Assembly: GCA_035556715.1 (NCBI GenBank)
Contig: DATMER010000074.1
Coordinates: 3,737-67,736, forward strand
Origin: Thermoanaerobaculia bacterium
GTDB lineage: Bacteria; Acidobacteriota; Thermoanaerobaculia; Multivoradales; UBA5704
Direction of reading: 5' to 3'
Length of the DNA: 64,000 nt
Below are positions 1 to 64,000 of this stretch, piece by piece; the first letter of the stretch is position 1, and each line of letters starts with the position of its first letter. The notes under the pieces are model-generated. The model did no database searches, was not told where the DNA came from, and saw nothing but the letters and a program-made list of their open reading frames with translations. The translations under genes were made by a program, and so were the position numbers.

Positions 1-1121
1 CCGCCGAGCCGTGCGACCAGCACCTTGACCCGCTGATTCTCCTGGTCGATGGCGATCGCCTTGCGCATCCAGCGATGGGCTTCCCCGGCATCGCCCGAGG
101 CGAGAGCGGCGATGCCCATGGCGGCGTAGGGCTCGGCGTTGTCGCGGTAGAGGCGCATGGCCCGCTTGTAGAAGCGCCGCGCCTCGTCGATGCGGCCATG
201 GGAAAGGCTCAGGTCCCCCAGGGAGAGATAGATGTACGGGTTGCGGCTGCCCAGAGTGCCGGACAGCGCCAGCAGGTCCTCGGCTTCCTGCTGCTTGCCC
301 TGGTGGCGCAGGAGCGCCGCCAGGTTCTGATAGGCCGAGACGGCCAGGGGATCGATCTCCAGTGCCTTGCGGTAGGCCTCCTCCGCCCGGGTGAGATCGC
401 CGCTCCGGCGCAGAGCCACGCCGTAGTTGATCCAGGCGCCGGGCAGCTCCGGATCGATCGTTACGGCCTTCAGCAGCCACGGCAGGGCCTCGTCCTGCTT
501 GCCGGCCCGCAGCAGCTCGCCGCCGCGGTTGGAGTGGAAGAGGGCGATGGCGGTCAGGTCGGAGATCCGGCGCACATGCCGGTATCCGGGCTCCGGCGCG
601 GCCGAGAAGTCGAGGATCTTGATCTCGGAACCGGTGCCGTAGCCGGCGCTCACGTGCCCGGAGACCACCACGAGATCCCCCTCCTTCTCGAACCTTTCGA
701 CGTCGTCCACGTCCAGGAAGTAGGCGGGCACGCCGATCTCGCGCGCCATGCCCACGAAAAGGCTGGTGAAGGCCAGGCAGTTGGCGCGCCGGGTCTCGAA
801 GACCTCCTGCGCCGTGGCGGTGTGGCGGGGCTCGTACACGACCTTGAGCTTGTCGGGATCGACCAAGCCGGCGAGCAGGGTCTCCAGGCGCTTCTCCGGC
901 GCCGTCTCCTGGGGCACCAGGCGGTGTGCCCACGCCCGCATCTCCTCGGTGATCTCGTAGGGAATGACGACGCCGGAGGGCTCGAGCCCGCGGTTGCGCA
1001 GCTCGCGGGCGACGTCGCCGGCATCCAGATTCCGCGCAATTTCCGACGAGGCGCAGCCGGCAGCCAGCAGCGCTGCGGCGAGAAGCGCGCTGTCGAGAAG
1101 TGGGAGACGGCGGGTCAGCAT
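1..1121 (-). CDS. Transglutaminase-like / TPR-repeat lipoprotein (C-terminal part runs off window start)
   Basis: Minus-strand ATG at 1121 with GGAGG RBS 7 nt upstream; N-term MLTRRLPLLDSALLAAALLAAGCAS has a lipobox. ANCLAFTSLFVGMAREIGVPAYFL resembles a transglutaminase-like Cys core. C-terminal half has TPR-like AEEAYRKALEIDP repeats. The forward ORF 75..1196 is its antisense artefact. Confidence 0.7.
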   Translation of the reverse strand, partial: MLTRRLPLLDSALLAAALLAAGCASSEIARNLDAGDVARELRNRGLEPSGVVIPYEITEEMRAWAHRLVPQETAPEKRLETLLAGLVDPDKLKVVYEPRHTATAQEVFETRRANCLAFTSLFVGMAREIGVPAYFLDVDDVERFEKEGDLVVVSGHVSAGYGTGSEIKILDFSAAPEPGYRHVRRISDLTAIALFHSNRGGELLRAGKQDEALPWLLKAVTIDPELPGAWINYGVALRRSGDLTRAEEAYRKALEIDPLAVSAYQNLAALLRHQGKQQEAEDLLALSGTLGSRNPYIYLSLGDLSLSHGRIDEARRFYKRAMRLYRDNAEPYAAMGIAALASGDAGEAHRWMRKAIAIDQENQRVKVLVARLG

Positions 1122-1131
1122 GGGCGGCTCC

Positions 1132-1701
1132 TCAGACAGCCCGTGCGGGACGCCGGAAGAGCAGCCTCTTCACTCCGAAGTAGAGGAGGCCCATGACGAG
1201 CAGCATCGCCACGACCGGCACCACGATCGCGAGCACCGCCAGCAGGGCCGAGCCGCCCGCTTCCATGGTGGCGATCACCGGGTTGCCGAGGCCGCCCGTG
1301 GTGAAGGACGAGACCTGGCGCGCGGTGGCGGTGATGCCCTGGAAGACCGCCGCGGTGCCGCCGCCGCCCACAATCGCGAGCGTCCAGCGCAGGAACGGGT
1401 CCACGTCGGTGACCGAGGAGGCCGTCACCACCATGCCGGCGACGATCGCGGTCGGTGTGGCGATGGCGTCGAGCAGGTTGTCCACCCAGGGGACGTAGTA
1501 GCCGGCAATCTCCAGCGCGGTCGCGAGCGAGAAGGTGATCAGGGCCGCGCTGGTGCCGATCCAGGCGAAGCCGTCGCCGAGCTCCAGATAGCCGGCTCCG
1601 GCACGGGAGGCGATGCTCATGACGAGGAGGGGCACGAAGACCCGGAAACCGCAGGCCGCGGCCAGACCGAGGCCGAGAAGAATGCTGAGGAGAGTCTCCA
1701 T
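1132..1701 (-). CDS. DUF4126-family membrane protein
   Basis: 189 aa, multi-TM, Gly/Ala-rich helices (AGYYVPWVDNLLDAIATPTAIVAGMVV); stop lies 10 nt upstream of the lipoprotein start, so a likely operon. Confidence 0.6.
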   Translation of the reverse strand: METLLSILLGLGLAAACGFRVFVPLLVMSIASRAGAGYLELGDGFAWIGTSAALITFSLATALEIAGYYVPWVDNLLDAIATPTAIVAGMVVTASSVTDVDPFLRWTLAIVGGGGTAAVFQGITATARQVSSFTTGGLGNPVIATMEAGGSALLAVLAIVVPVVAMLLVMGLLYFGVKRLLFRRPARAV

Positions 1702-1788
1702 GGCGGCTCCTTTCGTCAGCGGGTGGCAGTTTGGGCCATCCGTGTGACTAGGATAACGCAGGCGGGGGCCGCGACCTTCCCCCGGAGG

Positions 1789-1947
1789 CCCTCACCCCCG
1801 TCCCCTCTCCCGGTCCCCCGAGCACGCCCTCCCCGGGCGAGGGGCGCCACCGCCCACCCAACAGCAACAGCAATCCACAGAAAGTCTCCCCCTCTCCCGG
1901 GGAGGGCGTGCTTGGGTGGACCGGGAGAGGGGGCCGGGGGGTGAGGG
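1789..1947. repeat. GC-rich palindromic intergenic repeat, copy A
   Basis: Termini CCCTCACCCCCGTCCCCTCTCCC ... GGGAGAGGGGGCCGGGGGGTGAGGG are inverse complements. Its right arm encodes the last codons of the HerA-like gene. Confidence 0.7.
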
Positions 1948-1951
1948 CCCT

Positions 1952-4438
1952 CTACCAGACCGCCTCCCCCTCCCGCTTCGGCGCCCAGGCGAGGGTGAGG
2001 GCCCGCACCTCGATGTCCTGGCGCCGGGGCTTCAGGCCCAGGACCTCCAGCTCCTCGGCCTCGGGGTCCAGACGCTGCTCCAGGCGCTCGATCTCGGTCT
2101 CCAGCTCGGCATTCAGGTCCGTGAGCTTCTTCTTCACGGACTCGATGGTCTCCTCGGCGTGCGCCACGTCCTTGCGCTCCTGCATGGTCCTGCTCACGCC
2201 GCGCATCGCGCTGCCCGCCCGGCTGATATTGCCGTAGCTCAGCGTCTTGCGGCCGAAGAGCGCTCCCATGACCGCGGTGCCGGCGGAGATCACGGTGCTC
2301 CAGGTCTGGCTCGACGCCTGGGCCTCCTGCTTCTCCCGCGCCTGCTCGGCGCGGCGCAGGCGCTCCTCCAGTTGCGCCACCTTGGGACCGTGCTTGCGGC
2401 GCAGCGCCTCGACCTGGGCGTCGCGCCGCTCCCGCGCGAGGTCGCCCAGCCGGATGCGGAAATCGCGCTCGGTCTCGCCGGGCTGCGACAGCGCGCCGAA
2501 GTTGACGCTGCGGAAGACTTCCAGCCGCCGCGTGCGGTAGAGGGAGTCCTCCAGCCCCTTGCGCCAGCCGTCGTAGCTGCGCGCCCGCGCCGCCGGAGCG
2601 GGCAGCGGGCAGAAACGCGCTCCGGGGACCGGCTCCCGCTCCAGCGACTCCTTCTCCACCTCGACCGGCTCGGCCGCGTACCAGTCGACGTCCCCGGCCC
2701 CGGCGAGCGGCGCCAGCAGGAAGAGGTCCTCGGCATGGTCGATTCCCGTCTTCGGCTCCACGTAATGGACGGTCGCGGCGGCGTAGAGGTGGGGCTCGTA
2801 GACCACGCCGTCCGGCCGGGTGCGGACCGGCAGGTAGCTCTGCGGGATATCCGGTGGGAGCACGGGCGGCAGGCCGGCCTGCCCGTCCGAGGGGCGCGGC
2901 GCGGCGGGCGCGACCGCCGCGGCGGCCGGAGCGGTCGACGCCGCCGCTGCCTGCGGAGTGACACCCGCGGTGGGACCCTGGGAGGTCACGCGGCCAGCGG
3001 GCAATGCCTGCTTGCGCGGATCCATCAGACGCTTGAGCTCGGGCCGGGTGAGCGGGCCGCGCAGGTAGGACATGGCCCAGCGCGTCTGGAACACGGCCGG
3101 CGCCTCCTCGTGCACGTCGTGCAGGAAGAAGACCCGCTTGTCGAGCCTGGAGAGGATCTCCTCGATCCGCTTGCGGTCGAAGGTCCCGCCGGCCGCGGCT
3201 CCTTCCAATCCGTCCAGGAGGCGCTGCTTGTCGCGCTCGGTCTGCAGGCGTCCCAGGAACCAGGTGCCGACGTTGCCGAGCCCCTTGTAGTCGATGTCCA
3301 CCGGGTTCTGGGTGGCGAGCACGAGCCCGAGGCCGAACGCGCGCGCCTGCTTGAGGAGGGTCAGGAGCGGTCTCTTCGACGGCGGCTCCGCGACCGGCGG
3401 CATGAAGCCGAAGACCTCGTCCATGCAGAGGATCGCCCGCAGGCTGCTCGTGCCCGGACGGCTGCGCGCCCAGCCGAGCGTCTGGTTGAGCAGCAGGGAG
3501 ACGAAGAACATGCGCTCGCGATCCGAGAGGTGGGCGATCGAGAAGATCGAGACCCGCGGCTTGCCCGAAGGGGTGTAGAGCAGGCGGTCGACGTCCAGCG
3601 GCTCGCCGTGGAGCCAGGCCCCGAAGCCGGGCGAGCCGAGCAGGTTGTTCACCGCCATGGCCAGCTCGAAGCGCTCCTTGGCGGGATAGAACGACTCCAG
3701 GTCCATGACGCCGATGCGCTCCACCGGCGGCTTCTGGATCTGCTGGATGAGCGCCGCCAGGTCGAGCCCCTTCCCCTGCCGCCAGGCCGCGTCGAAGATC
3801 GTGGCCATCAGGATCGAGTCCCGCCCGCGGACCGGATCGGAGTCGATCCCCAGCAGCGAGAGCAGGCTCGCCACCAGGGTGGTGACCCGCTCGCGCAGGA
3901 GGTCGCCGTCCTCCACGATCCCGGGCGGCGGCGCGTCGAGCGAGGAGAGGATGGAAACCGGCAGCCCGGCCTCGCTGCCGGGGGTGTAGACGGCGAAGTC
4001 CGCGACCTCCTTCAAGCGCGCGATGCGCTCGCCGCTCTGCCCCCACCGTGCGAGCCCCTCGCGCCAGGTCTCGGCCTCCTTGGCCGCGAACGCCTCCGGC
4101 GTGAGCCCGGCGCGGGCGGCGGCGTTCGGGTCGATCCACGGCGCGAAGTCGGCCGGCCGCAGCTCCGGGAAGGTCAGGAGGAGGTTGGCCAGGTCCCCCT
4201 TGGGATCGATGACCAGCGCGGGGATGCGGTCGATCGCGGCCTCCTCGATCAGGGAGATCAGGAGCCCGGTCTTGCCGCTGCCGGTCATGCCGACGCAGAC
4301 CGCGTGGGTCAGCAGGTCGCGAGAATCGTAGAGGAGCGGGGTGGTTGACGCTTCCCCGCGCTGCAGGTCGAAGGGCCGTCCCAGGTAGAACGCCCCGAGC
4401 TTTTCGTATGCCGCGATGTCTTCCGCCATGGGCGGCAT
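1952..4438 (-). CDS. HerA-like / DUF853-DUF87 P-loop ATPase with C-terminal coiled coil
   Basis: Walker A VCVGMTGSGKTGLL; Walker B region LCMDEVFGF; the LVLATQNPVDIDYKGLGNVGTWFLGRLQTERDK segment is typical of the HerA/FtsK-like AAA family; coiled-coil tail (EIERLEQRL). Confidence 0.75.
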   Translation of the reverse strand: MPPMAEDIAAYEKLGAFYLGRPFDLQRGEASTTPLLYDSRDLLTHAVCVGMTGSGKTGLLISLIEEAAIDRIPALVIDPKGDLANLLLTFPELRPADFAPWIDPNAAARAGLTPEAFAAKEAETWREGLARWGQSGERIARLKEVADFAVYTPGSEAGLPVSILSSLDAPPPGIVEDGDLLRERVTTLVASLLSLLGIDSDPVRGRDSILMATIFDAAWRQGKGLDLAALIQQIQKPPVERIGVMDLESFYPAKERFELAMAVNNLLGSPGFGAWLHGEPLDVDRLLYTPSGKPRVSIFSIAHLSDRERMFFVSLLLNQTLGWARSRPGTSSLRAILCMDEVFGFMPPVAEPPSKRPLLTLLKQARAFGLGLVLATQNPVDIDYKGLGNVGTWFLGRLQTERDKQRLLDGLEGAAAGGTFDRKRIEEILSRLDKRVFFLHDVHEEAPAVFQTRWAMSYLRGPLTRPELKRLMDPRKQALPAGRVTSQGPTAGVTPQAAAASTAPAAAAVAPAAPRPSDGQAGLPPVLPPDIPQSYLPVRTRPDGVVYEPHLYAAATVHYVEPKTGIDHAEDLFLLAPLAGAGDVDWYAAEPVEVEKESLEREPVPGARFCPLPAPAARARSYDGWRKGLEDSLYRTRRLEVFRSVNFGALSQPGETERDFRIRLGDLARERRDAQVEALRRKHGPKVAQLEERLRRAEQAREKQEAQASSQTWSTVISAGTAVMGALFGRKTLSYGNISRAGSAMRGVSRTMQERKDVAHAEETIESVKKKLTDLNAELETEIERLEQRLDPEAEELEVLGLKPRRQDIEVRALTLAWAPKREGEAVW

Positions 4439-4439
4439 C

Positions 4440-5654
4440 CTACCAAGCGCGGGGGTCGAGCGCGTAGGGCAGCGGCGTCAAATTCTCGAGCCCGCCCGGC
4501 CCCAGGTGAACCAGGTCTTCCAGCCTCACTCCGTACTTCTCGGCGGGCTCGTACAGGCCGGGCTCCAGGGTGAAGACATCCCCCTCGCGGAGGACCCCTT
4601 CGGCTCCCGAGACCTTGCGGAAGACCGGCTGCTCGTGGAGGTCGAAGCCCACGCCATGGCCGAGATTGTGGACATAGCCGCGGATCGTCCTGGGATCGGA
4701 GATCGGAGTCGGGAACCCCTCGGACTCGAAAAAGGCGCAGACCTCCTCCTGGAGATCCCAGCCGCGGACGCCCGGCTTTGCCCTGCCGTGCGACTGCTCG
4801 AGAGCTGCGAGGACGAGAGCATGGGCGCGGCGCAGGGCCGGCGACGGCTCGCCGACGCAGAACGTCCGGGTACAGTCAGCGAACATCGCGCCTTTCGAGT
4901 AGATGTCCACGACGATCGGCTCTCCCGCCCGGAGCACGCGCTCCTGCGTGCCGGCCGAATGGGGCACGCCCCCCTCCTCCGCCGGCGCGACGATGTTGCC
5001 CTTGGGCTGTTCCAGACCGCGGGCGGCGAGGGCCTGCCCGATCTCGGAGCGCAGGCGGGCGACCGTCAGCCGCTCGCCTTCAATCCAGAGCTCGCCCTCC
5101 CGGACCGCGGCAGCGGCGAGGCGGACCGCCACCCGGCGCATCGCATCCATCACCCCCTTGGCGGCGGTGCGGATCGCGGCCACCTCGGCCGACGTCTTCT
5201 TCTTGCGCACGGCGAGGACGATCGGGTTGCCGGGCACCCAGGTCCAGCCCTTGCGGGCCAAGGCGGCGGTGGCAGCCTGGATGAGCCCGGCCTGGCCGTG
5301 GCCGGCGAGGGCGACGCGGCCCGGAGCGACTCCGGCCGTTCCCAGAGCCCGCTCTGCCACCCAGGCCATGACGTCGCCGGGCTCGGCGGCCAGGTTCTGC
5401 CACCGTGCCATGTCCAGGTGCTCGGGGGTGATCAGGCGGAGGCCGGTCGCCGCCGCCTCGTCCCGCTCCATGGGAGTCTGGTAGGCGAGGCAAGCCGGCC
5501 CCTCGGATGGAACAACGAGCTGGCTGTCGCCGAGGTGAACGTCGCCGACGAAGGGGGCGAGGTCGGGGTCCTGAGAAGACCGGGCAAGGACGAGCAGGGC
5601 ATTGCAGCCCCGCTCCTCCAGCCCGGCTCTCAGCTCAGTAAGGCGGTCCGACAC
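4440..5654 (-). CDS. pepP: M24 family metallopeptidase (Xaa-Pro aminopeptidase/prolidase-like)
   Basis: Pita-bread fold signature HNLGHGVGFDLHE with metal ligands (D, H, E); 1 bp from the neighbouring gene. Confidence 0.85.
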   Translation of the reverse strand: MSDRLTELRAGLEERGCNALLVLARSSQDPDLAPFVGDVHLGDSQLVVPSEGPACLAYQTPMERDEAAATGLRLITPEHLDMARWQNLAAEPGDVMAWVAERALGTAGVAPGRVALAGHGQAGLIQAATAALARKGWTWVPGNPIVLAVRKKKTSAEVAAIRTAAKGVMDAMRRVAVRLAAAAVREGELWIEGERLTVARLRSEIGQALAARGLEQPKGNIVAPAEEGGVPHSAGTQERVLRAGEPIVVDIYSKGAMFADCTRTFCVGEPSPALRRAHALVLAALEQSHGRAKPGVRGWDLQEEVCAFFESEGFPTPISDPRTIRGYVHNLGHGVGFDLHEQPVFRKVSGAEGVLREGDVFTLEPGLYEPAEKYGVRLEDLVHLGPGGLENLTPLPYALDPRAW

Positions 5655-5657
5655 CGC

Positions 5658-5987
5658 CTACAGGTTGCGGTTGATGAAGCTCTCGAAAGCCGACTTCGGC
5701 ATGGCGCCCATCATGCGGTCCGCCATCTGGCCGTCCTTGAACAGGATGAACGTCGGGATGCTCGACACCTGGAACTGATACGCGATCTTCTGGTTCGAGT
5801 CGACGTCCAGCTTCGCGACGCGCACCTTGCCGTCCATCTCGTTGGCGATCTGGTCCAGGACCGGCGCCACCATGCGGCACGGGCCGCACCACGCCGCCCA
5901 GAAATCCACCAGAACGGGAGTATCCGACTTGAGGACCTCCTGCTCCCAGTTGTCCTCGCTAAGCGTCACGACCTTTTCGCTGGCCAT
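5658..5987 (-). CDS. trxA: Thioredoxin
   Basis: 109 aa; WCGPC active site, VAKLDVD, typical TrxA length. The ORF-track 818-aa ORF is a spurious upstream extension. Confidence 0.9.
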   Translation of the reverse strand: MASEKVVTLSEDNWEQEVLKSDTPVLVDFWAAWCGPCRMVAPVLDQIANEMDGKVRVAKLDVDSNQKIAYQFQVSSIPTFILFKDGQMADRMMGAMPKSAFESFINRNL

Positions 5988-6043
5988 TTGCAGTCCTCTC
6001 TTTTCTGAAATCAAAGGGCGCCGTCCTCTCGACCGCCCGCCCT

Positions 6044-7012
6044 CTACAACTCCGGGGCGGGCGCTTCTTGTTCCATCCGCCGCCGGCTGAAGAACTCGCG
6101 GGCGGTTTCCACGTCCCGTCCGATCTGCGCGGCGAGGTCCATCACCGAGGGGAAGATCCGCTCCTCCCGCAGCCGCTTGAAGAAGGAAAGCTCCACGCGC
6201 TCGCCGTAGACGTCCTGCTTGAAGTCCAGGATGTGGCTCTCCACCACGCGCTGGTAGTTCTCGTAGACGGTCGGCCGCGTGCCGACGTTGGTCACGGAGT
6301 CGAAGCTGGCCGGCACGCTGGGGAAGAAGACCCGGCTGGCGTAGACCCCGTCGAGGGGGAGCAGCTTGTTCTCCGGCACCAGGTTGATCGTCGGCCAGCC
6401 CAGGCGCTGGCCCATGCGGTCGCCGCGGGCGATGATCCCGGCGATCGAGTAGGGGCGCCCGAGCATGTCCATGGCCTCGGCGACCTTGCCCTCCGAGATG
6501 GCCCGCCGGATGCGCGAGCTGGAGATCCGCTCGCCGCCGAAGCTGACCTCGTCCACCCCGAAGGCGCGGAAGCCCAGGCTCTCCCCCATCTCCCGCAGCA
6601 GCGAGAGGTCTCCCTCGCGTCCGTGGCCGAAGACGAAGCTGGACCCGACGTAGATCTCCTTCAGGTCGAGCTTGCCGTGCAGGAACTCGCGCACGAACCG
6701 CTGCGCCGGGACCTTCGCGAGCTCTGGAGTGAAACGCACCACGAGGACCACCGAGATCCCCGCCTCTTCCAGGAGCTTCTCCTTCTGCGGCAGGGTGGTG
6801 AGCAGCGTCGGCGCCTGCCCCGGCCGCAGCACCGCGACCGGATGAGGGTCGAACGTGACTACTACGGACGGCACGCCCAGCTCCTCGGCCCGGGCCACGA
6901 TGAGGTCGAGGGCGTACCGCTGGCCGCGGTGGACGCCGTCGAAGTTGCCGATGGTGCCCACGCCGCCGCGGGGAAAGTCGCTCGCGTTGTAAGCGTCCTT
7001 GATGACGATCAT
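6044..7012 (-). CDS. ribF: Bifunctional riboflavin kinase / FAD synthetase
   Basis: N-terminal GNFDGVHRGH nucleotidyltransferase motif; C-terminal riboflavin-kinase PTIN..GVY..E motifs. Confidence 0.9.
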   Translation of the reverse strand: MIVIKDAYNASDFPRGGVGTIGNFDGVHRGQRYALDLIVARAEELGVPSVVVTFDPHPVAVLRPGQAPTLLTTLPQKEKLLEEAGISVVLVVRFTPELAKVPAQRFVREFLHGKLDLKEIYVGSSFVFGHGREGDLSLLREMGESLGFRAFGVDEVSFGGERISSSRIRRAISEGKVAEAMDMLGRPYSIAGIIARGDRMGQRLGWPTINLVPENKLLPLDGVYASRVFFPSVPASFDSVTNVGTRPTVYENYQRVVESHILDFKQDVYGERVELSFFKRLREERIFPSVMDLAAQIGRDVETAREFFSRRRMEQEAPAPEL

Positions 7013-7027
7013 CGGAGCGGGATGCTA

Positions 7028-8368
7028 TCAGAGCCCGACGATGTGCCCGACCAGGTCGTCGGCGTAGGCCTCGGTGATCTCCACCTCGACCAGGGCGCCG
7101 GCCGGGGCCGACCCGTCGTTGATGAGGAGCCGGCCGTCGATCTCCGGGGCCATGCCGTAGTGGCGCCCCTGGAGCAGGTGCTCGGTCTCCTCGCAGGGAC
7201 CCTCGACGATCACCTCCAGCCGCCTGCCCACCAGCCGCTGCCGGCGCTCCAGGGCGATCGGCTTCTGGGCCTCCAGGAGCTGGCGCAGGCGCCGGCGGGC
7301 CACGTGCCTGGGGACCCGGTTCGGGAGCGCCGCGCCCGGAGTGTCGTTCTCGGGGCTGTAGGCGAACGCGCCCAGGTGGTCGAAGCGGGCCTTCTCGATA
7401 AACCCGACGAGGTCCTGGAAGTGCTCCTCGGTCTCGCCCGGGAAGCCGACGATGAACGTCGAGCGCAGGAAGATGTCGGGCGCGAGCTCGCGGGCGCGCT
7501 CCAGGAGTCGCAGGTAGCGTTTTGCGTCCCCACCCCGCCGCATGGCCGAGAGCACGTCCCCGTGGCTGTGCTGGAGGGGGATGTCCATGTAGGAGCAGAA
7601 GCGCTTCTCGCTCCCCATGAGGCGGAGCAGATCCTCGTCCAGCGTGGTCGGATAGGCGTACAGGAACCGGATCCAGGGGATCGAGGTCTTGCTTAGCAGC
7701 TCCTCGACCAGCCGGGCCAGGCCATGGCGTCCGAGCCCCAGGTCCTCGCCGTAGCGGGTCGTGTCCTGGGCGATCAGGTTCAGCTCCACGATTCCCGACT
7801 CCTGCTCCAGGCGCCGGGCCTCCTCCACCAGGCTCTCGACGGTGCGGCTGCGGAACCGGCCGCGCCAGATCGGGATCGCGCAGAAGGTGCAGGGATTGTT
7901 GCACCCCTCGGCGACCTTCAGATAGGCGAAGCCGCGGGTGGTGAGCAGGCGAGGAGCGGTGTGGTCGAAGACCATGTGGGAGGGAGCCGGCAGGGGCGGA
8001 CCGCCGCCGAGCTGCACGACCTCGCCCACGTCCCGGAGCTGATCGAGACCGACAAAGCCGTCGATCTCCGGGATCTCCCGGGCCAGCTCCTTGCCGAACC
8101 GGTTGACCATGCACCCGGCGACCAGGACCTTCTCGACGCCCTTCCCCTTCCGGCCAACGACCTCCAGGATCGTGTCGATCGACTCCTGCTGGGCCTCCTC
8201 GATGAAGGCGCAGGTGTTGACGACCACGGTGTCGGCGCTGTCGAGGTCGTTGACGACCTCATAGCCGCGGCGCGCCAGCTCTCCGAGCATGACCTCGCTG
8301 TCAACGAGGTTCTTCGGGCAGCCGAGGCTGATCATGCCCACGCGGGGGCGGCGTACGGGTTCAGTCAT
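7028..8368 (-). CDS. rimO: Ribosomal protein S12 methylthiotransferase (radical SAM, MiaB family)
   Basis: MTTase N-domain (ISLGCPKNLVDSE); radical-SAM CNNPCTFC cluster motif; C-terminal TRAM domain. Confidence 0.9.
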   Translation of the reverse strand: MTEPVRRPRVGMISLGCPKNLVDSEVMLGELARRGYEVVNDLDSADTVVVNTCAFIEEAQQESIDTILEVVGRKGKGVEKVLVAGCMVNRFGKELAREIPEIDGFVGLDQLRDVGEVVQLGGGPPLPAPSHMVFDHTAPRLLTTRGFAYLKVAEGCNNPCTFCAIPIWRGRFRSRTVESLVEEARRLEQESGIVELNLIAQDTTRYGEDLGLGRHGLARLVEELLSKTSIPWIRFLYAYPTTLDEDLLRLMGSEKRFCSYMDIPLQHSHGDVLSAMRRGGDAKRYLRLLERARELAPDIFLRSTFIVGFPGETEEHFQDLVGFIEKARFDHLGAFAYSPENDTPGAALPNRVPRHVARRRLRQLLEAQKPIALERRQRLVGRRLEVIVEGPCEETEHLLQGRHYGMAPEIDGRLLINDGSAPAGALVEVEITEAYADDLVGHIVGL

Positions 8369-8410
8369 GAGCGGGAGAGTCTAGCAGACGGGGGGAGGAG
8401 GATATTCCGC

Positions 8411-8647
8411 GTGATAGGCTCGACCAGAGATGGTGCGCCTTTAACTGGAAACCTCGGTAGTCAGTTACCGGACGCACTCCATATCGCATCGGTTCATGCG
8501 GTCGAATACCTGCTCACCTGGAATTGCTCTCACATTGCCAACGCCGAGCTTTTGCCTCACGTGACGATCCTGGTCGAGGAGGCTGGCTTCAACATGCCGT
8601 TCGTTTGTACTCCCGAGGAACTGCAAGGAGACTCCCATGATCCATGA
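8411..8647 (+). pseudogene. Remnant of a PIN-domain (VapC-like) toxin, C-terminal ~75 aa only
   Basis: DALHIASVHAVEYLLTWNCSHI matches the PIN C-terminal D..A.A....LVT.N.K.F pattern. There is no room for an N-terminal PIN half before the rimO start; GTG start only. Confidence 0.35.
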
Positions 8648-8822
8648 CCCCATTGTCGAAGAGTTACATCGCCACCGTGAGAAGCTGTTTCGGGAGTTTG
8701 GCAATGACCCGAAAGCTCTGGTCGAGTACCTCCAAGAGAAAGAGCGCAGCTCGGGTCGACTCGTTCAGCCCCCGCCGTCGCCCAGCTCAGAGGTGCGGCG
8801 AGCTCGCTTTTCTCGCCGCTGA
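8637..8822 (+). CDS. Small hypothetical protein (possible TA partner), overlapping previous ORF via ATGA
   Basis: 61 aa, charged helix-rich (PIVEELHRHREKLFREFGNDPKALVEYLQEKE); ATG overlaps the upstream stop, suggesting translational coupling. No family recognised. Confidence 0.25.
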   Translation: MIHDPIVEELHRHREKLFREFGNDPKALVEYLQEKERSSGRLVQPPPSPSSEVRRARFSRR

Positions 8823-8840
8823 CCGGGGGCGTTGGAGCTG

Positions 8841-16556: not shown

Positions 16557-19031
16557 CTACGCCCCCTTGAGCGCCACCGTGGGATTGAGCCGCGCCGCCC
16601 GGCGGGCCGGGAGATAGCAGGCGATCAGGGAGACCAGGGCCAGGATCACGGGCACGGCCACGAAGCTGAGCGGATCGGTCGCCTCCACCCCGTAGAGCAT
16701 GCCGGCGACGGTGCGGGTCAGGGCCAGCGCGCCCGCCACCCCCGCAATCACCCCCCAGGCCACAAGCGCCATGCCCTGGCGCACCACGAGCCGCTGCACG
16801 TCCTGCGGGCGGGCGCCGATCGCCATGCGGATGCCGAACTCCCGCCCGCGCAGGCTCACCGAGTAGCTCAGGAGGCCGAACAGGCCCACCACCGCCACGC
16901 CCAGCCCGAGCAGCGCGAAGAGGCCGGCGACCTCGGCGTACATCCGCTGCTCGGCCAGGCCATTCGCCATGTGCTCGCGGCAGCTCACCAGGCTCACGAC
17001 GGCCAGGTCCGGATTGGCTTCCAGGAGCGCCCGCCGCAGCGCCGGGGTCAGGGTGGCCGCGGGCGCGGCCGAGCGCACCAGTAGCGTCATGCGCGGGTGG
17101 TTGCGCTGCCCGCTGGAGAGGTAGATCACCGGCTCCGGCTCCTCCATCAGCTTCGTGCGGACGTCCTTCGCCACTCCCACCACCTCGAAGGGCTTCTCCG
17201 CGACCTCCGGGGCGGCCAGGTCGACCAGGCGCAGGAGGCGGCCGACGGCGGGCTTCTCTCCCCAGAGCTTCTGCGCCATGCCGCGGCTCACCACCACCGC
17301 CCGCGGCGCGTCCTCGCGGTCCCGCTCGTCCAGGGCCCGTCCGGCCAGGATCGGGATGCCCACGGTCTCGAAGTAGGCCGGCGCCACCGAGTTGAAGGCG
17401 ACCTCGGTCTGCTCGTCCTGGCGGTCCAGGCTCGCGGCCAGCAAGGTCCGCGTCCACCCCGCGACCGGCAGGACGTGGGCCAGGCTCGCGGAGGCCACGC
17501 CGGGGGTCTCCCTCGCCTCGTCCAGCACCCTCTGATAGATGTTGGCGCCGCCCTCCCCCTCCATGACGTTGCGCGGGATGTTGACCGTGACCAGGAGCAG
17601 TCCGTCAGGGTCGAAGCCAGGGTTCACCCCCTGCGCCTGTCCCAAGGTGCGGACCAGCAGGCTGCCGGTCAGGAGGAGGAGGACCGACAGGGCGACCTGG
17701 GCCACCACGAGGACCTTGCGCGGCGCGAGGCCGCTGTGACCTCCTCCGGAGCCGCTCGCCGCGGCGTCGCTCTTGAGGGGGCCGAGGAGATCCCCGCGCA
17801 TCACCCGCAAGGCCGGGCCGAACGCGCCGAGGAAGGCGCAGAGCACCGTGGTGAGCGCGGCGAAGGCGGCGATGCGGCCGTCGACCTGCAACAGCCGAGT
17901 CCCCGCGGCCCAGTCGCCCAGGCCGCTTGGCGAGGTCATCACGTAGGACTCGATCCTCTGCCCGAGGACGGCGGCCACGCCCAGGCCCAGCACCCCGCCC
18001 ACCAGGCAGAGCACCAAGCTCTCGGCCATCACACCGGAGAGCAGCCAGGCCCGGCTGGCGCCGAGCGACGCCCGGATCCCCCACTCCCGCTGCTTCGCGA
18101 TGGCCCGCGCCAGCAGCAGGTTGGCGATGCTCACGCACGCCAGGAGCAGGAAGGCGGAGGCCACGCCCATGAGCATGCGCGTCCGGTCGAGCCACTCCGG
18201 GTCCCCCCACCCGGGGTCGTACTCGCCAAACAGGACCACGTCCATCCGGCGCGGCTTGGCGTCGGGAAGCGGCACCGCGGCGTCGAGCGACCGGCCGAGC
18301 ACGTCCAGCGCGGCCTGCGCCTTCTCCCGGCTCACCCCCGGAGCGAGGCGGCCGGTGAGGTTCAGCCACTGGGCGTCGCGCTCGTGGAGCCGCGACGTCG
18401 CGGTCATCCGGTCCGTCAGGTTCGCCGGCACGTAGATCGCCGAAGCCAGGTTCGCTCCCTGGAAGCCCTCGGCGGCGACGCCGACCACCATCACGGCCAC
18501 GCCGTTGATGCGCAGCTCGCGTCCCACGACGTCGGGGCTCCCGCCCAGAGTGCCCTGCCAGAAGCGGTGGCTGAGGACCACCACGGGCGGTGCGTCCGGC
18601 CGGTCGTCCGCGGGCTGAATGAGCCTGCCCATCGTTGGACGGGTGTTGAAGAACCCGAAGAAATTGCCCGTCACCAGCCCGCCCCAGGCGAACGAGGTCC
18701 GCTCGCCCTCGGAGATGGAGGCGCCGAAGCGGGACGTGCCGACGAGGTCCACGACGGCTGTCTGGCTCTTCAGGAAATCCTGGTACTCGAGGTAGGAGAT
18801 GGCCCTGCGCGGCTCCTCCTCGGTCCCGGAGTAGACCGAGACGACACGCTCGGGGTGGGGAGCATCGATCGTCGGCCAGAGGAGCGCCGCCAGGTAGGCG
18901 AACAGGGCTGTGTTGGCCCCGATGCCGAGCGCCAGCGTGAGCACGGCCGGCAGCATCACGGCCGGCTGGCGGGAGAGCGACCGGAAGGCGGTCGAGAGCT
19001 GTCGCACGGCATCGCGCATGGGAACCTCCAA
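16557..19031 (-). CDS. ADOP-family ABC transporter permease (duplicated MacB-like periplasmic domain + FtsX permease)
   Basis: 824 aa. N-terminus MRDAVRQLSTAFRSLSRQP..LTLALGIGANTALF; two FtsX-like 4-TM modules (second ends LPARRAARLNPTVALK[GA]); no cognate ATPase adjacent. Confidence 0.8.
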   Translation of the reverse strand: MEVPMRDAVRQLSTAFRSLSRQPAVMLPAVLTLALGIGANTALFAYLAALLWPTIDAPHPERVVSVYSGTEEEPRRAISYLEYQDFLKSQTAVVDLVGTSRFGASISEGERTSFAWGGLVTGNFFGFFNTRPTMGRLIQPADDRPDAPPVVVLSHRFWQGTLGGSPDVVGRELRINGVAVMVVGVAAEGFQGANLASAIYVPANLTDRMTATSRLHERDAQWLNLTGRLAPGVSREKAQAALDVLGRSLDAAVPLPDAKPRRMDVVLFGEYDPGWGDPEWLDRTRMLMGVASAFLLLACVSIANLLLARAIAKQREWGIRASLGASRAWLLSGVMAESLVLCLVGGVLGLGVAAVLGQRIESYVMTSPSGLGDWAAGTRLLQVDGRIAAFAALTTVLCAFLGAFGPALRVMRGDLLGPLKSDAAASGSGGGHSGLAPRKVLVVAQVALSVLLLLTGSLLVRTLGQAQGVNPGFDPDGLLLVTVNIPRNVMEGEGGANIYQRVLDEARETPGVASASLAHVLPVAGWTRTLLAASLDRQDEQTEVAFNSVAPAYFETVGIPILAGRALDERDREDAPRAVVVSRGMAQKLWGEKPAVGRLLRLVDLAAPEVAEKPFEVVGVAKDVRTKLMEEPEPVIYLSSGQRNHPRMTLLVRSAAPAATLTPALRRALLEANPDLAVVSLVSCREHMANGLAEQRMYAEVAGLFALLGLGVAVVGLFGLLSYSVSLRGREFGIRMAIGARPQDVQRLVVRQGMALVAWGVIAGVAGALALTRTVAGMLYGVEATDPLSFVAVPVILALVSLIACYLPARRAARLNPTVALKGA

Positions 19032-19048
19032 CTGAAAACAAGGACGCC

Positions 19049-19579
19049 TTGCCGACGTATTGTAGAGCAGTGAACGCCAAGCTCTCGCGCCGGTTCGTCC
19101 TTTCTACGCTTCTGGGGGTGCTCGCGTTTGCCCAGGGCGAGCCCGCCAGCCTCGGGAAGGCCGACCGCATCCTGATCCTGAAGTCCGAGCGCAAGCTCAC
19201 GCTCTACCGTGAAGGCAGTCCCCTGAAGACCTACCTCGTGGCACTCGGCGGCGCCCCGGTCGGGGACAAGCAGTGCCAGGGGGACCAGCGGACGCCCGAA
19301 GGGACCTATCGGATCGAGCTCAAGAACAAGGCCTCCCGCTTCCACCTCTCCCTGCGGGTCTCCTATCCCGACGCCACGGACCGGGCCGAGGCCAGGAAGC
19401 GAGGCTGCTCCCCCGGAGGCGACATCATGATCCACGGCCTGGGCAAAAGCTTCGCCCACCTCGGAAAGCTCCATCGCGCCACGGACTGGACGCTGGGCTG
19501 CGTCGCCGTCACCAACGAGGAGATCGAGGAGATCTGGGCGGCGGTCGAGGTGGGGACGGCCGTGGAAATCCGGCCGTAG
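19049..19579 (+). CDS. L,D-transpeptidase (YkuD family)
   Basis: Signal peptide; catalytic DIMIHG ... TLGCVAV (His/Cys) motif. Confidence 0.75.
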   Translation: MPTYCRAVNAKLSRRFVLSTLLGVLAFAQGEPASLGKADRILILKSERKLTLYREGSPLKTYLVALGGAPVGDKQCQGDQRTPEGTYRIELKNKASRFHLSLRVSYPDATDRAEARKRGCSPGGDIMIHGLGKSFAHLGKLHRATDWTLGCVAVTNEEIEEIWAAVEVGTAVEIRP

Positions 19580-19586
19580 GCTTCTC

Positions 19587-19929
19587 CCCGGGAGCGCCGG
19601 CATCCTGCCGGCATCTTTTCCCTTCCAAACGCCGGCTATGGCCCGGCTCCCAGTCGTACAACGCGCAATCGCCGCGGCTGAGCTGTACGCAACGGGTACG
19701 ACCCGTACCCGGCGCGCACGGCCCACACGCGAAGGGGACGACTCGTATCCGACGGGTAGGGCCTCGTACCCGCAGGATACGGCTCGCCCGCGCAGGTTAC
19801 GCCTCGTACGCGAAGGGTAGGGCTTCCTACCCGGCGCGTACGCTTCGCCCCCGAAGGTTACGGCCCGTTCCCCCGATGGGGAGGCGTTCCCCAACGAGTA
19901 TGGCCGGCAGGATGCCGGCGCTCCCAGGG
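19587..19929. repeat. ~340-bp hairpin-rich element bounded by 26-bp inverted repeats
   Basis: Boundary repeats CCGGGAGCGCCGGCATCCTGCCGGCAT (19587-19612) and its inverse (19903-19929). Interior has several perfect 7-8-bp palindromes (CGGGTACG-ACC-CGTACCCG, CGTATCC...GGATACG, GGGTAGGGCTTCCTACCC). Confidence 0.5.
19596..19619 (+). terminator. Rho-independent terminator
   Basis: GCCGGCATCCTGCCGGC perfect 7-bp stem followed by ATCTTTT, 17 nt after the L,D-transpeptidase stop. Confidence 0.6.
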
Positions 19930-19960
19930 AAAAGAGCGCTTCCGATGAGCTGTTTCCTGG

Positions 19961-20029
19961 GCGGGCGGTGGCGCCCCTCGCCCGGGGCGGGCGTGCTCGG
20001 GGGACCGGGAGAGGGGACGGGGGTGAGGG
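19961..20029. repeat. Palindromic repeat family, partial copy B
   Basis: Right half GGGACCGGGAGAGGGGACGGGGGTGAGGG plus the inverse of the copy-A internal segment; overlaps the 3' end of the STAND gene. Confidence 0.55.
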
Positions 20030-20031
20030 CC

Positions 20032-22889
20032 CTACCCCACCGCCCCCTCCAACCACCGCACCTCCCGCTCCCGCCGTCCATACCCGGTCTCGTTCACCAG
20101 CTCCCGCGCCCGCGCCACATGCCGCCGCGCTTCGGCGAGATCCCCCTGGTCCCGGCAGAGGCGCGCCCACTCGAGGTGCGCGTCGCACTCGTACAGGCGC
20201 ATCGGGCCGCGCTCGGCGATTTCCAGGGCTTCGTTGAGGTCAGCGGCGGCGCCGGCAAAGTCAGAGCAAAAGCGCCGGAGGGTGGCGCGAGCCAGGAAGC
20301 CGCGGGGCAGATCGTCCTCCTGGCTGGCCCGCCGCAGGCCGTCTACCGCCTGGTCCAGTTGCTCGGCGGCTTGAGCGAGCCCGGCGGCGCGGTCTTCCCC
20401 AGTGGCTGCCGGCTGAGGGGCTGTCAGAGCCAAGCCGAGGTGGGCGCGGCCCAGGGTAAGGTCGTCGAGGGCAGTGCTGAGGAGCGAGTACCAGCTTTTT
20501 CCATACTTCAGCGTCTGCCTCGCCCGCTCCAGCACCTCCCGGCAGGCCTGTCGGAACCGCTCCACCTCCTCCAAGCGGGAGCCCACCCCGGCGAGCCCAT
20601 CCAGACCGGCTCCGACCTCCGGCTCCGACCGGCCCAGCAGCAGATCGCAGTACCGAAAACCCCCTTGCGAAGCGAGCGGGGGGTACTCCGGCTGCCGCTC
20701 CGCATGCATCGCCTCGGCCTCGCGGAAGGCCGCCGCGCTCTCCTCCCACCGGCCCGCTTGGTTCAGGGCGTCGGCCCAGGTCGTCCGATTGACAATCCGC
20801 TGAAAGGCATCGCCGCTACGGTCGGCCAACTCGACGCTCTGCTCGCCGAATGACATGGCGCGCGGCACGTCCCCTAGGGTCAAGGTCAGCTCGCTGAGGT
20901 TGCTGCCGATGATCGCGGCGTTCTTCCACTTCTCCTGAGCGATGCGCGCCTCCAGACTCACCTTCATCGGCTCTATCGCCTCCGCCAAGCGGCCCAGGGC
21001 GCGGAGGACGATGGCGGCCTCGTTCAGGATGAACGCCTGATCCGCTGCGGTAACGTGGGCGGAGGGCTGGGACCAGGGGCGATCGAAGAAGCCCGCCAGC
21101 GCCGTCAGCCCCGAGCCGAAGGCTCCGAGCTTCCTCAAACTGAAGTGCTCGTTCCCCCGCAGGATCCGCCGCCAGTAGACTTCGTCCATTGCCTCCTGCA
21201 GCCGCCCCGCCCGACAGCCGTGGATGATAGCGGCGTAGAGGGGTTGCATCGCTTCTAGGGTGTCAGGAAGGTCCGGTGCTGCCTGGCGCAGGTGCTCGTA
21301 GAGGCGCCGGTTGCCTTCCTGCCAAGCGTCGGAGCGGTGGCTCTCGAGTTCCTCCGCGAAGCAGGCGCGCACCAGGGGATGAGCATCGAGGGTCTCCGGC
21401 TCGCGCGCGTCGGCCGCCGCCAGCAGACCGTGATCCCGCAGGGTGGCGATGGCGAGCCGCCAGTCTTCGTCCGAGAGGCCCACCAGGGGCTCCGTAAGCC
21501 CTGGGATCGGCGGCACGGCACGCAGGGCCTTCAGGACGTCGGCCTCCGCGGGCCGGTCGAAGAGGCCGAGGAGACGGAGGATCGCGAGCTCTGGACCCTC
21601 TCCCAGCCAGTGGGCGTAGGTGGCGATCACATGGAAGGCGCGGCCGCCCTGTTTCTCGTCGGCCCGGTGGAGATCGATCTCCCGCCGCTTGCGGATGTCG
21701 CCGCCGTGGGCCCGGCGAAGGAAGTTGCCGAGAAGGGTCAGGGTGAGGGCGTGTCGCTTGAAGTCCTCGGCTGCGGCGCGTAGCTCGCTCTCCCGGCCAT
21801 TCACGCCGAGTTGGCGAAGAAGATCCACCGCAGCGCCAAGCTCTAGTTCCTCCAGGGGGATCTGCGATGCCGTGCTTGGGGAGCCGGAGAGGTCGGCGAT
21901 CCGTTCCCGGGTGGTAACCACGCAGAGGCCCGGGTTGCCCGCGGCAAGACTCTTGAGGAGGGCGGAGAGGCCGGGGTCCTTGAGGCGGCCCTCGATCTCC
22001 GGCCGGCCCGGCGGGTATTGCAGGGGCTCGACACCGTCGAGGACGAGCAGAGAGCGCTCCTTCCTGATGAGTCCTGCGAGGCGGGCGCCGCGGTCGTGAA
22101 GGGAGACGGCCTTGGGGTCGGGATCACCGAAGAAACGGAGGGCGTGGTCGATGAACGCTCGGCGGAGGTGTTCTGGTCTTTGCTCCCCTGGCTGTAGAAC
22201 GACCAGTCCAGCACCCGCACGGCCCCGCGCCAGCCCTCGGCCGCCATGCGGTCCATCCAGCGGGCGACCAGCGCCGACTTGCCGACGCCCCCGAAGGCCA
22301 CCAGGGTGAGGACGTGGATGGTTGGGTTCTCCCAGGCTGCATCCAGCCGGGCGATCTCTGCCTCCCGGCCGACGAACTTCGAGCCGGGGATGGGTAGACG
22401 GCCGGTGTCGAGGAGGGGACCCGGGTAGGGGGGCGCCGGGCTCGTGGAGGACGCCGTTGGGCCGGGAAAAACGGGTTGCTGCGCCGGCTTGGGTCGGTCG
22501 TCAGAGACCGCGGTGAGCACGGCCGCCTTGGCCACGTCGGCAGGCAGCCCCACCAGATCGGCATAGATCAACGGCTTGAGCAGTCCGGTGGGTGAGCACG
22601 GCGCAACCCGCAGAGGGATCAATTTGCGGTCCTCGCCACGGGGATCCTGCGCGAAGGCAGCAGCCCATTCCGGCTGGGTGTAGTCGGCCTTGAGGTAGTT
22701 GTCGGTCAGGACCACCACCGTCTTGCGTGTCTCGCCGGCCGCCTTCTGCATCTCCAGGACGAAGTTGCCACCAGGCCGGAAGTCCCACGGCTGATAGACC
22801 ACCTGATAGCCCGCCTCTTCGAGCATCCAGGCGATCCAATCGGCCCACGCCTTGTCGGCACTATTGAAGCTGACGAAGAAGTCTTTCAT
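20032..22889 (-). pseudogene. TIR - NB-ARC (STAND P-loop NTPase) - TPR protein, apparently frameshifted
   Basis: Frame A (22889 to ~22170): bacterial TIR domain then Walker A VAFGGVGKSALVARW. Frame B (~22200 to 20032): Walker B LLVLDGVEP, RNBS-B GLCVVTTRE, GLPL-like ALTLTLLGNFL, then TPR repeats. The two frames overlap near 22160-22200. Confidence 0.65.
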
Positions 22890-22922
22890 CGAGTTCCCAG
22901 ACTCGTTCGACGGCGCCGCGTG

Positions 22923-23330
22923 CTACGACTGGGAGGTCCAGTCTTCGAGGGCTATTCCAAGGCCCGTGAAGTGCCGGGTGTTGTTCGTCACAAGCGTAGC
23001 GTTCCACTTCCGGGCCAGTGCGGCGAGCAGGAGATCGGGATCGGAAATCCCTTGGCCAGACCGGTGCCGCTCCGCCCAAAACCGGGCCGCCTTATCCCAA
23101 TCCTCGAACGAGGGCTCGCAACGCTGCCACGTGGCCGTCAACTGCTCGTAGAGCCGGAGGAGCCGGTATGCCCCTTTCAAATGGAGGTAGCGGGTCAGCT
23201 CGTAGTGCGCAACGGAAGCGAGGAGGAACGACTTCCCCTGCCGCACGGCCTCATCCAACTTCGCAGGCACTGGGGGAACGTTCTTCAGGATGTAGCTGAG
23301 CGTATTCGTATCGAGGAGAAGGACGCTCAT
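22923..23330 (-). CDS. vapC: PIN-domain ribonuclease toxin VapC
   Basis: LLDTNTLSY N-terminal Asp motif and LVTNNTRHF C-terminal motif; 135 aa. Confidence 0.85.
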   Translation of the reverse strand: MSVLLLDTNTLSYILKNVPPVPAKLDEAVRQGKSFLLASVAHYELTRYLHLKGAYRLLRLYEQLTATWQRCEPSFEDWDKAARFWAERHRSGQGISDPDLLLAALARKWNATLVTNNTRHFTGLGIALEDWTSQS

Positions 23331-23629
23331 CAGTCCTCTTCTGTCAGGCTTGCGAAGCGGATCGGATGCTCGTCCCGAAAGGTCTCGAATGCGCCAAGGA
23401 CCTCTTCCTCCTCAGGCGTGAGCTGCACGGAGCGCAACTCGGCCAGCGCAGCAAGCGTCCGTTGCTGGGCAGAGAGATGAGCTGCTGGGCTCAGTTGTGC
23501 GTCACCTGCCGGCCGATGCGTGAGGACAATAACTTCGGCAGGCCCCTCCGGAAAATCGTCCGGGAGCCGAACCTCGACTCGATGGTCTTCTTGGATCGTC
23601 ACCTTCAGCTTATGAGCATGCACGGCCAA
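23330..23629 (-). CDS. vapB: VapB-type antitoxin
   Basis: 99-aa acidic protein directly upstream of vapC with a 1-nt overlap; C-terminal EEEEVLGAFETFRDEHP tail. Confidence 0.6.
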   Translation of the reverse strand: MAVHAHKLKVTIQEDHRVEVRLPDDFPEGPAEVIVLTHRPAGDAQLSPAAHLSAQQRTLAALAELRSVQLTPEEEEVLGAFETFRDEHPIRFASLTEED

Positions 23630-23740
23630 GCCCTCCGTTACAACTACAATTGTAAACGCATCTGCCTTTAGCAGCGGGAGCCTGCTGCCTGAGTCGTAAA
23701 TGCCGGAGGCACTCGGGTGGCTGCCCGAGGATTCAGGCCC

Positions 23741-24523
23741 TCACCCCGCGAACCACTTCACCGCCTCCTTAGCAATGTCCGGAGGCACCGTGTGCGGGCC
23801 GTCGAACTCCCGGTAGAGGACATCGTAGCCCGCGTTCTTGAGCTGCGGGACCAGCTTGCGGCTGCAGCGGTCGATAGAGAGCACCTGGTCACCCGTGCCG
23901 TGGGAAACGTAGATCTTCGGCTTCCCCCGCTGGTCCTTCGGCACCATGAAGCCGGGCGAGAGGGCGATCACGTGGCTGAAGAGGTCGCCGTTGGTGATCC
24001 CGATCGAGAGCGCGTAGGAGGCGCCGTCCGAGAAGCCCTCGGCCGCGATGCGCTTCGGGTCCACGGCGCAGCGGGCGAAGGTGTGCTCCAGGGCGCGGTC
24101 GAGGAAGGCGATGTCCGGACCGTAGCCCCCTTCGAGGACGTCCCAGGTCTGCCCCCGGGAGTCCGTGGCCAGGAGGATCAGCCCGGCCTCGTCCGCCAGG
24201 TTCTGGAAGGGTCCCAGGGCGCGGCGGGCGCTCCCTCCCGCGCCGTGCAGCATCACGGCGAGCGGGGCGGGACGGTCCGCCTTGTAGCCCTTGGGCACGT
24301 AGAGGACGCCGTCGCGCCGTCCGCCCAGCCCGAGCTCGTGCAGCCCCGGCTTCGCCTCTTCCATGGGAGCCCCGGGGCGGGCCACGAGCCGCGCTTCGGT
24401 GGCTGTCGATGGCAAGGCATCCCCCTTCTTCTTCGCGTTCTGCGCGTTCTGCGCGGACAGCTGGCGCGCCGCCGCAAGGCCCAGGAACGCCATGGAGAGC
24501 AGCTCGCGCCGAGTCATTTCCAT
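23741..24523 (-). CDS. Secreted alpha/beta-hydrolase (phospholipase/carboxylesterase or PHB-depolymerase-like esterase)
   Basis: Tat/Sec-like signal MEMTRRELLSMAFLGLAAA; nucleophile elbow GFSDGAS; HGTGD His region; 260 aa. Confidence 0.7.
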   Translation of the reverse strand: MEMTRRELLSMAFLGLAAARQLSAQNAQNAKKKGDALPSTATEARLVARPGAPMEEAKPGLHELGLGGRRDGVLYVPKGYKADRPAPLAVMLHGAGGSARRALGPFQNLADEAGLILLATDSRGQTWDVLEGGYGPDIAFLDRALEHTFARCAVDPKRIAAEGFSDGASYALSIGITNGDLFSHVIALSPGFMVPKDQRGKPKIYVSHGTGDQVLSIDRCSRKLVPQLKNAGYDVLYREFDGPHTVPPDIAKEAVKWFAG

Positions 24524-24527
24524 CCCC

Positions 24528-25151
24528 TCATGAGATGAGCCAGAAGCCCCCGAGCATGATCGAGGCCGCCGAGGTGCCTCCGAGGAGGGCCTGGTAGCCC
24601 CGGCTTCCGAAAGCCGCCAGCCGGACGGCCGCGAGCCCCAGGACCGAGGCGAACGCCACCATGGCCATGATCGCACCGAGACCGAAACCGCCCATGTAGG
24701 CCAGCGACGCCGACCGCGAGGGGAGGGCCAGGGCCGGAAAAAGCCCGAGGATGTGCGAGCTGCCGGCCAGGCCGTGGATCCCACCGATCCAGAGCGCCGC
24801 CAAGCCGCTCCGCGGGTGCGCGTGGGCTTCCGCCTCCTCGGTCAGCCGCGGTCCGAACGCCTTGCGCAGTCCCCAGAGCCCCACCGCGATCAGCACCGCT
24901 CCGACCAGCCGCTCGCTCCACGAGGAGACCCGCTCCAGGGGCAGCACATCCCGCAATCCGAGAGCCAGGAGACCGATCAGCCAGACCCCGCCGCTGTGCC
25001 CCAGGCCCCAAAGCAAGCCCGTGCCCCATCCGCTGCGCCGCTCCCCCACCACGAGGGGCGCGACAGCCGAAAGATGGTCCGGCCCCGCGAGGGCGTGAGT
25101 GAGCCCGGCGAGCAGTCCGGCGAGGGTGGCGATCCAGACGCCGTGGTCCAT
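24528..25151 (-). CDS. NicO/UreH-like nickel-cobalt transporter family membrane protein
   Basis: Six predicted TM helices; H-x5-DH (THALAGPDHLSA) and GHSGG motifs. Confidence 0.5.
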   Translation of the reverse strand: MDHGVWIATLAGLLAGLTHALAGPDHLSAVAPLVVGERRSGWGTGLLWGLGHSGGVWLIGLLALGLRDVLPLERVSSWSERLVGAVLIAVGLWGLRKAFGPRLTEEAEAHAHPRSGLAALWIGGIHGLAGSSHILGLFPALALPSRSASLAYMGGFGLGAIMAMVAFASVLGLAAVRLAAFGSRGYQALLGGTSAASIMLGGFWLIS

Positions 25152-25176
25152 GGGGTGGAAAGTCTAGCACCCGGAA

Positions 25177-25343
25177 CCTCACCCCCTGTCCCCCTCTCCC
25201 GTCTCCCACCCCTCCCCCGCCGGGAGAGGGGGAACGTATCTGGGGCCGCCGTGACCGAACGCGAGGCACGACAGCCTCAGTCACGTCCCCCCTCTCCCGG
25301 GGTCGGGCCGGCGGGAGACGGGAGAGGGGGACAGGGGGTGAGG
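25177..25343. repeat. Palindromic repeat family, full copy C
   Basis: CCTCACCCCCTGTCCCCCTCTCCC...GGGAGAGGGGGAACG...CCCCCCTCTCCCGGGG...GGGAGAGGGGGACAGGGGGTGAGG in the divergent region between the NicO-like gene and smc. Confidence 0.7.
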
Positions 25344-25460
25344 TCTCCACTCCCCTACCACATCTTGTGGTCATCTTCCAGACTCGCCCACAGCTTGTAG
25401 GACGGTCCGGCCGTCTGATATCCTGCCCCGCACGGTCGAAACCGCCAGGGCACATCACAC

Positions 25461-28400
25461 ATGCTGAAAGTCAAACGCCTCGAGATTTCCGGATTCAAAT
25501 CGTTCGTCGATCCTGTGCGCGTCGAGTTCGCGGGCGGGATCACGGCCATCGTCGGTCCCAACGGGTGCGGCAAGAGCAACCTGTCGGAAGCCATGACCTG
25601 GGTGCTTGGCGAGCAGAGCGCCAAGTCCCTGCGCGGCGGCACGATGGAGGACGTCATCTTCAACGGCTCCGAGCAAAGGAAGCCCCTCGGCATGGCCGAG
25701 TGCACCCTGACGCTGGAGACCGACTCCTCCTTCCAGGGCGCGGACGGCGGCTGGATGACCATCGGCCGCCGGGTCTTCCGGGGCGGCGAAAGCCAGTACC
25801 GGCTCAACGGCCGGGTCGTGCGCATGAAGGAGATCAAGGACATCCTGATGGACACCGGCCTGGGCATCCGCGCCTACTCGGTGATCGAGCAGGGCAAGAT
25901 CGGGATGATCCTCTCCGGCAAGCCGCAGGAGCGGCGCAAGCTGATCGAGGAGGCCGCGGGCATCACGCGCTACAAGGCGCGCAAGACCGTGGCCGAGGTC
26001 AAGCTCCAGGAGGCCACGGCCAACCTGCTCCGGCTGGACGACGTGATCTCCGAGGTCGAGCGCGCCCTGCGCTCCCTCAAGCGCCAGGCGAGCGCGGCGC
26101 GGCGCTACCAGGAAAAGGAAGTCGAGTACCGCGAGCTGCTGGAGAAGGTCCTCTCCGGCCGCTGGGCCGCCCTCTCCGCCCGTCTGCGCGAGCTGCGCTC
26201 GAAGATCGAGGAGGCCACCACCCGGGAAGCCGGGCTCGCCGCCGACCTGCATCGCGACGAGGCCGCTCTTGCCGAGGGGCGGCAGCGGCTCGACGAGCTG
26301 GCGCGAGCCATGGCCGAGCGGCACCAGAAGGTGGCCGAGCTCGCGGCCACGATCGAAGGACGCCAGGAGTTCCTCAAGGCCAACCGCCAGACCGTCAAGG
26401 AGATCGGCGAGCGGGCCGAGCAGGACCGCGGCATGGCCGAGCGCCGGGAAGCCGAGATCCAGGCCCACGTGGACGCCCTCGAAGCCCTGGAGGAGCGGCG
26501 CCTCGAGCTCGCGGCCGAGCGCGACCTGGCCGCCCAGGCCGTCGAGGCCGACGAACGCCAGATCGCCTCGGCCGAGCGCGACCTGCAGCAGGTGGCCGCC
26601 CGGGTCGAAGCCGTGCGCGGCCAGCTCGCGGCCGCCGTCAACGAGATCAACGCGTTCCGGCAGCGGGTCCAGCAGTCGCAGATCGAACTGGAGCGCGGCA
26701 ACTTCCGGCGCCATCACCTGGACCAGGAGCTGACCCAGCACGCGCACGAGCTCAAGCAGGCCGCCGAGGCCCTGGCCCTCGCTCAGGAGAAAGTGAAGGC
26801 CTCCGACACCGCCCTGACCGGCAAGAGCGCCGACCAGGAGCGCGTCGCCTCCGCCCTGGAAGTGACCCTGCGCCGCGAGGCCGAAGCCTCCGAGCGCAAG
26901 CGGGGCCTGGAGGACCAGCTCTCCGGCTCACGCCAGAGGCAGCGCATCCTGGCCGAGCTATCCCGTGCCCACGCCCAGCGCCGGGCCGCCCTGGAAAAAG
27001 CCCTCGCCGCCGCCGGCCTCGCCGAGCCCGCCTGGCTCGCCGGCCAGGCCAAGGCCCTGGAGGGCTGGGAGCGGAGCCTGGACGTCTATCTCGGCAGCCT
27101 GGCCGATGCGGTGGTCCTGGCGCCGGGCGCCTCGGCCCGCGACCTGGCCCAGGCCCTGGCCGGACGCTCGGCCGCGGTGCTCGTCGAGCGCCGCCCCCCC
27201 TCGGAGGACGAGCACGTCGCGATCGTGGACGATCCAGCCGTGGTCCTCTCCCTGGGAGAGGCCCTGGCCCTCCCCGAAGAGCTGGCCGTGGCCCTGCCGC
27301 CCGCTTTCCTGGTGCGCACCGCGGCTGACGCCGAGCGGCTGGCGCGGCTCCATCCGGGCTTCGCCTTCCTGAGCCGCGAGGGTGTCTGGGTGCAGGCCGG
27401 CACCTTCCACGTCGAGGGCGAGGTGGCGACGCCGGGCGTGCTGGAGCGCGAGAGCGAGCTGGCCGCGTTGGGCAAGTCGATCCCCGACCTGGAGCGCCAG
27501 CTTCGGGAGTCCACCACGGAGCTGGAGCGGCTGGTGGCGGAGCGGGCGAACCTGGCGAGGGAGTCGAACCGGCTGCAAGGAGAAGTCGCGCAGCTCCGGC
27601 AGGAGCTGGCCGTCCACCGCGCCCGCCAGGAGGACGCCGCGACCCGCCACCGGCGCCTCACCTCCGAGCAGGAAACTCTCACGGGAGAGCAGCAGGAGAT
27701 CGCCCGCGAGATCGAGCGCGTGACCCAGCGCCGCCAGCAGCTCCAGGACGAGCTGACCGCCTCCGAGCAGCGCAACGCCTCGCTCCAGGAAGCGTTCGAC
27801 CGCGCCCAGGCAGAGCTCGACGCGTCCAAGGCATCCCGCGAGGCCCTGCGCACCGCGAGCGCCGGCCGGCGCGGCCGCCTGGAGCTGCTCGACGAGCGCC
27901 TGGAGTCGCACGACCGCGAGGAGTCGCGCCTCCGCTCCGAGGTGGATCGCGGCCGGCGGCAGGTCGCCCTCTGGCGCGAGGACGCCAACAAGCTCGCGGC
28001 CCGGCGGCAGGACCTGGAGGCAGCCATCGTCAAGGCCGAACAGGACCTGCAAAGTGCCCTGGAGCGGCGGGCCTCCGCGGAAGAGGGAGTCCTGGAACAG
28101 CAGCAGCGGCTCGACGAGCGGCGCGAAGAGATCCAGGGACTGGACGAGCGCATCCACGAGACCCGCGACCGGCGCGACGCCGTGCGGACCGAGGTCGAGG
28201 AGCACCGCGTCGCCCACGCCGCTCTCCGCCAGGACGCCGAGCACCTGTCCGTGACCTACCACGAGCACTTCGAGAAGCCCCTCCCACCGTCGGAAGAGCT
28301 TCCGGAAGAGCCGCCGGCCGACCTCGCCGAGCTGGAGGCGGAGCTGGCGCGCACCAAGGCCGCGCTGGAGCGGCTCGGGCCGGTAAACCTGCTGGCCGTG

Positions 28401-29000
28401 CAGGAGCACGACGAGCAGGAGGAGCGCTTCCAGTTCCTGACCACCCAGCGCGCCGACGTGGCGAACTCGGTGGACAGCCTGCGCAAGACGATCAAGGAGA
28501 TCAACGAAGCCTCGGGCGAGCGCTTCCAGACCACCTTCCAGGAGGTCAACAAGCACTTCGGAGAGACCTTCGCGAGACTGTTCCGCGGCGGCGAAGCCGA
28601 GATGCGCCTCCTGGACGAGGAGGACATGCTGGAGAGCGGCATCGAGATCCTGGCCCGCCCGCCGGGCAAGCGCCTGCAGAACCTGATGCTGATGTCCGGA
28701 GGCGAGAAGGCGCTGACCGCGATCGCCCTGCTCTTCGCCCTGTTCAAGACGAAGCCGTCGCCCTTCTGCATCCTGGACGAGGTGGACGCGCCGCTCGACG
28801 ACGTGAACACCACCCGTTTCGTGGACGTCCTGCGGGAGATGTCGGGAAGCACCCAGTTCATCGTCATCACCCACAACAAGCTGACCATGGAGGTCGCGGG
28901 CACGCTCTACGGCGTGACCATGGAAGAGAAGGGAGTCTCGAAGCTGGTCTCCGTCCAGATGGAGGAAGTCCAGCCCGAGGAGCAGCGGGCGACGGCTTAG
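25461..29000 (+). CDS. smc: Chromosome segregation protein SMC
   Basis: N-terminal FKSF..GPNGCGKSN Walker A; long coiled coils; hinge; C-terminal LSGGEK signature and ILDEVDAPLD Walker B. Confidence 0.95.
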   Translation: MLKVKRLEISGFKSFVDPVRVEFAGGITAIVGPNGCGKSNLSEAMTWVLGEQSAKSLRGGTMEDVIFNGSEQRKPLGMAECTLTLETDSSFQGADGGWMTIGRRVFRGGESQYRLNGRVVRMKEIKDILMDTGLGIRAYSVIEQGKIGMILSGKPQERRKLIEEAAGITRYKARKTVAEVKLQEATANLLRLDDVISEVERALRSLKRQASAARRYQEKEVEYRELLEKVLSGRWAALSARLRELRSKIEEATTREAGLAADLHRDEAALAEGRQRLDELARAMAERHQKVAELAATIEGRQEFLKANRQTVKEIGERAEQDRGMAERREAEIQAHVDALEALEERRLELAAERDLAAQAVEADERQIASAERDLQQVAARVEAVRGQLAAAVNEINAFRQRVQQSQIELERGNFRRHHLDQELTQHAHELKQAAEALALAQEKVKASDTALTGKSADQERVASALEVTLRREAEASERKRGLEDQLSGSRQRQRILAELSRAHAQRRAALEKALAAAGLAEPAWLAGQAKALEGWERSLDVYLGSLADAVVLAPGASARDLAQALAGRSAAVLVERRPPSEDEHVAIVDDPAVVLSLGEALALPEELAVALPPAFLVRTAADAERLARLHPGFAFLSREGVWVQAGTFHVEGEVATPGVLERESELAALGKSIPDLERQLRESTTELERLVAERANLARESNRLQGEVAQLRQELAVHRARQEDAATRHRRLTSEQETLTGEQQEIAREIERVTQRRQQLQDELTASEQRNASLQEAFDRAQAELDASKASREALRTASAGRRGRLELLDERLESHDREESRLRSEVDRGRRQVALWREDANKLAARRQDLEAAIVKAEQDLQSALERRASAEEGVLEQQQRLDERREEIQGLDERIHETRDRRDAVRTEVEEHRVAHAALRQDAEHLSVTYHEHFEKPLPPSEELPEEPPADLAELEAELARTKAALERLGPVNLLAVQEHDEQEERFQFLTTQRADVANSVDSLRKTIKEINEASGERFQTTFQEVNKHFGETFARLFRGGEAEMRLLDEEDMLESGIEILARPPGKRLQNLMLMSGGEKALTAIALLFALFKTKPSPFCILDEVDAPLDDVNTTRFVDVLREMSGSTQFIVITHNKLTMEVAGTLYGVTMEEKGVSKLVSVQMEEVQPEEQRATA

Positions 29001-29032
29001 TCGTTTTATCCGTTCCTGTGTCTCTCGATTGA

Positions 29033-29057
29033 GCCCGCCGTCCTGGCGGGCTTTTTG
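29033..29057 (+). terminator. Rho-independent terminator after smc
   Basis: GCCCGCCGTCCTGGCGGGC stem-loop followed by TTTTT. Confidence 0.7.
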
Positions 29058-29119
29058 CTTCTCCTTCAAGCATTGTTGTCTGCCGTCCGGATGTCCATCA
29101 GAAAGGAGCGCTCCCCCGC

Positions 29120-29872
29120 ATGAACCGCCTGAGCCCGCTGCTGCTCTGCACCTCCCTGCTCGCTCTCGCTACCCCTGCCGACGCCGCCCATCGCTGCTTC
29201 CCCCAGACGATCCAGTGCGGGGAGACCCGGCAGACCTCGCTCGACGCGTCCGAGTGCTTCATCGACGAGGAGTCCTGGGCCGACTTCTTCACGTTCGCCG
29301 GCCCGGCCGGGCAGTCGGTCACCATCACCATGACCTCGACCGTGTTCACCCCCTCGATCCTCCTCTTCGACCCGCACAACCTGGCGCTGCAGCAGGACGC
29401 CAGCGGCTCGACCCTGACGGTCAACCACGCCCTCGACGAGACCGGGCTCTGGCGCATCGCCGCCACCTCGGCCGAGGCCAAGGAGACGGGCAGCTATACC
29501 ATCACCCTCCAGTGCTCCACCCCGGCGCTGCCGGCCGGCCCTTTCCTGACCACTCCGGAGATCCCCGGCTTCCGCTTCAAGGTCAGGATCGGCGACCGGG
29601 CTGGCGCCAAGCAGGACGAGGACGACTGCCTCGACGAGACACTGTGCATCAGCGGCGCGATCCCGACCCGTACCGAGATCCTGATCCGCGTGATCGGTCC
29701 GAGGCCCAACGGCTTCCTCTGGCCTACGGTGGTCAAGCTCAACACCACCCAGACCGAGGTCTGGATCCAGCAGATCAGCACGGGAGTAACGAAGTACTAC
29801 CTGCTCCCGGGCGCCGGCCCGACCAGCAGCGACCTGCCCGGGTTCTTCGACAGGAACGGTTTCCTGCCGTAA
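29120..29872 (+). CDS. Secreted hypothetical protein
   Basis: Signal peptide MNRLSPLLLCTSLLALATPADA; Cys pairs; no recognised family. Confidence 0.5.
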   Translation: MNRLSPLLLCTSLLALATPADAAHRCFPQTIQCGETRQTSLDASECFIDEESWADFFTFAGPAGQSVTITMTSTVFTPSILLFDPHNLALQQDASGSTLTVNHALDETGLWRIAATSAEAKETGSYTITLQCSTPALPAGPFLTTPEIPGFRFKVRIGDRAGAKQDEDDCLDETLCISGAIPTRTEILIRVIGPRPNGFLWPTVVKLNTTQTEVWIQQISTGVTKYYLLPGAGPTSSDLPGFFDRNGFLP

Positions 29873-29882
29873 GATCCCGTCC

Positions 29883-30398
29883 ATGCGCTGGACCGAACGG
29901 ACGTTCCGCTTCGACCTGCCGGTCGAGATGCTCCCCGTCGTGATTGAGCGCCTGCGCGGCGCGATCCCCCGCATCGAGGACAAGGTGCGGGGGATCCCTC
30001 CCGGGGTCCTCACCCGGAGGGACGGCGACGCCTGGTCGATCCAGGAGCACATCGGCCACCTGCTCGACCTCGACGAGCTGCACCTGGGCCGGCTGGACGA
30101 CTACCTGGCCGGCGCCGAGGTGCTCCGCCCCGCGGACATGGAGAACCGCAAGACCTGGCAGGCCAACCACAACCTGCGGGCAGCCGAATACCTGGTTCAG
30201 CAGTTCCGCCGCGAGCGCGAGAGCTTCGTCGAGCGGCTGGAGACCTGGGACCCCGGGCGCGCCGGCCAGTCCGCCATTCATCCCCGCCTCAAGCAGCCCA
30301 TGCGGGTCATCGACATGGCCTTCTTCGTGGCCGAGCACGACGACCACCATCTGGCTCTCATGACCGGACTGGCGCGCAGGCTCGCTACTTTTCCTTGA
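29883..30398 (+). CDS. DinB/YfiT-like (DinB_2) metal-dependent hydrolase family protein
   Basis: His-rich motifs IQEHIGHLLDLDE and VAEHDDHHL; ~170 aa four-helix-bundle size. Confidence 0.7.
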   Translation: MRWTERTFRFDLPVEMLPVVIERLRGAIPRIEDKVRGIPPGVLTRRDGDAWSIQEHIGHLLDLDELHLGRLDDYLAGAEVLRPADMENRKTWQANHNLRAAEYLVQQFRRERESFVERLETWDPGRAGQSAIHPRLKQPMRVIDMAFFVAEHDDHHLALMTGLARRLATFP

Positions 30399-30516
30399 TC
30401 CCATTCCCCCTCTCCCCAGCCCTCTCCCCCATGCTGGGGGAGAGGGAGATCGCGGAGGAACGGAAGTTGCACCGCCCCGGGCGCGGCCGGCTCAACTCCC
30501 GGCCCGGAGGCGGAAC

Positions 30517-31878
30517 ATGCGCACAAGAATCCCCATCCTGATCCTCCCCCTGCTGCTCGGAGCCTGCACCTACGAGGATGCTACCGACGAACAGCCGAGC
30601 GAGACCCCGGCCGCCCAGCAGCAGTCCCAGGCCCCCCGGTACTCCGTGCCGATCGGCGCTGCCGAGTACGACCCGGCCGCGCTGGAGCAGGGGCGCCGCG
30701 ACCCAGCCTGGAGGCAGTACGCCGAGCGCGACCGCGCGGAGAGGCTCGGGACGGCTCCGGCTCCCCAGGGCACGGCCCAGTCCCCACTGACCCCGGGTAT
30801 GGAGCCCCCTCCCCCGCCGGGAGCCGAGGGCGGATCGACGGCGGGAGCTTTGCCTCCGGGCCGGCGCTCCGGAGAGACCTTCGAGCAGATCTCGCCGGAC
30901 GCGCTGAGCGGCAACCCCGCTCTGCCCCTGGGGCAGGACGGCGGCGGCCCCAGCGTGCTCCGCGCCCAGATCCTCCTGGACCGTGCCCGCTTCTCGCCCG
31001 GCGTCATCGACGGCAACTGGGGAAAGAACACCGAGAAGGCGGTCTACTGGTTCCAGTTCGCCCAGGGCCTGAACACCACCGGCGAGGTGGACCAGGGCAC
31101 CTGGGACGCGCTCGTCCGCACCGCAGGACCTGGCGAGCCCCTCGCCCGGGTCCAGGTGACGCAGGAGGACCTGAAAGGTCCCTTCGTCGATCCCCTGCCC
31201 GACGATCCCTACGAGCAGGCGAAGCTCGAATGCCTCTGCTACAGCTCCCCCCTGGAGCTCTTTGCCGAGCGCGGCCACGCCACGCCCGAGCTGGTCCAGA
31301 AGCTGAATCCACAGGTCGACTTCGCCAGCCTTCAGGCGGGCACCGAGATCGCGCTGCCGAACGTCCCGCAGACCCGGCCGGAGGATGTCCCTTCTCAGAG
31401 TGGAGCCAAGGCAACTCCGGCCGCCAACCGGCCCCCCGCTGAAGGAGGACAGGCCGAGGGAGGACAGATAGCCCGGCTCCTGATCTCCAAGAGGGGCTTC
31501 TACCTGCAGGCCGTGGACGCCCAGGGGCATATCCTCTACCACTTCCCCACCACGCTCGGGTCAAAGTACGACCCCTCGGCGAGCGGCACGCTCCAGCTCA
31601 CCGGCATCTACCCCGAGCCCGACTTCCACTACCAGCCGAAGCTCTTCGCCGACGTGTCCGACGACAAGCCGGAGGCTCATCTCCCTCCGGGGCCGAACTC
31701 CCCGGTCGGCCTGGTGTGGCTCGACCTCTCCAAGCCCCACCACGGCATCCACGGCACGGCCACCCCGGAGACGATCGGCTACACTTCCAGCCACGGCTGC
31801 ATCCGGCTGACGAACTGGGACGCGCTGTTCCTGGCGCGCCACGTCAAGCCGGGCACGCAGGTCGTGTTCAGGGAGTGA
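30517..31878 (+). CDS. Lipoprotein L,D-transpeptidase with peptidoglycan-binding domain
   Basis: Lipobox LLLGAC; PG_binding_1-like GVIDGNWGKNTEKAVYWFQ; YkuD catalytic HGIHGT...SSHGCIRL. Confidence 0.8.
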   Translation: MRTRIPILILPLLLGACTYEDATDEQPSETPAAQQQSQAPRYSVPIGAAEYDPAALEQGRRDPAWRQYAERDRAERLGTAPAPQGTAQSPLTPGMEPPPPPGAEGGSTAGALPPGRRSGETFEQISPDALSGNPALPLGQDGGGPSVLRAQILLDRARFSPGVIDGNWGKNTEKAVYWFQFAQGLNTTGEVDQGTWDALVRTAGPGEPLARVQVTQEDLKGPFVDPLPDDPYEQAKLECLCYSSPLELFAERGHATPELVQKLNPQVDFASLQAGTEIALPNVPQTRPEDVPSQSGAKATPAANRPPAEGGQAEGGQIARLLISKRGFYLQAVDAQGHILYHFPTTLGSKYDPSASGTLQLTGIYPEPDFHYQPKLFADVSDDKPEAHLPPGPNSPVGLVWLDLSKPHHGIHGTATPETIGYTSSHGCIRLTNWDALFLARHVKPGTQVVFRE

Positions 31879-31996
31879 TGGAGGGCTGAGTGGAGCGTGA
31901 AGGGGGCTATGGCGAAGGTCGACGGGCGGACCGCACGCCACACGGCTTCCTATGGGGTGGATTCTTAACTGGACAGTATTTGGGTATAGGCTTCCG

Positions 31997-32342
31997 TATG
32001 ATCCTCATGGCCACCATCGCCCGCCTCACGCCCGAAGAAGCCCACCTCCTCCAGGGCCGCCTGGAGGCCGAGCAGGTCTCCGTGTCCATTCACGAGGATC
32101 ACAATGCCGGGCTCCCGGTAGCAGGCGGCTCCACCGCGGGAGTAAGCCTGGAGGTGCCGGACGAGCAAGCCGGGCGTGCCAGGGAGATCCTGAGGCAGAT
32201 CGCAGAAACCGAGGCGGAAGCCGATACTCCGCAACCCGATCCGGCGCGGCTCGCCTGGCTCCGGTTTGGAGACGGACTCGAGCTTGTCCTCTTCGTCCTG
32301 TTCCTCGCCGCGGCCTGTATCGCTTCTTCGCTTCGTAAGTAG
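31997..32342 (+). CDS. DUF2007-domain protein with C-terminal TM helix
   Basis: IARLTPEEAHLLQGRLEAEQVSVSI matches the DUF2007 beta-alpha pattern; C-terminal hydrophobic helix. Confidence 0.55.
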
Positions 32343-32399
32343 CGCGTCACGGCGATCGAGGGCGTGAAGGGGGGCAGATGGCTACCGGTAAGCCCCGGG

Positions 32400-32725
32400 C
32401 TCCATTATTTTGGATCGAAATTGCCTTCGATCGCTTCGGAATGGAATCCAGCGCATAAAAATCTCATCGAACGCGCTCGTCTCCATTACTATGTACCCGA
32501 TTTCATTTCCGATCCATACGAATGGATCCCATCCCATAAAAACGCCGTCGAAGCCTTAATCTCCATTCCTATGGATCGAAAATGAAATCGGGTCCATCAG
32601 ATTGGACTCGAACGCATAAAGATCCCGCCGAGCGCGATCTTCTCCATTATTATGGATAAAAAGTCATTCGTATCCATCCGAATGGGTTCTGGCGCGTTCC
32701 GCGGGCTGTTTATGCGTCCGAAATG
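32400..32725. repeat. Tandem direct repeats, ~80-81 bp x 4 (plus degenerate extension to ~32870), low-GC
   Basis: Units start CTCCATTAYTWTGGA at 32400, 32481, 32561 and 32643. Shared blocks GAATGGRWYC and CGCATAAARAYC. Located between the convergent DUF2007 gene and the Cys-rich gene. Confidence 0.7.
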
Positions 32726-32873
32726 ACTCTGACGCGCCTGAAGCGACGCCTGGCTGCCCCTCCGGCCTCCTGCCGCTCCGCGAGATCCCGGTTGCGTCCT
32801 GAACCGTTCGGACCGGACCGAATCGATTCGAGCGCGCCCGAATTCATTCCGAGCCGTCCGAAATGCCTTGCGC

Positions 32874-33209
32874 TCAGAGGCAGGTGCCGGCTTCGCAGCG
32901 ATAGCGGATGAAGCCCTGCACCTTGTAGCCGAGGTCGAGGTGATCCCAAGTACAGGCGCTGGTGATCACGAGGGATTGAAAGCAGACCTCATACGTGTTG
33001 CAGTTCACGTAGGGGAGCGCCTTGTCCTGCAGCTTGGCCTCGGCCTCGGCGCAGGAGTAACCCTTGGCCATGAACGTCGGCGTGCTGTACAGGGTGTTGT
33101 CGCAGTAACAGATCGCCTGCGCCTCGCGCGGATTCGCGAGCTCATAGGCCGCGAGCAGGCTCAGGGCGATGGTGGCGAGGGCACCGAGGGAGAGTCGAAA
33201 ACGATTCAT
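32874..33209 (-). CDS. Small secreted cysteine-rich protein (111 aa, 10 Cys)
   Basis: Signal peptide MNRFRLSLGALATIALSLLAAYELA; mature ~85 aa with 10 Cys (ICYCDN, YSCAE, NCNTYEVC, SACTWD, RCEAGTC). Confidence 0.55.
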   Translation of the reverse strand: MNRFRLSLGALATIALSLLAAYELANPREAQAICYCDNTLYSTPTFMAKGYSCAEAEAKLQDKALPYVNCNTYEVCFQSLVITSACTWDHLDLGYKVQGFIRYRCEAGTCL

Positions 33210-33398
33210 TGAAATCCTCCTCATCAGAAATGGTAGATCCAAGTAGTTTAGCAGGATGTAATTATTCTCCGCTAGTCGCCTGACTAGTCGAGGCTTAAGC
33301 GAGCGCGTCCTGTAGGCGTCCTGATTTTCGGGACGCCGGCGGGGAGACCAGGATCTCTGGCGAGCTAAGTAGCTGTGTTTAGGGGAGTTATTGCTTGA

Positions 33399-33479
33399 TG
33401 CCGGAGGCGGGACTCGAACCCGCACGCCTTGCGGCGAGAGATTTTAAGTCTCCTGCGTCTGCCATTCCGCCACTCCGGC
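33399..33479 (-). tRNA. tRNA-Leu (anticodon UAA)
   Basis: GCCGGAG acceptor stem; D-arm; anticodon loop CTTAAAA (UAA); long variable arm CGCC-GCAA-GGCG; T-arm GCGGG-TTCGAGT-CCCGC; discriminator A; CCA not encoded. Confidence 0.85.
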
Positions 33480-33579
33480 CGGAGGACATTCTAGCTGGTT
33501 CCGCCCGGCTCTTCCCTCCCGGTCGCGGAAAGGTACAATCCCCCGCACGAATCGAAGGCGATCCCATGAAGGAGGTCCC

Positions 33580-35190
33580 TTGGCCCGCACTCTTCCTGTC
33601 CTCGCCACCGTTGCGTTCCTGAGCATCCCCGCCTCGGCCTTCGCGGAGCCGGTGGACCTCGAAATGGTCACCCGCATCCGTGAGGAGGGCTTCCGGCACT
33701 CCCAGGTCCTGGAGACCGCCCGCCACCTGACCGACGTCATCGGCTCCCGCCTCACCGGCTCGCCCGGGATGAAGGCGGCCAACGACTGGACCCGGCAGCG
33801 GCTTGAGGAGTGGGGCCTGGAGAAGGCTCACCTGGAGGACTACCCCTTCGGCCGGGGTTGGTCGTTCAGCCGGGCGGCCGTCCACATGACCAAGCCTCAG
33901 CAGGGACCGCTCCACGCCCTGCCGCGGGCCTACACGCCGGGCACCGCCGGTCCCGTCCGCGGCACGACCCTGATCGCCAAGTTTGAGAAGGAGTCGGACT
34001 TCGACGCCTGGCGCGGCAAGCTGGCGGGCAAGGTCGTCCTCTTCGAGGACCCCTTCGACTTCGCCAACCCCGACGAGGTCGATCCCCGCGAGTACACCGC
34101 CGAGAAGCTGCTCGAGCTCGGCCGGTTCGAGATCCCCCCGGACCGGGACCGGGCGGAGCTCAAGAAGAGAGGGGTGGAGCGCGCCAAATTCCGGGATGCC
34201 CTCAACCGCTTCCTCGCGGAGGAGAAGACCCTGGCCGTAATCAACGTCAGCAACCGGCCCTGGGGCGTGGTGCGGGTCACCCGCGGCGGGAGCTTCGAGC
34301 CCGGCCTGAGCGTGGGCGTGCCGACCGTGGTCATGGCCGCTGAGCACTACAACCGCCTGCACCGGCTCATCTCCGCGGGCACCGAGGTCGAGTTGGAAGT
34401 CGAGGTCGAGGCGCGCTACCACGACGAGGACGAGATGGCCTACAACACCATCGCCGAGATCCCGGGTACGGACCGCAAGGGGGAGATCGTCATGGTGGGG
34501 GCGCACCTCGACTCCTGGCACGGCAGCACCGGCGCTACGGACAACGCCGCCGGCTGCGCCGTGGTCATGGAGGCCGTGCGCATCCTCAAGGCGATCGGGG
34601 TCAAGCCGCGGCGCACGATCCGCATCGCCCTGTGGAGCGGCGAGGAGCAGGGGCTCATGGGCTCGGTCGACTACGTGGCCGAGCACTTTGCCGCCTGGAG
34701 CGGTCCCGAGGACCCCGAAGAGAAGAAGTGGATCCGCCGCGACAACTGGCGGGGCGAGGGCAAGCTCGCCCTGCGCCCCGGGCACGAGAAGCTCTCGGCC
34801 TACTTCAACATGGACAACGGCGCCGGCCGCATCCGCGGCATCTATGCCGAGGGGAACGCGGCGGTCCGGCCGATCTTCGAGTCCTGGCTCGCCCCCTTCC
34901 ATGACATCGGAGCCGACACCGTGACCCTGCGCGCGACGGGCGGCACGGATCACGAGGCGTTCCTGGACGTCGGCCTGCCCGGGTTCCAGTTCGTGCAGGA
35001 CAGGCTCGACTACTCGGCGCGCACCCACCACTCGAACCTGGACGCCTTCGACCATCTGGACCGGGACGCCCTGGTGCAGGCGTCGGTCGTGGTGGCCTCG
35101 TTCCTCTACAACGCCGCCACGCGGCCGGAGAAGCTCCCCCGGCCTCCCCTTCCGGTGACGATACCGGCACCGAACCCTTCCACGCCCTGA
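33580..35190 (+). CDS. M28 family aminopeptidase with PA domain
   Basis: Signal peptide; zinc ligands GAHLDSWHGSTGATDNAAG, SGEEQGLMGS, HHSNLD. Confidence 0.85.
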   Translation: MARTLPVLATVAFLSIPASAFAEPVDLEMVTRIREEGFRHSQVLETARHLTDVIGSRLTGSPGMKAANDWTRQRLEEWGLEKAHLEDYPFGRGWSFSRAAVHMTKPQQGPLHALPRAYTPGTAGPVRGTTLIAKFEKESDFDAWRGKLAGKVVLFEDPFDFANPDEVDPREYTAEKLLELGRFEIPPDRDRAELKKRGVERAKFRDALNRFLAEEKTLAVINVSNRPWGVVRVTRGGSFEPGLSVGVPTVVMAAEHYNRLHRLISAGTEVELEVEVEARYHDEDEMAYNTIAEIPGTDRKGEIVMVGAHLDSWHGSTGATDNAAGCAVVMEAVRILKAIGVKPRRTIRIALWSGEEQGLMGSVDYVAEHFAAWSGPEDPEEKKWIRRDNWRGEGKLALRPGHEKLSAYFNMDNGAGRIRGIYAEGNAAVRPIFESWLAPFHDIGADTVTLRATGGTDHEAFLDVGLPGFQFVQDRLDYSARTHHSNLDAFDHLDRDALVQASVVVASFLYNAATRPEKLPRPPLPVTIPAPNPSTP

Positions 35191-35227
35191 CGCGTATAAC
35201 ATCCCAAGCGAAATGGGAGGTCTACGG

Positions 35228-36634
35228 ATGTACACACGAAAACTGCCGCCGGTTCTCACACTGGCCTTGGCCCTGATGACCGGGACTCAGGGGCTCGCCG
35301 CGGCGACCCTCAAGGTGACGCCGCCAGAGCTGAAGATCCGGCAGCACCAGCTCGCCAACGGGCTGAAGATCGTCCTCCACGAGGACCGCTCGGTCCCGGT
35401 CGCCAACGTCCAGGTCTGGTACCACGTCGGCTCGAAGGACGAGCGCCAGGGGCGGAGCGGCTTCGCGCACCTGTTCGAGCACATCATGTTCAAGGGCTCG
35501 GCCAACGTGGAGCCCGAGGAGCACATCAACTTCATCAGCTCCATCGGCGGGCGCTTCAACGCGACCACGGACTTCGACCGCACGCTCTACTTCCAGACCT
35601 TCCCCAGCCAGTACCTGGAGCGGATGCTCTGGATGGAGGCCGACCGCATGCGCTCGCTGGACGTGTCGGAGGAGAACTTCCTCTCCGAGCGCGACGTGGT
35701 CAAGGAGGAGCGGCGGCTCCGGATCGAGACCCCGCCCTTCGGCCGGCTCTTCGAGGTGGTGCTCGACAAGACCTTCACCGCCCATCCGTACCGCATCCTC
35801 CCCATCGGCAGCATGGCCGACCTGGAGGCCGCCACGATCGAGGACGTGCGGGAGTTCCACCGCACCTACTACGTGCCCAACAATGCCACGCTCGTGATCT
35901 CCGGCGACTTCCAGTCAGACGAGACGCTGGGCTGGATCGAGAAGCACTTCGGCTCGATCCCCAAGGGGCAGGCGATCCCGCGCAACGTCCCGAAGGAGCC
36001 GGCGCAGACGGCCGAGCGCCGGACAGTCGAGTACGACGCGAACACGCCGCTCCCCGCGGTGATCTTCACGTACCACATGCCCGAGGCCGGGCACCCCGAC
36101 CTCTACGCGCTGCAGGTGGCCGCCAATGTCCTCTCCAACGGCCAGAGCTCGCGGCTCTACCGCAAGATGGTCTACGACCAGCAGATCGCGCTGGAAGCCG
36201 GCGGTCAGACGATCATCCTGGAGGACCCCGGGGTCTTCTTCTTCTTCGCGATCCTGCAGGCCGGCAAGACGGTCGAGGAGGCCGAGAAGGCGCTCGCCGA
36301 GGAGGCGGAGCGGCTGCGCAACGAGCCGGCGCCCCAGGAGGAGCTGGAGAAGGCCAAGAGCCAGATCGTTGCCGGGCAGGTCTTCGAGCGCCAGACCGTG
36401 CAGGACAAGGGCGTGGCCATCGGCTACGCCAGCGTGATCCTGGGCGACGTATCGCGGGTCGACAAGGACCTCGCCGAGTTCCAGAAGGTCACGGCCGCGG
36501 ACGTGCAGCGGGTGGCCCGGACCTACTTCCGGCCGGAGAACCGCACCGTCGTCCACATGCTGCCCGCGGCCATGAAGCCGGGACAGGGTCAGCCCGAAGG
36601 GAAGCCCGAGGGAAAGACGGAGGAGCAGCCATGA
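35228..36634 (+). CDS. M16 family zinc peptidase (active subunit)
   Basis: Inverted zincin motif HLFEHIMFKG (HxxEH); signal peptide; GGGAGG RBS 7 nt before ATG 35228. Confidence 0.85.
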   Translation: MYTRKLPPVLTLALALMTGTQGLAAATLKVTPPELKIRQHQLANGLKIVLHEDRSVPVANVQVWYHVGSKDERQGRSGFAHLFEHIMFKGSANVEPEEHINFISSIGGRFNATTDFDRTLYFQTFPSQYLERMLWMEADRMRSLDVSEENFLSERDVVKEERRLRIETPPFGRLFEVVLDKTFTAHPYRILPIGSMADLEAATIEDVREFHRTYYVPNNATLVISGDFQSDETLGWIEKHFGSIPKGQAIPRNVPKEPAQTAERRTVEYDANTPLPAVIFTYHMPEAGHPDLYALQVAANVLSNGQSSRLYRKMVYDQQIALEAGGQTIILEDPGVFFFFAILQAGKTVEEAEKALAEEAERLRNEPAPQEELEKAKSQIVAGQVFERQTVQDKGVAIGYASVILGDVSRVDKDLAEFQKVTAADVQRVARTYFRPENRTVVHMLPAAMKPGQGQPEGKPEGKTEEQP

Positions 36635-38163
36635 AGATCACCCGATTTGTCCTCTCGCGATTTGCCCTCTCGATAACCGCCCTGGCCCTGCTGACGGGCG
36701 CGGCCTCCGCGCAGGAGGCCAAACCGAAGCAGACCCCTCCCCCGCCCAAGCCGGCCAAGGAGATCCGCTTCCCTGCCTTTGAAGAGAAGACGCTCGCCAA
36801 CGGGCTGCGCCTGGTGGTCATCGAGCAGCACGAGACGCCGTCGCTCTCCGCGCAGCTGCTCTTCCCGGGCGGCAAGGTCCACGCTCCCGCCGGCAAGGCG
36901 GGTCTGGCCGACGCCACCGCCGCTCTGGTCCGGGAAGGGACCACGGCGCGCTCGGCGCAGCAGATCGCCCAGACCATCGATTCGGTGGGCGGTGTGCTGA
37001 CCACGGGCGCGAGCCTGGAGTCGGGCTTCGCCGGGGTGCGCGTGACCTCGGACCAGCTCGACCTGGCGCTCGACCTCCTCTCGGACGTGATCCTGCGCCC
37101 GAGCTTCCCGGCCGAGGAGCTGGAGCGCTGGCGCAACCAGACGCTGAGCGGCCTCCAGATCCAGCAGACGGACCCCGAGTACATCGCGGACGCGGCCTTC
37201 GTGCAGGCCGTCTACGGCGGCCACCCCTACGGGCAGCCGGCCACGGGCACGCCGGAGTCGGTCCAGGGCCTGACGCGGGACGACCTCGCCGCCTTCCACC
37301 GCCGGCAGTACGTGCCCAACGAGTCGATCCTGGCGATCGTCGGCGACGTCAAGGCGGCCGACGCATTCGCCAAGGCGGAGCGCTTCTTCGGCGCCTGGAA
37401 GCGGGGCGAGGAGTCGCGCATCCCCGCGGTCAAGCCAGCGCAGGCGCAGCGCCGGATCGTCATCATCGACAAGCCCGACGCCGTGCAGACGCAGATCCGC
37501 GTCGGCCAGATCGCGATCGGCTACCGCGACCCCGACCACTTCGCCGCGCAGGTCTACGATTCCGTGGTGGGATCGAGCTCCAACTCGCGCCTGTATGAGG
37601 AGGTCCGGCGCAAGCGGGGTTTGTCTTACGGGGCCTTTACGGACCTCCGGCTGCCATCCGAGCCGGGCTGGTTCCTGGCGAACACGTTCACGAAGACCGA
37701 GTCCACGGCCGAGGCCCTGGGGCTGGTGCTGGAGGTGCTCGAAGGCATGGGCAAGACGCCTGTCCCGGCCGAGGAGCTGGAGACGCGCAAGACCTACCTG
37801 ACCGGCGCGTTCCCCCTGGAGATCGAGACGCCGGACGGCATCGCAGGCAAGGTGCTGGAGGCCATGAAGTTCGGCTATGGCCGCGAGTACCTGGAGAGCT
37901 ACCGCGACAAGCTGGGCGCGGTGACTGCCGAGCAGGTGAAGAGCTTCGCCGGGCGCAGGCTCCAGCCGGACCGGATGCTGGTCGTCCTGGTGGGCAACGC
38001 CAAGGCCTTCGCCGCGGACGTCGAGAAGCGCTTCGGAAAAGCGGAGACGATCCCCATCGGCGAGGTGGACCTGCTGCAGCCCGGGCTGCGGAAGAGCCCT
38101 CACCCCCCGGCCCCCTCTCCCGCCTCCCCATCTCCCTCCCCGGGAGAGGGGGAGACTGAATAG
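36631..38163 (+). CDS. M16 family peptidase, non-catalytic partner subunit
   Basis: M16 fold (LANGLRLVVIE...) without HxxEH; start overlaps the upstream gene (ATGA). C-terminal PHPPAPSPASPSPSPGEGETE tail is encoded by palindromic repeat D. Confidence 0.8.
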   Translation: MKITRFVLSRFALSITALALLTGAASAQEAKPKQTPPPPKPAKEIRFPAFEEKTLANGLRLVVIEQHETPSLSAQLLFPGGKVHAPAGKAGLADATAALVREGTTARSAQQIAQTIDSVGGVLTTGASLESGFAGVRVTSDQLDLALDLLSDVILRPSFPAEELERWRNQTLSGLQIQQTDPEYIADAAFVQAVYGGHPYGQPATGTPESVQGLTRDDLAAFHRRQYVPNESILAIVGDVKAADAFAKAERFFGAWKRGEESRIPAVKPAQAQRRIVIIDKPDAVQTQIRVGQIAIGYRDPDHFAAQVYDSVVGSSSNSRLYEEVRRKRGLSYGAFTDLRLPSEPGWFLANTFTKTESTAEALGLVLEVLEGMGKTPVPAEELETRKTYLTGAFPLEIETPDGIAGKVLEAMKFGYGREYLESYRDKLGAVTAEQVKSFAGRRLQPDRMLVVLVGNAKAFAADVEKRFGKAETIPIGEVDLLQPGLRKSPHPPAPSPASPSPSPGEGETE

Positions 38164-38253
38164 CAGCTTTCTCGCCTCAAGAGAGGGTGCGCGGGGGCGC
38201 CCCTCTCCCGGCGAGGGTGGTCGGGGAGGCGGGAGAGGGGACGGGGGTGAGGG
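38097..38253. repeat. Palindromic repeat family, full copy D
   Basis: CCCTCACCCCCCGGCCCCCTCTCCC...GGGAGAGGGGACGGGGGTGAGGG between the convergent M16 and ubiB genes. Confidence 0.7.
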
Positions 38254-38256
38254 CTG

Positions 38257-39939
38257 CTACCGCGGCGGCCTGTTCCGCCACACCCTCCAGTCGTCGTTGA
38301 AGAGGATGCTCAGCACCAGGGCGAAGCCGCAGAAGGCGGCGAGCAGGAAGAGGATCATCGCGAGACCCGGATAGCCGAACAGGGTGAAGGTGGTCCTCAC
38401 CTGCATCAGCAGCGCGGCGCCCACGATCAGGGCGGCCAGCACCAACCCCGAGGCGATCCGGTTCGCGATCTTCTGCAGGTTGTCCATCAACCGGCTCTCG
38501 TCGAAGGCGTTGACCTTGACCTCCAGGCGGTTCCCGGTCAGCGAGTCGAGGAGCGTGTTCAGCCGTCCCGGGAGCTGGTGCACCAGCTCGTACATTTCCA
38601 GGGTCGAGGAGAACAGGTTCGACGGCGACAGCCGCTTCATCATGTGCCGCCGCATGATCGAGTCGCTGTGCCGGCGCACGCTCTCCGTCGGGTTGAACCC
38701 GGGGTCCAGGCTCCGGGAGACGTCGTCCATGTGGAGCAGGGCCCGGCCGAGAATGGTCAGCTCCGGCGCCGGCCGGATGCCGTTCTCCGCGGCCTTGCGC
38801 GACAGCGCCATCACGATCCGGCCGACCTTGATCTGCTCGGCCGAGGCGTCCTGGGCCGCGCCCACCAGGTCGGAGATCTCGCGCTGGAAGCGGGTGTCGT
38901 CCGCGCCCTCCATCCGGGTGCCGATCTGCACCACGATCTCCGCGGCCTGATTGCCGCGGCCGTCGGTCACCGCCAGGATCAGCTTGAGCAGCTTCTCCTG
39001 CATCTGGGGATCGATCCGCGACACCATCCCGAGGTCCAGGAGCGCCAGCCGGCCGTCGCGGGTGATCAGGAGGTTGCCCGGGTGCGGGTCCGCGTGGAAG
39101 AAGCCGTCCACCAGGATCTGATCGAGGTAGGCCCGGCAGAGATCGTCCGCCAGGGCGCGGCCGTCGAAGTCGATGCGGGAGAGCGGCGACATCTCGGTGA
39201 TCTTGGTGCCCGGGATGTAGTCCATGGTCAGGATGCGGGAAGTCGTGTAATCGTCCACCGGCTGGGGCACGACGATCCGCTCGTAGCGCCGCAGGTTGGA
39301 GCCCAGGGTCACCAGGTTCAGCGCCTCGCGGCGGTAGTCGAGCTCGCGCAGCAGGGTCTTGCGGAACTCCTCCAGCATGTCCTGGAAGGCGAAGCGGCGG
39401 CCGACCTCGGTGTGCTTGTCGATGAAGCCCGCCATCTCGTGGAAGGCCTCGAGGTCCTCCAGGATGATCTGCTGGATGCCCGGGCGCTGCACCTTGACCA
39501 CGACCTCGCGCCCCGTGCGCAGCCGCGCCCGGTGGACCTGGCCCAGGGAGGCCGCGGCCAGCGGCACATTGTCGAAGTCCGCGAAGGCCTTCGAGAGCCG
39601 CACTCCCAGCTCGGAGGAGACGATCTGCTCGACGTCCGCGAAGGGGAAGGGCTCGATGTTGTCCTGCAACCGGGCGAGGGCGTCCAGGTAGGGCTGCGGC
39701 AGGAGGTCGGAGCGGGTCGAGAGGAGCTGCCCGAGCTTGATGAAGGTCGGCCCCAGCTTCTCCAGGTCGCGGGCGAGCTGCTCGGGATCGCCGGAGACCG
39801 CTTCCGAGGACGCGCTGTCATCCTGCGGCAGGTTCTCATCCATCTGGATGGCCTGCGCAAGATCGGCCCGCCCGTGCTTGATCAGCAGCGCGGCGATGTC
39901 CTTGTACCGTTTCAGATGATAGGTCTTCAGAGCGATCAT
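38257..39939 (-). CDS. ubiB: UbiB/ABC1-family atypical kinase
   Basis: KLGQLLSTR, VKVQRPG, HADPHPGNLL and LDLGMV motifs; two C-terminal TM helices. Start taken at MIALKT (39939), not the upstream ORF extension. Confidence 0.85.
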   Translation of the reverse strand: MIALKTYHLKRYKDIAALLIKHGRADLAQAIQMDENLPQDDSASSEAVSGDPEQLARDLEKLGPTFIKLGQLLSTRSDLLPQPYLDALARLQDNIEPFPFADVEQIVSSELGVRLSKAFADFDNVPLAAASLGQVHRARLRTGREVVVKVQRPGIQQIILEDLEAFHEMAGFIDKHTEVGRRFAFQDMLEEFRKTLLRELDYRREALNLVTLGSNLRRYERIVVPQPVDDYTTSRILTMDYIPGTKITEMSPLSRIDFDGRALADDLCRAYLDQILVDGFFHADPHPGNLLITRDGRLALLDLGMVSRIDPQMQEKLLKLILAVTDGRGNQAAEIVVQIGTRMEGADDTRFQREISDLVGAAQDASAEQIKVGRIVMALSRKAAENGIRPAPELTILGRALLHMDDVSRSLDPGFNPTESVRRHSDSIMRRHMMKRLSPSNLFSSTLEMYELVHQLPGRLNTLLDSLTGNRLEVKVNAFDESRLMDNLQKIANRIASGLVLAALIVGAALLMQVRTTFTLFGYPGLAMILFLLAAFCGFALVLSILFNDDWRVWRNRPPR

Positions 39940-40039
39940 CGGTTCTCCGGTCTCCGCAAAACTGCGATCTGGGATTTTGCAATGGGTGTGCCACGGCTCT
40001 CCGGGTAACATCCGCAGCGCTGTAGCGTTCTGATAAGAC

Positions 40040-41671
40040 ATGACTCGCTACGCCAAAATCCTGGTCCTGTTCCTCCTCCTTGCGGCCCCGGCCCTGGCCC
40101 GCCGCGAGAAGCTTGCCCTGCGCGCCGACAGCCTGGAGCTGCCCGGCGCCCCCTCGGCCGTGGTGGCCGCGGACGTCAACGGCGACGGCCTGCGCGACCT
40201 CACGGTCGTCCTCGCCTTTACCCGCTGGGGGGAGATCGGTATCGAGGAGTCGGTCGAGATGGACGACGTCGAGGGGCTGGTCGAGGTCCTCACGGTCATC
40301 CCCTCCCTGGTGGACCGCCGCGAGCTGCGGCTCTTCCTGGGCCGGCCCGGTGGCGGGTTCGACCCCGCGGCCCGGTCGATGGCGATCGGTCCCTCGGTGC
40401 TGTCTCTGGAAGAGGGTCCTCCGGGCGCTCCGGTCCTGGCGCTCACGGACGAGGGGCTCTCCGCGCTTCGGCTCCGCGGCTCCGATCTCGTCCTGGAGCC
40501 GCTGGTGAGAGAACGTCCGGTGCTCGCCGGCACGGGCACGTTCCTCCCCAACCTCGGGCTGGTGAAGGACCTGGACGGCGACGGCCGGGCCGACGTGCTC
40601 CTCCCCACTGCGGAGGGCGCCTCGGTCTACCTGAGCGGGCCGGACGGGCTCCGGCCCGAGCCCGCGTCCCGCCTGCGCTTCCCCCTGGACGACCTCCAGA
40701 GCGCCGGGCGCGGCAGCCTCTCCCGATTCCATCCGCTCCCCGAGGTGCGGGACGTGGACGGCAACCGCCTCCCCGACCTTGTGCTGCGGCCCGCGGGTGG
40801 CGGATGGACCGGCTTCCGGGTGCTGCGCAACCAGGGCGGCGGGCGCTTCTCCGAAGCTGTATCACCCATGCCAAAGAAGCTCGAAGGCCCCCGGGTGACC
40901 TACTTCGGCGACCTGGACGGCGACGGACGGGCCGAGTACGTGACCGAGGAGGAGAAGGGGCCGGGCGACGACGCCTCGATGCGCCAAGAGATGAAGCACG
41001 CGAAGCGGCCGAAGTTCCGCTTCCGCCTCCACCGCTCGCGCCCCGACCTGGGCATGGAGCCCAAGCCCTTCCAGGAATTCGAAGCCGAGGGCTACGCCTT
41101 CGAAGGCGGCGGGGACGAAGGGGAAGACGGCGTTTTCATCCGGATGCCGGGCAGCGGCATGCAGGACCTGAACGGCGACGGACGGATGGACATGATCGCG
41201 CTGACCCTGGACTTCTCCATGCTGCAGGCGGTCAAGGTCCTCACCGTGCAGCGGATCGGCATCGGGCTCGACTTCCACATCCAGTGCCAGGGCGCGGGAG
41301 GGAAGTTCGCGCCGGTCCGGGGTCTCGACCTGTCGGGCAAGATCAACCTCAATCTGAACAACCTGAAGCTCGGCCAGACCTCGCAGTTCGCGGGCGACTT
41401 CGACGGCGACGGCCGGGCCGACTTCACGCAGATGGGCCGCGGCAAGACGGTGACGATCCATCGCGGCCGGCCGGACTGCTCATACCCCGCGCAGCCGGAC
41501 CTCGCCGTCGAGCTCCGGGAGGCGCCGCGGGACCTCATGCTCGTCCAGGTGAGGGATCTGGACGGCGACGCGCTCGCCGACCTCCTGGTCATCCAGCCAC
41601 AGACGGTCAAGGAGGCGAACGTGACTCCGCCCGTGCGGCTCGACCTCTATCTGAGCCGGGGTGCAGGATGA
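40040..41671 (+). CDS. Secreted FG-GAP/VCBS-repeat protein
   Basis: Signal peptide; repeated Ca-binding-like DVNGDGLRD / DLDGDGRAD / DFDGDGRAD motifs. Confidence 0.65.
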   Translation: MTRYAKILVLFLLLAAPALARREKLALRADSLELPGAPSAVVAADVNGDGLRDLTVVLAFTRWGEIGIEESVEMDDVEGLVEVLTVIPSLVDRRELRLFLGRPGGGFDPAARSMAIGPSVLSLEEGPPGAPVLALTDEGLSALRLRGSDLVLEPLVRERPVLAGTGTFLPNLGLVKDLDGDGRADVLLPTAEGASVYLSGPDGLRPEPASRLRFPLDDLQSAGRGSLSRFHPLPEVRDVDGNRLPDLVLRPAGGGWTGFRVLRNQGGGRFSEAVSPMPKKLEGPRVTYFGDLDGDGRAEYVTEEEKGPGDDASMRQEMKHAKRPKFRFRLHRSRPDLGMEPKPFQEFEAEGYAFEGGGDEGEDGVFIRMPGSGMQDLNGDGRMDMIALTLDFSMLQAVKVLTVQRIGIGLDFHIQCQGAGGKFAPVRGLDLSGKINLNLNNLKLGQTSQFAGDFDGDGRADFTQMGRGKTVTIHRGRPDCSYPAQPDLAVELREAPRDLMLVQVRDLDGDALADLLVIQPQTVKEANVTPPVRLDLYLSRGAG

Positions 41672-43104
41672 AACGGACGCTGACGAGCCTGGTCCTGCTG
41701 CTCCTCCTGGCCGGAGCGAAGAAGGCCGCCGCCCCTCCCCCGCCGGTCGGTGTGACCGTCACGCGGAGCGGCAACGCGGAGGTCGTCCGCGCCGTGCTGC
41801 CCGGCTACCTCGAGGAAGTCGAGCTCCCCCGGCAGGCGGATGGGAAGCTGGACGTCGTCCTCCTCCTGAACGAGAAGGAACCGGACCCTGAGGACCTGAG
41901 GCGGCGGGAGCGGGACGGCGATCGTTCCGCCGACCCGGAGGACGCCGACAAGGCGCCGCGCTCTCTCCACCGTCTCGACCTCGCGGGCCAGGGCGCTCTC
42001 CGGCCGCTGCTCCAGGAAGTCCCACCTGGCACGCTGGGCGCCCTGGATCTGGACGGCGACGGCGCCGAGGAGGTCCTCCTGTCGACGAAGGATGGTCTCC
42101 GCTCGCTCGGTCCGGCCCACAAGCCGTCGGCTCCGCGGACGGTGCTGGACCTTTCCGGAGACCTGAGCTTCCCTTCCCGCTGGCGGAACGAGGAGATGCC
42201 CGGCGTCCTGGCAGGCGGCTTGGGTAAGGCCCGCGTTTATCTGCCGAACGGCAACGGACTGGCGCCATCCGTCGAGCGCGAGCTGCCGTCCCGGGCCACG
42301 CGCGAGCGCTGGGGCATCCGTCTCACGAGCCCCCGGGTGCGGACGGTGCGCGGGGACAGCCAGCTCCTCGCCGCCGGTCCCGAGGCCGAGGGCAAGCAGC
42401 GCCTCCGCAGCCTCCTGATCGGCGCGGACTCCACCACGGCAATCTGGTCCATCCTCCCCTCTCCCGAAGAGGTGGACACCGCCTGGTACGTGAAGATCGA
42501 CGGCATGCCCTCGCTGATCGTCACGAGCACGGCCGCGGACAAGATCGGGATCTTCGACAGCAAGCGGCTGCGGGTCTTCCCCCTGGTGGCCGACCGCGCC
42601 AGCGCGGGCCGGCGCCCCGTGCTGGCGACCCAGACCACGAGCCACCGCTGGCTTCCGGTCGATCCCGTGGTCATGGACCTGGACCGCGACGGCAAGGACG
42701 ATCTCGTGGTGCTCCAGCTCGACGGCATGGGTGGCGGAGAGGTCATCGCCGAGACCTTCTTCGGCCGGGGCGACGGCCGTTTCGAGACCCCCGGCCGCCG
42801 TCAGAAGTGGGACCTGGAGACCCGGGACTGGTGCTACGGCAAGGACCTGACCGGCGACGGCATCGCCGATCTAGCCCTGGCCGACCGCTGGAGGCTGCTC
42901 GTCTTTCCCGGCACCAAGGACCCCCGGCGCGCGCTCCTGGAGCGGAAGCCGCTGGAGATCCCGCTCAATCTCGGGAAAGGAGAGGACGGCGGCGCGAGGA
43001 GCCTACGGATCGCCGACCTCGACGCCGACGGCCGGAACGAGGCCGTGCTCACCGGCTCCGTGGCCACCGGGGGGGCTGTGGTGGTGGTGGTGCGGTTCCG
43101 GTGA
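41668..43104 (+). CDS. FG-GAP/VCBS-repeat lipoprotein
   Basis: Start overlaps the upstream stop (ATGA); LLAGAKK lipobox-like signal; DLDGDG, DLDRDGKDD, DLTGDGIAD and DLDADGRNE repeats. Confidence 0.65.
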   Translation: MKRTLTSLVLLLLLAGAKKAAAPPPPVGVTVTRSGNAEVVRAVLPGYLEEVELPRQADGKLDVVLLLNEKEPDPEDLRRRERDGDRSADPEDADKAPRSLHRLDLAGQGALRPLLQEVPPGTLGALDLDGDGAEEVLLSTKDGLRSLGPAHKPSAPRTVLDLSGDLSFPSRWRNEEMPGVLAGGLGKARVYLPNGNGLAPSVERELPSRATRERWGIRLTSPRVRTVRGDSQLLAAGPEAEGKQRLRSLLIGADSTTAIWSILPSPEEVDTAWYVKIDGMPSLIVTSTAADKIGIFDSKRLRVFPLVADRASAGRRPVLATQTTSHRWLPVDPVVMDLDRDGKDDLVVLQLDGMGGGEVIAETFFGRGDGRFETPGRRQKWDLETRDWCYGKDLTGDGIADLALADRWRLLVFPGTKDPRRALLERKPLEIPLNLGKGEDGGARSLRIADLDADGRNEAVLTGSVATGGAVVVVVRFR

Positions 43105-44806
43105 GGGCTGGGCGGGAGCAGGCGGACGCCGGCCGCATCTTCTGCCAGTAGTGCGGGATGGGCACCGGCCCCAGCTCCATCATCCCGTCCAGGAACGCCT
43201 TGAGCTGGAAGGATTCGCCCTTCGTCTTGCGGACCTCGTCGTAGAGCCCCTGCGCCTCGCGGTCGCCCAGGTAGTAGAAGGTGAGCTGTGGCGACGAAGT
43301 GATGGCGCGGACCCACATGTTGTTGGCGAACTGATCGTCCTGGAGGGCCTCCTCCCGGACGTAGCGCAGGACCTCGTCGCGGCTCATGTTCCGGGTGTGG
43401 ACGCGAATGTCCACCACGGTGCGGGCGATGTTCTCGAGCTGCTTCTTGAGGTGAGCCAGGCGGTCCAGCGGGCCGCCCCAGCCGAGGTCGAGGAGCAGCC
43501 GCTCCGAGAAGGTCCCCCATCCCTCCACGTAGACGCCGTCCGAGAAGAGCGCCCGCACCTTGCGCGGGTGGCGCGCGGCCCACTTGAGCTGCACGTAGTG
43601 GCCCGGAACCATTTCGTGCGGCGTGATCATGCGGTTGAAGTGGCTGTTGAAGTCGCGGAAGAACGCCGCCTTCTGCTCGGGCGTGGCGCTGTCCGGGACC
43701 GTGGGCAGGTAGAAGAGGGTGTCCGCATCCGGGGCGAAGGGACCCGCGGGATAGACCCCGCCCACGGCCTGGCCGATGAAGAAGGACGGCGAGCGGTCGA
43801 TGTGGAGCGTCGTGGGCTCGGGCAGGGTCATGAGGCCCTTGCTGCGCACGAACTCCAGCGCCTCGGGGACCAACTTGCGGTAGTCGGCCACGAACTCGTC
43901 CATGTCCTTGGCGTGGTCGGCGGCCACGCGCTCGAACAGGCGGCGGAGCAGCTCGCGGTCGTCCGCGGGAGCTTCTCCGGTCATCAAGTCCTTCCACACG
44001 CTCCGTCCATACGCAGCGGCCTCGGTCCTCCGGGCAGCCAGGGCGGCCTCGGCCCCGGCGAGCACGCGCTCCACCGGCTCCTCCACTCCGGTCACCAGCC
44101 GGAAGCGAGCAGCGTAGTCCTTTCCCAGGCGGGGAGAGCCGGTGGCCTTCTTCTGCAGACCGTCCAGGAACGTGGCCAGATCATCGAGAGCGGCTGCGGC
44201 CTGCCGCCCTGCTGCCTTCGCCTCCGGGGTATCCGCAATCTGCGGGAAACCCTCGCGGTAGAACTTCGCCGAGCCACGCAGGATGTTGGCCGCGATGCCA
44301 CAGATCTCAGGAGAGATCCGGGACGGATCGGCAAGCGCCTCCCGCGCCTGGGCCGCGAGCCGGGGGAGCTGCGCAGCCCGCGCAGCGGCCCGCGACAGCC
44401 GCTCGGCCTTGGGCAGGTCGTCGCGGACCAGGAGGAAGACCGTGGCGTCGCCCACGATGCCGGTCCAGAACAGCGGGTCCGTCTGCGGCCGAGCCTGGGT
44501 GCCGTGCTCGAAGACCTCCAGCTCGGCCTGCCGCAGGAGGAGCTCGGCATCGAGACGATCCTCAAAGGAGGTCGAAGGGGCTGTCATGAGCCGGCGGAAG
44601 CCGTCCGCGGCCCCGCGGTTGAAGTTGAGCCAGGACCGGCGGCGCGCCTCTGAAAGGTCCTCCAGGCGGCGGTCCAGGTCATGGCGCCCGGCCGCGGTCG
44701 CCTTGGTCGGGTACATGTCGAAGTAGCGCTCCAGGTAGGCGTCCTGGAAGGTCGTGGCCTGGGCGGGGGCGGCCAGGGCGGCGAGCAGGAGGAGGACGGT
44801 TTTCAT
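43049..44806 (-). CDS. DUF885-family secreted metalloprotein (HExxH)
   Basis: Signal MKTVLLLLAALAAPAQA; HEMVPGH zincin-like motif in the DUF885 context. 3' end overlaps the convergent gene by ~55 nt, so the exact stop is uncertain. Confidence 0.7.
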   Translation of the reverse strand: MKTVLLLLAALAAPAQATTFQDAYLERYFDMYPTKATAAGRHDLDRRLEDLSEARRRSWLNFNRGAADGFRRLMTAPSTSFEDRLDAELLLRQAELEVFEHGTQARPQTDPLFWTGIVGDATVFLLVRDDLPKAERLSRAAARAAQLPRLAAQAREALADPSRISPEICGIAANILRGSAKFYREGFPQIADTPEAKAAGRQAAAALDDLATFLDGLQKKATGSPRLGKDYAARFRLVTGVEEPVERVLAGAEAALAARRTEAAAYGRSVWKDLMTGEAPADDRELLRRLFERVAADHAKDMDEFVADYRKLVPEALEFVRSKGLMTLPEPTTLHIDRSPSFFIGQAVGGVYPAGPFAPDADTLFYLPTVPDSATPEQKAAFFRDFNSHFNRMITPHEMVPGHYVQLKWAARHPRKVRALFSDGVYVEGWGTFSERLLLDLGWGGPLDRLAHLKKQLENIARTVVDIRVHTRNMSRDEVLRYVREEALQDDQFANNMWVRAITSSPQLTFYYLGDREAQGLYDEVRKTKGESFQLKAFLDGMMELGPVPIPHYWQKMRPASACSRPALTGTAPPPPQPPRWPRSR

Positions 44807-44832
44807 GGGCGGGAGGATATCGCGAGGGCGGA

Positions 44833-44998
44833 CCTCACCCCCTGTCCCCCTCTCCCATCTCCCACCCGGCCCCCGCCGGGAGAGGGGGAACGTGGCTGAG
44901 GCCATCTTGCCTTCGCTCAGGCACGACTGCCACAGATACGTCCCCCCTCTCCCGGGGAGGGTAGGGCGGGAGATGGGAGAGGGGGACAGGGGGTGAGG
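44833..44998. repeat. Palindromic repeat family, full copy E
   Basis: Near-identical to copy C (CCTCACCCCCTGTCCCCCTCTCCCATCTCCC...GGGAGAGGGGGACAGGGGGTGAGG). Confidence 0.7.
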
Positions 44999-45002
44999 TC
45001 TC

Positions 45003-48000
45003 TTAAAACCGCGCCGCCGCCGCCTGCCGCTCGAGCTGCATGACCTTGGCGTCGGGGTCCACCACCACCTGCTCGGGCTCGAACGGGCAGCGGATCTTCG
45101 CCACCTTCTCCTCCCCCGCCCCGAGGACCAGCGTGACGCGCGACTCCTTGTAATCGGGAGAGACCCGGCCGTCCTCACCCCAGCGCCAGCCGGCCGCGGC
45201 GGCGACCTCGACGGGCATGCGGCCGGTGCCGGCGTTCTTTACCCTCACGGTCACCTCCCACTCCCCTCCCCGCTGCTCCTTCTTCGCGTCCGAGAGCTGG
45301 TACTCGGGGATCACGATGCCGAAGAACCACTGCCGGGCGAACTCGTCGTAGGCGGTTTTGTCCGGTGCGTGGCGGCGCATCGCGGCCACGAAGTCGTGGA
45401 CCACCGGGTGGTCCGGGTTGTTGTGATAGATCCGGAAGTAGTCCCGCGTCCCTTCGAAGAAAGCCTCCCGGCCCATAAGGTGCATCAGCATCCACGTAAC
45501 CCACATGCCCTTGTCGTAGATGACCGCCGTATCCCCCGGCCGGAAACGGTAGGTCTCGGCGAGCGGCTTCTCGTCGCTCGGCTGGCGGAACTCGGCGTAA
45601 AAGGTCTCGGACCGGATGGCGAAGCCGATGCTCGGCTGCAAGCCCCGCAGCTCCTCGGTGAGCAGCCGCGTGGCGAAATGGGCGGTGCCCTCGGACATCA
45701 CCACGCCCCCCGGACCCTCGCCATCCTGCACGACGTGCCCCCACCAGGAGTGGGCGGCCTCGTGGGCGGCGATCAAGAAGGCCGCGTCGATGTCGGGCAT
45801 GCGGCGCGTGAGGAAGCCGATCCCCTCGGAAAAGAAGATGTTCGTGGCATTGCCCCGGCCGTACTGCACCAGGTTCGGGAACTCGTTGAGCCGCAGCTCG
45901 CGCCACGGGTAGGGATGGAACCACTCCGAGAAGTGCTGCCGGGCGCCGTCCATCGCCTCCAGCATGCTGTCCAGGTTGTACGTGTGCTCGGGGTGATGGT
46001 AGATGACCGTGCCGTTCTTCCCGCGCTTCTCGGCCCAGCGGCCGAAGGCGATGTTGAAGACCCGCACCGGGTAATCGGTGATCCAGACCACGGTGCGGCG
46101 GCCGTCCCGGACCTCATTGCTCTCCAGGGCTCCGGTGGAGGTCAGCATGTACTCCGCGGGCAGCGTCACCCGCAGGCGGTGGGTGAAGGCCGAGCGGTCG
46201 AGCTCCGCCTGGGTGATCCCGCGGTGCCAGCCGGGAGGGAAGGTCCGGGGCTGGTGCCCCCGCTCCTCGTTCTCGTGCTGGACCTGCGGATCCGCGCCGA
46301 TCTCGGGCTGGTACCCGATTATTGGCACGAAGTCGGGGTTGCGCCCGGTGACGAGACCCCCGGCCGGGGTGATGAACTCGCCCTGAGTCACGGGCCCGCC
46401 CTTGAGCGAGATGCCGGGGAGCAGCGCCCCCTCGTAGCGGAAGCCCAGCCGGACCGTGCCACCCGGACGCAGCGACAGCCGGAAGATCTGGAGACCGTGG
46501 CTGTCTTCCGGCTTCACCGGCTTGCCGTTCAGAGTCCACGAAAGCCCCTTCCACGCCTTCCCCACCGTGACCGAGAACCAGGGCAGCTCCTGCGGGTGCT
46601 CGTTGCGCAGATCGTAGAAGCCGTTCACCTGGAAGCTCCGGGTATCGGGCTCCAGGTCCAGGTCCATCTCCACGTTGGCGATGTACGGCCCCGGCTGGTT
46701 CAGCCAGGTCGAGTGGTTGAACCGCCAGTAGTCCTCACGCCACTTGCGGACCGCTCCCCCTTCGTAGCCCCGGTTCACCTGGGACCAGAGGGCGAAGCCG
46801 AACGCGAGGGGGACGAGCGCGAGCGCCGCGGCGGTTAGGAGCGTCCTCTTCCGCTGGCCCGGCTGCCGGCCGAAGAGCGGGTGGAGCGGGTCGCGGTCCT
46901 GGCGCGCGAAGAGCCGGAAGGCCAGGTAGAGGAACAGGGCCGCGAGACCGAGCACCATCAGCCGGTTGAGGAGCAGGGCCGCCCGGTCCATGGGGAAGGT
47001 CCCCATGTCCGTCCAATTGAGGGCTCCGAAGAGCGCCCAGTTCCCCGCCCAAGTCATGTTGTTCTCCACCAGGGCCCAGACGGTCAGGATGAGCGCCATG
47101 AAACCGACCCCGTAGGTGCCGAACTGGCTTCGAGTGAGAGCGAACACGGCCAGGAGGAAGGAGACCCAGAGGATCACGGTGGGGATGAGCAGCAGCCCCC
47201 AGACCAGGAGGAAGGGTCCAAGGTCCATGTCCACGACGCCGCCCTGGTTGCGCATGACTATCGCCGCCGTGAACAGCGCCGCCAGCAGGACGGCGAGGAC
47301 GATCGCGCCGTTGGCGAGGGTCTTGCCCAGGAGCAGGGACGCCGTCCGGACCGGGGTAGTGTAGATCACCGCCGCCGCGCCCGTGGCGAGCTCCCGGCGC
47401 AGGGATTCCACCGTGTAGAAGAGCAGAAGGAGGAGCAGGCCGGCGGTCAGGATGTTGAACGAGCTCACCGCCGCGGTGCCGGGGGTGAGATAGATGTTCG
47501 ACTGGAACTCGTTCTCGAACTGGTTTACGAAGAAGAGCGCGACCAGGTTCAGGACGATGAAGACGAGGATGTACAGGGCCGGATGGGAGAACAGCTCCTT
47601 GATCTCGAACCGGGCCACCGTGAGAAGGCCGGATAGCGTCCCCCGCGCGCGGGAAGTCATGCCCAGGACGCCGAGAGGCTCCGAAGTCGGCACCGTGACC
47701 GCAGCCTCTTCAGCCTTGCGCCGCCAGCGCTCCCAGCGGGGAGCCTTCCGCGCCGTCTTGAGCCGTCCCGCGAAATGCCGCCGGGAAAGGTCCACCAGGA
47801 GCAGCCCCACCGCCGCGACCCCGAGGCGGCTCAGCAGGTACGGCGCCGACCAGGCGATCGGCTGCGTGTTGTAGTAAGCGATCCCCCGGTCCACCGTTAG
47901 ATAGGTCTGCCGCAGCCACTTGAAGCCCGAGGGGTCGAGCATCTGGACCCAGAACCGGGTGGTCTGGCTGATGTCCATCGGGTTCCAGCTCCAGAAGAAC

Positions 48001-48653
48001 CCCCAGAAGAAGAGGAATGCGGCCACCGGCAGGAAGAAGACCAGGACCGGCTTTCCAGTGAAGCGGCCGAGGGCGAAGGCGGCCCCGGCGACGAATAGAG
48101 CCGTCGGCACCAGGATCACCAGGATCGGGACCACGTAGATGCGCAGCGCGAACGGTCCGTAGGCCTCGGGCCGCTCCGGGTTCGGCATACCATGGGTGAA
48201 CACGATGATCATCAGGACGAACAGCGCGAGGACGCCCAGAGTGCTCCCGACCGCGCCCAGGAACTTGCCCCAGACGTACTCGCCGGGAGACAGCGGCGTC
48301 GAGTGCAGGATCTCGCCGACTTTGTTCTCGGCGTCGCGGATCAGCGGCGTGCCGGCGGCGATGGCCACGAAGAAGGAGAGGACGAAGAAGCCCATGATCG
48401 CCGCCACGTAGGCGATCTGGAACTCGGAGTTCACGTAGGCCAGGTTGCCCCCCATGGACGTGCTGTTCGAGCGCACGAGCCACTCCCCCTGGGACACCAT
48501 CCGGGCGTTCCAGGCCATGAAGATCACCCAGAACCAGAAGAACGGGCGGCGCAGGGACTCCTGGAGATCGAGCTGCGTGACGAGCCAGAGGCGGCGGATG
48601 CTCAAGGGCGGACCTCGCGATGCTGCTTCATGGTGGCTTCCTCCTCCAGCCAT
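45003..48653 (-). CDS. ABC-2 type transporter permease fused to C-terminal M1-family aminopeptidase domain
   Basis: N-terminal ~800 aa has many TM helices in ABC-2 permease style; C-terminal HEAAHSWWGH (HExxH) M1 zinc motif. Start uncertain: ATG 48653 or a frameshifted start at 48631 with a strong RBS. Confidence 0.65.
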   Translation of the reverse strand: MAGGGSHHEAASRGPPLSIRRLWLVTQLDLQESLRRPFFWFWVIFMAWNARMVSQGEWLVRSNSTSMGGNLAYVNSEFQIAYVAAIMGFFVLSFFVAIAAGTPLIRDAENKVGEILHSTPLSPGEYVWGKFLGAVGSTLGVLALFVLMIIVFTHGMPNPERPEAYGPFALRIYVVPILVILVPTALFVAGAAFALGRFTGKPVLVFFLPVAAFLFFWGFFWSWNPMDISQTTRFWVQMLDPSGFKWLRQTYLTVDRGIAYYNTQPIAWSAPYLLSRLGVAAVGLLLVDLSRRHFAGRLKTARKAPRWERWRRKAEEAAVTVPTSEPLGVLGMTSRARGTLSGLLTVARFEIKELFSHPALYILVFIVLNLVALFFVNQFENEFQSNIYLTPGTAAVSSFNILTAGLLLLLLFYTVESLRRELATGAAAVIYTTPVRTASLLLGKTLANGAIVLAVLLAALFTAAIVMRNQGGVVDMDLGPFLLVWGLLLIPTVILWVSFLLAVFALTRSQFGTYGVGFMALILTVWALVENNMTWAGNWALFGALNWTDMGTFPMDRAALLLNRLMVLGLAALFLYLAFRLFARQDRDPLHPLFGRQPGQRKRTLLTAAALALVPLAFGFALWSQVNRGYEGGAVRKWREDYWRFNHSTWLNQPGPYIANVEMDLDLEPDTRSFQVNGFYDLRNEHPQELPWFSVTVGKAWKGLSWTLNGKPVKPEDSHGLQIFRLSLRPGGTVRLGFRYEGALLPGISLKGGPVTQGEFITPAGGLVTGRNPDFVPIIGYQPEIGADPQVQHENEERGHQPRTFPPGWHRGITQAELDRSAFTHRLRVTLPAEYMLTSTGALESNEVRDGRRTVVWITDYPVRVFNIAFGRWAEKRGKNGTVIYHHPEHTYNLDSMLEAMDGARQHFSEWFHPYPWRELRLNEFPNLVQYGRGNATNIFFSEGIGFLTRRMPDIDAAFLIAAHEAAHSWWGHVVQDGEGPGGVVMSEGTAHFATRLLTEELRGLQPSIGFAIRSETFYAEFRQPSDEKPLAETYRFRPGDTAVIYDKGMWVTWMLMHLMGREAFFEGTRDYFRIYHNNPDHPVVHDFVAAMRRHAPDKTAYDEFARQWFFGIVIPEYQLSDAKKEQRGGEWEVTVRVKNAGTGRMPVEVAAAAGWRWGEDGRVSPDYKESRVTLVLGAGEEKVAKIRCPFEPEQVVVDPDAKVMQLERQAAAARF

Positions 48654-48713
48654 TACGGGTGGCGGGCGGTCGGGTTTCAGGTAGGATTGTGCCAACCTCC
48701 TGAGGAGAAGGAT

Positions 48714-49520
48714 ATGACCCGATTCCGTTGGGTATTGGCCTTCGTGCTGGCCGCCGGTTGCGCGACCGCTCCCCCGCCTCCGAAGCCCGCGGCTCTGCCT
48801 GCTCCTGGCACCGAAGACCTCTGGGCAGTCTACGCCGCGGCAGTGCGGACGGCGCAATACCCCGTCCAGGACCACATCTCCCGCGATCTGGTGCCGATCC
48901 TCCGCACCAATCCGGAGCTGCGTTGGGACCAGGGGCGTGTCCTGATGGCCACCTGGACGAAGAAGAAGTACTACGAGGGCAAGGTCGGCCAGCCCTACAC
49001 GCTTCCCAAAGGCGTCACCGTCTGGCTGACCGCCGTGCCCTATCTCCAGGAGGACTGCCGCGGCTGGGGCCTTCCTGCCGAGAAGCTTCCCCTCCGCATT
49101 GCCCAGTCGCTGGGCCTGCCGCCGCCGTCCGAGGGAGGCAACGACGCCTTCGTCCAGATGTGGGTCGATCCCCGCACGTTCTTCCGTCCCTGCTCCGATC
49201 CCGAGATCACCGACCAGGAGTGCCAGGTTTATCTCGACGGTGGGCCGGCCGACCGGACCGGCGATTGTCCGTGGTCCGCCGATCAAGTCTCCGGCGCCTT
49301 CGTCCGCGTCTCGGACAGCCACCTCGACTGGATGTGCGGCAACTGGAAGAGCACCTACACCGGGGACCCGATGACCAGCTATCCGTGGACCGCTCTCGGC
49401 TACACCTTCGACTGGGGGGACCTCCTCCACCCCTGGGGCCAGAGCGAGTATGTGGTGCCGCCGGGAACGACGGTGTGGATCGACAAGAAGATCTTCACGG
49501 CGGAGGAGTACTGCCGGTAG
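48714..49520 (+). CDS. Lipoprotein of unknown function
   Basis: MTRFRWVLAFVLAAGCATAPP lipobox; several Cys; its 3' end is duplicated downstream at 50195-50340. Confidence 0.6.
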   Translation: MTRFRWVLAFVLAAGCATAPPPPKPAALPAPGTEDLWAVYAAAVRTAQYPVQDHISRDLVPILRTNPELRWDQGRVLMATWTKKKYYEGKVGQPYTLPKGVTVWLTAVPYLQEDCRGWGLPAEKLPLRIAQSLGLPPPSEGGNDAFVQMWVDPRTFFRPCSDPEITDQECQVYLDGGPADRTGDCPWSADQVSGAFVRVSDSHLDWMCGNWKSTYTGDPMTSYPWTALGYTFDWGDLLHPWGQSEYVVPPGTTVWIDKKIFTAEEYCR

Positions 49521-49525
49521 TGCTT

Positions 49526-49822
49526 CTAAGATCCGAGGCGATACTTCCAATAGTCTGGATGGCGGCTGTGGTGCTTGACCACTAGGATGCGTATGTCGTC
49601 GCCTTCCTGGCGGTAGTAGATGCCATAAGGAAAACGCCGCATCACCAAGCGTCGCACATCATCCTCGACGACCCGCCAGCGATAGGGGGCGGCCAGGATC
49701 GCAGCAATGGCAGCGTCGAAATCGCGCAGGAAGCGACTGCCGAGCCCTGGCTCCCGGCCTTCGTAGAACCGGACGGCCTCAACCAACTCTCCCTCAGCGT
49801 CCGGATGGTAGGTCAGCTTCAT
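49526..49822 (-). CDS. relE: RelE/ParE-family toxin
   Basis: 98 aa; RelE/ParE-like conserved basic residues RRFPYGIYYRQEGDDIRILVVKHHSRHP. Confidence 0.8.
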   Translation of the reverse strand: MKLTYHPDAEGELVEAVRFYEGREPGLGSRFLRDFDAAIAAILAAPYRWRVVEDDVRRLVMRRFPYGIYYRQEGDDIRILVVKHHSRHPDYWKYRLGS

Positions 49823-50052
49823 CGGAGAGCTCGGCGCGCAGCCTCCATGACCTGCTCGTGAGACCGGCCCTCGACCGCCCCCGTAGCCAGCTCTCGATCC
49901 CGCCTCTTAGCCTGATCGACGGCTTCTCGCTCCTCAGCGCCGCCGCCAACTCCAGGCTCTTCATCGATGCTCTGCCAGAGCGCTTGCGCCAAGTCAATCC
50001 GATCTGACAGCGGTAGCGCCAGCACCTTCTGGGTAAGCTCTTCGTTCGACAT
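49819..50052 (-). CDS. Addiction-module antitoxin (TIGR02574-like)
   Basis: MSNEELTQKVLALPLSDRIDLAQALWQSIDEE; its stop overlaps the relE start. The upstream in-frame extension to 50154 is a duplicated 5' fragment of the DUF3782 gene. Confidence 0.6.
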   Translation of the reverse strand: MSNEELTQKVLALPLSDRIDLAQALWQSIDEEPGVGGGAEEREAVDQAKRRDRELATGAVEGRSHEQVMEAARRALR

Positions 50053-50194
50053 GGCTTCCAAAGTAAGAGGTCCCTGAGCTTGAGTCAAGCGAGCCTGTCT
50101 AGCACCAGACCTGAGCTCTTGGTCGGTCACGGAATCAATGTTCTCCCAAAGCACACCCGCAGTGACATCCTATCACGCGACGTGACCATCTCAC

Positions 50195-50340
50195 CTGGCA
50201 GCGCTCGGCTACACCTTTGACTGGGGGATGTCCTCCATCCTAAAGGACAGAGCGAGTACGTGGTGCCGCCGGGAACGACTGTGTGGATCGAGAAGATCTT
50301 CACGGCAGAGAGTACTGCGGAGGAGAAACCCAGACACCCT
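50195..50340 (+). pseudogene. Decayed duplicate of the 3' end of lipoprotein gene 48714..49520
   Basis: ~85% nucleotide identity to 49385-49520, with two 3-nt deletions; encodes ...VVPPGTTVWIEKIFTAE. Confidence 0.6.
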
Positions 50341-50351
50341 GACTCCGAAGC

Positions 50352-50398
50352 CGCGCGGGCGGGGGCTTCCTCTCCCGCGAAGCGGGGGAGGATAGAGG
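50352..50398. repeat. Left inverted repeat (IR-L) of STAND cassette
   Basis: GGGCTTCCTCTCCCGCGAAGCGGGGGAGGATAGAGGAGGGGGTC is ~42/47 identical to the inverse complement of 53286-53332. Confidence 0.6.
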
Positions 50399-50408
50399 AG
50401 GGGGTCTT

Positions 50409-50804
50409 CTACCCGTTCCCCACCCGGTTCCCGCTCCCCGCAATCTGGACGTTCGTGTTGCCGTCCCCGGTGATGTTCGCCGTCTGCTGGATCGAGACCC
50501 CCGGCCGGACCTCTTCCACGAGGCGAGCCAACTCGGTGAGAAGGTCGGGATCCGCCGCGAGCCGCTCCTCCAGGAACAGGCGCACGGCCGCCTGGGCATC
50601 CGGCTTCTCCGGCGCGGCCTCCAGCTTGGTCAGGGCCTTCTCCTCGGCGGGTCCGGTGAAACGCTGCTTGAGTGTCTGATACAGCTTGCCGGCTCCCCCG
50701 ACGGTCGCCTCCCCGATCTTCTTCGCACCGGCCTTGGCAGCTTCGACGAGATAGGGGGATAGTAAGGTTACGACGGCTGTTGCGACGGTCGCAGGATCGA
50801 TCAT
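50409..50804 (-). CDS. Small hypothetical protein sharing a terminal motif with the adjacent STAND ATPase
   Basis: 131 aa. C-terminal ITGDGNTNVQIAGSGNRVGNG resembles the STAND N-terminal SGEQNVNVQIQGDNNVVLLG. Confidence 0.45.
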   Translation of the reverse strand: MIDPATVATAVVTLLSPYLVEAAKAGAKKIGEATVGGAGKLYQTLKQRFTGPAEEKALTKLEAAPEKPDAQAAVRLFLEERLAADPDLLTELARLVEEVRPGVSIQQTANITGDGNTNVQIAGSGNRVGNG

Positions 50805-50839
50805 GAGGGGCTCCCTGGGTCAGGAGAAGGTTCGAAAGG

Positions 50840-53242
50840 CTACGGCGATTCGGGCGGTTGGATCTTCTGAAAGGTAGAGTCGATTGCCTCGATCAGCTCG
50901 GAATCGGGTTGCCGATCGTTCTGCTCCGAGAGTCTTAGATACAAGGAGGTCATCTTCGCCATTCCTTCCTGCAAAGTCGCCGGGCGGGCTAAGAAAAAAT
51001 GCAGATGCATTCGGACAGCCTCCTCCGAAAACTGCAGCGCCTTACCAAAATCACCGAACTCCTGTAGGCAACAGGCTAAATTGTAAAGAGAGAAGGCAAG
51101 ACTCAGCCTGAACTCTTCCAGGCCAGTTTGCGAGAGATCACGAAATACATCCACTGCCTCTGCCGCCACCTCTAGTGCCTCTTCGCGACGGCCAAGATCG
51201 CTCAGAATGCCTGACAGGATGGTGAGCGACTTTCCAAGGTCCGGACGGAACGCGTCCGGATGAGACTGCGAAAGCTCGCGATATACATCCACCGCCTCCT
51301 GCACTGCCTTGAGAGCCTCTTTATGATGGTCAAGAAGGCGCAGCCAGAGAGCCAGATTGCTGAGCGATGCCGCAAGCTGCAAACGAAATACGCCGGGAGA
51401 GGACTGCGAAAGCTCACGACATACATCCACCGCCGCCTGCACTGCCTCCAGCGCCTCTTTATAACGCCTAAGATCACCCAGACAGCTAGACAGGTTGATG
51501 AGCGACTTCCCAAGATCCGGAAGGAATGCGTCTGGGCGGGACTGTGCAAGCTCGCGCAAGATGGCCACCGACTCCTGAACAGCCTCCAAGGCCTCTTTGT
51601 GACGGCCGAAACCGCTCAGACGGTTGGACAGGGTAATTAGCGAAAGCGCCAAGTGCGGACGAGACGTGTCCTGCGGAAGCTCGCGATTTGCATCCACCGC
51701 CTCCTGCGCCAAATGCAGAGCCTCTTCGCTACGGCCAAGAGCGTTCAGACGGATGGACAGGTTGTTGATGAACCCGGCCAGCTCTTCCTTGTCACCTTCC
51801 ACCCGGAGCCTTTCCACCACCGCTGCCGTGAGCCTTGCGGCGACCTCGCGCAAGACCAGTGTCTTCTCCGGGAGCTGATTGACCAGCCTCAACAGAGCTT
51901 GCGTGTCTCCGACTCTTTCCGCCAGGCAATCGAGCCATTCCGCGGGCCTCCCATCCACGCCGCCGAAGTCCTGGGCCATCCGGATGACCACTGCGGTGAT
52001 GCGCTCCGGCGCGATGGCGGCCGCGCGGGCGACCGACTCCCTGGCCTTGCCGGGATCGCCGTCGCCGAGGGCGAGGAGGATTGCGGCCTCCCCTACGATG
52101 TCCGGAAGGATTGGTGCGACGTCCGCCCCTGCCCTGGGGAGCACCGCGTGCAGGATCTTGTAGATCTCTGGAGGATCACCGACTCTAACGTAGCGCAACG
52201 CTCTCGCCTCGACCTCGATGGCTTCTTCCGCCTGATCGCGCGTGAGCCCCTGGCAGAGGGTCGCATACGCCGCCATGTGGCAGACCAGGGACCGTGAGTG
52301 TTGCAGGCGGCTCTCGCCGATCCGCCCGATCCGGTTCAGCTCGTGCCGCCGGGCGACCTCGAAGGCTAGGTCGGACCTATTCAAGGTGAGGACGTGCGCG
52401 AAGCCCTCCCTTGCCGCAATCAAGCCGGCCATCAAAAGGAAAAGCGGCTCGCCGCCCCACTCCAGTTTTGCCAGGTCGCGGTCGAACCCACGGCCCTCCT
52501 CCGGCAGCCTCAGATCGCTCCCCGCCTTACTGAATACCTCTTCGAGGATGTTGCGCCGGTCCTCGACAGGCGCGAGAGGAGAGAGCACGTAAGGGCCATC
52601 GGCAGGATCGAGCTTGCGCTGGACGGCGGTATCGCCCCACCCTCCGCTCTGGAAGGCTTCCGCCCACCAGCCGCCTTTGGGATCGGCGTACCGCTCGAGG
52701 AGCAGGATACGGAGCTTGCCGCCAGCCGGCGGTGAGCTGGCGAGGTCGTCCAGCCAATCCCGCAGCCAGGGGAGTCGGGCAGCCGCGTAGTCCACTACGG
52801 CGAGGGTGGGGCGCGGCAGGCTGGCCGTGACGGATTCCAGGGACGGGGTGGCCTTCACGAAACCGGCGCTCCATCCCCGTAGGACTGCCTCCTCGCAGAG
52901 CTCCAGGGCGAGGCGTGTCTTGCCGCCTCCTCCAGGCGCCGTGACCACGCGGATGGACAGGTCCGGATCACCATCCATCCAGGACCAGAGGTCGGCAAGC
53001 TCCCGCTCCCGTCCCACGAGGGGGACCGCCATGGCGTAGGGGCTGAGGATCTCGGCGGCCTCGCCTGCCTCAACGGGGGAAGAGAGGGCTTCCCTCCGGC
53101 GGCCCCGGTAGAGCGTGAGGTCGAGACGGGACCTACCGAGGAGGACGACGTTGTTGTCGCCCTGGATCTGCACGTTGACGTTCTGCTCCCCGGAGAGGCT
53201 CGCGCTCTGGGAACGGCTCGGCGCGTCGGGGTCGGAGGGCAT
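50840..53242 (-). CDS. STAND-type P-loop NTPase with C-terminal TPR array
   Basis: Walker A VVTAPGGGGKTRLALEL; hhhhD Walker B LAVVD; at least 8 TPR units, several encoded by near-identical 126-bp nucleotide repeats. Confidence 0.75.
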   Translation of the reverse strand: MPSDPDAPSRSQSASLSGEQNVNVQIQGDNNVVLLGRSRLDLTLYRGRRREALSSPVEAGEAAEILSPYAMAVPLVGRERELADLWSWMDGDPDLSIRVVTAPGGGGKTRLALELCEEAVLRGWSAGFVKATPSLESVTASLPRPTLAVVDYAAARLPWLRDWLDDLASSPPAGGKLRILLLERYADPKGGWWAEAFQSGGWGDTAVQRKLDPADGPYVLSPLAPVEDRRNILEEVFSKAGSDLRLPEEGRGFDRDLAKLEWGGEPLFLLMAGLIAAREGFAHVLTLNRSDLAFEVARRHELNRIGRIGESRLQHSRSLVCHMAAYATLCQGLTRDQAEEAIEVEARALRYVRVGDPPEIYKILHAVLPRAGADVAPILPDIVGEAAILLALGDGDPGKARESVARAAAIAPERITAVVIRMAQDFGGVDGRPAEWLDCLAERVGDTQALLRLVNQLPEKTLVLREVAARLTAAVVERLRVEGDKEELAGFINNLSIRLNALGRSEEALHLAQEAVDANRELPQDTSRPHLALSLITLSNRLSGFGRHKEALEAVQESVAILRELAQSRPDAFLPDLGKSLINLSSCLGDLRRYKEALEAVQAAVDVCRELSQSSPGVFRLQLAASLSNLALWLRLLDHHKEALKAVQEAVDVYRELSQSHPDAFRPDLGKSLTILSGILSDLGRREEALEVAAEAVDVFRDLSQTGLEEFRLSLAFSLYNLACCLQEFGDFGKALQFSEEAVRMHLHFFLARPATLQEGMAKMTSLYLRLSEQNDRQPDSELIEAIDSTFQKIQPPESP

Positions 53243-53285
53243 GGATTCGGCTCGTCGGAGGTTTCTCTCAAGATATCACGCGCAG

Positions 53286-53332
53286 ATGTGCGGACCCCCT
53301 CCCCTGCCCTCCCCCGCTGCGCGGGAGAGGGA
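53286..53332. repeat. Right inverted repeat (IR-R) of STAND cassette / partial palindromic-family copy F
   Basis: GACCCCCTCCCCTGCCCTCCCCCGCTGCGCGGGAGAGGGAGCC; followed at 53336-53353 by GGAGGAGTACTGCCGGTGG, a copy of the lipoprotein 3' end. Confidence 0.6.
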
Positions 53333-53351
53333 GCCCGGAGGAGTACTGCCG

Positions 53352-53625
53352 GTGGCGCGAGAGATTGTGAGCGGCAGGCGCGCGGCGCACGCCCTGAGAG
53401 GGCGGCTTCCGCCCTTTAAAGGGCGGTGTCCGCCCTCTGAGGGACGATGCTCGCCCTTTGAGGGACGATGCCCGCCCTCTGAGGGGCAGCCTTCGCCCTT
53501 TGAGGGACGATGTCCGCCCTTCGAGGGACGGTCTCCGCCCTTCGAGGGGCGATGCCCGCCCTTTGAGGGATGGCATCCGCCCTTTGAAGGCGACGGCCGC
53601 CCCGGAAGGGCGAGCGCCTCCGCAT
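53352..53625. repeat. Tandem array of ~13 x 21-bp direct repeats
   Basis: Unit consensus CGCCCTYYGAGGGACGATGYC, each containing a CCCT-N3-AGGG mini-palindrome. ORFs on both strands here show heptad periodicity and are repeat artefacts. Confidence 0.75.
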
Positions 53626-53667
53626 GAGGACATCCGGCGACCGGAGAGGAGTTATTGCCTGTAGAGC

Positions 53668-54249
53668 CTAGAAGACGCGAGGCTGGAAGCTCTCGGGTAC
53701 ATCGAGCTGGAACTGGTCGTCGTGGATCCGGGCGAAGTAGAAGCCTTCCTGGAGCACCTTCTCCTGCAGCTTGCCAGGCGCGTGCACCGCGGCGATGATT
53801 CCGTAGACCTTCTTGTCCTTGTAGATGGGGAAGAAGTCGCGGAACTCCTGGAGAATCCTGTTCATCTGGTCGAGAGCCTCTTCGCGGAGGTGGCTCTTGA
53901 CCTCGACGACGAACATGTCGTCGCTGAAGTTGGAGAAGGCGAGCACGTCAACCTCCATGGAGTGGCCGTTGCGCTTGACCCGGACGCTGGGAGCGATCAC
54001 TTCCATGCCGAAGCGCTGGCTCAGGATCTTGGCCATGGATGGGAGAGCCAGGCCTTCCGTGAAGCTGCCGAACTTGTCGCTCAGGCCGCCGATCTGCCGC
54101 TTCAGCTCCCGCGTCTCCTCCCGTGCCAGCCGAGCGTACTCCTGCGCGGCCTCACGAAGCACTCGCTCGGTCTCCCGCTGGGACTCAGTCAGCTCGGCAT
54201 GCTTGACTGCCAGCGAAGCCATCAGGTCTCTGAGCTCTTGGTCGGTCAT
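53668..54249 (-). CDS. DUF3782-family PD-(D/E)xK-like protein
   Basis: N-terminal coiled coil (TESQRETERVLREAAQEYARL); EVDVLAFSN ... VVEVKSHL resembles a PD-(D/E)xK core. Start at MTDQELR (54249); the upstream extension to 54303 is shared with the 50093-50150 duplicate. Confidence 0.55.
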   Translation of the reverse strand: MTDQELRDLMASLAVKHAELTESQRETERVLREAAQEYARLAREETRELKRQIGGLSDKFGSFTEGLALPSMAKILSQRFGMEVIAPSVRVKRNGHSMEVDVLAFSNFSDDMFVVEVKSHLREEALDQMNRILQEFRDFFPIYKDKKVYGIIAAVHAPGKLQEKVLQEGFYFARIHDDQFQLDVPESFQPRVF

Positions 54250-54308
54250 GGAATCAATGTTCTCCCGAAGCGCGCCCGCCACTCGATGAGAACATCGTAA
54301 CACGGAAC

Positions 54309-56411
54309 CTACGCCGTCCGGACCCGCACCGCTACGAAGGTGACGTCATCGTTGGGGGGCTTGCCGCCGGTCCAGGAGCGGGCGGATTCGCCGAGGCCGG
54401 CGATGACCTCTTCGGGGCTTCGGGCTCCCAGCTCCTGGAAGCGCTGCCTCACCCGGGGATAGCCGAAGGGCTCCCCGCGGTCGTCCTGCAGTTCGGGCAG
54501 ACCGTCGCTCATCAGGAGCAGCATGTCTCCGGCGGCGATGGCGAAGCTGGCCTCCTGGTAATCAGACGCGAGCCCGCCCAGGGGCATCCCCTCCAGGGCG
54601 ATCTCCTCCACCTCCCCGGCGGCGGCGCGGAAGAGTAGGGCCGGAGGCATGCCGGCCGCGGCGATGGTAAGGGTCTTCCCGTCCACGCGGACGAGGGTCA
54701 GGCCCATGGCCATCCGGCCCAGCTCCATGCGCTTCACGGCGCCTGCGGCTTCGGTCAGGAACTCCCGGGGCGCGGACCTTCCGGAGTCGGCTGAGAACAG
54801 GCTCTTCACCACCGTCACCATGGTCCCGGCCCGGGCGCCGTGCCCCGTGGCATCGCCCACGGTTGCGGTCAGGACGCCCTCCTCCGACAGGTGGAAGTCG
54901 TAGTAGTCGCCCCCGACCTCGGTCGCGGTCTGCATGGACACGGCGATCTCGAAGCCGGGATGGTCGGGCAGGGTCTTGGGCAGGAGGGAGAGCTGGAAGG
55001 CGCGGGCCTCCTCCAGCTCCCGGGTCTTGCGCTCGTACTCGCGGCGCAGGAGCCGCTGCTCGGTCTCCTGCTCCACGAGCCTCTCCTGGTTCTCGCGCAG
55101 GTCGCCCGCCATCCGGTTGAACGCCGCGGCCAGGGCGCCGATCTCGTTGCGCGAGCGCACCGAGACCCGGGTGCCCAGGTCCCCCCCGGCGATCTTCTCC
55201 GCCCCTTGCTTCAGGACGCTGACGTCGCGGGTCATCCGGTTGGACAGCGGCAGGATGCCCACCAGGGCCAGTCCGATCAGGGCGAGGCCCCAGCCGAAGT
55301 TGCGCGCCGCGGTGCGCTTGACCTCTTCCAGGGATTGGCGGATCGGCCGCGCCACGCCCAGGGTCAAACCGCTGTCCGGGTCCTTCGAGGTGACGACCAC
55401 CCAGCCTTCGAGGATGTGCTGCGAGGAGGAGCTGTCGTTTCCGAGGTCGATCGGCAGCCCCTGCACCTTCTTCAGGTCCTCGTCGCTCGCGGCGTGGAAC
55501 TTGCCCTCGGCGTCGACTGCGAAGGGGATCTCGCCGCGCTCCCGGCGTGCCCTGCCGAGGACGCGGCTGAGGACCTGGTCGGGACGGACCCGGGCGCGGA
55601 CCCAGCCGACCACCCGGCCCTGGTCCTTCACCGGCGCCTCGATCTCCTTGCCGAGGAGGAGCCGGGTCTCCTTGCGCCGCTGCTCGAGCCGGGCCTCCAC
55701 CTCCCGGCGGCGCGCCTCGGCCTCGCGCATCTTGCGCTCCACCTCCTCCAGCTTCTCCGGATCGGGCGCGCCGGGATGGACGATGACGACCTTGCCCTCG
55801 TCGCCGGGCACGCCGGTCAGGTTCATGTCCGCGATCTCCTCGGCCGCGATCGCCGTGGCGCTTTCCACGTATTCCGGAATCTCCGCTCCTTGCGCCCTGG
55901 CGTGCTGCTGAGCCTTGCGGACCTCTTCCATGATCTCGCGGACGTCGATGACGATCGGAGGCGCGGGCGGCGCCGGGGGAGCGGGGAAGCCTGCGGAGCC
56001 TTCAGGAGCCGGCTCGGGGGCGGGGGGAGCTTCCGCGGGAGGGACCGGGAGCTCGCCGGAGACGGGATCTATAGGGGGCGCGGCCGGGGTGAACTCCAGC
56101 GAGTCCACGAAGGGCGCGGATTCGCCCATGGCCCGGAGCACTTCGGGCATCTCCGCCTCCAGCTCCTCCTCGACCTGCCGCTCCAGCAGGGTGGAGAGCG
56201 GGATCTCGCCCACCCTCTCGAGGCTGCGCCCGAGCTCCGCCCGGATCGTGGACATCCGGCCGTTCATCTCCTGCGTCAGCTCCGCGGCCTCGGCCTCCAC
56301 CGCCTGGCGCACGGCCCGCTGGGATGACGCATAGGAGTAGAGGACGATTCCGGTCAGCGGCACCACGGAGAGCAGGAGGAAGGCGACGACGAGCTGGGTG
56401 CGGATCTTCAT
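54309..56411 (-). CDS. Membrane-anchored HAMP-domain PP2C-type serine phosphatase (RsbU/SpoIIE-like)
   Basis: N-terminal TM; Pro/Ala-rich linker; second TM plus HAMP (NRMTRDVSVLKQGAEKIAGGDLGTR); PP2C motifs GGDYYDF, ATVGDATGHG, LLLMSDGLPE. Confidence 0.8.
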   Translation of the reverse strand: MKIRTQLVVAFLLLSVVPLTGIVLYSYASSQRAVRQAVEAEAAELTQEMNGRMSTIRAELGRSLERVGEIPLSTLLERQVEEELEAEMPEVLRAMGESAPFVDSLEFTPAAPPIDPVSGELPVPPAEAPPAPEPAPEGSAGFPAPPAPPAPPIVIDVREIMEEVRKAQQHARAQGAEIPEYVESATAIAAEEIADMNLTGVPGDEGKVVIVHPGAPDPEKLEEVERKMREAEARRREVEARLEQRRKETRLLLGKEIEAPVKDQGRVVGWVRARVRPDQVLSRVLGRARRERGEIPFAVDAEGKFHAASDEDLKKVQGLPIDLGNDSSSSQHILEGWVVVTSKDPDSGLTLGVARPIRQSLEEVKRTAARNFGWGLALIGLALVGILPLSNRMTRDVSVLKQGAEKIAGGDLGTRVSVRSRNEIGALAAAFNRMAGDLRENQERLVEQETEQRLLRREYERKTRELEEARAFQLSLLPKTLPDHPGFEIAVSMQTATEVGGDYYDFHLSEEGVLTATVGDATGHGARAGTMVTVVKSLFSADSGRSAPREFLTEAAGAVKRMELGRMAMGLTLVRVDGKTLTIAAAGMPPALLFRAAAGEVEEIALEGMPLGGLASDYQEASFAIAAGDMLLLMSDGLPELQDDRGEPFGYPRVRQRFQELGARSPEEVIAGLGESARSWTGGKPPNDDVTFVAVRVRTA

Positions 56412-56450
56412 CAGGGATAGTTTACGAGGAGATCTCCGGGAAGTTCGGAT

Positions 56451-56584
56451 CCCTCACCCCCTGGCCCCCTCTCCCATCGCACTCCCGCCCTCCCGGGAGA
56501 GGGGGAACCTTTCTTATGCCTCCTCTCTTTTCCCCCTCTCCCGGTGGAAGGGAGGGGATGGGAGAGGGGGCCAGGGGGTGAGGG
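56451..56584. repeat. Palindromic repeat family, full copy G
   Basis: CCCTCACCCCCTGGCCCCCTCTCCC...GGGAGAGGGGGCCAGGGGGTGAGGGG between the divergent phosphatase and M28 genes. Confidence 0.7.
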
Positions 56585-56607
56585 GTCCGTCGGGTAGACT
56601 GCCCTGA

Positions 56608-57516
56608 ATGCATCCCACCCTCCGACGGACCGCTGTCCTTCTGGCGTTCCTCGCCGCCTGCCGCGGTGAAACGGAGGCGCCGCCTCCGGCTCCGACTCCC
56701 CGGCCCGCGGTCCATCTTCTGGGAGAGGGGATCGACGTGGCGCGGGCCATGGCCCACCTCCGGAAGCTGGCGGAGAGCCCGCGGCCGACCGGCTCGGCCG
56801 CGGAGGCCCGCGCCGCGGCGTACCTGGAGAAAGAGCTGGCGTCGTATGGCTACCGGGTCGAGCGCCAGCCCGTCCCCCTGCCCGGCGGCGGGGAGTCGGC
56901 CAACGTCATCGCGCTCCCTTCAGACCCGGACTTCGACCCGGCGGAGGACCGCCACCTCCTCACGGGGGCACACTACGACACGGTCGCGGGGAGCCCAGGG
57001 GCCAACGACAACGCCTCGGGCGTCGCCGTCCTTCTGGAAGTGGCGCGGGCTCTCGGAACCCGTCCCGCCAAGTTGCCGGTGGTGCTCGTGGCCTTCGGCG
57101 CCGAGGAGGGGCGGGCGGGCCCCCACCATCAGTCTCTGGGCGGCTCGCAGCATTACGCCCGCGGGATGTCCCCGGAAGAAGCGCGCCACCTCGCGGCCAT
57201 GATCAACCTGGACATGGTCGGCCGCGGGGACGCGCTGCTCCCGACCCTGAGGATCAACATGAAGCGCGGGGTCCACCAGCGGATGCTCGGCATCGCCGGC
57301 CGGCTGGGGGTGCCGGCGAAGGAGCACCTGACGCCCCAGGTCTCGGACTCCGTGCCCTTCGCGAGCCGGGGGGTGGAGACGGCCTGGCTTTGGACCGGCG
57401 TGGAGCCGTCCTATCATTCCCCCTTGGACACTCCGGAGAAGATCACGCCGGAGACGCTGGACTGGGCCGGGCGGCTGACCCTGGCCACCATCCGATCGTT
57501 TGACGTAAATGATTGA
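56608..57516 (+). CDS. M28 family peptidase (lipoprotein)
   Basis: LAFLAAC lipobox; HYDTV..GANDNASGVAVLLE and FGAEEG zinc-ligand motifs. Confidence 0.8.
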   Translation: MHPTLRRTAVLLAFLAACRGETEAPPPAPTPRPAVHLLGEGIDVARAMAHLRKLAESPRPTGSAAEARAAAYLEKELASYGYRVERQPVPLPGGGESANVIALPSDPDFDPAEDRHLLTGAHYDTVAGSPGANDNASGVAVLLEVARALGTRPAKLPVVLVAFGAEEGRAGPHHQSLGGSQHYARGMSPEEARHLAAMINLDMVGRGDALLPTLRINMKRGVHQRMLGIAGRLGVPAKEHLTPQVSDSVPFASRGVETAWLWTGVEPSYHSPLDTPEKITPETLDWAGRLTLATIRSFDVND

Positions 57517-57527
57517 GGGAGACGCAG

Positions 57528-57923
57528 ATGAACGACGCAACCTACGTAACCGACGCCCATGCCGCCATCGACGCCGCCCGGGAGCAGGCAGCCCGGGAGG
57601 GCAAGCGGGTGGCCGTCGTCTTCGGCGCCAACTGGTGCCCGGACTGCTACGCCCTGGAGAAGGCGCTCACCCACCGGCTCGTGGAGCCGATCCTGGAGCC
57701 CAGCTACGTGGTCGTGAAGGTCACGGTGGGCAACCGCAACCAGAACCTCGACCTCATGGCCGACTACGGCATGGACGTGGTGAGGGGCATCCCCGCCATC
57801 GCCATCCTGGAGCCCGACGGCACCCTGATCAAAGCCCAGACCGACGGCGAGTTCCGCAACGCCAACTCGCTGCTATCCGTGGCCGAGATCGCGACCTTCT
57901 TCCACAAATGGGCGCCTAAGTAG
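57528..57923 (+). CDS. Thioredoxin-fold protein (WCPDC)
   Basis: VAVVFGANWCPDCYALE active-site motif; GAGGGAG RBS 7 nt upstream of ATG 57528; ~130 aa. Confidence 0.7.
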   Translation: MNDATYVTDAHAAIDAAREQAAREGKRVAVVFGANWCPDCYALEKALTHRLVEPILEPSYVVVKVTVGNRNQNLDLMADYGMDVVRGIPAIAILEPDGTLIKAQTDGEFRNANSLLSVAEIATFFHKWAPK

Positions 57924-57924
57924 G

Positions 57925-57996
57925 CCCTCACCCCCGTCCCCTCTCCCGGGGCGGGTGTGCTTGGGAGGAGCGGGAGAGGGGGCCGGGGGGTGAGGG
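57925..57996. repeat. Palindromic repeat family, short copy H
   Basis: CCCTCACCCCCGTCCCCTCTCCCGGGG...GGGAGAGGGGGCCGGGGGGTGAGGG (arms only, ~72 bp). Confidence 0.65.
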
Positions 57997-58027
57997 TCTG
58001 TTCCAAACCGCCCCCCGCCCCTGTCTC

Positions 58028-58891
58028 ATGTCTTTTGACATGAGGCTACCGGTCCGCAAGCTCGTCCTGACCACGCTCTACGCAACCGCGCTGGCGGTCA
58101 TCGTCCTCTACGCGTGGGAGGGCAGCTCGTATTACTCGACCCCCCTGATCGAGCGCCCGCGGCACGAGGATTACTGGACGCTCAAGCCCGGCGGCTCGCG
58201 CGGGCACGCTCTTGGCATCGCGGGCTCTTCGCTGATGGTCGTGATGCTGGTCTACTCGGTGCGCAAGCGGACCAAGGCGTTGCGCGGCGCGGGCAAGCTC
58301 CGGGACTGGCTCGACTTCCACATCTTCTGCGGCGTGATCGGGCCGCTGCTGGTGGTGCTCCACAGCTCGTTCAAGGTGCACGGGCTGGTAGCGCTCAGCT
58401 TCTGGTCCATGGTGGTGGTGGCGCTCTCCGGGGTATTGGGGCGCTATCTCTATCTCCAGATCCCGCGCACGCGGGCGGGCGACCAGCTCAGCCTCGCGGA
58501 GGTCGAGGAGCTGAACGCGGACCTCACCCGGCGGCTGCGCGAGGAGCTCGGCGAAGCGCCCCTCCAGGAGCTGGAGGCCCTCGCGGCCGGCAGCCTGAAG
58601 CCCGGGACGCCGCTCCTGCCCCTCCTCCTGCGCATGCCGGTCGAAGGGGTCCGCCTGCGCTGGCGGCTGCGCTCTTTCCGGAGGAGGTATCGGCGGCATG
58701 GAGGGTCCACCGAGCTGCTCCGGACGATCCGCCAGAAGGCGCTCCTCCAGCGCCGGCTGCTCCTCTGGAGCCGCCTCCAGGAGCTGTTCCACCACTGGCA
58801 CGTCCTCCACAAACCCTTCGCGGTCGTGATGTACGTCTTCATGATCGTCCACATCGTGGTCGCGGTCCTGACCGGCTACGCCTGGCAATAG
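58028..58891 (+). CDS. His-rich polytopic membrane protein, candidate cytochrome b-type quinol-interacting subunit
   Basis: About 5-6 TM helices with conserved His (HALGIAGSS, FHIFCGVIGPLLVVLH, HHWHVLHKPFAVVMYVFMIVH). First gene of the cytochrome cluster; family not identified. Confidence 0.45.
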   Translation: MSFDMRLPVRKLVLTTLYATALAVIVLYAWEGSSYYSTPLIERPRHEDYWTLKPGGSRGHALGIAGSSLMVVMLVYSVRKRTKALRGAGKLRDWLDFHIFCGVIGPLLVVLHSSFKVHGLVALSFWSMVVVALSGVLGRYLYLQIPRTRAGDQLSLAEVEELNADLTRRLREELGEAPLQELEALAAGSLKPGTPLLPLLLRMPVEGVRLRWRLRSFRRRYRRHGGSTELLRTIRQKALLQRRLLLWSRLQELFHHWHVLHKPFAVVMYVFMIVHIVVAVLTGYAWQ

Positions 58892-58892
58892 G

Positions 58893-60662
58893 ATGCGAAA
58901 GGGGATCGTCCTGGCGCTGCTCCTCGCCTCGGCCCCCCTCGCGGCCCAGCTCTCTCCCGGCAAGCTCAGCCAGCCGCACGCCAAGCTGGAGGGGAGCACC
59001 AACTGCCTCAAGTGCCACCAGGCGGCGCAGGGGGTGGCTCCCGCGCGGTGCCTCGACTGCCACACCGCGCTGAAGAGCCGGATCACCGCCGGCCGCGGCC
59101 TTCACGCCCGCCCGGGCTACCAGGCCTGCCAGACCTGCCACATCGAGCACCACGGGCGGGAGTTCCAGCTCATCGACTGGGGGAAGAAGGGAAAGGCCGG
59201 ATTCGACCACCGCCTGACCGGATGGCCCCTGGAAGGAGCCCACGCCAAGCAGGCGTGCGGCTCCTGCCACCGCAACGAGAAGAAGACCTTCCTCGGGCTC
59301 GAGCGCACCTGCCGCTCCTGCCACCAGGACGAGCACCGCGGCCAGTTCGCCCAGCAGTCCTGCGTCGCCTGCCACACCCTGACGGCTTGGAAACCGCCCG
59401 CGAAGTTCAACCACGCGAAGACCGCCTTCCCGCTCACCGGCCAGCACCAGGCCGTGGCCTGCGCGAGCTGCCATCCGAAGAAGAGCGACGCGAGGGGCGA
59501 GTTCCTTGCCTTGAAGGGGGTCGCGCACCAGAGCTGCTCCAACTGCCACAAGGACCCGCACCAGGGACGGTTCGGCGCCACCTGCCAGCAGTGCCACTCC
59601 ACCGCCGGATGGAAGACGGGCGCCATGGCCAACTTCAATCATGACCGCACCGGCTTCCCGCTCACCGGGCGGCACAAGGCCGTGGCCTGCGCGAGCTGCC
59701 ACAAGTCCGGAAGCTTCACGAAGCTGGCGCACCAGCGGTGCACCGACTGCCACAAGGATCCGCACCAGGGGCGGCTCGGCACGACCTGCCAGCAGTGCCA
59801 CTCGACCGCGGGATGGGCCTCGGGGAGCCGCGCGAAGTTCGACCACGACCGGACCCGCTTCCCCCTGCGCGGCCGGCACGAGAAGGTGGACTGCCAGAAG
59901 TGCCACACCTCCGGCCGGGGCCTGCGCTTCGCAAAGTTCCAGGCATGCGCGGACTGTCACAAGAACGTCCACGCGGGCCAGATCGCCAGCTCCACGTGCG
60001 AGAGCTGCCACACGGTCGGGGGCTTCTCCCCCTCGACCTTCACCCTGGAGCGGCACCAGGAGAAGACCGACTATCCCCTCCAGGGAGCGCACCTCGCCGT
60101 GCCCTGCATCGCCTGCCACAAGAAGAATGCGGCCGGGGTGATCCGCTTCCGCTGGGAGTCGACCGAGTGCCAGGCCTGCCATGGCGATCCCCACAAGGGG
60201 GAGATGACTCGCGTCCAGGGTCCGCAGGGGTGCCGGACGTGCCACTCGATCAACTCCTGGTCCCACCTGGCAGCCTTTGATCACTCCCGGACCGGATTCC
60301 CCCTGGATGGCGGGCACCAGCGGGTGTCCTGCGGCGGATGCCACAAGCCGGGCAAAGACGGTACGGTCAGCTTCAAGGGCACCCCGAAAGCCTGCAACGC
60401 CTGCCATGGCGATCCCCATGAAGGGCAACTCGTCCAGGCAGGTTGCCAGTCCTGCCACTCGGTGCAGGCCTGGTCCCGCGTCACGTTCGACCACGATCGG
60501 CACTCGCGCTTCAAGCTGGTGGGGGCCCACAGCCGCCTCGCCTGTAGCGCGTGCCACCGTTCAGAGAGCCGGGGCGGAAAGACCGTCGTCCGCTTCAAGC
60601 CTCTGCCGGTCACCTGCGAGGGGTGCCACGCGACCCCCACTGCGCGAGGGAGGACCTCATGA
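58893..60662 (+). CDS. Multiheme c-type cytochrome, 23 CxxCH motifs
   Basis: Signal peptide; 23 canonical CxxCH heme-binding sites counted (CLKCH ... CEGCH), regularly spaced. Confidence 0.9.
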   Translation: MRKGIVLALLLASAPLAAQLSPGKLSQPHAKLEGSTNCLKCHQAAQGVAPARCLDCHTALKSRITAGRGLHARPGYQACQTCHIEHHGREFQLIDWGKKGKAGFDHRLTGWPLEGAHAKQACGSCHRNEKKTFLGLERTCRSCHQDEHRGQFAQQSCVACHTLTAWKPPAKFNHAKTAFPLTGQHQAVACASCHPKKSDARGEFLALKGVAHQSCSNCHKDPHQGRFGATCQQCHSTAGWKTGAMANFNHDRTGFPLTGRHKAVACASCHKSGSFTKLAHQRCTDCHKDPHQGRLGTTCQQCHSTAGWASGSRAKFDHDRTRFPLRGRHEKVDCQKCHTSGRGLRFAKFQACADCHKNVHAGQIASSTCESCHTVGGFSPSTFTLERHQEKTDYPLQGAHLAVPCIACHKKNAAGVIRFRWESTECQACHGDPHKGEMTRVQGPQGCRTCHSINSWSHLAAFDHSRTGFPLDGGHQRVSCGGCHKPGKDGTVSFKGTPKACNACHGDPHEGQLVQAGCQSCHSVQAWSRVTFDHDRHSRFKLVGAHSRLACSACHRSESRGGKTVVRFKPLPVTCEGCHATPTARGRTS

Positions 60663-61495
60663 CGAAGCCGCTTCTCCTCCAACTCCTGCTGGCCGCCGGC
60701 TTCCTGATCGCGATCATTGCAGGGACGGCTCAGGGCCAGGAGACTGGAGGCAATCCCCACGGCCCTCTCCGCGTGGGATGCGAGACCTGCCACTCCCCCG
60801 AGGGGTGGCGCCCGCTGCGCAAACCCCTGCCCTTCGACCACGGCAAGGAGACCGGGTTCCCCCTGGTCAAGAGCCACCGGGAGGTCGCGTGCCTCGGCTG
60901 CCACCAGGACCTCCGGTTCCAGCGCGTGGCCACGGCATGCGTGGACTGCCATCGCGATCCCCACCGGGGAGAGCTGGGGCTCTCCTGCGAGAGCTGCCAC
61001 TCGCCCCACGGCTGGGACAGCCGGCGCCAGGTCTTCGAGATCCACAACGCGAGCCTGTTCCCGTTGACCGGGGCGCACACGGCCCTGGACTGCGGGTCGT
61101 GCCACCGGGGGAGCCCGCCGAACGAGTTCCGCGGCACGCCGAGGGACTGCTTCTCCTGCCACGCCGAAGACTACCGCCGCGCCCAGCCCGACCATGTCCG
61201 CTCCGGGTTCCCGACGCAGTGCGAGACCTGCCACACCACCTCGGACTTCTCGGACGCGGACTTCCGGGCGCACGACGCGCGGTTCTTCCCCATCTTCTCG
61301 GGTGTGCATCGGGGGGTCTGGGATAGCTGCTCGAGCTGCCACACCTCGGTCAACCAGGGGAACTTCCAGAACTTCACCTGCCTGACCTGCCACGAGCACC
61401 GGCGGAGCGAGATGGACGACGAGCACGACGACGTCCGTGCCTACCGCTATGAGAGCAACGCGTGCCTGTCCTGCCATCCGCAGGGGAGGGAGTAG
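60659..61495 (+). CDS. Multiheme c-type cytochrome, 10 CxxCH motifs
   Basis: ATG overlaps the upstream stop (ATGA); signal/TM MTKPLLLQLLLAAGFLIAIIAG; 10 CxxCH sites. Confidence 0.85.
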   Translation: MTKPLLLQLLLAAGFLIAIIAGTAQGQETGGNPHGPLRVGCETCHSPEGWRPLRKPLPFDHGKETGFPLVKSHREVACLGCHQDLRFQRVATACVDCHRDPHRGELGLSCESCHSPHGWDSRRQVFEIHNASLFPLTGAHTALDCGSCHRGSPPNEFRGTPRDCFSCHAEDYRRAQPDHVRSGFPTQCETCHTTSDFSDADFRAHDARFFPIFSGVHRGVWDSCSSCHTSVNQGNFQNFTCLTCHEHRRSEMDDEHDDVRAYRYESNACLSCHPQGRE

Positions 61496-61497
61496 AG

Positions 61498-63240
61498 ATG
61501 AACCAGTCCTTCTTCTGTAGGGGCGGGTCTTGTGCCCGCCCGGGTGGGCGGAGATCCCGCTCCACGATCCCGCCGCATCTCGTTCCCGGAAGTTTCCCCC
61601 GCCCGGGCGGGCACAAGACCCGCCCCTACATTTACTTACTCTGTCTGCTGATTGCCGGGCCGCTGCTCGCCCAGAACCCCCTGGCGGTGCGCTATCGATC
61701 CGCGGACACCATCTATCTCACCGCCGGACGAGCCGCGGGGCTGGAGGTCGGGGACCGCCTGGAGGTCGTGCGAGGGAGTGAAGTCATTGCCGAGATCGAG
61801 GTGATCTTCACGGCCGAGCACTCGGCCTCCTGCCGCGTCCTGAGCGAGCGCAAGCCGGTCCAGCCGGCGGACCGGGTGCGGCGGATCGGCGAGACGACAC
61901 CGGCTCCATCCCCTCAGGAAACTCCCGCACCTGCCCCGGCCCCGCAGCCGGAAGAGCCGCGGCGATCCTTGTTCGGAAACCGGGAGAGCTACCGTCCCTC
62001 CCGGACCCGCGTGACCGGCGCGGTCTCCCTCGATACGGAGACCTTCTCCGACGGGACCGAGGACCGCCGCGACTTCAACCGCACCGCGGCCCGGCTCAAT
62101 CTCCGGGTGCGGGACATCGCCGGCACTCCGCTCCAGGTCCGCCTGCGGATGAGGTCCCTGAACGAGGAGCGCGAGCGGCGGCTGACCGGCGGCATCCCCG
62201 AATCCACGAGCCGCGACCGCCTCTATGAGCTGGCCGTGATCTACGAGCCCGACGACGCCCGCTACGGCTTCCGTCTCGGCCGGCTCGGCACCAGCCCGTT
62301 CCTGGGGATCGGCTATCTCGACGGCGGCCTCGGCAAGATGCGGGTCGTGGGACCGCTGGAGCTGGGCGGTTTCTACGGCCGGCGGCCGAACGTCGAGGAG
62401 CTGGGCTTCGATGGCTCCGGCTCCAAGTACGGCCTCTTCGCCAGGATTGCCCCGGAGTCGAACGCGGTCGAGTTCCTCGTCGCGGGCATCCGCGAGGAGG
62501 GCGACACGGACATCAGCCGCGAGTACGTGGCCGTCGAGACCCGGTACGACGCGGGCGAGCGCTGGAGCTTCCACCAGCACGCCGAGCTGGACCTCAACAC
62601 CGGCTGGCGCGAAGAGGCCGCGGGCAGCACCTCGCAGCTCTCCCAGCTCGCGCTCACCGCCATCGGCCGGGTCTCGGACCGTAGCCGGGTGGTGATCTCC
62701 TACGACCGCTACGAGCGCTACTTCACCGAGGAGACCCGCTTCCTCCCCACTGAGCTGTTCGACGACCTGACGCGCCAGGGGCTGAGGGTGAGCTGGCAGG
62801 CGGGACCGCCGCGCGGGCTGAATTTCTCGGTGACCGGCGGCGCCCACTTCGCGGATGCCCCCGATGAGGATATCGAAGGACTGGAGTCCGACACGAGCTA
62901 CTCCCTGGGCCTCGGCGCCTGGCATCCCGAGCTGTCCGGCCTCAAGCTCTTCGTAGGCGCCGACGTGCTGGGCTTCACCAATCCGACCACCGACGGCATC
63001 CTCGTCAACGCCCGGTTGGGCCGGCGCTTCAACCCGGGCCACGAGCTGAGCTTCACCCTGGGCGGCACCCTCTCCCGGCAGCCGCTCCTGGTCGACGAGG
63101 AGACCACCACGCAATGGGCGAGAGCTTCGCTCTGGCTGGAGCTGCCCCTGGACCTCTTCGGCCAGGCCGAGCTCGAAGTCCTGACCGGCGACGAGATCGA
63201 GGGTCAGCGCCTGAGCCTCGGCCTCGGGTACCGCTTCTGA
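61498..63240 (+). CDS. Putative outer-membrane beta-barrel protein (porin partner of cytochromes); start uncertain
   Basis: Signal-like [15 protein letters not shown]; alternating amphipathic beta-strand pattern; C-terminal LGLGYRF with terminal Phe. The only in-frame ATGs (61462, 61498) lie upstream of or within the palindrome. Confidence 0.5.
61519..61626. repeat. Nested palindrome: two 28-bp inverted arms, each itself a 7-bp-stem hairpin
   Basis: TAGGGGCGGGTCTTGTGCCCGCCCGGG ... CCCGGGCGGGCACAAGACCCGCCCCTAC, ~48 nt apart, starting 24 nt after the 10-heme cytochrome stop. Confidence 0.6.
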
Positions 63241-64000
63241 TGTCCGAGCCGGTCCTCGTCTGGGGCGCGGCCCTCCTGATCGCGGGCCTGATCGTCCTCC
63301 CCTACCTCCTCCGGTTCCGCCGGAGGGTGAAGCTGGACCGGGAGCGCAAGGAGGAGGCCGCGGCCCTGGGCATCGACAAGCCCGCGGCCCAGTTCCCCTA
63401 CATCGACCCGAGCCGCTGCATCGGCTGCGGCGCCTGCGTGAAGGCCTGCCCCGAAGGGGACGTGCTCGGTGTCGTGGGCGGCACGGCCGTGGTGGTCAAC
63501 GGCCTGAAGTGTGTGGGGCACGGCCGCTGCGAGGAGGCCTGCCCGGTCGGCGCGATCCAGGTCGGCCTCGGCGATCTCAAGTCGCGGGAGGACGTCCCTC
63601 TCCTCGACGATCATTATCAGACCACCGTCCCCGGCATCTACATCGTGGGCGAGCTCGGCGGGCTCTCCCTGGTCCGCAACGCCGCGTTCCAGGGACGCCG
63701 GGTCATCGAGCACCTGCCCCGGATGGAGAGCACGCCGGGAGTCCTGGATGTGGCCATCGTCGGAGCAGGACCGGCGGGCTTGAGCGCGGGCCTCACCGCC
63801 GCCACCTCCGGCCTCTCCTACGCGGTCTTCGAGCGGGAGGAGACCCTGGGCGGCAGCCTCCTCCACTACCCGCGGCGCAAGATGGTCCTCACGCAACGCG
63901 TCGAGCTGCCCCCCTGGGGATCGCTGGACCGCGAGGAGTACTCCAAGGAGGTCCTCCTCGATCTCTTCGAAGGGCTGGTCCGGGATCACACTCTCGACGT
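63240..64000 (+). CDS. 4Fe-4S ferredoxin domain + FAD/NAD(P)-binding oxidoreductase (runs off window end)
   Basis: ATG overlaps the OMP stop (TGATG); N-terminal TM; two Cys clusters CIGCGACVKACP and CVGHGRCEEACP; Rossmann motif VAIVGAGPAGLSAG. Not in the ORF track because there is no stop before the window end. Confidence 0.7.
   Translation, partial: MSEPVLVWGAALLIAGLIVLPYLLRFRRRVKLDRERKEEAAALGIDKPAAQFPYIDPSRCIGCGACVKACPEGDVLGVVGGTAVVVNGLKCVGHGRCEEACPVGAIQVGLGDLKSREDVPLLDDHYQTTVPGIYIVGELGGLSLVRNAAFQGRRVIEHLPRMESTPGVLDVAIVGAGPAGLSAGLTAATSGLSYAVFEREETLGGSLLHYPRRKMVLTQRVELPPWGSLDREEYSKEVLLDLFEGLVRDHTLD

Follow-up and report, generated by a model that had tools for sequence, protein, structure and literature searches.

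Does an inverted repeat that encloses two genes mark a mobile cassette, and do the two proteins encoded between its arms act together? Both questions are raised by a 3-kb segment of the window, the 64-kb stretch of DNA analysed here, whose host is an uncultured soil-type Acidobacterium (a Thermoanaerobaculia MAG). The initial annotation had described the segment as a possible two-component module, in which a small partner is coupled to a STAND sensor through a common terminal motif, and had further proposed that this module is mobilised as a unit by way of the repeats. Our analysis supports the first proposal, as both the gene association and the motif match recur in related loci, and speaks against the second.

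Organization of the locus

The inverted-repeat search and the open reading frames agree with the earlier description in that the arms enclose exactly two co-directional genes, both on the minus strand, encoding proteins of 800 aa (hereafter the receptor) and 131 aa (the effector) (Table 1). The two genes are adjacent and collinear, with an intergenic spacer of 35 nt, and GGGAG precedes the effector ATG by 8 nt. In the window the receptor gene precedes the effector gene; both orders occur among relatives, and in three of these (L002, L012, and L013) the pair genes overlap by 1–4 nt. Taking sequence comparison, structural models, and analogy with characterized systems together, we consider it likely that the pair is an operon whose products, a Bell-like cell-death effector and its NLR-like receptor, communicate through a common amyloid-type signalling motif. 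The pair thus described would be an ordinary-looking member of a known bacterial immune gene-pair class, that of a sensor ATPase with a small membrane-attacking protein.

Table 1. Coordinates of the features of the locus and its flanks (window positions)
Feature	Position	Strand	Basis or remark
Receptor gene	50840..53242	-	ORF, 800 aa
Receptor-side motif, residues 9-33: SRSQSASLSGEQNVNVQIQGDNNVV	53144..53218	-	Alignment with effector tail
Walker A (P-loop), residues 102-109, APGGGGKT	52916..52939	-	Homologue alignment
TPR sensor region, ~residues 470-750	50993..51835	-	Pfam TPR_12, TPR_10, TPR_2, TPR_8
Effector gene	50409..50804	-	ORF, 131 aa; HWM92124.1, NCBI label 'hypothetical protein'
Predicted Bell-like five-helix domain, residues 1-100	50505..50804	-	AF2 model
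Effector-side motif, residues 104-128: SIQQTANITGDGNTNVQIAGSGNRV	50421..50495	-	Alignment, composition
Left arm	50363..50406		Inverted-repeat search; starts 3 nt after effector stop codon
Right arm	53293..53336		Inverted-repeat search; 51 nt upstream of receptor start codon
A', orphan copy of the native 3' end of neighbouring lipoprotein gene A	50201..50359	+	Flank, outside the system
A'', 23-nt repeat of gene A's final codons and stop, abutting the right arm	53336..53358	+	Flank; direct repeat D13, 91% identity

The PADLOC check proposed for the locus returned no defence-system model: in a search of the pair against PADLOC-DB v2.0, the sole match was DrmD, at the level of the P-loop (E = 0.0024). 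The small protein had no match among the Pfam, NCBIfam, and PADLOC models, and since its family has no model in any of the three, such modules are invisible to annotation and defence-finder pipelines. The NCBI record of the receptor (HWM92125.1) adds to this invisibility, as it is called at only 672 aa and has thereby lost both the motif and Walker A.

Domain composition of the receptor and the effector

The description of the larger protein as a STAND ATPase with TPR repeats proved correct. Its Pfam matches to the repeats are strong (TPR_12, 1.4e-25; TPR_10, 1.8e-23), that to AAA_16 is weak (0.007), and the Walker A and B motifs are intact. Neither the NB-ARC nor the NACHT model of Pfam matches it, and its homologues match nSTAND_NTPase5 and AAA_16, in both cases below threshold. 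From the N- to the C-terminus, the receptor consists of the signalling motif, a conserved linker (L.LTLYRGRR, also given as L.LTRY..RR), a STAND-type P-loop NTPase, a helical domain, and TPR repeats, the last including five 138-nt (46-aa) units at 51129–51768 (direct repeats D2/D3; TRF period 138). Six residues are invariant among 42 homologues, namely G105, G107, K108, T109, R110, and D151, the Walker B aspartate. The AF2 monomer model of residues 1–470 has a pLDDT of 84.8, with values below 50 over residues 1–38; a Foldseek search with it against the PDB gave EfAvs5 STAND as the top match (4e-6), followed by ORC/Cdc6, NRC3, MalT, and SAMD9, and plant NLRs are also among the structural matches of the modelled NTPase. 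Judged from these profile and model matches, the receptor is a divergent, nSTAND5-like STAND NTPase with a predicted STAND/AAA+ fold and TPR repeats. Its architecture is NLR-like, though it falls outside a literal NB-ARC/NACHT screen.

The AF2 model of the effector predicts helices at residues 4–25, 37–48, 52–63, 68–84, and 86–99, followed by a tail (residues 106–131) with pLDDT below 50 that is predicted to be disordered. The N-terminus, MIDPATVATAVVTLLSPYL, provides a hydrophobic first helix with an acidic residue at position 3, and M1, D3, P17, and Y18 are conserved in the family (D3 in at least 90%). This family comprises 2355 cluster representatives (clusters at 50% identity), mostly of 120–150 aa, and a few of its members are fused N-terminally to NACHT-FGE-sulfatase or Trypsin-nSTAND1; relatives of the domain are also fused to TCAD2 and TCAD9. 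Against the PDB, neither a sequence match nor a significant Foldseek match to the effector was detectable. By its features, that is, a predicted all-alpha five-helix domain of ~100 aa, a hydrophobic helix 1, an acidic residue 3, and a total length in the 120–140-aa range, the effector appears Bell-like, and it is probably membrane-active.

A shared terminal motif that co-varies within pairs

The small protein's C-terminus had been reported to mirror the N-terminus of the NTPase. This resemblance is confirmed and extends further than was stated: SIQQTANITGDGNTNVQIAGSGNRV and SRSQSASLSGEQNVNVQIQGDNNVV align over 25 residues, 12 of which are identical, with a Smith-Waterman (SW) score of 58 against a shuffle mean of 24.4 (sd 5.0; z 6.7) that none of 2000 shuffles reached. 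In-register nucleotide identity between the two motifs is only 53%, which excludes a recent DNA duplication. The effector motif contains G4, N4, Q3, V2, and I3 (G/N/Q, 11/25) and is devoid of K, P, and L; the receptor motif contains G2, N4, Q4, V4, and I1, with one L and neither K nor P. Both are therefore rich in Q/N/G/V/I and poor in K/P/L, like the published BASS motifs. Across the effector family the consensus is Q.aNiTGD.N...QIsGSGN.V. Of 67 receptor homologues, almost all begin with the corresponding receptor consensus, G..N.VVQI.GDGN.V, which is their most conserved N-terminal feature.

Recurrence of the motif in homologous pairs had been set beforehand as the test of the proposed coupling, and the within-pair match was found in 11 of 12 independent related loci; it recurs in L001, L002, L005, L007, L009, L011, L012, L013, L014, and L016. 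The cognate pairs of L009, L011, and L005 score 61, 61, and 103, respectively (each 0/2000 shuffles), against 25–39 for non-cognate partners; the match was reached by 0/1000 shuffles in L012 and L013 and by 1/1000 in L014 and L016. At the level of sequence, the motifs of the two partners co-vary: in distant pairs the motif is another one, yet the partners still agree with each other, as with 'VIQAGRDV' on both partners of L011 and 'GSGAIAQG.GA.AVG..G.Y.GG' on both partners of L005. This pair-specific co-variation across lineages provides a natural experiment on amyloid-templating specificity. Two loci depart from the paired arrangement: L008, a short related contig of 2 kb, has the effector with no receptor visible, and L015 retains only a degraded effector.

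A candidate signalling mechanism and its alternatives

Drawing on work on fungal NWD2/HET-S, bacterial BASS/Bell, and E. coli Bab/Agp, we infer amyloid formation, toxicity, and a phage trigger for this family by analogy. A ligand, most likely a phage component, would bind the TPR array and bring about NTP-dependent oligomerisation of the receptor, whose clustered N-terminal motifs would adopt a cross-beta fold. This nucleus would template the same fold onto the effector tails, and the ensuing polymerisation would free helix 1 of the effector for insertion into the membrane, killing the infected cell (abortive infection).

The initial annotation had instead likened the coupling to that of effector-associated adaptor domains (EADs), which have a helical fold of ~80–100 aa. 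If the shared termini were EAD-like modules, they would mediate a folded, non-amyloid homotypic contact between the STAND NTPase and its partner (cf. Kaur et al. 2020). The fusion partners of the small domain noted above, all of them components of NTP-dependent conflict systems, would suit such a contact, as would the sub-threshold nSTAND_NTPase5 matches of the receptor homologues, which are to one of the 'novel STAND' models. We nevertheless regard it as unlikely: the shared segment spans just ~25 G/N/Q-rich residues predicted to be disordered in both proteins, neither protein matches the NCBIfam/Pfam EAD or EACC models, and nothing in the receptor corresponds to the small protein's helical domain. 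The direction of the interaction might also be reversed, with the small protein acting as a regulator whose tail caps, or competes with, the N-terminal motif of the receptor and keeps it inactive, the effector function then lying in another activity of the receptor. Motif matching indicates an interaction and not its direction; the receptor linker is conserved and has no assigned role, and L001 carries two small effector genes for one receptor. Such a regulator is nonetheless very unlikely, given that Pfam and the AF2 model reveal no recognisable enzymatic effector domain in the receptor, only the motif, the NTPase, and the TPR repeats, that the small domain stands at the N-terminus of the all-in-one NACHT proteins, the usual effector position, and that the small protein bears, in its hydrophobic helix 1 and the acidic residue at position 2 or 3, the hallmark of the membrane-targeting HeLo/Bell/MLKL class. 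That the motif similarity is functionless, a by-product of gene conversion, duplication, or low-complexity composition, is scarcely credible to us. A simple composition and past duplications at the locus would favour it, yet this reading is contradicted by the recurrence of the match in at least eight independent lineages and by its pair-specific variants; the low nucleotide identity and the prominence of the motif among the 67 receptor homologues argue against it as well. We thus retain amyloid-type coupling of receptor and effector as the preferred reading.

The inverted repeat and the question of mobility

The repeat itself, placed earlier at 50352–50398 and 53286–53332 with a length of 47 bp, is genuine, although those positions are 4–11 nt off and each arm measures 44 nt. 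The arms are complementary at 39 of 44 positions (89%) and lie 2886 nt apart; their match scores 48.1 bits, whereas the highest score among 200 random sequences of matched composition was 30.2. Each arm also forms an 11-bp hairpin of its own, that of the left arm being CCTCTCCCGCG-AAG-CGGGGGAGG. The left-arm element also follows both effector genes of L001, in the same position, and the right arm is kept upstream of the L001 receptor and recurs at the start of the L002 contig. No further copies were detected in the 64-kb window or in any other fetched locus, nor was any relation to the window's dispersed 170-nt palindromic family. Both flanks carry copies from the 3' end of gene A. A' includes the stop codon of gene A and 16 nt beyond, matches the gene A 3' ends of L001, L002, L003, and L007 at 82–84% identity, and is linked by direct repeats D4, D9, and D15 to 49392–49505; the source of A'' is 49501–49523, in the full-length gene A of the window. 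L001 likewise has a 63-nt fragment of the gene A 3' end just upstream of its arm.

These observations bear on whether the 44-nt repeats are the recombination ends of a mobile 3-kb cassette, be it a transposon, a composite derived from a MITE, or a unit of the integron kind. A repeat so far above chance that brackets exactly two genes, the conservation of both arms in L001, the gene A 3'-end fragments outside both arms with their analogue in L001, and locus content that differs among relatives would all be expected of such a cassette. Neither the open reading frames nor Pfam, however, revealed a transposase, integrase, or recombinase gene in or beside the segment. The A-derived flanks are asymmetric and provide no target-site duplication at the segment ends: the right one abuts its arm, and the left one comprises the whole 3' end of a gene, its matching segment lying ~45 nt from the arm (50306–50320 vs 50363). 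Moreover, the pair occupies one common chromosomal locus in all four related genomes (L001, L002, L003, and L007), between the PP2C/HAMP gene and lipoprotein A/ABC2-peptidase M1; the arms are unique to this locus, L007 and L002 hold the pair genes without one or both of them, and in six more distant pairs the flanks are free of repeats. The proposed mobilisation as a unit is therefore quite unlikely. The inverted repeat is an intergenic palindrome local to this site, neither a transposon end nor a part of the signalling system, and the locus is a hotspot of duplication and rearrangement. A highly improbable further possibility is that the region downstream of lipoprotein gene A is a dedicated accretion site, the arms and A fragments being scars or substrates of a site-specific or hairpin-directed recombination that duplicates, swaps, and stacks NLR/Bell modules as well as small cargo of other kinds, for instance the ParE toxin-antitoxin pair; immune receptors would then be served by a cassette system resembling an integron, though with no integrase encoded locally.

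Relationship to known systems

The pair fits the NLR/Bell type of amyloid-signalling gene pair, described together with the bacterial amyloid signalling sequences BASS1–10 (Dyrka et al. 2020, bioRxiv 10.1101/2020.01.06.895854). Like those of the window, the two genes of such a pair are neighbours that point in one direction, barely separated or overlapping, and the 120–140-aa effector comprises a ~100-aa helical domain, a hydrophobic helix 1, and an acidic residue 2 or 3. In both, a ~25-aa G/N/Q-rich motif lies at the effector C-terminus and the receptor N-terminus, the receptor combines an NTPase with TPR repeats, and the effector domain is occasionally fused to an NTPase, as in the described 'all-in-one' fusions of Bell. 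The window pair differs in its Thermoanaerobaculia host, in its receptor-first gene order, in a motif unlike the BASS1–10 representatives, and in an NTPase outside Pfam NB-ARC/NACHT, so that the published screen would have missed it. That survey found Bell domains in 0/4 Thermoanaerobaculia and 0/2 Holophagae genomes and no BASS pairs in Acidobacteriota.

A comparable arrangement is that of Bab/Agp (BASS11), an experimentally demonstrated amyloid-dependent antiphage abortive-infection system of E. coli, in which four helices of Bab cup the hydrophobic helix 1 (Ibarlosa et al. 2024, bioRxiv 10.1101/2024.11.07.622273). It too consists of two adjacent genes, for a small helical effector with a C-terminal amyloid motif and a large TPR sensor sharing that motif N-terminally; in contrast to the window effector, the 'Babybell' domain of Bab is shorter (~80 aa), and the motif family is different. 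According to the literature, the fungal NWD2/HET-S and NLR/HeLo signalosomes follow the same logic, from receptor oligomerisation through an amyloid nucleus and templating of the effector tail to release of a membrane helix, whereas they are eukaryotic, their HeLo and HRAM sequences are unrelated, and the fungal NLR has NACHT-WD40. Avs and other bacterial STAND defence NTPases share the STAND core and a C-terminal repeat sensor with the window receptor, which, unlike them, lacks a fused effector domain, its effector being a separate protein that would be recruited via the short motif; none of the PADLOC Avs models matches it.

What is new here is modest, namely the Thermoanaerobaculia host, an NTPase that is neither NB-ARC nor NACHT, and a motif outside the BASS1–10 representatives. 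The current understanding is not overturned; rather, the pair adds to the evidence that such systems are not confined to multicellular bacteria. It would extend amyloid-motif signalling to Acidobacteriota (Thermoanaerobaculia, with relatives in Holophagales) and points to an nSTAND5-like receptor clade that escapes NB-ARC/NACHT-based screens. By sequence comparison, the window motif does not match the single representatives of BASS1–10 (Table S2), the best of them being BASS10 (6/500 shuffles), and the variant motif of L011 resembles BASS1 (again a single representative; 1/500 shuffles). The receptor motif of a Calothrix NIES-2098 NLR/Bell pair that lacks a BASS class (Table S2) aligns with that of the window at an SW score of 54 (0/500 shuffles).

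A probable receptor–effector gene pair with matching termini

The region delimited as 50352-53332, from a Thermoanaerobaculia MAG, contains two co-directional ORFs on the minus strand, in agreement with the initial annotation; we refer to their products as receptor (800 aa) and effector (131 aa). The two genes are separated by a 35-nt spacer, and GGGAG lies 8 nt before the effector ATG. In the public record the small protein (HWM92124.1) is labeled 'hypothetical protein', and the NCBI call for the large one (HWM92125.1, 672 aa) starts 128 residues too late, losing the signaling motif and the Walker A loop at the missing N-terminus, whereas the full 800 aa are predicted by other gene callers. 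The stretch immediately upstream of the receptor gene (GCGTGATATCTTGAGAGAAACCT.CGACGAGCCGAA.CCATG) is conserved before the receptor in the window and in two related loci (L001 and L002) and also precedes a 661-aa gene in a third (L007); a role as promoter or regulatory leader is possible.

Features of the receptor–effector locus and its surroundings (window positions)
Feature	Position	Strand	Remark
Flanks of the ParE/antitoxin pair	49392-49523, 50111-50160, 50201-50359
ParE toxin/'Unstab_antitox' antitoxin pair	49526-50154	minus	between full-length gene A (lipoprotein) and A'
A'	50201-50359		orphan copy of the native gene A 3' end, running through its own stop codon; homologous to relatives' gene A
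Arm R	50363-50406		inverted-repeat arm, effector side
Effector gene	50409..50804	minus	ORF, 131 aa
Receptor gene	50840..53242	minus	ORF, 800 aa
TPR units	51129-51768		five 138-nt (46-aa) units, 63-73% DNA identity
Conserved leader	53243-53290		upstream of the receptor
Arm F	53293-53336		inverted-repeat arm, receptor side
A''	53336-53358		duplicates the final 23 nt of full-length gene A in the window (direct repeat D13)
Tandem array	53382-53602		~10 copies of a 21-nt unit, CCGCCCTTTGAGGGACGATGC
DUF3782 gene	53668-54303		5' end at 54230-54279
Palindromic family, ~170 nt	1780-1946, 25176-25344, 38094-38252, 44831-45002, 56452-56583, 57938-57998		dispersed, intergenic, MITE-/REP-like

The shared terminal motif noticed earlier was borne out when the C-terminal 45 residues of the small protein were aligned locally with the N-terminal 100 of the large one: effector SIQQTANITGDGNTNVQIAGSGNRV and receptor SRSQSASLSGEQNVNVQIQGDNNVV are identical at 12 of 25 positions, with a score of 58 that none of 2000 shuffles reached (mean 24.4, sd 5.0). 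In-register nucleotide identity between the two motifs is only 53%, and the similarity is therefore not a recent DNA duplication. Close homologs of the small protein (76-91% identity) adjoin large-protein homologs with the same two motifs at L001, L002, and L007. More distant pairs were recovered by two routes, from the effector side (L005, L009, and L011) and, independently, from the receptor side (L012, L013, L014, and L016). At all seven, the tail of a 107-148-aa small protein matches the N-terminus of the adjoining co-directional NTPase, with 0-1 of 1000-2000 shuffles attaining the observed score. The motif co-varies between partners, with VIQAGRDV present in both proteins at L011 and GSGAIAQG.GA.AVG..G.Y.GG in both at L005, and non-cognate combinations score lower. 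Two loci are exceptions: the only effector-like sequence at L015, which also has a TPR fragment, is a degraded stretch ahead of a second receptor, and no receptor is visible on the 2-kb contig of L008. A related-locus search with a narrower alignment (A4) returned only four metagenome loci. The motif similarity thus recurs in homologous pairs and the small ORF is conserved, contrary to both outcomes named at the outset as refuting. The initial proposal, a two-component STAND module whose partners are coupled through shared termini, was right in spirit. Its identification of the shared segment as an effector-associated adaptor domain (EAD) fails, since the segment is too short (~25 residues), is predicted to be disordered, and matches no EAD model.

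Domain architecture of the receptor and effector

Pfam searches gave strong TPR matches and a weak AAA_16 match for the receptor, with no NB-ARC or NACHT match; its homologs have sub-threshold matches to nSTAND_NTPase5. Walker A (G105, G107, K108, and T109) and Walker B (D151) residues are invariant in 42 homologs. In a profile search of PDB with the receptor alignment, TPR proteins overwhelmed the output. The AF2 model of residues 1-470 (pLDDT 84.8), in which residues 1-38 are disordered, recovered the STAND protein EfAvs5 as its top PDB match (4e-6), followed by ORC/Cdc6, NRC3, MalT, and SAMD9. In almost all of the 67 receptor homologs, the N-terminus reads G..N.VVQI.GDGN.V and then L.LTRY..RR; the homologs originate from Acidobacteriota, Roseiarcus, Methylocystis, Magnetococcales, and Chloroflexi metagenome bins. 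The TPR region of the window receptor is built of repeated units; because relatives range from 761 to 822 aa, variation in repeat number could diversify the sensor.

For the effector, an AF2 model built from 15 sequences (pLDDT 73) predicts five helices (residues 4-25, 37-48, 52-63, 68-84, and 86-99) and a disordered tail (106-131). Helix 1 is hydrophobic (MIDPATVATAVVTLLSPYL), and the family conserves D3, P17, and Y18. Among 1.84 billion cluster representatives, a profile search recovered 2355 relatives at E <= 1e-3, nearly all 120-150 aa in length, whose tails carry the same motif (consensus Q.aNiTGD.N...QIsGSGN.V) or other G/N/Q-rich motifs. In a few, the domain forms the N-terminus of NACHT-FGE-sulfatase or Trypsin-nSTAND1 proteins, or is attached to TCAD2 or TCAD9. 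Scans with Pfam, NCBIfam, and PADLOC found no model covering the family, and the PADLOC check suggested at the outset gave nothing usable for the small protein. Searching PDB sequences with the effector profile returned only noise, and a Foldseek search of PDB with the model gave no match with E < 1 (top entries BAK and BFK, TM-scores ~0.2). Two homologs are labeled 'pseudopilin PulG' by JGI; we rejected this assignment as there is no prepilin cleavage motif, and the hydrophobic N-terminal helix is the likeliest reason for the label.

Relationship to NLR/Bell amyloid-signaling pairs

Dyrka et al. 2020 (bioRxiv 10.1101/2020.01.06.895854) described NLR/Bell pairs. Their effectors, of 120-140 aa, comprise a helical Bell domain of ~100 aa in which helix 1 is hydrophobic and position 2 or 3 is acidic; a ~25-residue G/N/Q-rich motif is common to the effector and the N-terminus of the neighboring, collinear NTPase-TPR/WD receptor. 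Intergenic distances are very short, and all-in-one fusions occur occasionally. Judged by sequence and predicted structure, the anatomy of the window pair is that of such an NLR/Bell amyloid-signaling gene pair, most of whose defining features it displays. It differs from the pairs of that screen in that its NTPase is unrecognized by Pfam NB-ARC and NACHT. Compared with single representatives of the bacterial amyloid signaling classes BASS1-10, the window motif has no clear match; the L011 variant resembles BASS1. The best literal relative of the window motif is a Calothrix NIES-2098 pair left unassigned in Table S2 of Dyrka et al., for which the receptor side scores 54 (0 of 500 shuffles). 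In tblastn searches of plasmids, neither the effector nor two Bell motifs from Table S2 gave a match. The 2020 survey recorded Bell domains in 2 of 91 Acidobacteriota genomes (none of four Thermoanaerobaculia and neither of two Holophagae) and no BASS pairs in the phylum; the window pair therefore represents a phyletic and clade extension of the known NLR/Bell kind.

Since this anatomy corresponds to the NLR/Bell pairs, and since function has been shown for the analogous E. coli Bab/Agp pair (Ibarlosa et al. 2024, bioRxiv 10.1101/2024.11.07.622273), a four-step mechanism can be proposed. Ligand binding to the TPR array would drive NTP-dependent oligomerization of the receptor, whose clustered N-terminal motifs would nucleate a cross-beta fold; this fold would template the effector tails, and the consequent release of helix 1 would damage the membrane. 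Architecture, motif match, recurrence, and co-variation are directly supported, whereas amyloid formation, toxicity, and the trigger are what we infer by analogy.

Inverted-repeat arms and history of the locus

The inverted repeat initially reported around the pair is real, although its coordinates were off by 4-11 nt: the arms are 44 nt long and 89% complementary, the sole outstanding inverted repeat reported by the repeat search (48.1 bits; the best among 200 first-order random sequences with matched composition reached 30.2). Each arm contains its own 11-bp hairpin, and the order in gene orientation is F, receptor, effector, R. An Rfam scan of the region returned nothing. We rejected the arms as intrinsic terminators, as they lack a U-tract and their hairpin energies are ordinary for their composition (z -1.1 to -1.4); they may be U-less terminators of the kind found in high-GC bacteria. 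Nor do they appear to be copies of the palindromic family dispersed in the window, with which they have composition alone in common and no BLAST match at E <= 1e-3. That family, without an Rfam match, has outer arms CCCTCACCCCC..CCCCTCTCCCG / CGGGAGAGGGG..GGGGGTGAGGG; its copies are 70-85% identical, and spurious ORFs across them read 'PLAPSP...GEGE'.

Mobilization of the pair as a unit, as had been envisaged, is not supported, and several observations speak against it. In the window, L001, L002, and L007 the pair occupies one chromosomal locus, bordered by a PP2C/HAMP gene on one side and, on the other, by lipoprotein gene A and then an ABC2-peptidase M1 gene; no recombinase was found there, no further copies of the arms occur within the window or the other loci compared, and flanking repeats are absent from six more distant pairs. 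An insertion of 50311-53335 with a 13-nt target-site duplication (GGAGGAGTACTGC) was likewise rejected, because A' continues past its stop codon to 50359 as sequence homologous to relatives' gene A. The same arms recur in the same places in L001, from a different Thermoanaerobaculia MAG, where the order is effector#1, R, 63 nt of the gene A 3' end, F, receptor, effector#2, R, gene A. L002 keeps F and has a remnant antitoxin ORF where R would be, and arms are absent from L007, which lies on an 8.4-Mb Holophagales contig. The duplicated junctions of the window locus (50160-50201 and 53336) could reflect an assembly chimera of the MAG, which is unlikely, as the repeated segments are only 85-93% identical. 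The simplest reading is that the flanks record local rearrangement, by tandem duplication, deletion, and accretion of F-receptor-effector-R-A-3' units, at a variable immune hotspot rather than transposition. At the ParE/antitoxin site, a 50-nt copy (92% identical) of the DUF3782 gene 5' end precedes the pair and makes up the antitoxin ORF's upstream part, and L002 retains at the equivalent place only a 55-aa antitoxin remnant; this suggests that alternative cargoes have accreted at a single hotspot. The tandem array, each unit of which is partly palindromic, lies between A'' and the DUF3782 gene 3' end.

At L014 (1-2743 and 5996-6958), the distant pair has a type ISP restriction-modification gene (N6_Mtase, Type_ISP_C) on one side and a phage-type integrase on the other, a defense-island and mobile context unlike that of the window. 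L007 (1445-7004 and 7398-9757) encodes the 661-aa protein, a 1194-aa receptor, an effector, and a second receptor, such that two receptors flank one effector gene. In the upstream receptor the motif ('NVQILGDNNVV') is internal, behind an extra N-terminal ~230 aa, and the 661-aa P-loop protein has a 5' leader and first codons in common with the receptor, a layout that suggests domain shuffling via recombination among paralogs.

Follow-up and report, generated by a model that had tools for sequence, protein, structure and literature searches.

A 21-bp tandem array in a soil Acidobacteriota genome is a non-coding copy of a lineage-specific dispersed array class linked to a small protein family

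The array and its surroundings

The DNA analyzed here (the window) is a 64-kb stretch of contig C74 from the genome of a soil Acidobacteriota, designated G000, whose assembly comprises 7.84 Mb in 149 contigs with a GC content of 67%. All genes from 43049 to 56411 of the window lie on the minus strand. The features at and around the array are as follows.

50111 to 50160, no strand: arm 2 of a 50-bp direct repeat, preceding an Unstab_antitox gene
50840 to 53242, minus strand: NTPase/TPR gene of 800 aa with a weak AAA_16 match and TPR repeats (Pfam); start codon at 53242
53240 to 53284, minus strand: leader of the NTPase/TPR gene, near-identical (by eye) in G000 and in the same-genus genome G304
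53296 to 53340, no strand: C-rich/G-rich stretch between the array and the leader, resembling part of the GGGAGAGGG nested inverted repeat
53390 to 53618, no strand: tandem array of 11 head-to-tail units of 20-21 bp, counted by eye
53668 to 54282, minus strand: DUF3782-like gene of 204 aa (Pfam PF12644); stop at 53668, 48 bp from the array
54230 to 54279, no strand: arm 1 of the 50-bp direct repeat (92% identity with 50111-50160)
54309 to 56411, minus strand: HAMP/SpoIIE phosphatase gene (Pfam), the synteny anchor for relatives

Along the direction of transcription, the order is the HAMP/SpoIIE gene, the DUF3782-like gene, a 48-bp spacer, the array, the C-rich/G-rich stretch, the leader and the NTPase/TPR gene. 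A sequence-only reading of this DNA had placed the array immediately 5′ of the DUF3782 gene; as that ORF runs on the minus strand and stops at 53668, the array is in fact downstream of it, 48 bp 3′ of the stop codon. The array is also 148 bp upstream of the NTPase/TPR start codon. The PF12644 match of the DUF3782-like gene (E 1.9e-4, 22 bits) falls under the 24.4-bit cut-off, and PADLOC gave no match for the genes neighbouring the array. When 53100-53800 was scanned for promoters and terminators, no terminator emerged, and the only promoter-like site was a weak one within the DUF3782 gene. The interval 53270-53360 contains no detectable inverted-repeat pair, and Rfam over 49-58 kb of the window yielded no threshold-level match, only sub-threshold noise of the microRNA-type hairpin kind.

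The repeat itself is real, as judged by both Tandem Repeats Finder (TRF) and reading of the sequence. TRF, the check that had been proposed, reports a period of 21 with 9.3 copies at 53409-53602, together with an overlapping row of 2.7 copies at 53382-53436. The first estimate of ~13 units at 53352-53625 was too generous, because 11 units were counted over 53390-53618 and the sequence from 53352 to 53389 lies outside the repeat. The units are degenerate (76% matches in TRF), and units 1, 10 and 11 are 20 nt long or degenerate by eye. The unit consensus is CGCCCT-YYG-AGGGACG followed by a 5-nt spacer, and each unit constitutes a short dyad with a bulged A and a stem of 5-6 bp. The mini-palindrome CCCT-N3-AGGG, which had been ascribed to every unit, is present in most but not all of them. 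The core CGCCCT-N3-AGGG occurs nine times in the 64-kb window, each time within the array, compared with 0.78 expected from shuffles, and none of 100 shuffles reached nine. As the units are contiguous, with a start-to-start distance of 21 bp and no unique spacers between them, the array is not a CRISPR, in agreement with the sequence-only reading.

Open frames on both strands, together with a unit length corresponding to seven codons, would be compatible with a piece of a heptad-repeat protein gene. This interpretation can hardly be correct. The GC content is flat across the three codon positions (0.62-0.73) in all four ORFs that overlap the array, compared with GC2 of 0.34-0.47 and GC3 of 0.74-0.92 in the genuine neighbour genes, which indicates that the array is non-coding. 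Furthermore, the longest plus-strand ORF over the array overlaps the real NTPase/TPR gene, and a codon-usage gene model leaves the ORFs over the array uncalled. The initial view that the array does not belong to a repeat-protein gene was therefore borne out.

Several other observations were made in this region. The arms of the 50-bp direct repeat are 4119 bp apart, and the 4.1 kb between them contain the body of the DUF3782 gene as well as the array and the NTPase/TPR gene; each arm consists of a 5′ leader plus first codons (MTDQELR or VTDQELR), and the pair looks like the scar of an insertion or duplication. The NTPase/TPR gene (50840-53242) carries 138-bp (46-aa) tandem TPR repeats at 51213-51598, and its GC3 is 0.74, with 0.85-0.92 in its neighbours. 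In G304, three NTPase/TPR-type genes stand in a row at the SpoIIE/array site, and the NTPase/TPR site looks like a variable STAND-type gene cluster. A second dispersed element is MITE-like and consists of nested inverted repeats of ~170 bp built on CCCCCTCTCCC / GGGAGAGGGGG. Full copies of this element, the GGGAGAGGG nested inverted repeat, occur in the window at 25176-25344, 44831-45000 and 56446-56589, with another copy of this type at L036:3600-3810, and elements of this type produce spurious microRNA-type matches in Rfam. A DUF3782 homologue in the same-genus genome G313 (L022, G313:C7:84374-87922) has a 20-bp array 56 bp past its end (~2105-2303 of L022), the unit type of which is unrelated to that of the window array. 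Counting the window case, arrays lie behind two of seven DUF3782 homologues, which may exceed chance.

A dispersed class of 20/21-bp arrays

Whole-genome analysis of G000 with TRF, counting period-20/21 rows of at least three copies, gave 218 rows of period 21 and 65 rows of period 20, along with many of 41, 42 or 63 bp. The rows merge into ~238 arrays, 60-530 bp long and 43.6 kb in total. According to the codon-usage gene model of G000 (5563 genes, 88.6% coding), 179 of the 238 arrays are intergenic, accounting for 3.6% of intergenic DNA, and 46 lie inside called genes; repeats of other common periods (9, 12, 15 and 18 bp) are mostly coding. Arrays are found in co-directional (85), convergent (45) and divergent (35) gaps, roughly in proportion to the shares of these gap types in intergenic length (49%, 23% and 28%, respectively), as neutral DNA would be. 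Unit sequences across the class are very diverse, and the period of 20/21 bp is kept across unrelated units. A perfect palindrome of at least 5 bp is present in about one-third of the 20-22-bp consensus units, compared with 10% of shuffles. Single-linkage clustering of the unit types by k-mers chained most arrays together and provided no clean family table. The window array is a non-coding copy of this lineage-specific dispersed class of 20/21-bp (or 41/42-bp) arrays, and no description of such arrays was found in the earlier literature. Arrays of this class create false ORFs and should not be annotated as regulators of whichever gene adjoins them.

Arrays are also located at contig ends of the G000 assembly (e.g., C125:1-298, C141:1-186 and C30:32-191), and metagenomic contigs carrying a gene of protein family B (see below) are mostly 1-2 kb long. 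Arrays therefore appear to break short-read assemblies, so that the counts given here are lower bounds. A family of 53 TPR paralogues (~390-530 aa; e.g., C14:15155-16480, C47:906-2072 and C76:112198-113367) is enriched beside arrays in G000, with an array within 500 bp downstream of ~9 of the 53; members of this TPR family also occur within 4 kb of seven of the ~24 B loci.

The unit type of the window array, GCCCY-N3/4-RGGGC, occurs in G000 in arrays only, at four loci. Besides the window array on C74, these are the following sister arrays.

C3:77457-77706: 12 units; neighbours thiC and a small ORF (a B gene)
C135:10457-10582: ~6-7 units
C87 near 8010: 2-3 units

The genome search for further occurrences of the 21-mer, suggested on the basis of the sequence, thus recovered units at three other, unrelated loci. 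Single units of this type are at chance level in G000 (10 versus 8 for a reversed control pattern), the neighbour genes of the four arrays are unrelated to one another, and the units at C74 and C135 point in opposite directions with respect to the genes beside them. Metagenome scans with the leader and with a unit dimer gave no matches. The loci on C135 and C87 have common flanks (C135:9900-11000 and C87:7400-8700) that are 87-98% identical, and they differ in unit number and in inserted sequence. Near-identical flanks with unequal unit numbers are a direct example of copy-number instability. The idea that copy-number variation would point to a contingency locus is only partly sustained: the unit number does differ between C135 and C87, but there is no sign of a switch, and the difference is ordinary array instability. 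The C135/C87 pair arose either by recent duplication or through strain heterogeneity in the MAG, the contamination of which is 4%.

At the corresponding site of G304, the SpoIIE orthologue is 77% identical, and the order is M28 peptidase, SpoIIE, array, a long hairpin, the same leader and NTPase/TPR genes; the DUF3782 gene is absent from this site. The G304 array consists of 12 units of 21 bp and starts ~10 bp after the SpoIIE stop codon. Its orientation is that of the window array, its first unit matches a typical window unit at 16 of 21 positions, and the near-identical leader anchors the orthology of both arrays; by these sequence likenesses, the two arrays look orthologous. The units of the G304 array read CCCC-N4-GGGG. 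In two other genera (G269 and G303), no array is found within 1.5 kb behind the SpoIIE orthologue, and in G269 an inverted-repeat element of the GGGAGAGGG type is located there. No TRF-detectable array lies behind the gene in the same-genus genomes G325 and G331, the contigs of which end 0.8-0.9 kb after it, so that array absence there is weak evidence. A 21-bp recurrence of GGAATG downstream of SpoIIE in G331, noticed by eye, was dropped because TRF did not confirm it.

These comparisons bear on the possibility of a locus-specific operator or iteron array for DUF3782 or NTPase/TPR, or of a replication or recombination site. The 21-bp phasing would fit such a site, and the array is upstream of the conserved NTPase/TPR leader in both G000 and G304. 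However, conservation between the two species extends to the leader but not to the unit sequence, the same units are present at thiC and at two other unrelated loci, and the genome contains hundreds of arrays, with no rep or par genes near the window array. This makes a locus-specific role very improbable. Regulation of the DUF3782 gene, one of the roles proposed in the sequence-only reading, is contradicted by the position of the array 3′ of that gene and by the G304 site, which has an array without DUF3782. The other, an iteron or replication function, conflicts with ~238 arrays in the genome, the lack of an initiator gene nearby and the recurrence of the unit type at three unrelated loci.

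Protein family B and concerted change of the arrays

Clustering of the 294 genes that flank intergenic arrays in G000 led to a family of small proteins of ~125-150 aa without annotation, designated family B. A profile search of the six-frame translation of G000 located 24 B loci. An array is present within 350 bp downstream of nine of the 24, compared with 2.8% of all genes (binomial p = 1e-8), and upstream of only two. Among other genomes, represented by the best B locus of each of 30 genomes, 11 of the 30 B genes have a 20/21/41/42-bp array within 400 bp downstream. The array class is linked in cis to B genes. No two B-linked arrays in G000 have a common unit type, and the genes that follow B-linked arrays vary. 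Under strict thresholds, 19 of 229 arrays without an adjacent B gene are assignable to a B-linked unit type, and large array families such as the CGCCGATAG arrays contain no B-linked copy. The sister array on C3 starts 36-44 bp after the stop of the B gene C3:77047-77421, which is linked to thiC and encodes a helical protein of 124 aa with a basic tail. The window array lacks an adjacent B gene and thus represents an orphan copy of its unit type.

Of 41 genomes sampled from this bacterial family, 37 contain B, with 4-50 matches per genome (mostly 5-50); B was found neither in the four genomes of genus g114 nor in the 117 genomes from 15 other families of the class. It has no match in Pfam, PHROGs, NCBIfam or PADLOC, and a search of genome contigs with an alignment of B orthologues gave no matches. 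In the Atlas, B corresponds only to "hypothetical protein" clusters of Acidobacteriota, and the closest homologues are unnamed metagenomic proteins. The AlphaFold model of B, based on a 26-row alignment, is confident (pLDDT 88) and predicts a short helix, a very long helix and a short helix followed by a basic Arg-rich tail, corresponding to a helical hairpin or coiled coil. Foldseek with this model returned nothing at E <= 0.001, the best VIA-align match (Z 6.8) was to generic coiled coils, and no recognisable DNA-binding fold, including ribbon-helix-helix and helix-turn-helix, is apparent in the model. A relationship between B and DUF3782 was considered and rejected (hhalign probability 3%).

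Array density was compared in 400-kb samples, with relatives as non-independent samples and two B-less lineages: the B-bearing genomes have ~30/Mb (G000), 35/Mb (G304), 22.5/Mb (G305) and 20/Mb (G312), whereas the B-less genomes have 5/Mb (G321, genus g114) and 7.5/Mb (G025, another family). Period 21 is not over-represented in either of the B-less genomes.

The thiC-linked B gene has orthologues in G304, G331 and G313 with 51-55% identity to it, whereas the paralogues compared reach at most 37%, and GCCCY...RGGGC arrays lie behind all orthologues (counted as four). In G331, the end of thiC comes after the B-linked array, as in G000. This link between a B clade and a unit type is partly expected from simple co-inheritance at one locus. 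Two forms of the dyad were counted in arrays of this type.

G000, window array: CCCT-N3-AGGG 8, CCCC-N4-GGGG 0
G000, thiC-locus array: CCCT-N3-AGGG 6, CCCC-N4-GGGG 0
G000, C135 array: CCCT-N3-AGGG 2, CCCC-N4-GGGG 0
G331, B-linked array: CCCT-N3-AGGG 8, CCCC-N4-GGGG 0
G313, B-linked array: CCCT-N3-AGGG 7, CCCC-N4-GGGG 0
G304, SpoIIE-locus array: CCCT-N3-AGGG 0, CCCC-N4-GGGG 7
G304, B-locus array: CCCT-N3-AGGG 0, CCCC-N4-GGGG 6

The two G304 arrays are 430 kb apart. Both contain the derived dyad, in which the inner pair is new and the spacer longer, indicating that unlinked arrays changed together. The sharing of 7-mers is 0.37 and 0.33 across loci within a genome, compared with 0.15 and 0.08 at the same locus between genomes. 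The array class evolves in concert across loci, and this concerted change results either from copying of arrays between loci or from all arrays of the same type tracking a common trans factor.

An alternative is that the array acts as RNA, in which case the 11 GC-rich stem-loops of read-through transcripts would stabilise the mRNA upstream, cause attenuation ahead of NTPase/TPR or be recognised by an RNA-binding protein. Being flanked by co-directional genes, the array is probably transcribed, its predicted fold is far below that of shuffles (z -9.2), the G304 array begins directly after the stop codon of the upstream gene (~10 bp), and the Arg-rich tail of B could be an RNA binder. However, the antisense strand folds equally well (z -9.8). 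Among single stem mismatches on the sense strand of 88 arrays between co-directional genes, G.T mismatches, the G.U type in RNA, are no commoner than A.C mismatches (76 versus 71, p = 0.74), and the same count in B-linked arrays is 11 versus 10. Equal folding of the two strands without an excess of G.T over A.C provides no sign of selection on a one-strand RNA hairpin. The opposite unit orientation at C74 and C135, the lack of a terminator-like site at 53100-53800 and the Rfam result, which was sub-threshold noise only, also argue against an RNA-level role, making it improbable.

Possible functions and comparison with known systems

The explanation preferred here, which is given about even chances, is that the window array is an orphan copy of a class of phased dyad-site arrays that probably serves as a DNA-level platform for a trans factor, the candidate for which is B. 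Each unit would be a dyad-symmetric site on double-stranded DNA, and the 21-bp spacing, equal to two helical turns, would place all sites on one face of the helix, where a putative trans-acting protein would coat the array cooperatively. The candidate for this coating protein is the thiC-linked B paralogue. The length of the array would shift by slippage or unequal exchange, and arrays of the same type would be kept alike because they are copied from locus to locus or co-evolve with the factor they share. Effects on DUF3782 or NTPase/TPR, such as a block of read-through or protection of the 3′-end, would be by-products. The equal folding of both strands and the lack of a G.T excess favour action on DNA over action on RNA. 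Points against this explanation are the absence of a recognisable DNA-binding fold in B, the small number of arrays (19 of 229) assignable to a B-linked unit type, the large array families without a B-linked copy, the perfect palindrome in only about one-third of the consensus units, and the neutral distribution over gap types. An array of binding sites in dyad-bearing 21-bp units, phased by two helical turns as first proposed, is still the functional picture that fits best.

A purely selfish or neutral minisatellite without a dedicated trans factor would account for part of the same data. Hairpin-prone 21-bp units would grow by replication slippage and spread by recombination, and B genes would merely tend to have arrays in their 3′ gaps. 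The unequal unit numbers of the near-identical duplicate loci (~6-7 versus 2-3), the degeneracy of the window units (76% matches), the lack of gap-type preference, the fact that, among same-genus genomes, an array at the window site was seen only in G000 and G304, and the absence of a known DNA-binding fold in B are all consistent with such a minisatellite. On the other hand, the period of 20/21 bp is constant across unrelated unit sequences, the dyad survived a paired change of half-site and spacing at two unlinked loci of G304, arrays are strongly enriched downstream of B, and the B-less genomes are at background density. Considering these points, the minisatellite explanation is possible but rather unlikely.

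As an extension of the DNA-level platform, the arrays and B might together constitute an undescribed repeat-plus-protein system in one Acidobacteriota family, consisting of B paralogues, their cognate arrays and orphan arrays coated in trans; this broader proposal is tentative and stands well short of an even chance. In such a system, each of 5-50 helical, basic-tailed paralogues would have its own 21-bp-phased dyad array directly downstream, and the protein and arrays would co-evolve, so that a change of half-site or spacing would spread to all arrays of the same type in the genome. If this is true, the window array would be a trans target of the thiC-linked B paralogue, and the whole would be a chromosome-wide device for marking or organising DNA, or a REPIN/RAYT-like symbiosis without a transposase.

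Tandem arrays of comparable design are known from plasmid partition. The parC site of pSK41 comprises 20-bp tandem repeats bound by ParR, and sopC of F comprises 43-bp repeats with an inverted repeat bound by SopB. Centromeres of this type adjoin a parA-parB/parR operon, whose adaptor protein binds them. Like the arrays of G000, these centromeres are tandem dyad units of about two or four helical turns beside a small-protein gene, and cooperative coating, thought or shown to occur in partition, would be the counterpart of that proposed here. In contrast, hundreds of arrays are present here on a chromosome, each genome encodes 5-50 protein paralogues, no ParA-type ATPase was recognised beside the window array (Pfam detects neither ParA nor ParB among its neighbours), and the B model shows neither a ribbon-helix-helix nor a helix-turn-helix fold. 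Iterons of plasmid origins resemble the window array as direct repeats of ~20 bp in phase with the helix. Origin iterons measure about 17-22 bp, a size that the window repeat fits, and lie beside the gene of their initiator, with a single origin in each replicon. Unlike them, the window array has no initiator gene and no AT-rich or DnaA-box context, its neighbours being DUF3782, NTPase/TPR and SpoIIE genes; arrays occupy many positions on the chromosome, and at the orthologous site the sequence of the unit has not been preserved. Type III toxin-antitoxin systems contain tandem repeats (ToxI) directly upstream of an endoribonuclease toxin, acting as strand-specific RNA. Repeats of this type were considered and rejected, as neither the neighbours nor B have a PADLOC match, no strand asymmetry exists and the genes after B-linked arrays vary.

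In the eukaryotic "library" model, satellite DNA evolves in concert. Satellite DNA resembles the G000 arrays in that units are alike within a genome and differ between species at one locus, and in its unstable copy number. The arrays differ from eukaryotic satellites in being bacterial and very short (60-530 bp), in the dyad that their units contain and in their link to a protein family.

Among known repeats, REP/BIME comes closest, but the G000 arrays depart from it in two defining features. As with REP/BIME and REPIN-RAYT of Proteobacteria (PMC3733652, PMC3333891, PMC3116915), the G000 units are short, GC-rich, palindromic, intergenic and in high copy. Tandem reiteration, which REP/BIME shows in some cases, and patchiness between lineages are shared as well, and both kinds comprise several families in a genome, with a single vertically inherited gene associated with each family. 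The 21-bp units fall within the size given for REP/BIME, an imperfect extragenic palindrome of 20-40 bp in many copies. REP/BIME occurs mainly as single units or inverted pairs (head-head or tail-tail), whereas only head-to-tail arrays with a fixed period of 20/21 bp are observed here, inverted pairs and single units being at chance level. REP units carry a tetranucleotide tag, GTAG or CGTC, at one of their ends (PMC3733652). On the reverse strand of the window unit, CGTC coincides in part with the stem, but other unit types of the class lack it, so that a constant GTAG/CGTC tag does not appear to characterise the array class of G000.

The linked gene also differs, as it encodes a small helical protein here and a Y1 (HUH) transposase in REPIN-RAYT, where the repeats flank the cognate RAYT gene. 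PF01797 detects nine IS-like copies of 307-315 aa in G000, in addition to one truncated copy and one match inside an unrelated ORF. These Y1_Tnp elements (eight or nine IS-like copies, at C117:34880-35824, C10:28499-29443, C110:33005-33931, C73, C48, C28, C124 and C55) have terminal inverted repeats and conserved ends, TTCCAGGAATGACATT ... CCCCTGGAAC. Arrays are present within 1 kb of three of the copies, but their unit types all differ from that of the window, and no copy lies near arrays of the window unit type in G000. A RAYT link was therefore rejected, since the Y1 elements look like ordinary multi-copy insertion sequences weakly associated with arrays; the arrays may be preferred insertion targets of these elements. 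If the link with B holds, the arrays would represent a testable case of a bacterial repeat family that, along with a protein family dedicated to it, is kept uniform at unlinked loci, and would bear on the purpose and upkeep of REP-like repeats.

Follow-up and report, generated by a model that had tools for sequence, protein, structure and literature searches.

Near the end of a 64,000-nt stretch of Thermoanaerobaculia DNA (hereafter, the window) lies a gene cluster that, in our estimation with about even chances, specifies a conduit of the PCC3 type across the whole cell envelope, equipped with its own cytoplasmic electron-input enzyme. The cluster extends from position 58028 to the window end and is formed by five + strand ORFs (g1 to g5) whose GC3 of 0.85-0.93 is of the coding type, in agreement with the five co-directional genes proposed in the initial annotation. 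These ORFs code for a membrane protein with five helices, two cytochromes with 23 and 10 CxxCH motifs (33 c-type haem motifs in sum), a barrel protein of 580 aa and an oxidoreductase of the 2x[Fe-S]/FAD/NAD(P)H kind, cut by the window end. The features of the region are:

57922..57999, strand not assigned: G-rich inverted repeat (hairpin), from the repeat search (pairs I9, I6 and I15, family D16)
58028..58891, + strand: g1, inner-membrane protein of the PCC3 'IMP' type, predicted to carry electrons across the membrane on two b-haems, from motifs and an AF2 model
58893..60662, + strand: g2, secreted 23-haem c-type cytochrome, from motif count and Pfam
60659..61495, + strand: g3, secreted 10-haem c-type cytochrome, from motif count, Pfam and relatives
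61498..63240, + strand: g4, outer-membrane protein, from an AlphaFold2 model
61516..61630, + strand: very stable hairpin with 44-nt arms and a 27-nt loop, from the repeat search (pair I2)
63240..64000, + strand: g5, membrane-anchored Fe-S/FAD/NAD(P)H oxidoreductase, from Pfam and motifs, cut by the window end

The overlapping start and stop codons described earlier for the gene junctions are present at g2/g3 (ATGA) and g4/g5 (TGATG), whereas g1/g2 and g3/g4 are separated by spacers of 1 nt and 2 nt, respectively. No terminator-like site was found on the + strand within the cluster, and a single operon comprising g1 to g5 is therefore still the natural reading. The G-rich hairpin is located in the 104-nt spacer between the gene for a thioredoxin-like protein and g1, and likely marks the upstream boundary of the operon; a related copy is found at 56446-56589, and an Rfam scan of the hairpin returned only sub-threshold matches of the hairpin type. 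CxxCH occurs in no called ORF of the window outside the cluster; the Pfam scan covered part of these ORFs. Both g1 and g4 are 100% identical to proteins of a Thermoanaerobaculia MAG (VN493_15305 and VN493_15320, respectively), which confirms the acidobacterial origin assumed initially.

The haem counts reported initially for the two cytochromes were exact: g2 (589 aa) has 23 CxxCH, no CxxCK and 28 further His residues, and g3 (278 aa from its best start, ATG 60659; the longest ORF begins at GTG 60551) has 10 CxxCH and no CxxCK, with 25.6 and 27.8 aa per haem, respectively. Eight repeats of ~70 aa, with three haems each and two in the last, make up g2, which matches Cytochrome_C7 (E=5e-27), Cytochrom_c3_2 and Cytochrom_CIII in Pfam; the Pfam matches of g3 are Cytochrome_C7 and Paired_CXXCH_1. 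A catalytic role for the multihaem proteins had been considered at the outset; neither CxxCK nor any other catalytic-type motif occurs in g2 or g3, and their repeats are of the wire-like c7/c3 type. Both proteins have signal peptides, that of g2 being apparent in its N-terminus (MRKGIVLALLLASAPLAAQ), which is devoid of a lipobox Cys, and both contain enough extra His residues for bis-His ligation. Searches of g2 and g3 against solved cytochromes gave no significant sequence match. We propose that g2 is a wire spanning the periplasm, and that the decahaem module of g3 sits inside, or threads through, the barrel of g4.

For g4, the best start is ATG 61498, which follows GGGAGGGAG and gives a protein of 580 aa, the longest ORF (61462-63240) coding for 592 aa. 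After a signal peptide with a long n-region, the protein has a small beta domain assigned to the periplasm (residues 62-129; 61681-61884), then a disordered linker rich in Pro, and lastly a beta-barrel (residues 171-579; 62008-63234) that ends in ...GLGYRF. The assignment of the 580/592-aa protein as a barrel was upheld by AlphaFold2, which predicts 22 strands with high confidence, and the best structural matches are outer-membrane barrels. The hairpin at 61516..61630 is contained in the first 130 nt of the g4 frame, in the interval from the start codon to the signal-peptide core. The RNA fold of 61480-61660 has an energy of -112.3 kcal/mol (z = -7.9), and the 24-nt core of the arms is found, identical and at the same place, in a Holophagales orthologue of 78% identity; no further copies of this core are present elsewhere in the window. 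This hairpin may tune the expression of g4 relative to g3, or affect how stable the mRNA is.

The product of g1 (287 aa) had been termed His-rich; with 11 His residues (3.8%) it is only mildly so, although six of them are invariant across the family. The AF2 model (pLDDT 86) shows five TM helices (9-31, 57-79, 91-113, 120-144 and 247-281) and a helical cytoplasmic insert of ~100 aa. The family alignment shows no variation at H46, H98, H112, H258, H261, H275, S134, G135 and G138, residues that belong to or flank the motifs W94x3H98x13H112 on TM3, S134GxxG138 on TM4 and W257x3H261x13H275 on TM5. Within the invariant pairs H98/H112 and H261/H275, the two His are separated by 13 residues, a motif signature implying that g1 is predicted to hold two b-haems. 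All 24 members of the family that were scanned gave weak Pfam matches to di-haem-b families, namely DUF4405 (24/24), Ferric_reduct (18/24) and Ni_hydr_CYTB (16/24); g1 itself scored below the gathering threshold for PF01794, PF14358 and PF01292. The family comprises 3946 cluster representatives at E<=0.001, and the remote members that were sampled bear no informative names.

Of g5, 253 of about 436 aa are inside the window, the orthologue L001 being 436 aa long. An N-terminal TM anchor precedes a ferredoxin-like domain on the cytoplasmic side, which contains two Fe-S motifs; this is followed by an FAD/NAD(P)H domain of the thioredoxin-reductase fold with an FAD GxGxxG motif. Pfam matches are to Fer4 families, Pyr_redox_2 and Pyr_redox_3. 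The positive residues that follow the TM helix place the C-terminus inside, and there is no Tat motif. Among proteins of solved structure, g5 is most similar to YpdA/Bdr, TrxR and the TrxR-type ferredoxin-NADP reductases (E 1e-20 to 1e-13). The conserved motifs are CxxCxxCxxxCP and CxGHxxCxxxCP, as well as GAGPAG, GGGDSA and SYRRxKLxR, the latter three, conserved in 28 sequences, being FAD and NADPH-type dinucleotide motifs. The JGI labels designate proteins of this kind as thioredoxin reductases; we rejected this assignment because the redox-active CxxC disulfide is absent, the flavoprotein part of the full-length orthologue having a single Cys. We propose g5 as the electron entry on the NAD(P)H side.

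The linkage of these genes was compared at 39 genome loci from Thermoanaerobaculia, Holophagales, Vicinamibacteria and 'Multivoradales'. The barrel gene had been placed next to the 23-haem gene in the initial annotation; its actual neighbour is the 10-haem gene g3, and a g3-like decahaem module is encoded directly upstream of the barrel gene at 39/39 loci. In the relatives, a cytochrome of 10-46 haems terminates C-terminally in this module, which matches residues 41-278 of g3 with 40-48% identity. Gene order is permuted between lineages; in the acidobacterial loci, the gene after g1 invariably codes for a cytochrome with 20 or 23 haems, and g1 and g5 are both present or both absent at every locus with adequate flanks. 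Six acidobacterial loci have a barrel and a cytochrome, with neither g1 nor g5 nearby.

The same module is carried by Bacteroidota, with g1, g5 and g2 at 36-42% identity, exactly 23 haems in the g2 orthologues and 40-68 haems in the second-cytochrome position. A cultured, plasmid-borne example is that of Emticicia oligotrophica DSM 17448, where the order on pEMTOL02 is g1-g5-23 haem-40 haem-barrel, with an hhalign probability of 96.7% for the barrel; other carriers are a Saprospiraceae MAG, Spirosomataceae and Aquirufa. These Bacteroidota lineages are mainly aerobic organisms of freshwater and sludge. One Bacteroidota genome has g1-g5-23 haem and no barrel nearby, and the inner module may therefore also serve periplasmic acceptors. 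Shorter relatives of g1 are encoded on Methylophaga and Roseomonas plasmids, where the partner is an FNR-type enzyme (FAD_binding_6, NAD_binding_1 and 2Fe-2S) that differs from g5; thus, two unrelated NAD(P)H flavo-Fe-S proteins are found at the same position.

The 22-strand barrel, the wire-like cytochromes and the succession of cytochrome and barrel genes at 39/39 loci support the initial interpretation of the cluster as a porin-cytochrome conduit. Were there no extracellular conduit, the cytochromes would be confined to the periplasm, storing electrons or supplying them to reductases there, and g4, co-transcribed by chance, would be a common substrate porin or have a structural role in the outer membrane. 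We consider this improbable: a cytochrome ending in the decahaem module abuts the barrel gene at all 39 loci and in Emticicia despite the rearrangement of the other genes, no member of the barrel family is annotated otherwise, and a purely periplasmic role would hardly account for the 40-68 haems of adjacent cytochromes.

From the genes present, their motifs, the predicted folds and the linkage across phyla described above, we infer how the conduit would bind cofactors, which of its proteins would be in contact, and its donor, direction and acceptor. NAD(P)H would be oxidised by g5, tethered to the cytoplasmic face by its one TM helix, with electrons moving from FAD to the two Fe-S clusters and then to g1, whose two bis-His b-haems, presumably ligated by H98/H261 near the cytoplasm and by H112/H275 near the periplasm, would carry them across the inner membrane. 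From g1, electrons would be transferred to the soluble, 23-haem g2, of a length sufficient to bridge the periplasm, and then to the decahaem g3, seated in the 22-strand barrel of g4, before reaching an outside acceptor that could be Fe(III)/Mn(IV) minerals, humics or possibly O2.

A role for g1 as the entry point for quinol had been suggested initially; g1 does look like a transmembrane carrier with two b-haems, but its strict linkage with the flavo-Fe-S protein g5 favours NAD(P)H over quinol. The same conduit could nevertheless operate on the quinone pool, with g1 as a (mena)quinol dehydrogenase or quinone reductase and g5 as an accessory or regulatory protein rather than the donor, an alternative that we regard as unlikely though credible. 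Known conduits, such as those with CymA, ImcH or CbcL, start at the quinol, and the weak resemblance of g1 to cytochrome b561/CybB, seen by structure comparison and in Pfam, points to quinone-reactive families; no quinone-site motif, however, was identified in g1. In the model of He and co-authors, the IMP is a quinone-active cytochrome b (He et al. 2017, PMC5566968); this model, the proteobacterial PCC3 clusters, from which g5 is missing, and the six loci without g1 and g5 are points against the pathway that we favour. Against the quinone pool stand the strict co-occurrence of g1 and g5 in two phyla, the pairing of shorter g1 relatives with a non-homologous NAD(P)H-FAD-2Fe2S protein, and the precedent of MsrQ, for which the quinol first proposed as donor has given way to an NAD(P)H reductase (PMC12525009).

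If the conduit is fed by NAD(P)H, the outward direction of electron flow is favoured on thermodynamic grounds, because NAD(P)H (~-320 mV) lies far below the c-haems and Fe(III)/humics, and because the outward movement of electrons runs with the membrane potential. Multihaem wires are bidirectional in principle, and for Fe(II)-oxidising bacteria, in which PCC3 was found, it has been hypothesised to conduct electrons inward (PMC5566968; PMC9900912). By this alternative, Fe(II), Mn(II), reduced humics or a cathode outside the cell would be oxidised here and the electrons imported to g1. We think this very unlikely, as electrons coming from outside would have to climb in redox potential to reach an NAD(P)+/Fe-S/FAD enzyme and to move against the membrane potential, and the cluster has no gene for an energy-coupling subunit. 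Moreover, neither Thermoanaerobaculia nor Holophagales nor Bacteroidota are known as lithotrophic iron oxidisers, and no marker of iron oxidation was found near the cluster in the ORFs called, part of which were scanned against Pfam.

The known outer-membrane haem conduits (Mtr, Pcc/Ext) take electrons from the quinone pool and are therefore part of an energy-conserving respiratory chain. An NAD(P)H-fed conduit would bypass this pool, working with the membrane potential as an electron vent or as an extracellular reductase. More speculatively, and with a low probability, the module could be viewed as a quinone-independent NAD(P)H:extracellular-acceptor oxidoreductase spanning two membranes, a 'split NOX/ferric reductase' in which a chain of >30 c-haems would prolong the b-haem core across the periplasm and into a barrel of the outer membrane. 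Because the module is present in largely aerobic Bacteroidota besides Acidobacteriota, its main role is perhaps not anaerobic metal respiration; it could serve in redox dumping, reductive iron acquisition or extracellular superoxide production. NAD(P)H-dependent production of extracellular superoxide has been reported for many heterotrophic bacteria, and the module, if it has this role, would be a molecular candidate for that activity. If our interpretation is true, multihaem clusters in metagenomes from soil, sediment and sludge should not automatically be equated with 'metal respiration', and PCC3-type clusters gain a concrete, testable inner-membrane mechanism. Among Acidobacteriota, the routes of extracellular electron transfer are poorly defined in Thermoanaerobaculia, Holophagales and Vicinamibacteria, and the module is a candidate for such a route that is conserved in these groups.

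Judged by architecture, motifs and published descriptions, PCC3 is the closest described kind, to which an NAD(P)H-type partner is added here. To date, PCC3 is a predicted system (He et al. 2017, PMC5566968; bioRxiv 10.1101/2025.02.27.639646). The IMP signature consists of ~300 aa, five TM helices, SGxxG on TM4 and Wx3Hx13H on TM3 and TM5 (PMC5566968), and g1 corresponds to it exactly, as it also does to the PCC4 signature (287 aa, five TM helices, SGxxG, two Wx3Hx13H). The periplasmic cytochrome of PCC3 has 21, 24 or 27 haems, is built of repeats and has a median of 26 aa per haem (PMC5566968; PMC9900912); g2 has 23 haems (20 or 23 in the relatives), also in repeats, and 25.6 aa per haem. A second cytochrome of variable and often large haem count (10-35+ in PCC3, where it is designated 'extracellular'; 10 in g3) is common to both, and the PCC3 porin gene adjoins a multihaem cytochrome gene, as g4 does directly downstream of g3; the porin of Leptothrix cholodnii PCC3 is also predicted to have 22 strands. 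In contrast, PCC3 clusters are formed by four genes with no g5-like partner (PMC9900912; bioRxiv 10.1101/2025.02.27.639646), and the word 'ferredoxin' is absent from He et al. 2017 (PMC5566968), whereas g5 is here a fifth, strictly co-occurring gene, at odds with a four-gene, quinone-linked composition. PCC3 is known from Proteobacteria only, mostly iron oxidisers, with an inward, quinone-linked model (PMC5566968; PMC9900912), whereas the hosts here are Acidobacteriota and Bacteroidota.

A comparison with the MtrA/MtrB and PioAB families had been suggested initially, and membership in them is not borne out by sequence: against the DmsE/MtrA model TIGR03508 (cut-off 192.2), g3 scored 32.1 bits and g2 30 bits, and g4 had no match to MtrB/PioB or any other NCBIfam model. 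The cluster shares with MtrCAB/MtoAB/PioAB (structure 6R2Q) a decahaem gene directly 5' of the barrel gene, and the proposed haem wire sheathed by a barrel; it differs in having no MtrC-type surface lipoprotein and an entry that is not via CymA. Scores of g2 against the ExtN and ExtO models were at chance level (15 bits; cut-off 200). In their c7/c3-type haem repeats, g2 and g3 resemble the c7-type polymer cytochromes of Geobacter such as the dodecahaem GSU1996, whose length is about 1 nm per haem, and by analogy an extended 'nanowire' shape would be expected for both.

In NOX enzymes, bacterial ones included, electrons from an NAD(P)H flavoenzyme pass to a membrane protein with His-ligated b-haems and, through it, to the opposite side of the membrane. 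Likewise, in Fre-MsrQ, a cytoplasmic NAD(P)H flavoenzyme feeds such a protein, from which electrons reach the other side (PMC12525009), the same scheme that we propose for g5 and g1; the ferric-reductase domain of NOX/FRE also has H-x13-H on two helices, as in g1 (PMC5566968). In contrast to these systems, g1 has five helices instead of six and is below the Pfam thresholds, g5, in which a thioredoxin-reductase fold is joined to two predicted Fe-S clusters, belongs neither with Fre nor with the FNR-type domains, and the proposed acceptor is a 23-haem cytochrome, neither O2 nor MsrP.

Finally, the clusters in Supplementary Table 6 of the 2017 study, a class that the Methylophaga and Roseomonas plasmid loci fit, also encode a cytoplasmic redox protein, a five-helix HX13H membrane protein and a periplasmic multihaem cytochrome. 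Their membrane proteins differ in having 192-310 aa, their cytochromes have 7-18 haems and, with two exceptions, there is no porin gene in the cluster; most were considered by the authors as unlikely to act outside the cell. The cluster described here is a Supplementary Table 6-like inner module joined to an outer-membrane module.

The five genes of the cluster are co-directional open reading frames (ORFs) on the + strand, located in the final 6 kb of the window and with a coding-type GC3 of 0.85–0.93:

58028–58891, + strand: g1, predicted inner-membrane protein, 287 aa, no CxxCH motif
58893–60662, + strand: g2, cytochrome, 589 aa, exactly 23 CxxCH motifs
from 60659 (ATG, best start), + strand: g3, cytochrome, 278 aa, 10 CxxCH motifs
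from 61498 (ATG, best start, behind GGGAGGGAG), + strand: g4, modelled 22-strand outer-membrane barrel protein, 580 aa, no CxxCH motif, C-terminus ...GLGYRF
from 63240, cut by the window end, + strand: g5, predicted membrane-anchored Fe-S/FAD/NAD(P)H oxidoreductase

The ORFs and the CxxCH counts confirm the five co-directional genes with 23-haem and 10-haem cytochromes described in the initial annotation. Overlaps between start and stop codons, reported there throughout, are found at two of the four junctions, g2/g3 (ATGA) and g4/g5 (TGATG), whereas g1/g2 and g3/g4 are separated by 1 and 2 nt, respectively; moreover, it is the 10-haem gene, rather than the 23-haem gene, that neighbours the barrel gene. 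No terminator-like sites were found on the + strand within the cluster, and neither an Rfam family nor a sigma-70-like promoter was found around it. In a Thermoanaerobaculia MAG (Acidobacteriota), the products of g1 and g4 have 100% identical counterparts, annotated as hypothetical (VN493_15305 and VN493_15320). A longer g4 ORF of 592 aa, from a GTG at 61462, is the version seen in the initial annotation. Within the 5′ end of g4 lies a hairpin with 44-nt arms (61516–61630; also 10046–10160 and 10010–10124 in the related loci L001 and L003), which dominates the RNA fold of 61480–61660 (−112 kcal/mol, z = −7.9) and is translated as an unusually long n-region of the signal peptide. The 24-nt core of the arm is identical in the Holophagales orthologue, at only 78% protein identity; the hairpin is missing from more distant g4 homologues, whose N-termini are short. 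As called by NCBI, g4 (517 aa) begins beyond the hairpin, so that the signal peptide is lost.

Elsewhere in the window, the following features were observed:

10501–16069, − strand: class II lanthipeptide-type pair, a LanM-like synthetase (DUF4135 and LANC_like, 1064 aa) and a C39-peptidase ABC exporter (735 aa)
16557–19031: MacB/FtsX-type permease
20032–22889, − strand: TIR-domain protein (348 aa) overlapping the start of a TPR-containing protein of 629 aa
53382–53602: intergenic array of about nine copies of a 21-bp tandem repeat, consensus CCGCCCTTTGAGGGACGATGC, with partly palindromic units
56446–56589 and 57922–57999: G-rich palindromic elements, core GGGAGAGGGGGCCRGGGGGTGAGGG

The TIR and TPR proteins may act together in defence or signalling. 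The tandem array separates the gene of a TPR protein from a gene of 211 aa. The G-rich palindromes, which flank an M28-peptidase/thioredoxin-like gene pair and are located immediately upstream of g1, look like REP-type intergenic repeats; in Rfam they gave only sub-threshold matches to microRNA hairpins.

Both cytochromes match wire-type Pfam families only (Cytochrome_C7, Cytochrom_c3_2, Cytochrom_CIII and Paired_CXXCH) and score far under the cut-offs of the curated DmsE/MtrA, HmcA, ExtN and ExtO models; searches of all PDB chains with the g2 and g3 sequences and with the g4 profile found no relatives. g2 is formed by eight repeats of about 70 aa (F[DN]H..T.FPL.G.H....C..CH ... C..CH.D.H.G ... 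C..CH), each with three haems save the final one with two; this amounts to 25.6 aa per haem, and 28 additional His residues are free to serve as distal ligands. Polymers of the c7 type measure about 1 nm per haem (GSU1996). As read from the sequence, g2 and g3 begin with ordinary signal peptides and lack a lipobox cysteine. The initial annotation had set CxxCK-type catalytic multihaem enzymes against its proposal of a conduit; CxxCK has zero occurrences in the ORFs of the cluster, where CxxxCH and CxxxxCH were likewise not found, and because, in addition, all Pfam matches are to wire-type c7/c3 families, nitrite- or hydroxylamine-type catalytic enzymes were rejected.

The membrane protein g1 carries the motifs W94x3H98x13H112, S134GxxG138 and W257x3H261x13H275. 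Its profile gave only chance-level matches to PDB chains and 3946 matches in a search of the whole library; the remote relatives sampled, with the best 150 of the 3946 listed, were metagenome proteins and one from a Myxococcota MAG. A Holophagales contig of 8.4 Mb has a syntenic locus, from which the full length of g5 (436 aa) was read. In this orthologue, a stretch of Arg and Lys residues comes after an N-terminal TM helix, and the C-terminus is therefore predicted to lie inside the cell. A first Fe-S motif, CxxCxxCxxxCP, is accompanied by a second, CxGHxxCxxxCP, in which the second Cys is replaced by His in 25 of 28 sequences. The FAD/NAD(P)H domain has the thioredoxin-reductase fold (GAGPAG, GGGDSA, SYRRxKLxR), but a role as thioredoxin reductase was rejected because the CxxC disulfide is absent.

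A survey that took one genome for each species identified homologues of g4 at 39 loci, from Thermoanaerobaculia, Holophagales, Vicinamibacteria, 'Multivoradales' and unclassified Acidobacteriota. In all 39, the barrel gene is adjoined by a cytochrome with a g3-like C-terminal end (40–48% identity over g3 residues 41–278) and a haem total of 10 to 46, and the cytochrome that follows g1 always has 20 or 23 haems. The sub-modules occur in several orders (g1-cyt-cyt-g4-g5, cyt-g4-g5-g1-cyt, g1-cyt-g5-cyt-g4, or divergent arrangements), and g1 and g5 are both present or both absent in every locus with long enough flanks; cytochrome and barrel stand alone at six loci, of which three have complete 10-kb flanks and three are partial. 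In L001, the orthologous locus with full-length g5, this gene is followed by a sixth, co-directional one with an overlapping start (13056–13772; 238 aa, no Pfam match); the sixth gene is retained in close relatives only and was left out of the system.

Outside this phylum, the plasmid pEMTOL02 of Emticicia oligotrophica DSM 17448, a cultured member of the Bacteroidota, carries ccsA and then, in order, a homologue of g1 at 37% identity that has both Wx3Hx13H motifs, a g5 homologue (39.5% identity), a cytochrome of exactly 23 haems (37.6% identity to g2), a 40-haem cytochrome whose C-terminus matches g3 at 41%, and a 538-aa g4 homologue (hhalign probability 96.7% over 439 columns, N-terminal domain included). 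Plasmid searches found nothing with g4 and Emticicia only with g2; a match to g5 in Pseudoalteromonas lies within a glycosyltransferase cluster and was rejected as an unrelated paralogue. Members of the g5 family abound in Saprospiraceae, Spirosomataceae and Aquirufa, and a Saprospiraceae MAG has the order g1-g5-23 haem-68 haem-12 haem, then a 545-aa protein without a Pfam match. One Bacteroidota genome (L045/L046, 8134–12173 and 15616–19320) has the g1-g5-23-haem trio with no barrel gene, followed by a Crp-type regulator and nosL/nosD/ABC (nosF/Y-like) genes, with nosLDFY nearby. This trio suggests a purely periplasmic role for the system, a reading that leaves unexplained both the invariant adjacency of cytochrome and barrel and the cytochromes of 40–68 haems; for the inner module, the barrel-less trio and the nos genes after it hint that periplasmic acceptors may be supplied as well. 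Short g1 homologues occur on plasmids of Methylophaga pinxianii (L043, 7073–10427) and Roseomonas mucosa (L044, 6958–9648), preceded by an FNR-type enzyme (FAD_binding_6, NAD_binding_1 and 2Fe-2S) non-homologous to g5 and with a 7-haem cytochrome next downstream; such loci form a class in Supplementary Table 6 of He et al. (2017; PMC5566968). The pairing with an FNR-type enzyme, located in islands of copper or heavy-metal resistance genes (multicopper oxidase, CopB, P-type ATPase), suggests a periplasmic reductase that is driven by NAD(P)H and tied to metal handling.

We infer that these parts, with the cofactors, contacts and activities assigned to them, most likely make up a continuous path. 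Electrons would enter through g5, an NAD(P)H/FAD enzyme with two Fe-S centres at the cytoplasmic face, pass to g1 as a carrier of two b haems in the inner membrane, and then along g2, a soluble 23-haem wire in the periplasm, to the decahaem module g3 adjoining the g4 barrel at the outer membrane. That g5 is the donor to g1, and not a bystander, is favoured by their strict co-presence or co-absence, by their direct adjacency in Bacteroidota and by the pairing of the short g1 relatives of Methylophaga and Roseomonas with a non-homologous NAD(P)H enzyme; for donation from an NAD(P)H enzyme to a membrane protein there is a precedent in the same superfamily. On these linkages, entry of NAD(P)H electrons through g5 is more likely than the entry from quinol through the inner-membrane protein that was originally proposed. 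The same conduit in a quinone-linked form is nevertheless plausible: this is the published model for PCC3, the predicted porin–cytochrome cluster type of He et al., whose proteobacterial members lack g5, and g1 weakly resembles CybB. Net flow would be outward, a direction favoured by both redox potential and membrane potential, whereas driving electrons inward to NAD(P)+ would cost energy, and no gene that could supply it is present. The outer module may take up electrons, the role suggested for PCC3 in iron oxidisers, but an inner partner of the NAD(P)H type is a poor match for such a role. Since the Bacteroidota that carry the module are mainly aerobic, the module should be taken as a sign of dissimilatory metal respiration only with caution; possible roles are redox dumping, reductive acquisition of iron and extracellular superoxide formation. 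The Emticicia example, being cultured and plasmid-borne, makes the model testable.

Membership of the MtrAB/PioAB conduits was rejected, given scores far below the DmsE/MtrA cut-off and a g4 profile without PDB matches, and the porin–cytochrome genes described earlier in Acidobacteria, with MtrB- and ExtB/E-type barrels in Holophaga, belong to a different family (PMC7399161). The porin–cytochrome reading of the initial annotation is supported, and by shared features the family is closer to PCC3 than to the Mtr/Pio/Ext kinds. PCC3 was defined by comparative genomics in iron-oxidising Proteobacteria, with an inner-membrane protein of about 300 aa and five TM helices that has SGxxG on TM4 and Wx3Hx13H on TM3 and TM5 (PMC5566968; PMC9900912); g1 bears exactly this signature, the comparison being one of signatures rather than of reference sequences. 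In Leptothrix, the PCC3 porin is predicted to have 22 strands, as is g4, and the 24-haem cytochrome is built from eight repeats of 60–66 aa. Judged by its sequence features, the cluster is PCC3-like, a kind itself still only predicted and of unverified function (bioRxiv 10.1101/2025.02.27.639646). In contrast to the present cluster, PCC3 was described as a set of four genes, its model is inward and linked to quinone, with no mention of a g5-like partner (PMC5566968), and its reported hosts are Proteobacteria, rather than Acidobacteriota and Bacteroidota. Neither the five-gene variant nor the multihaem clusters of Emticicia were found described in the literature. What is new relative to PCC3 is a conserved NAD(P)H-type input enzyme and a five-gene module spread over Acidobacteriota and Bacteroidota.
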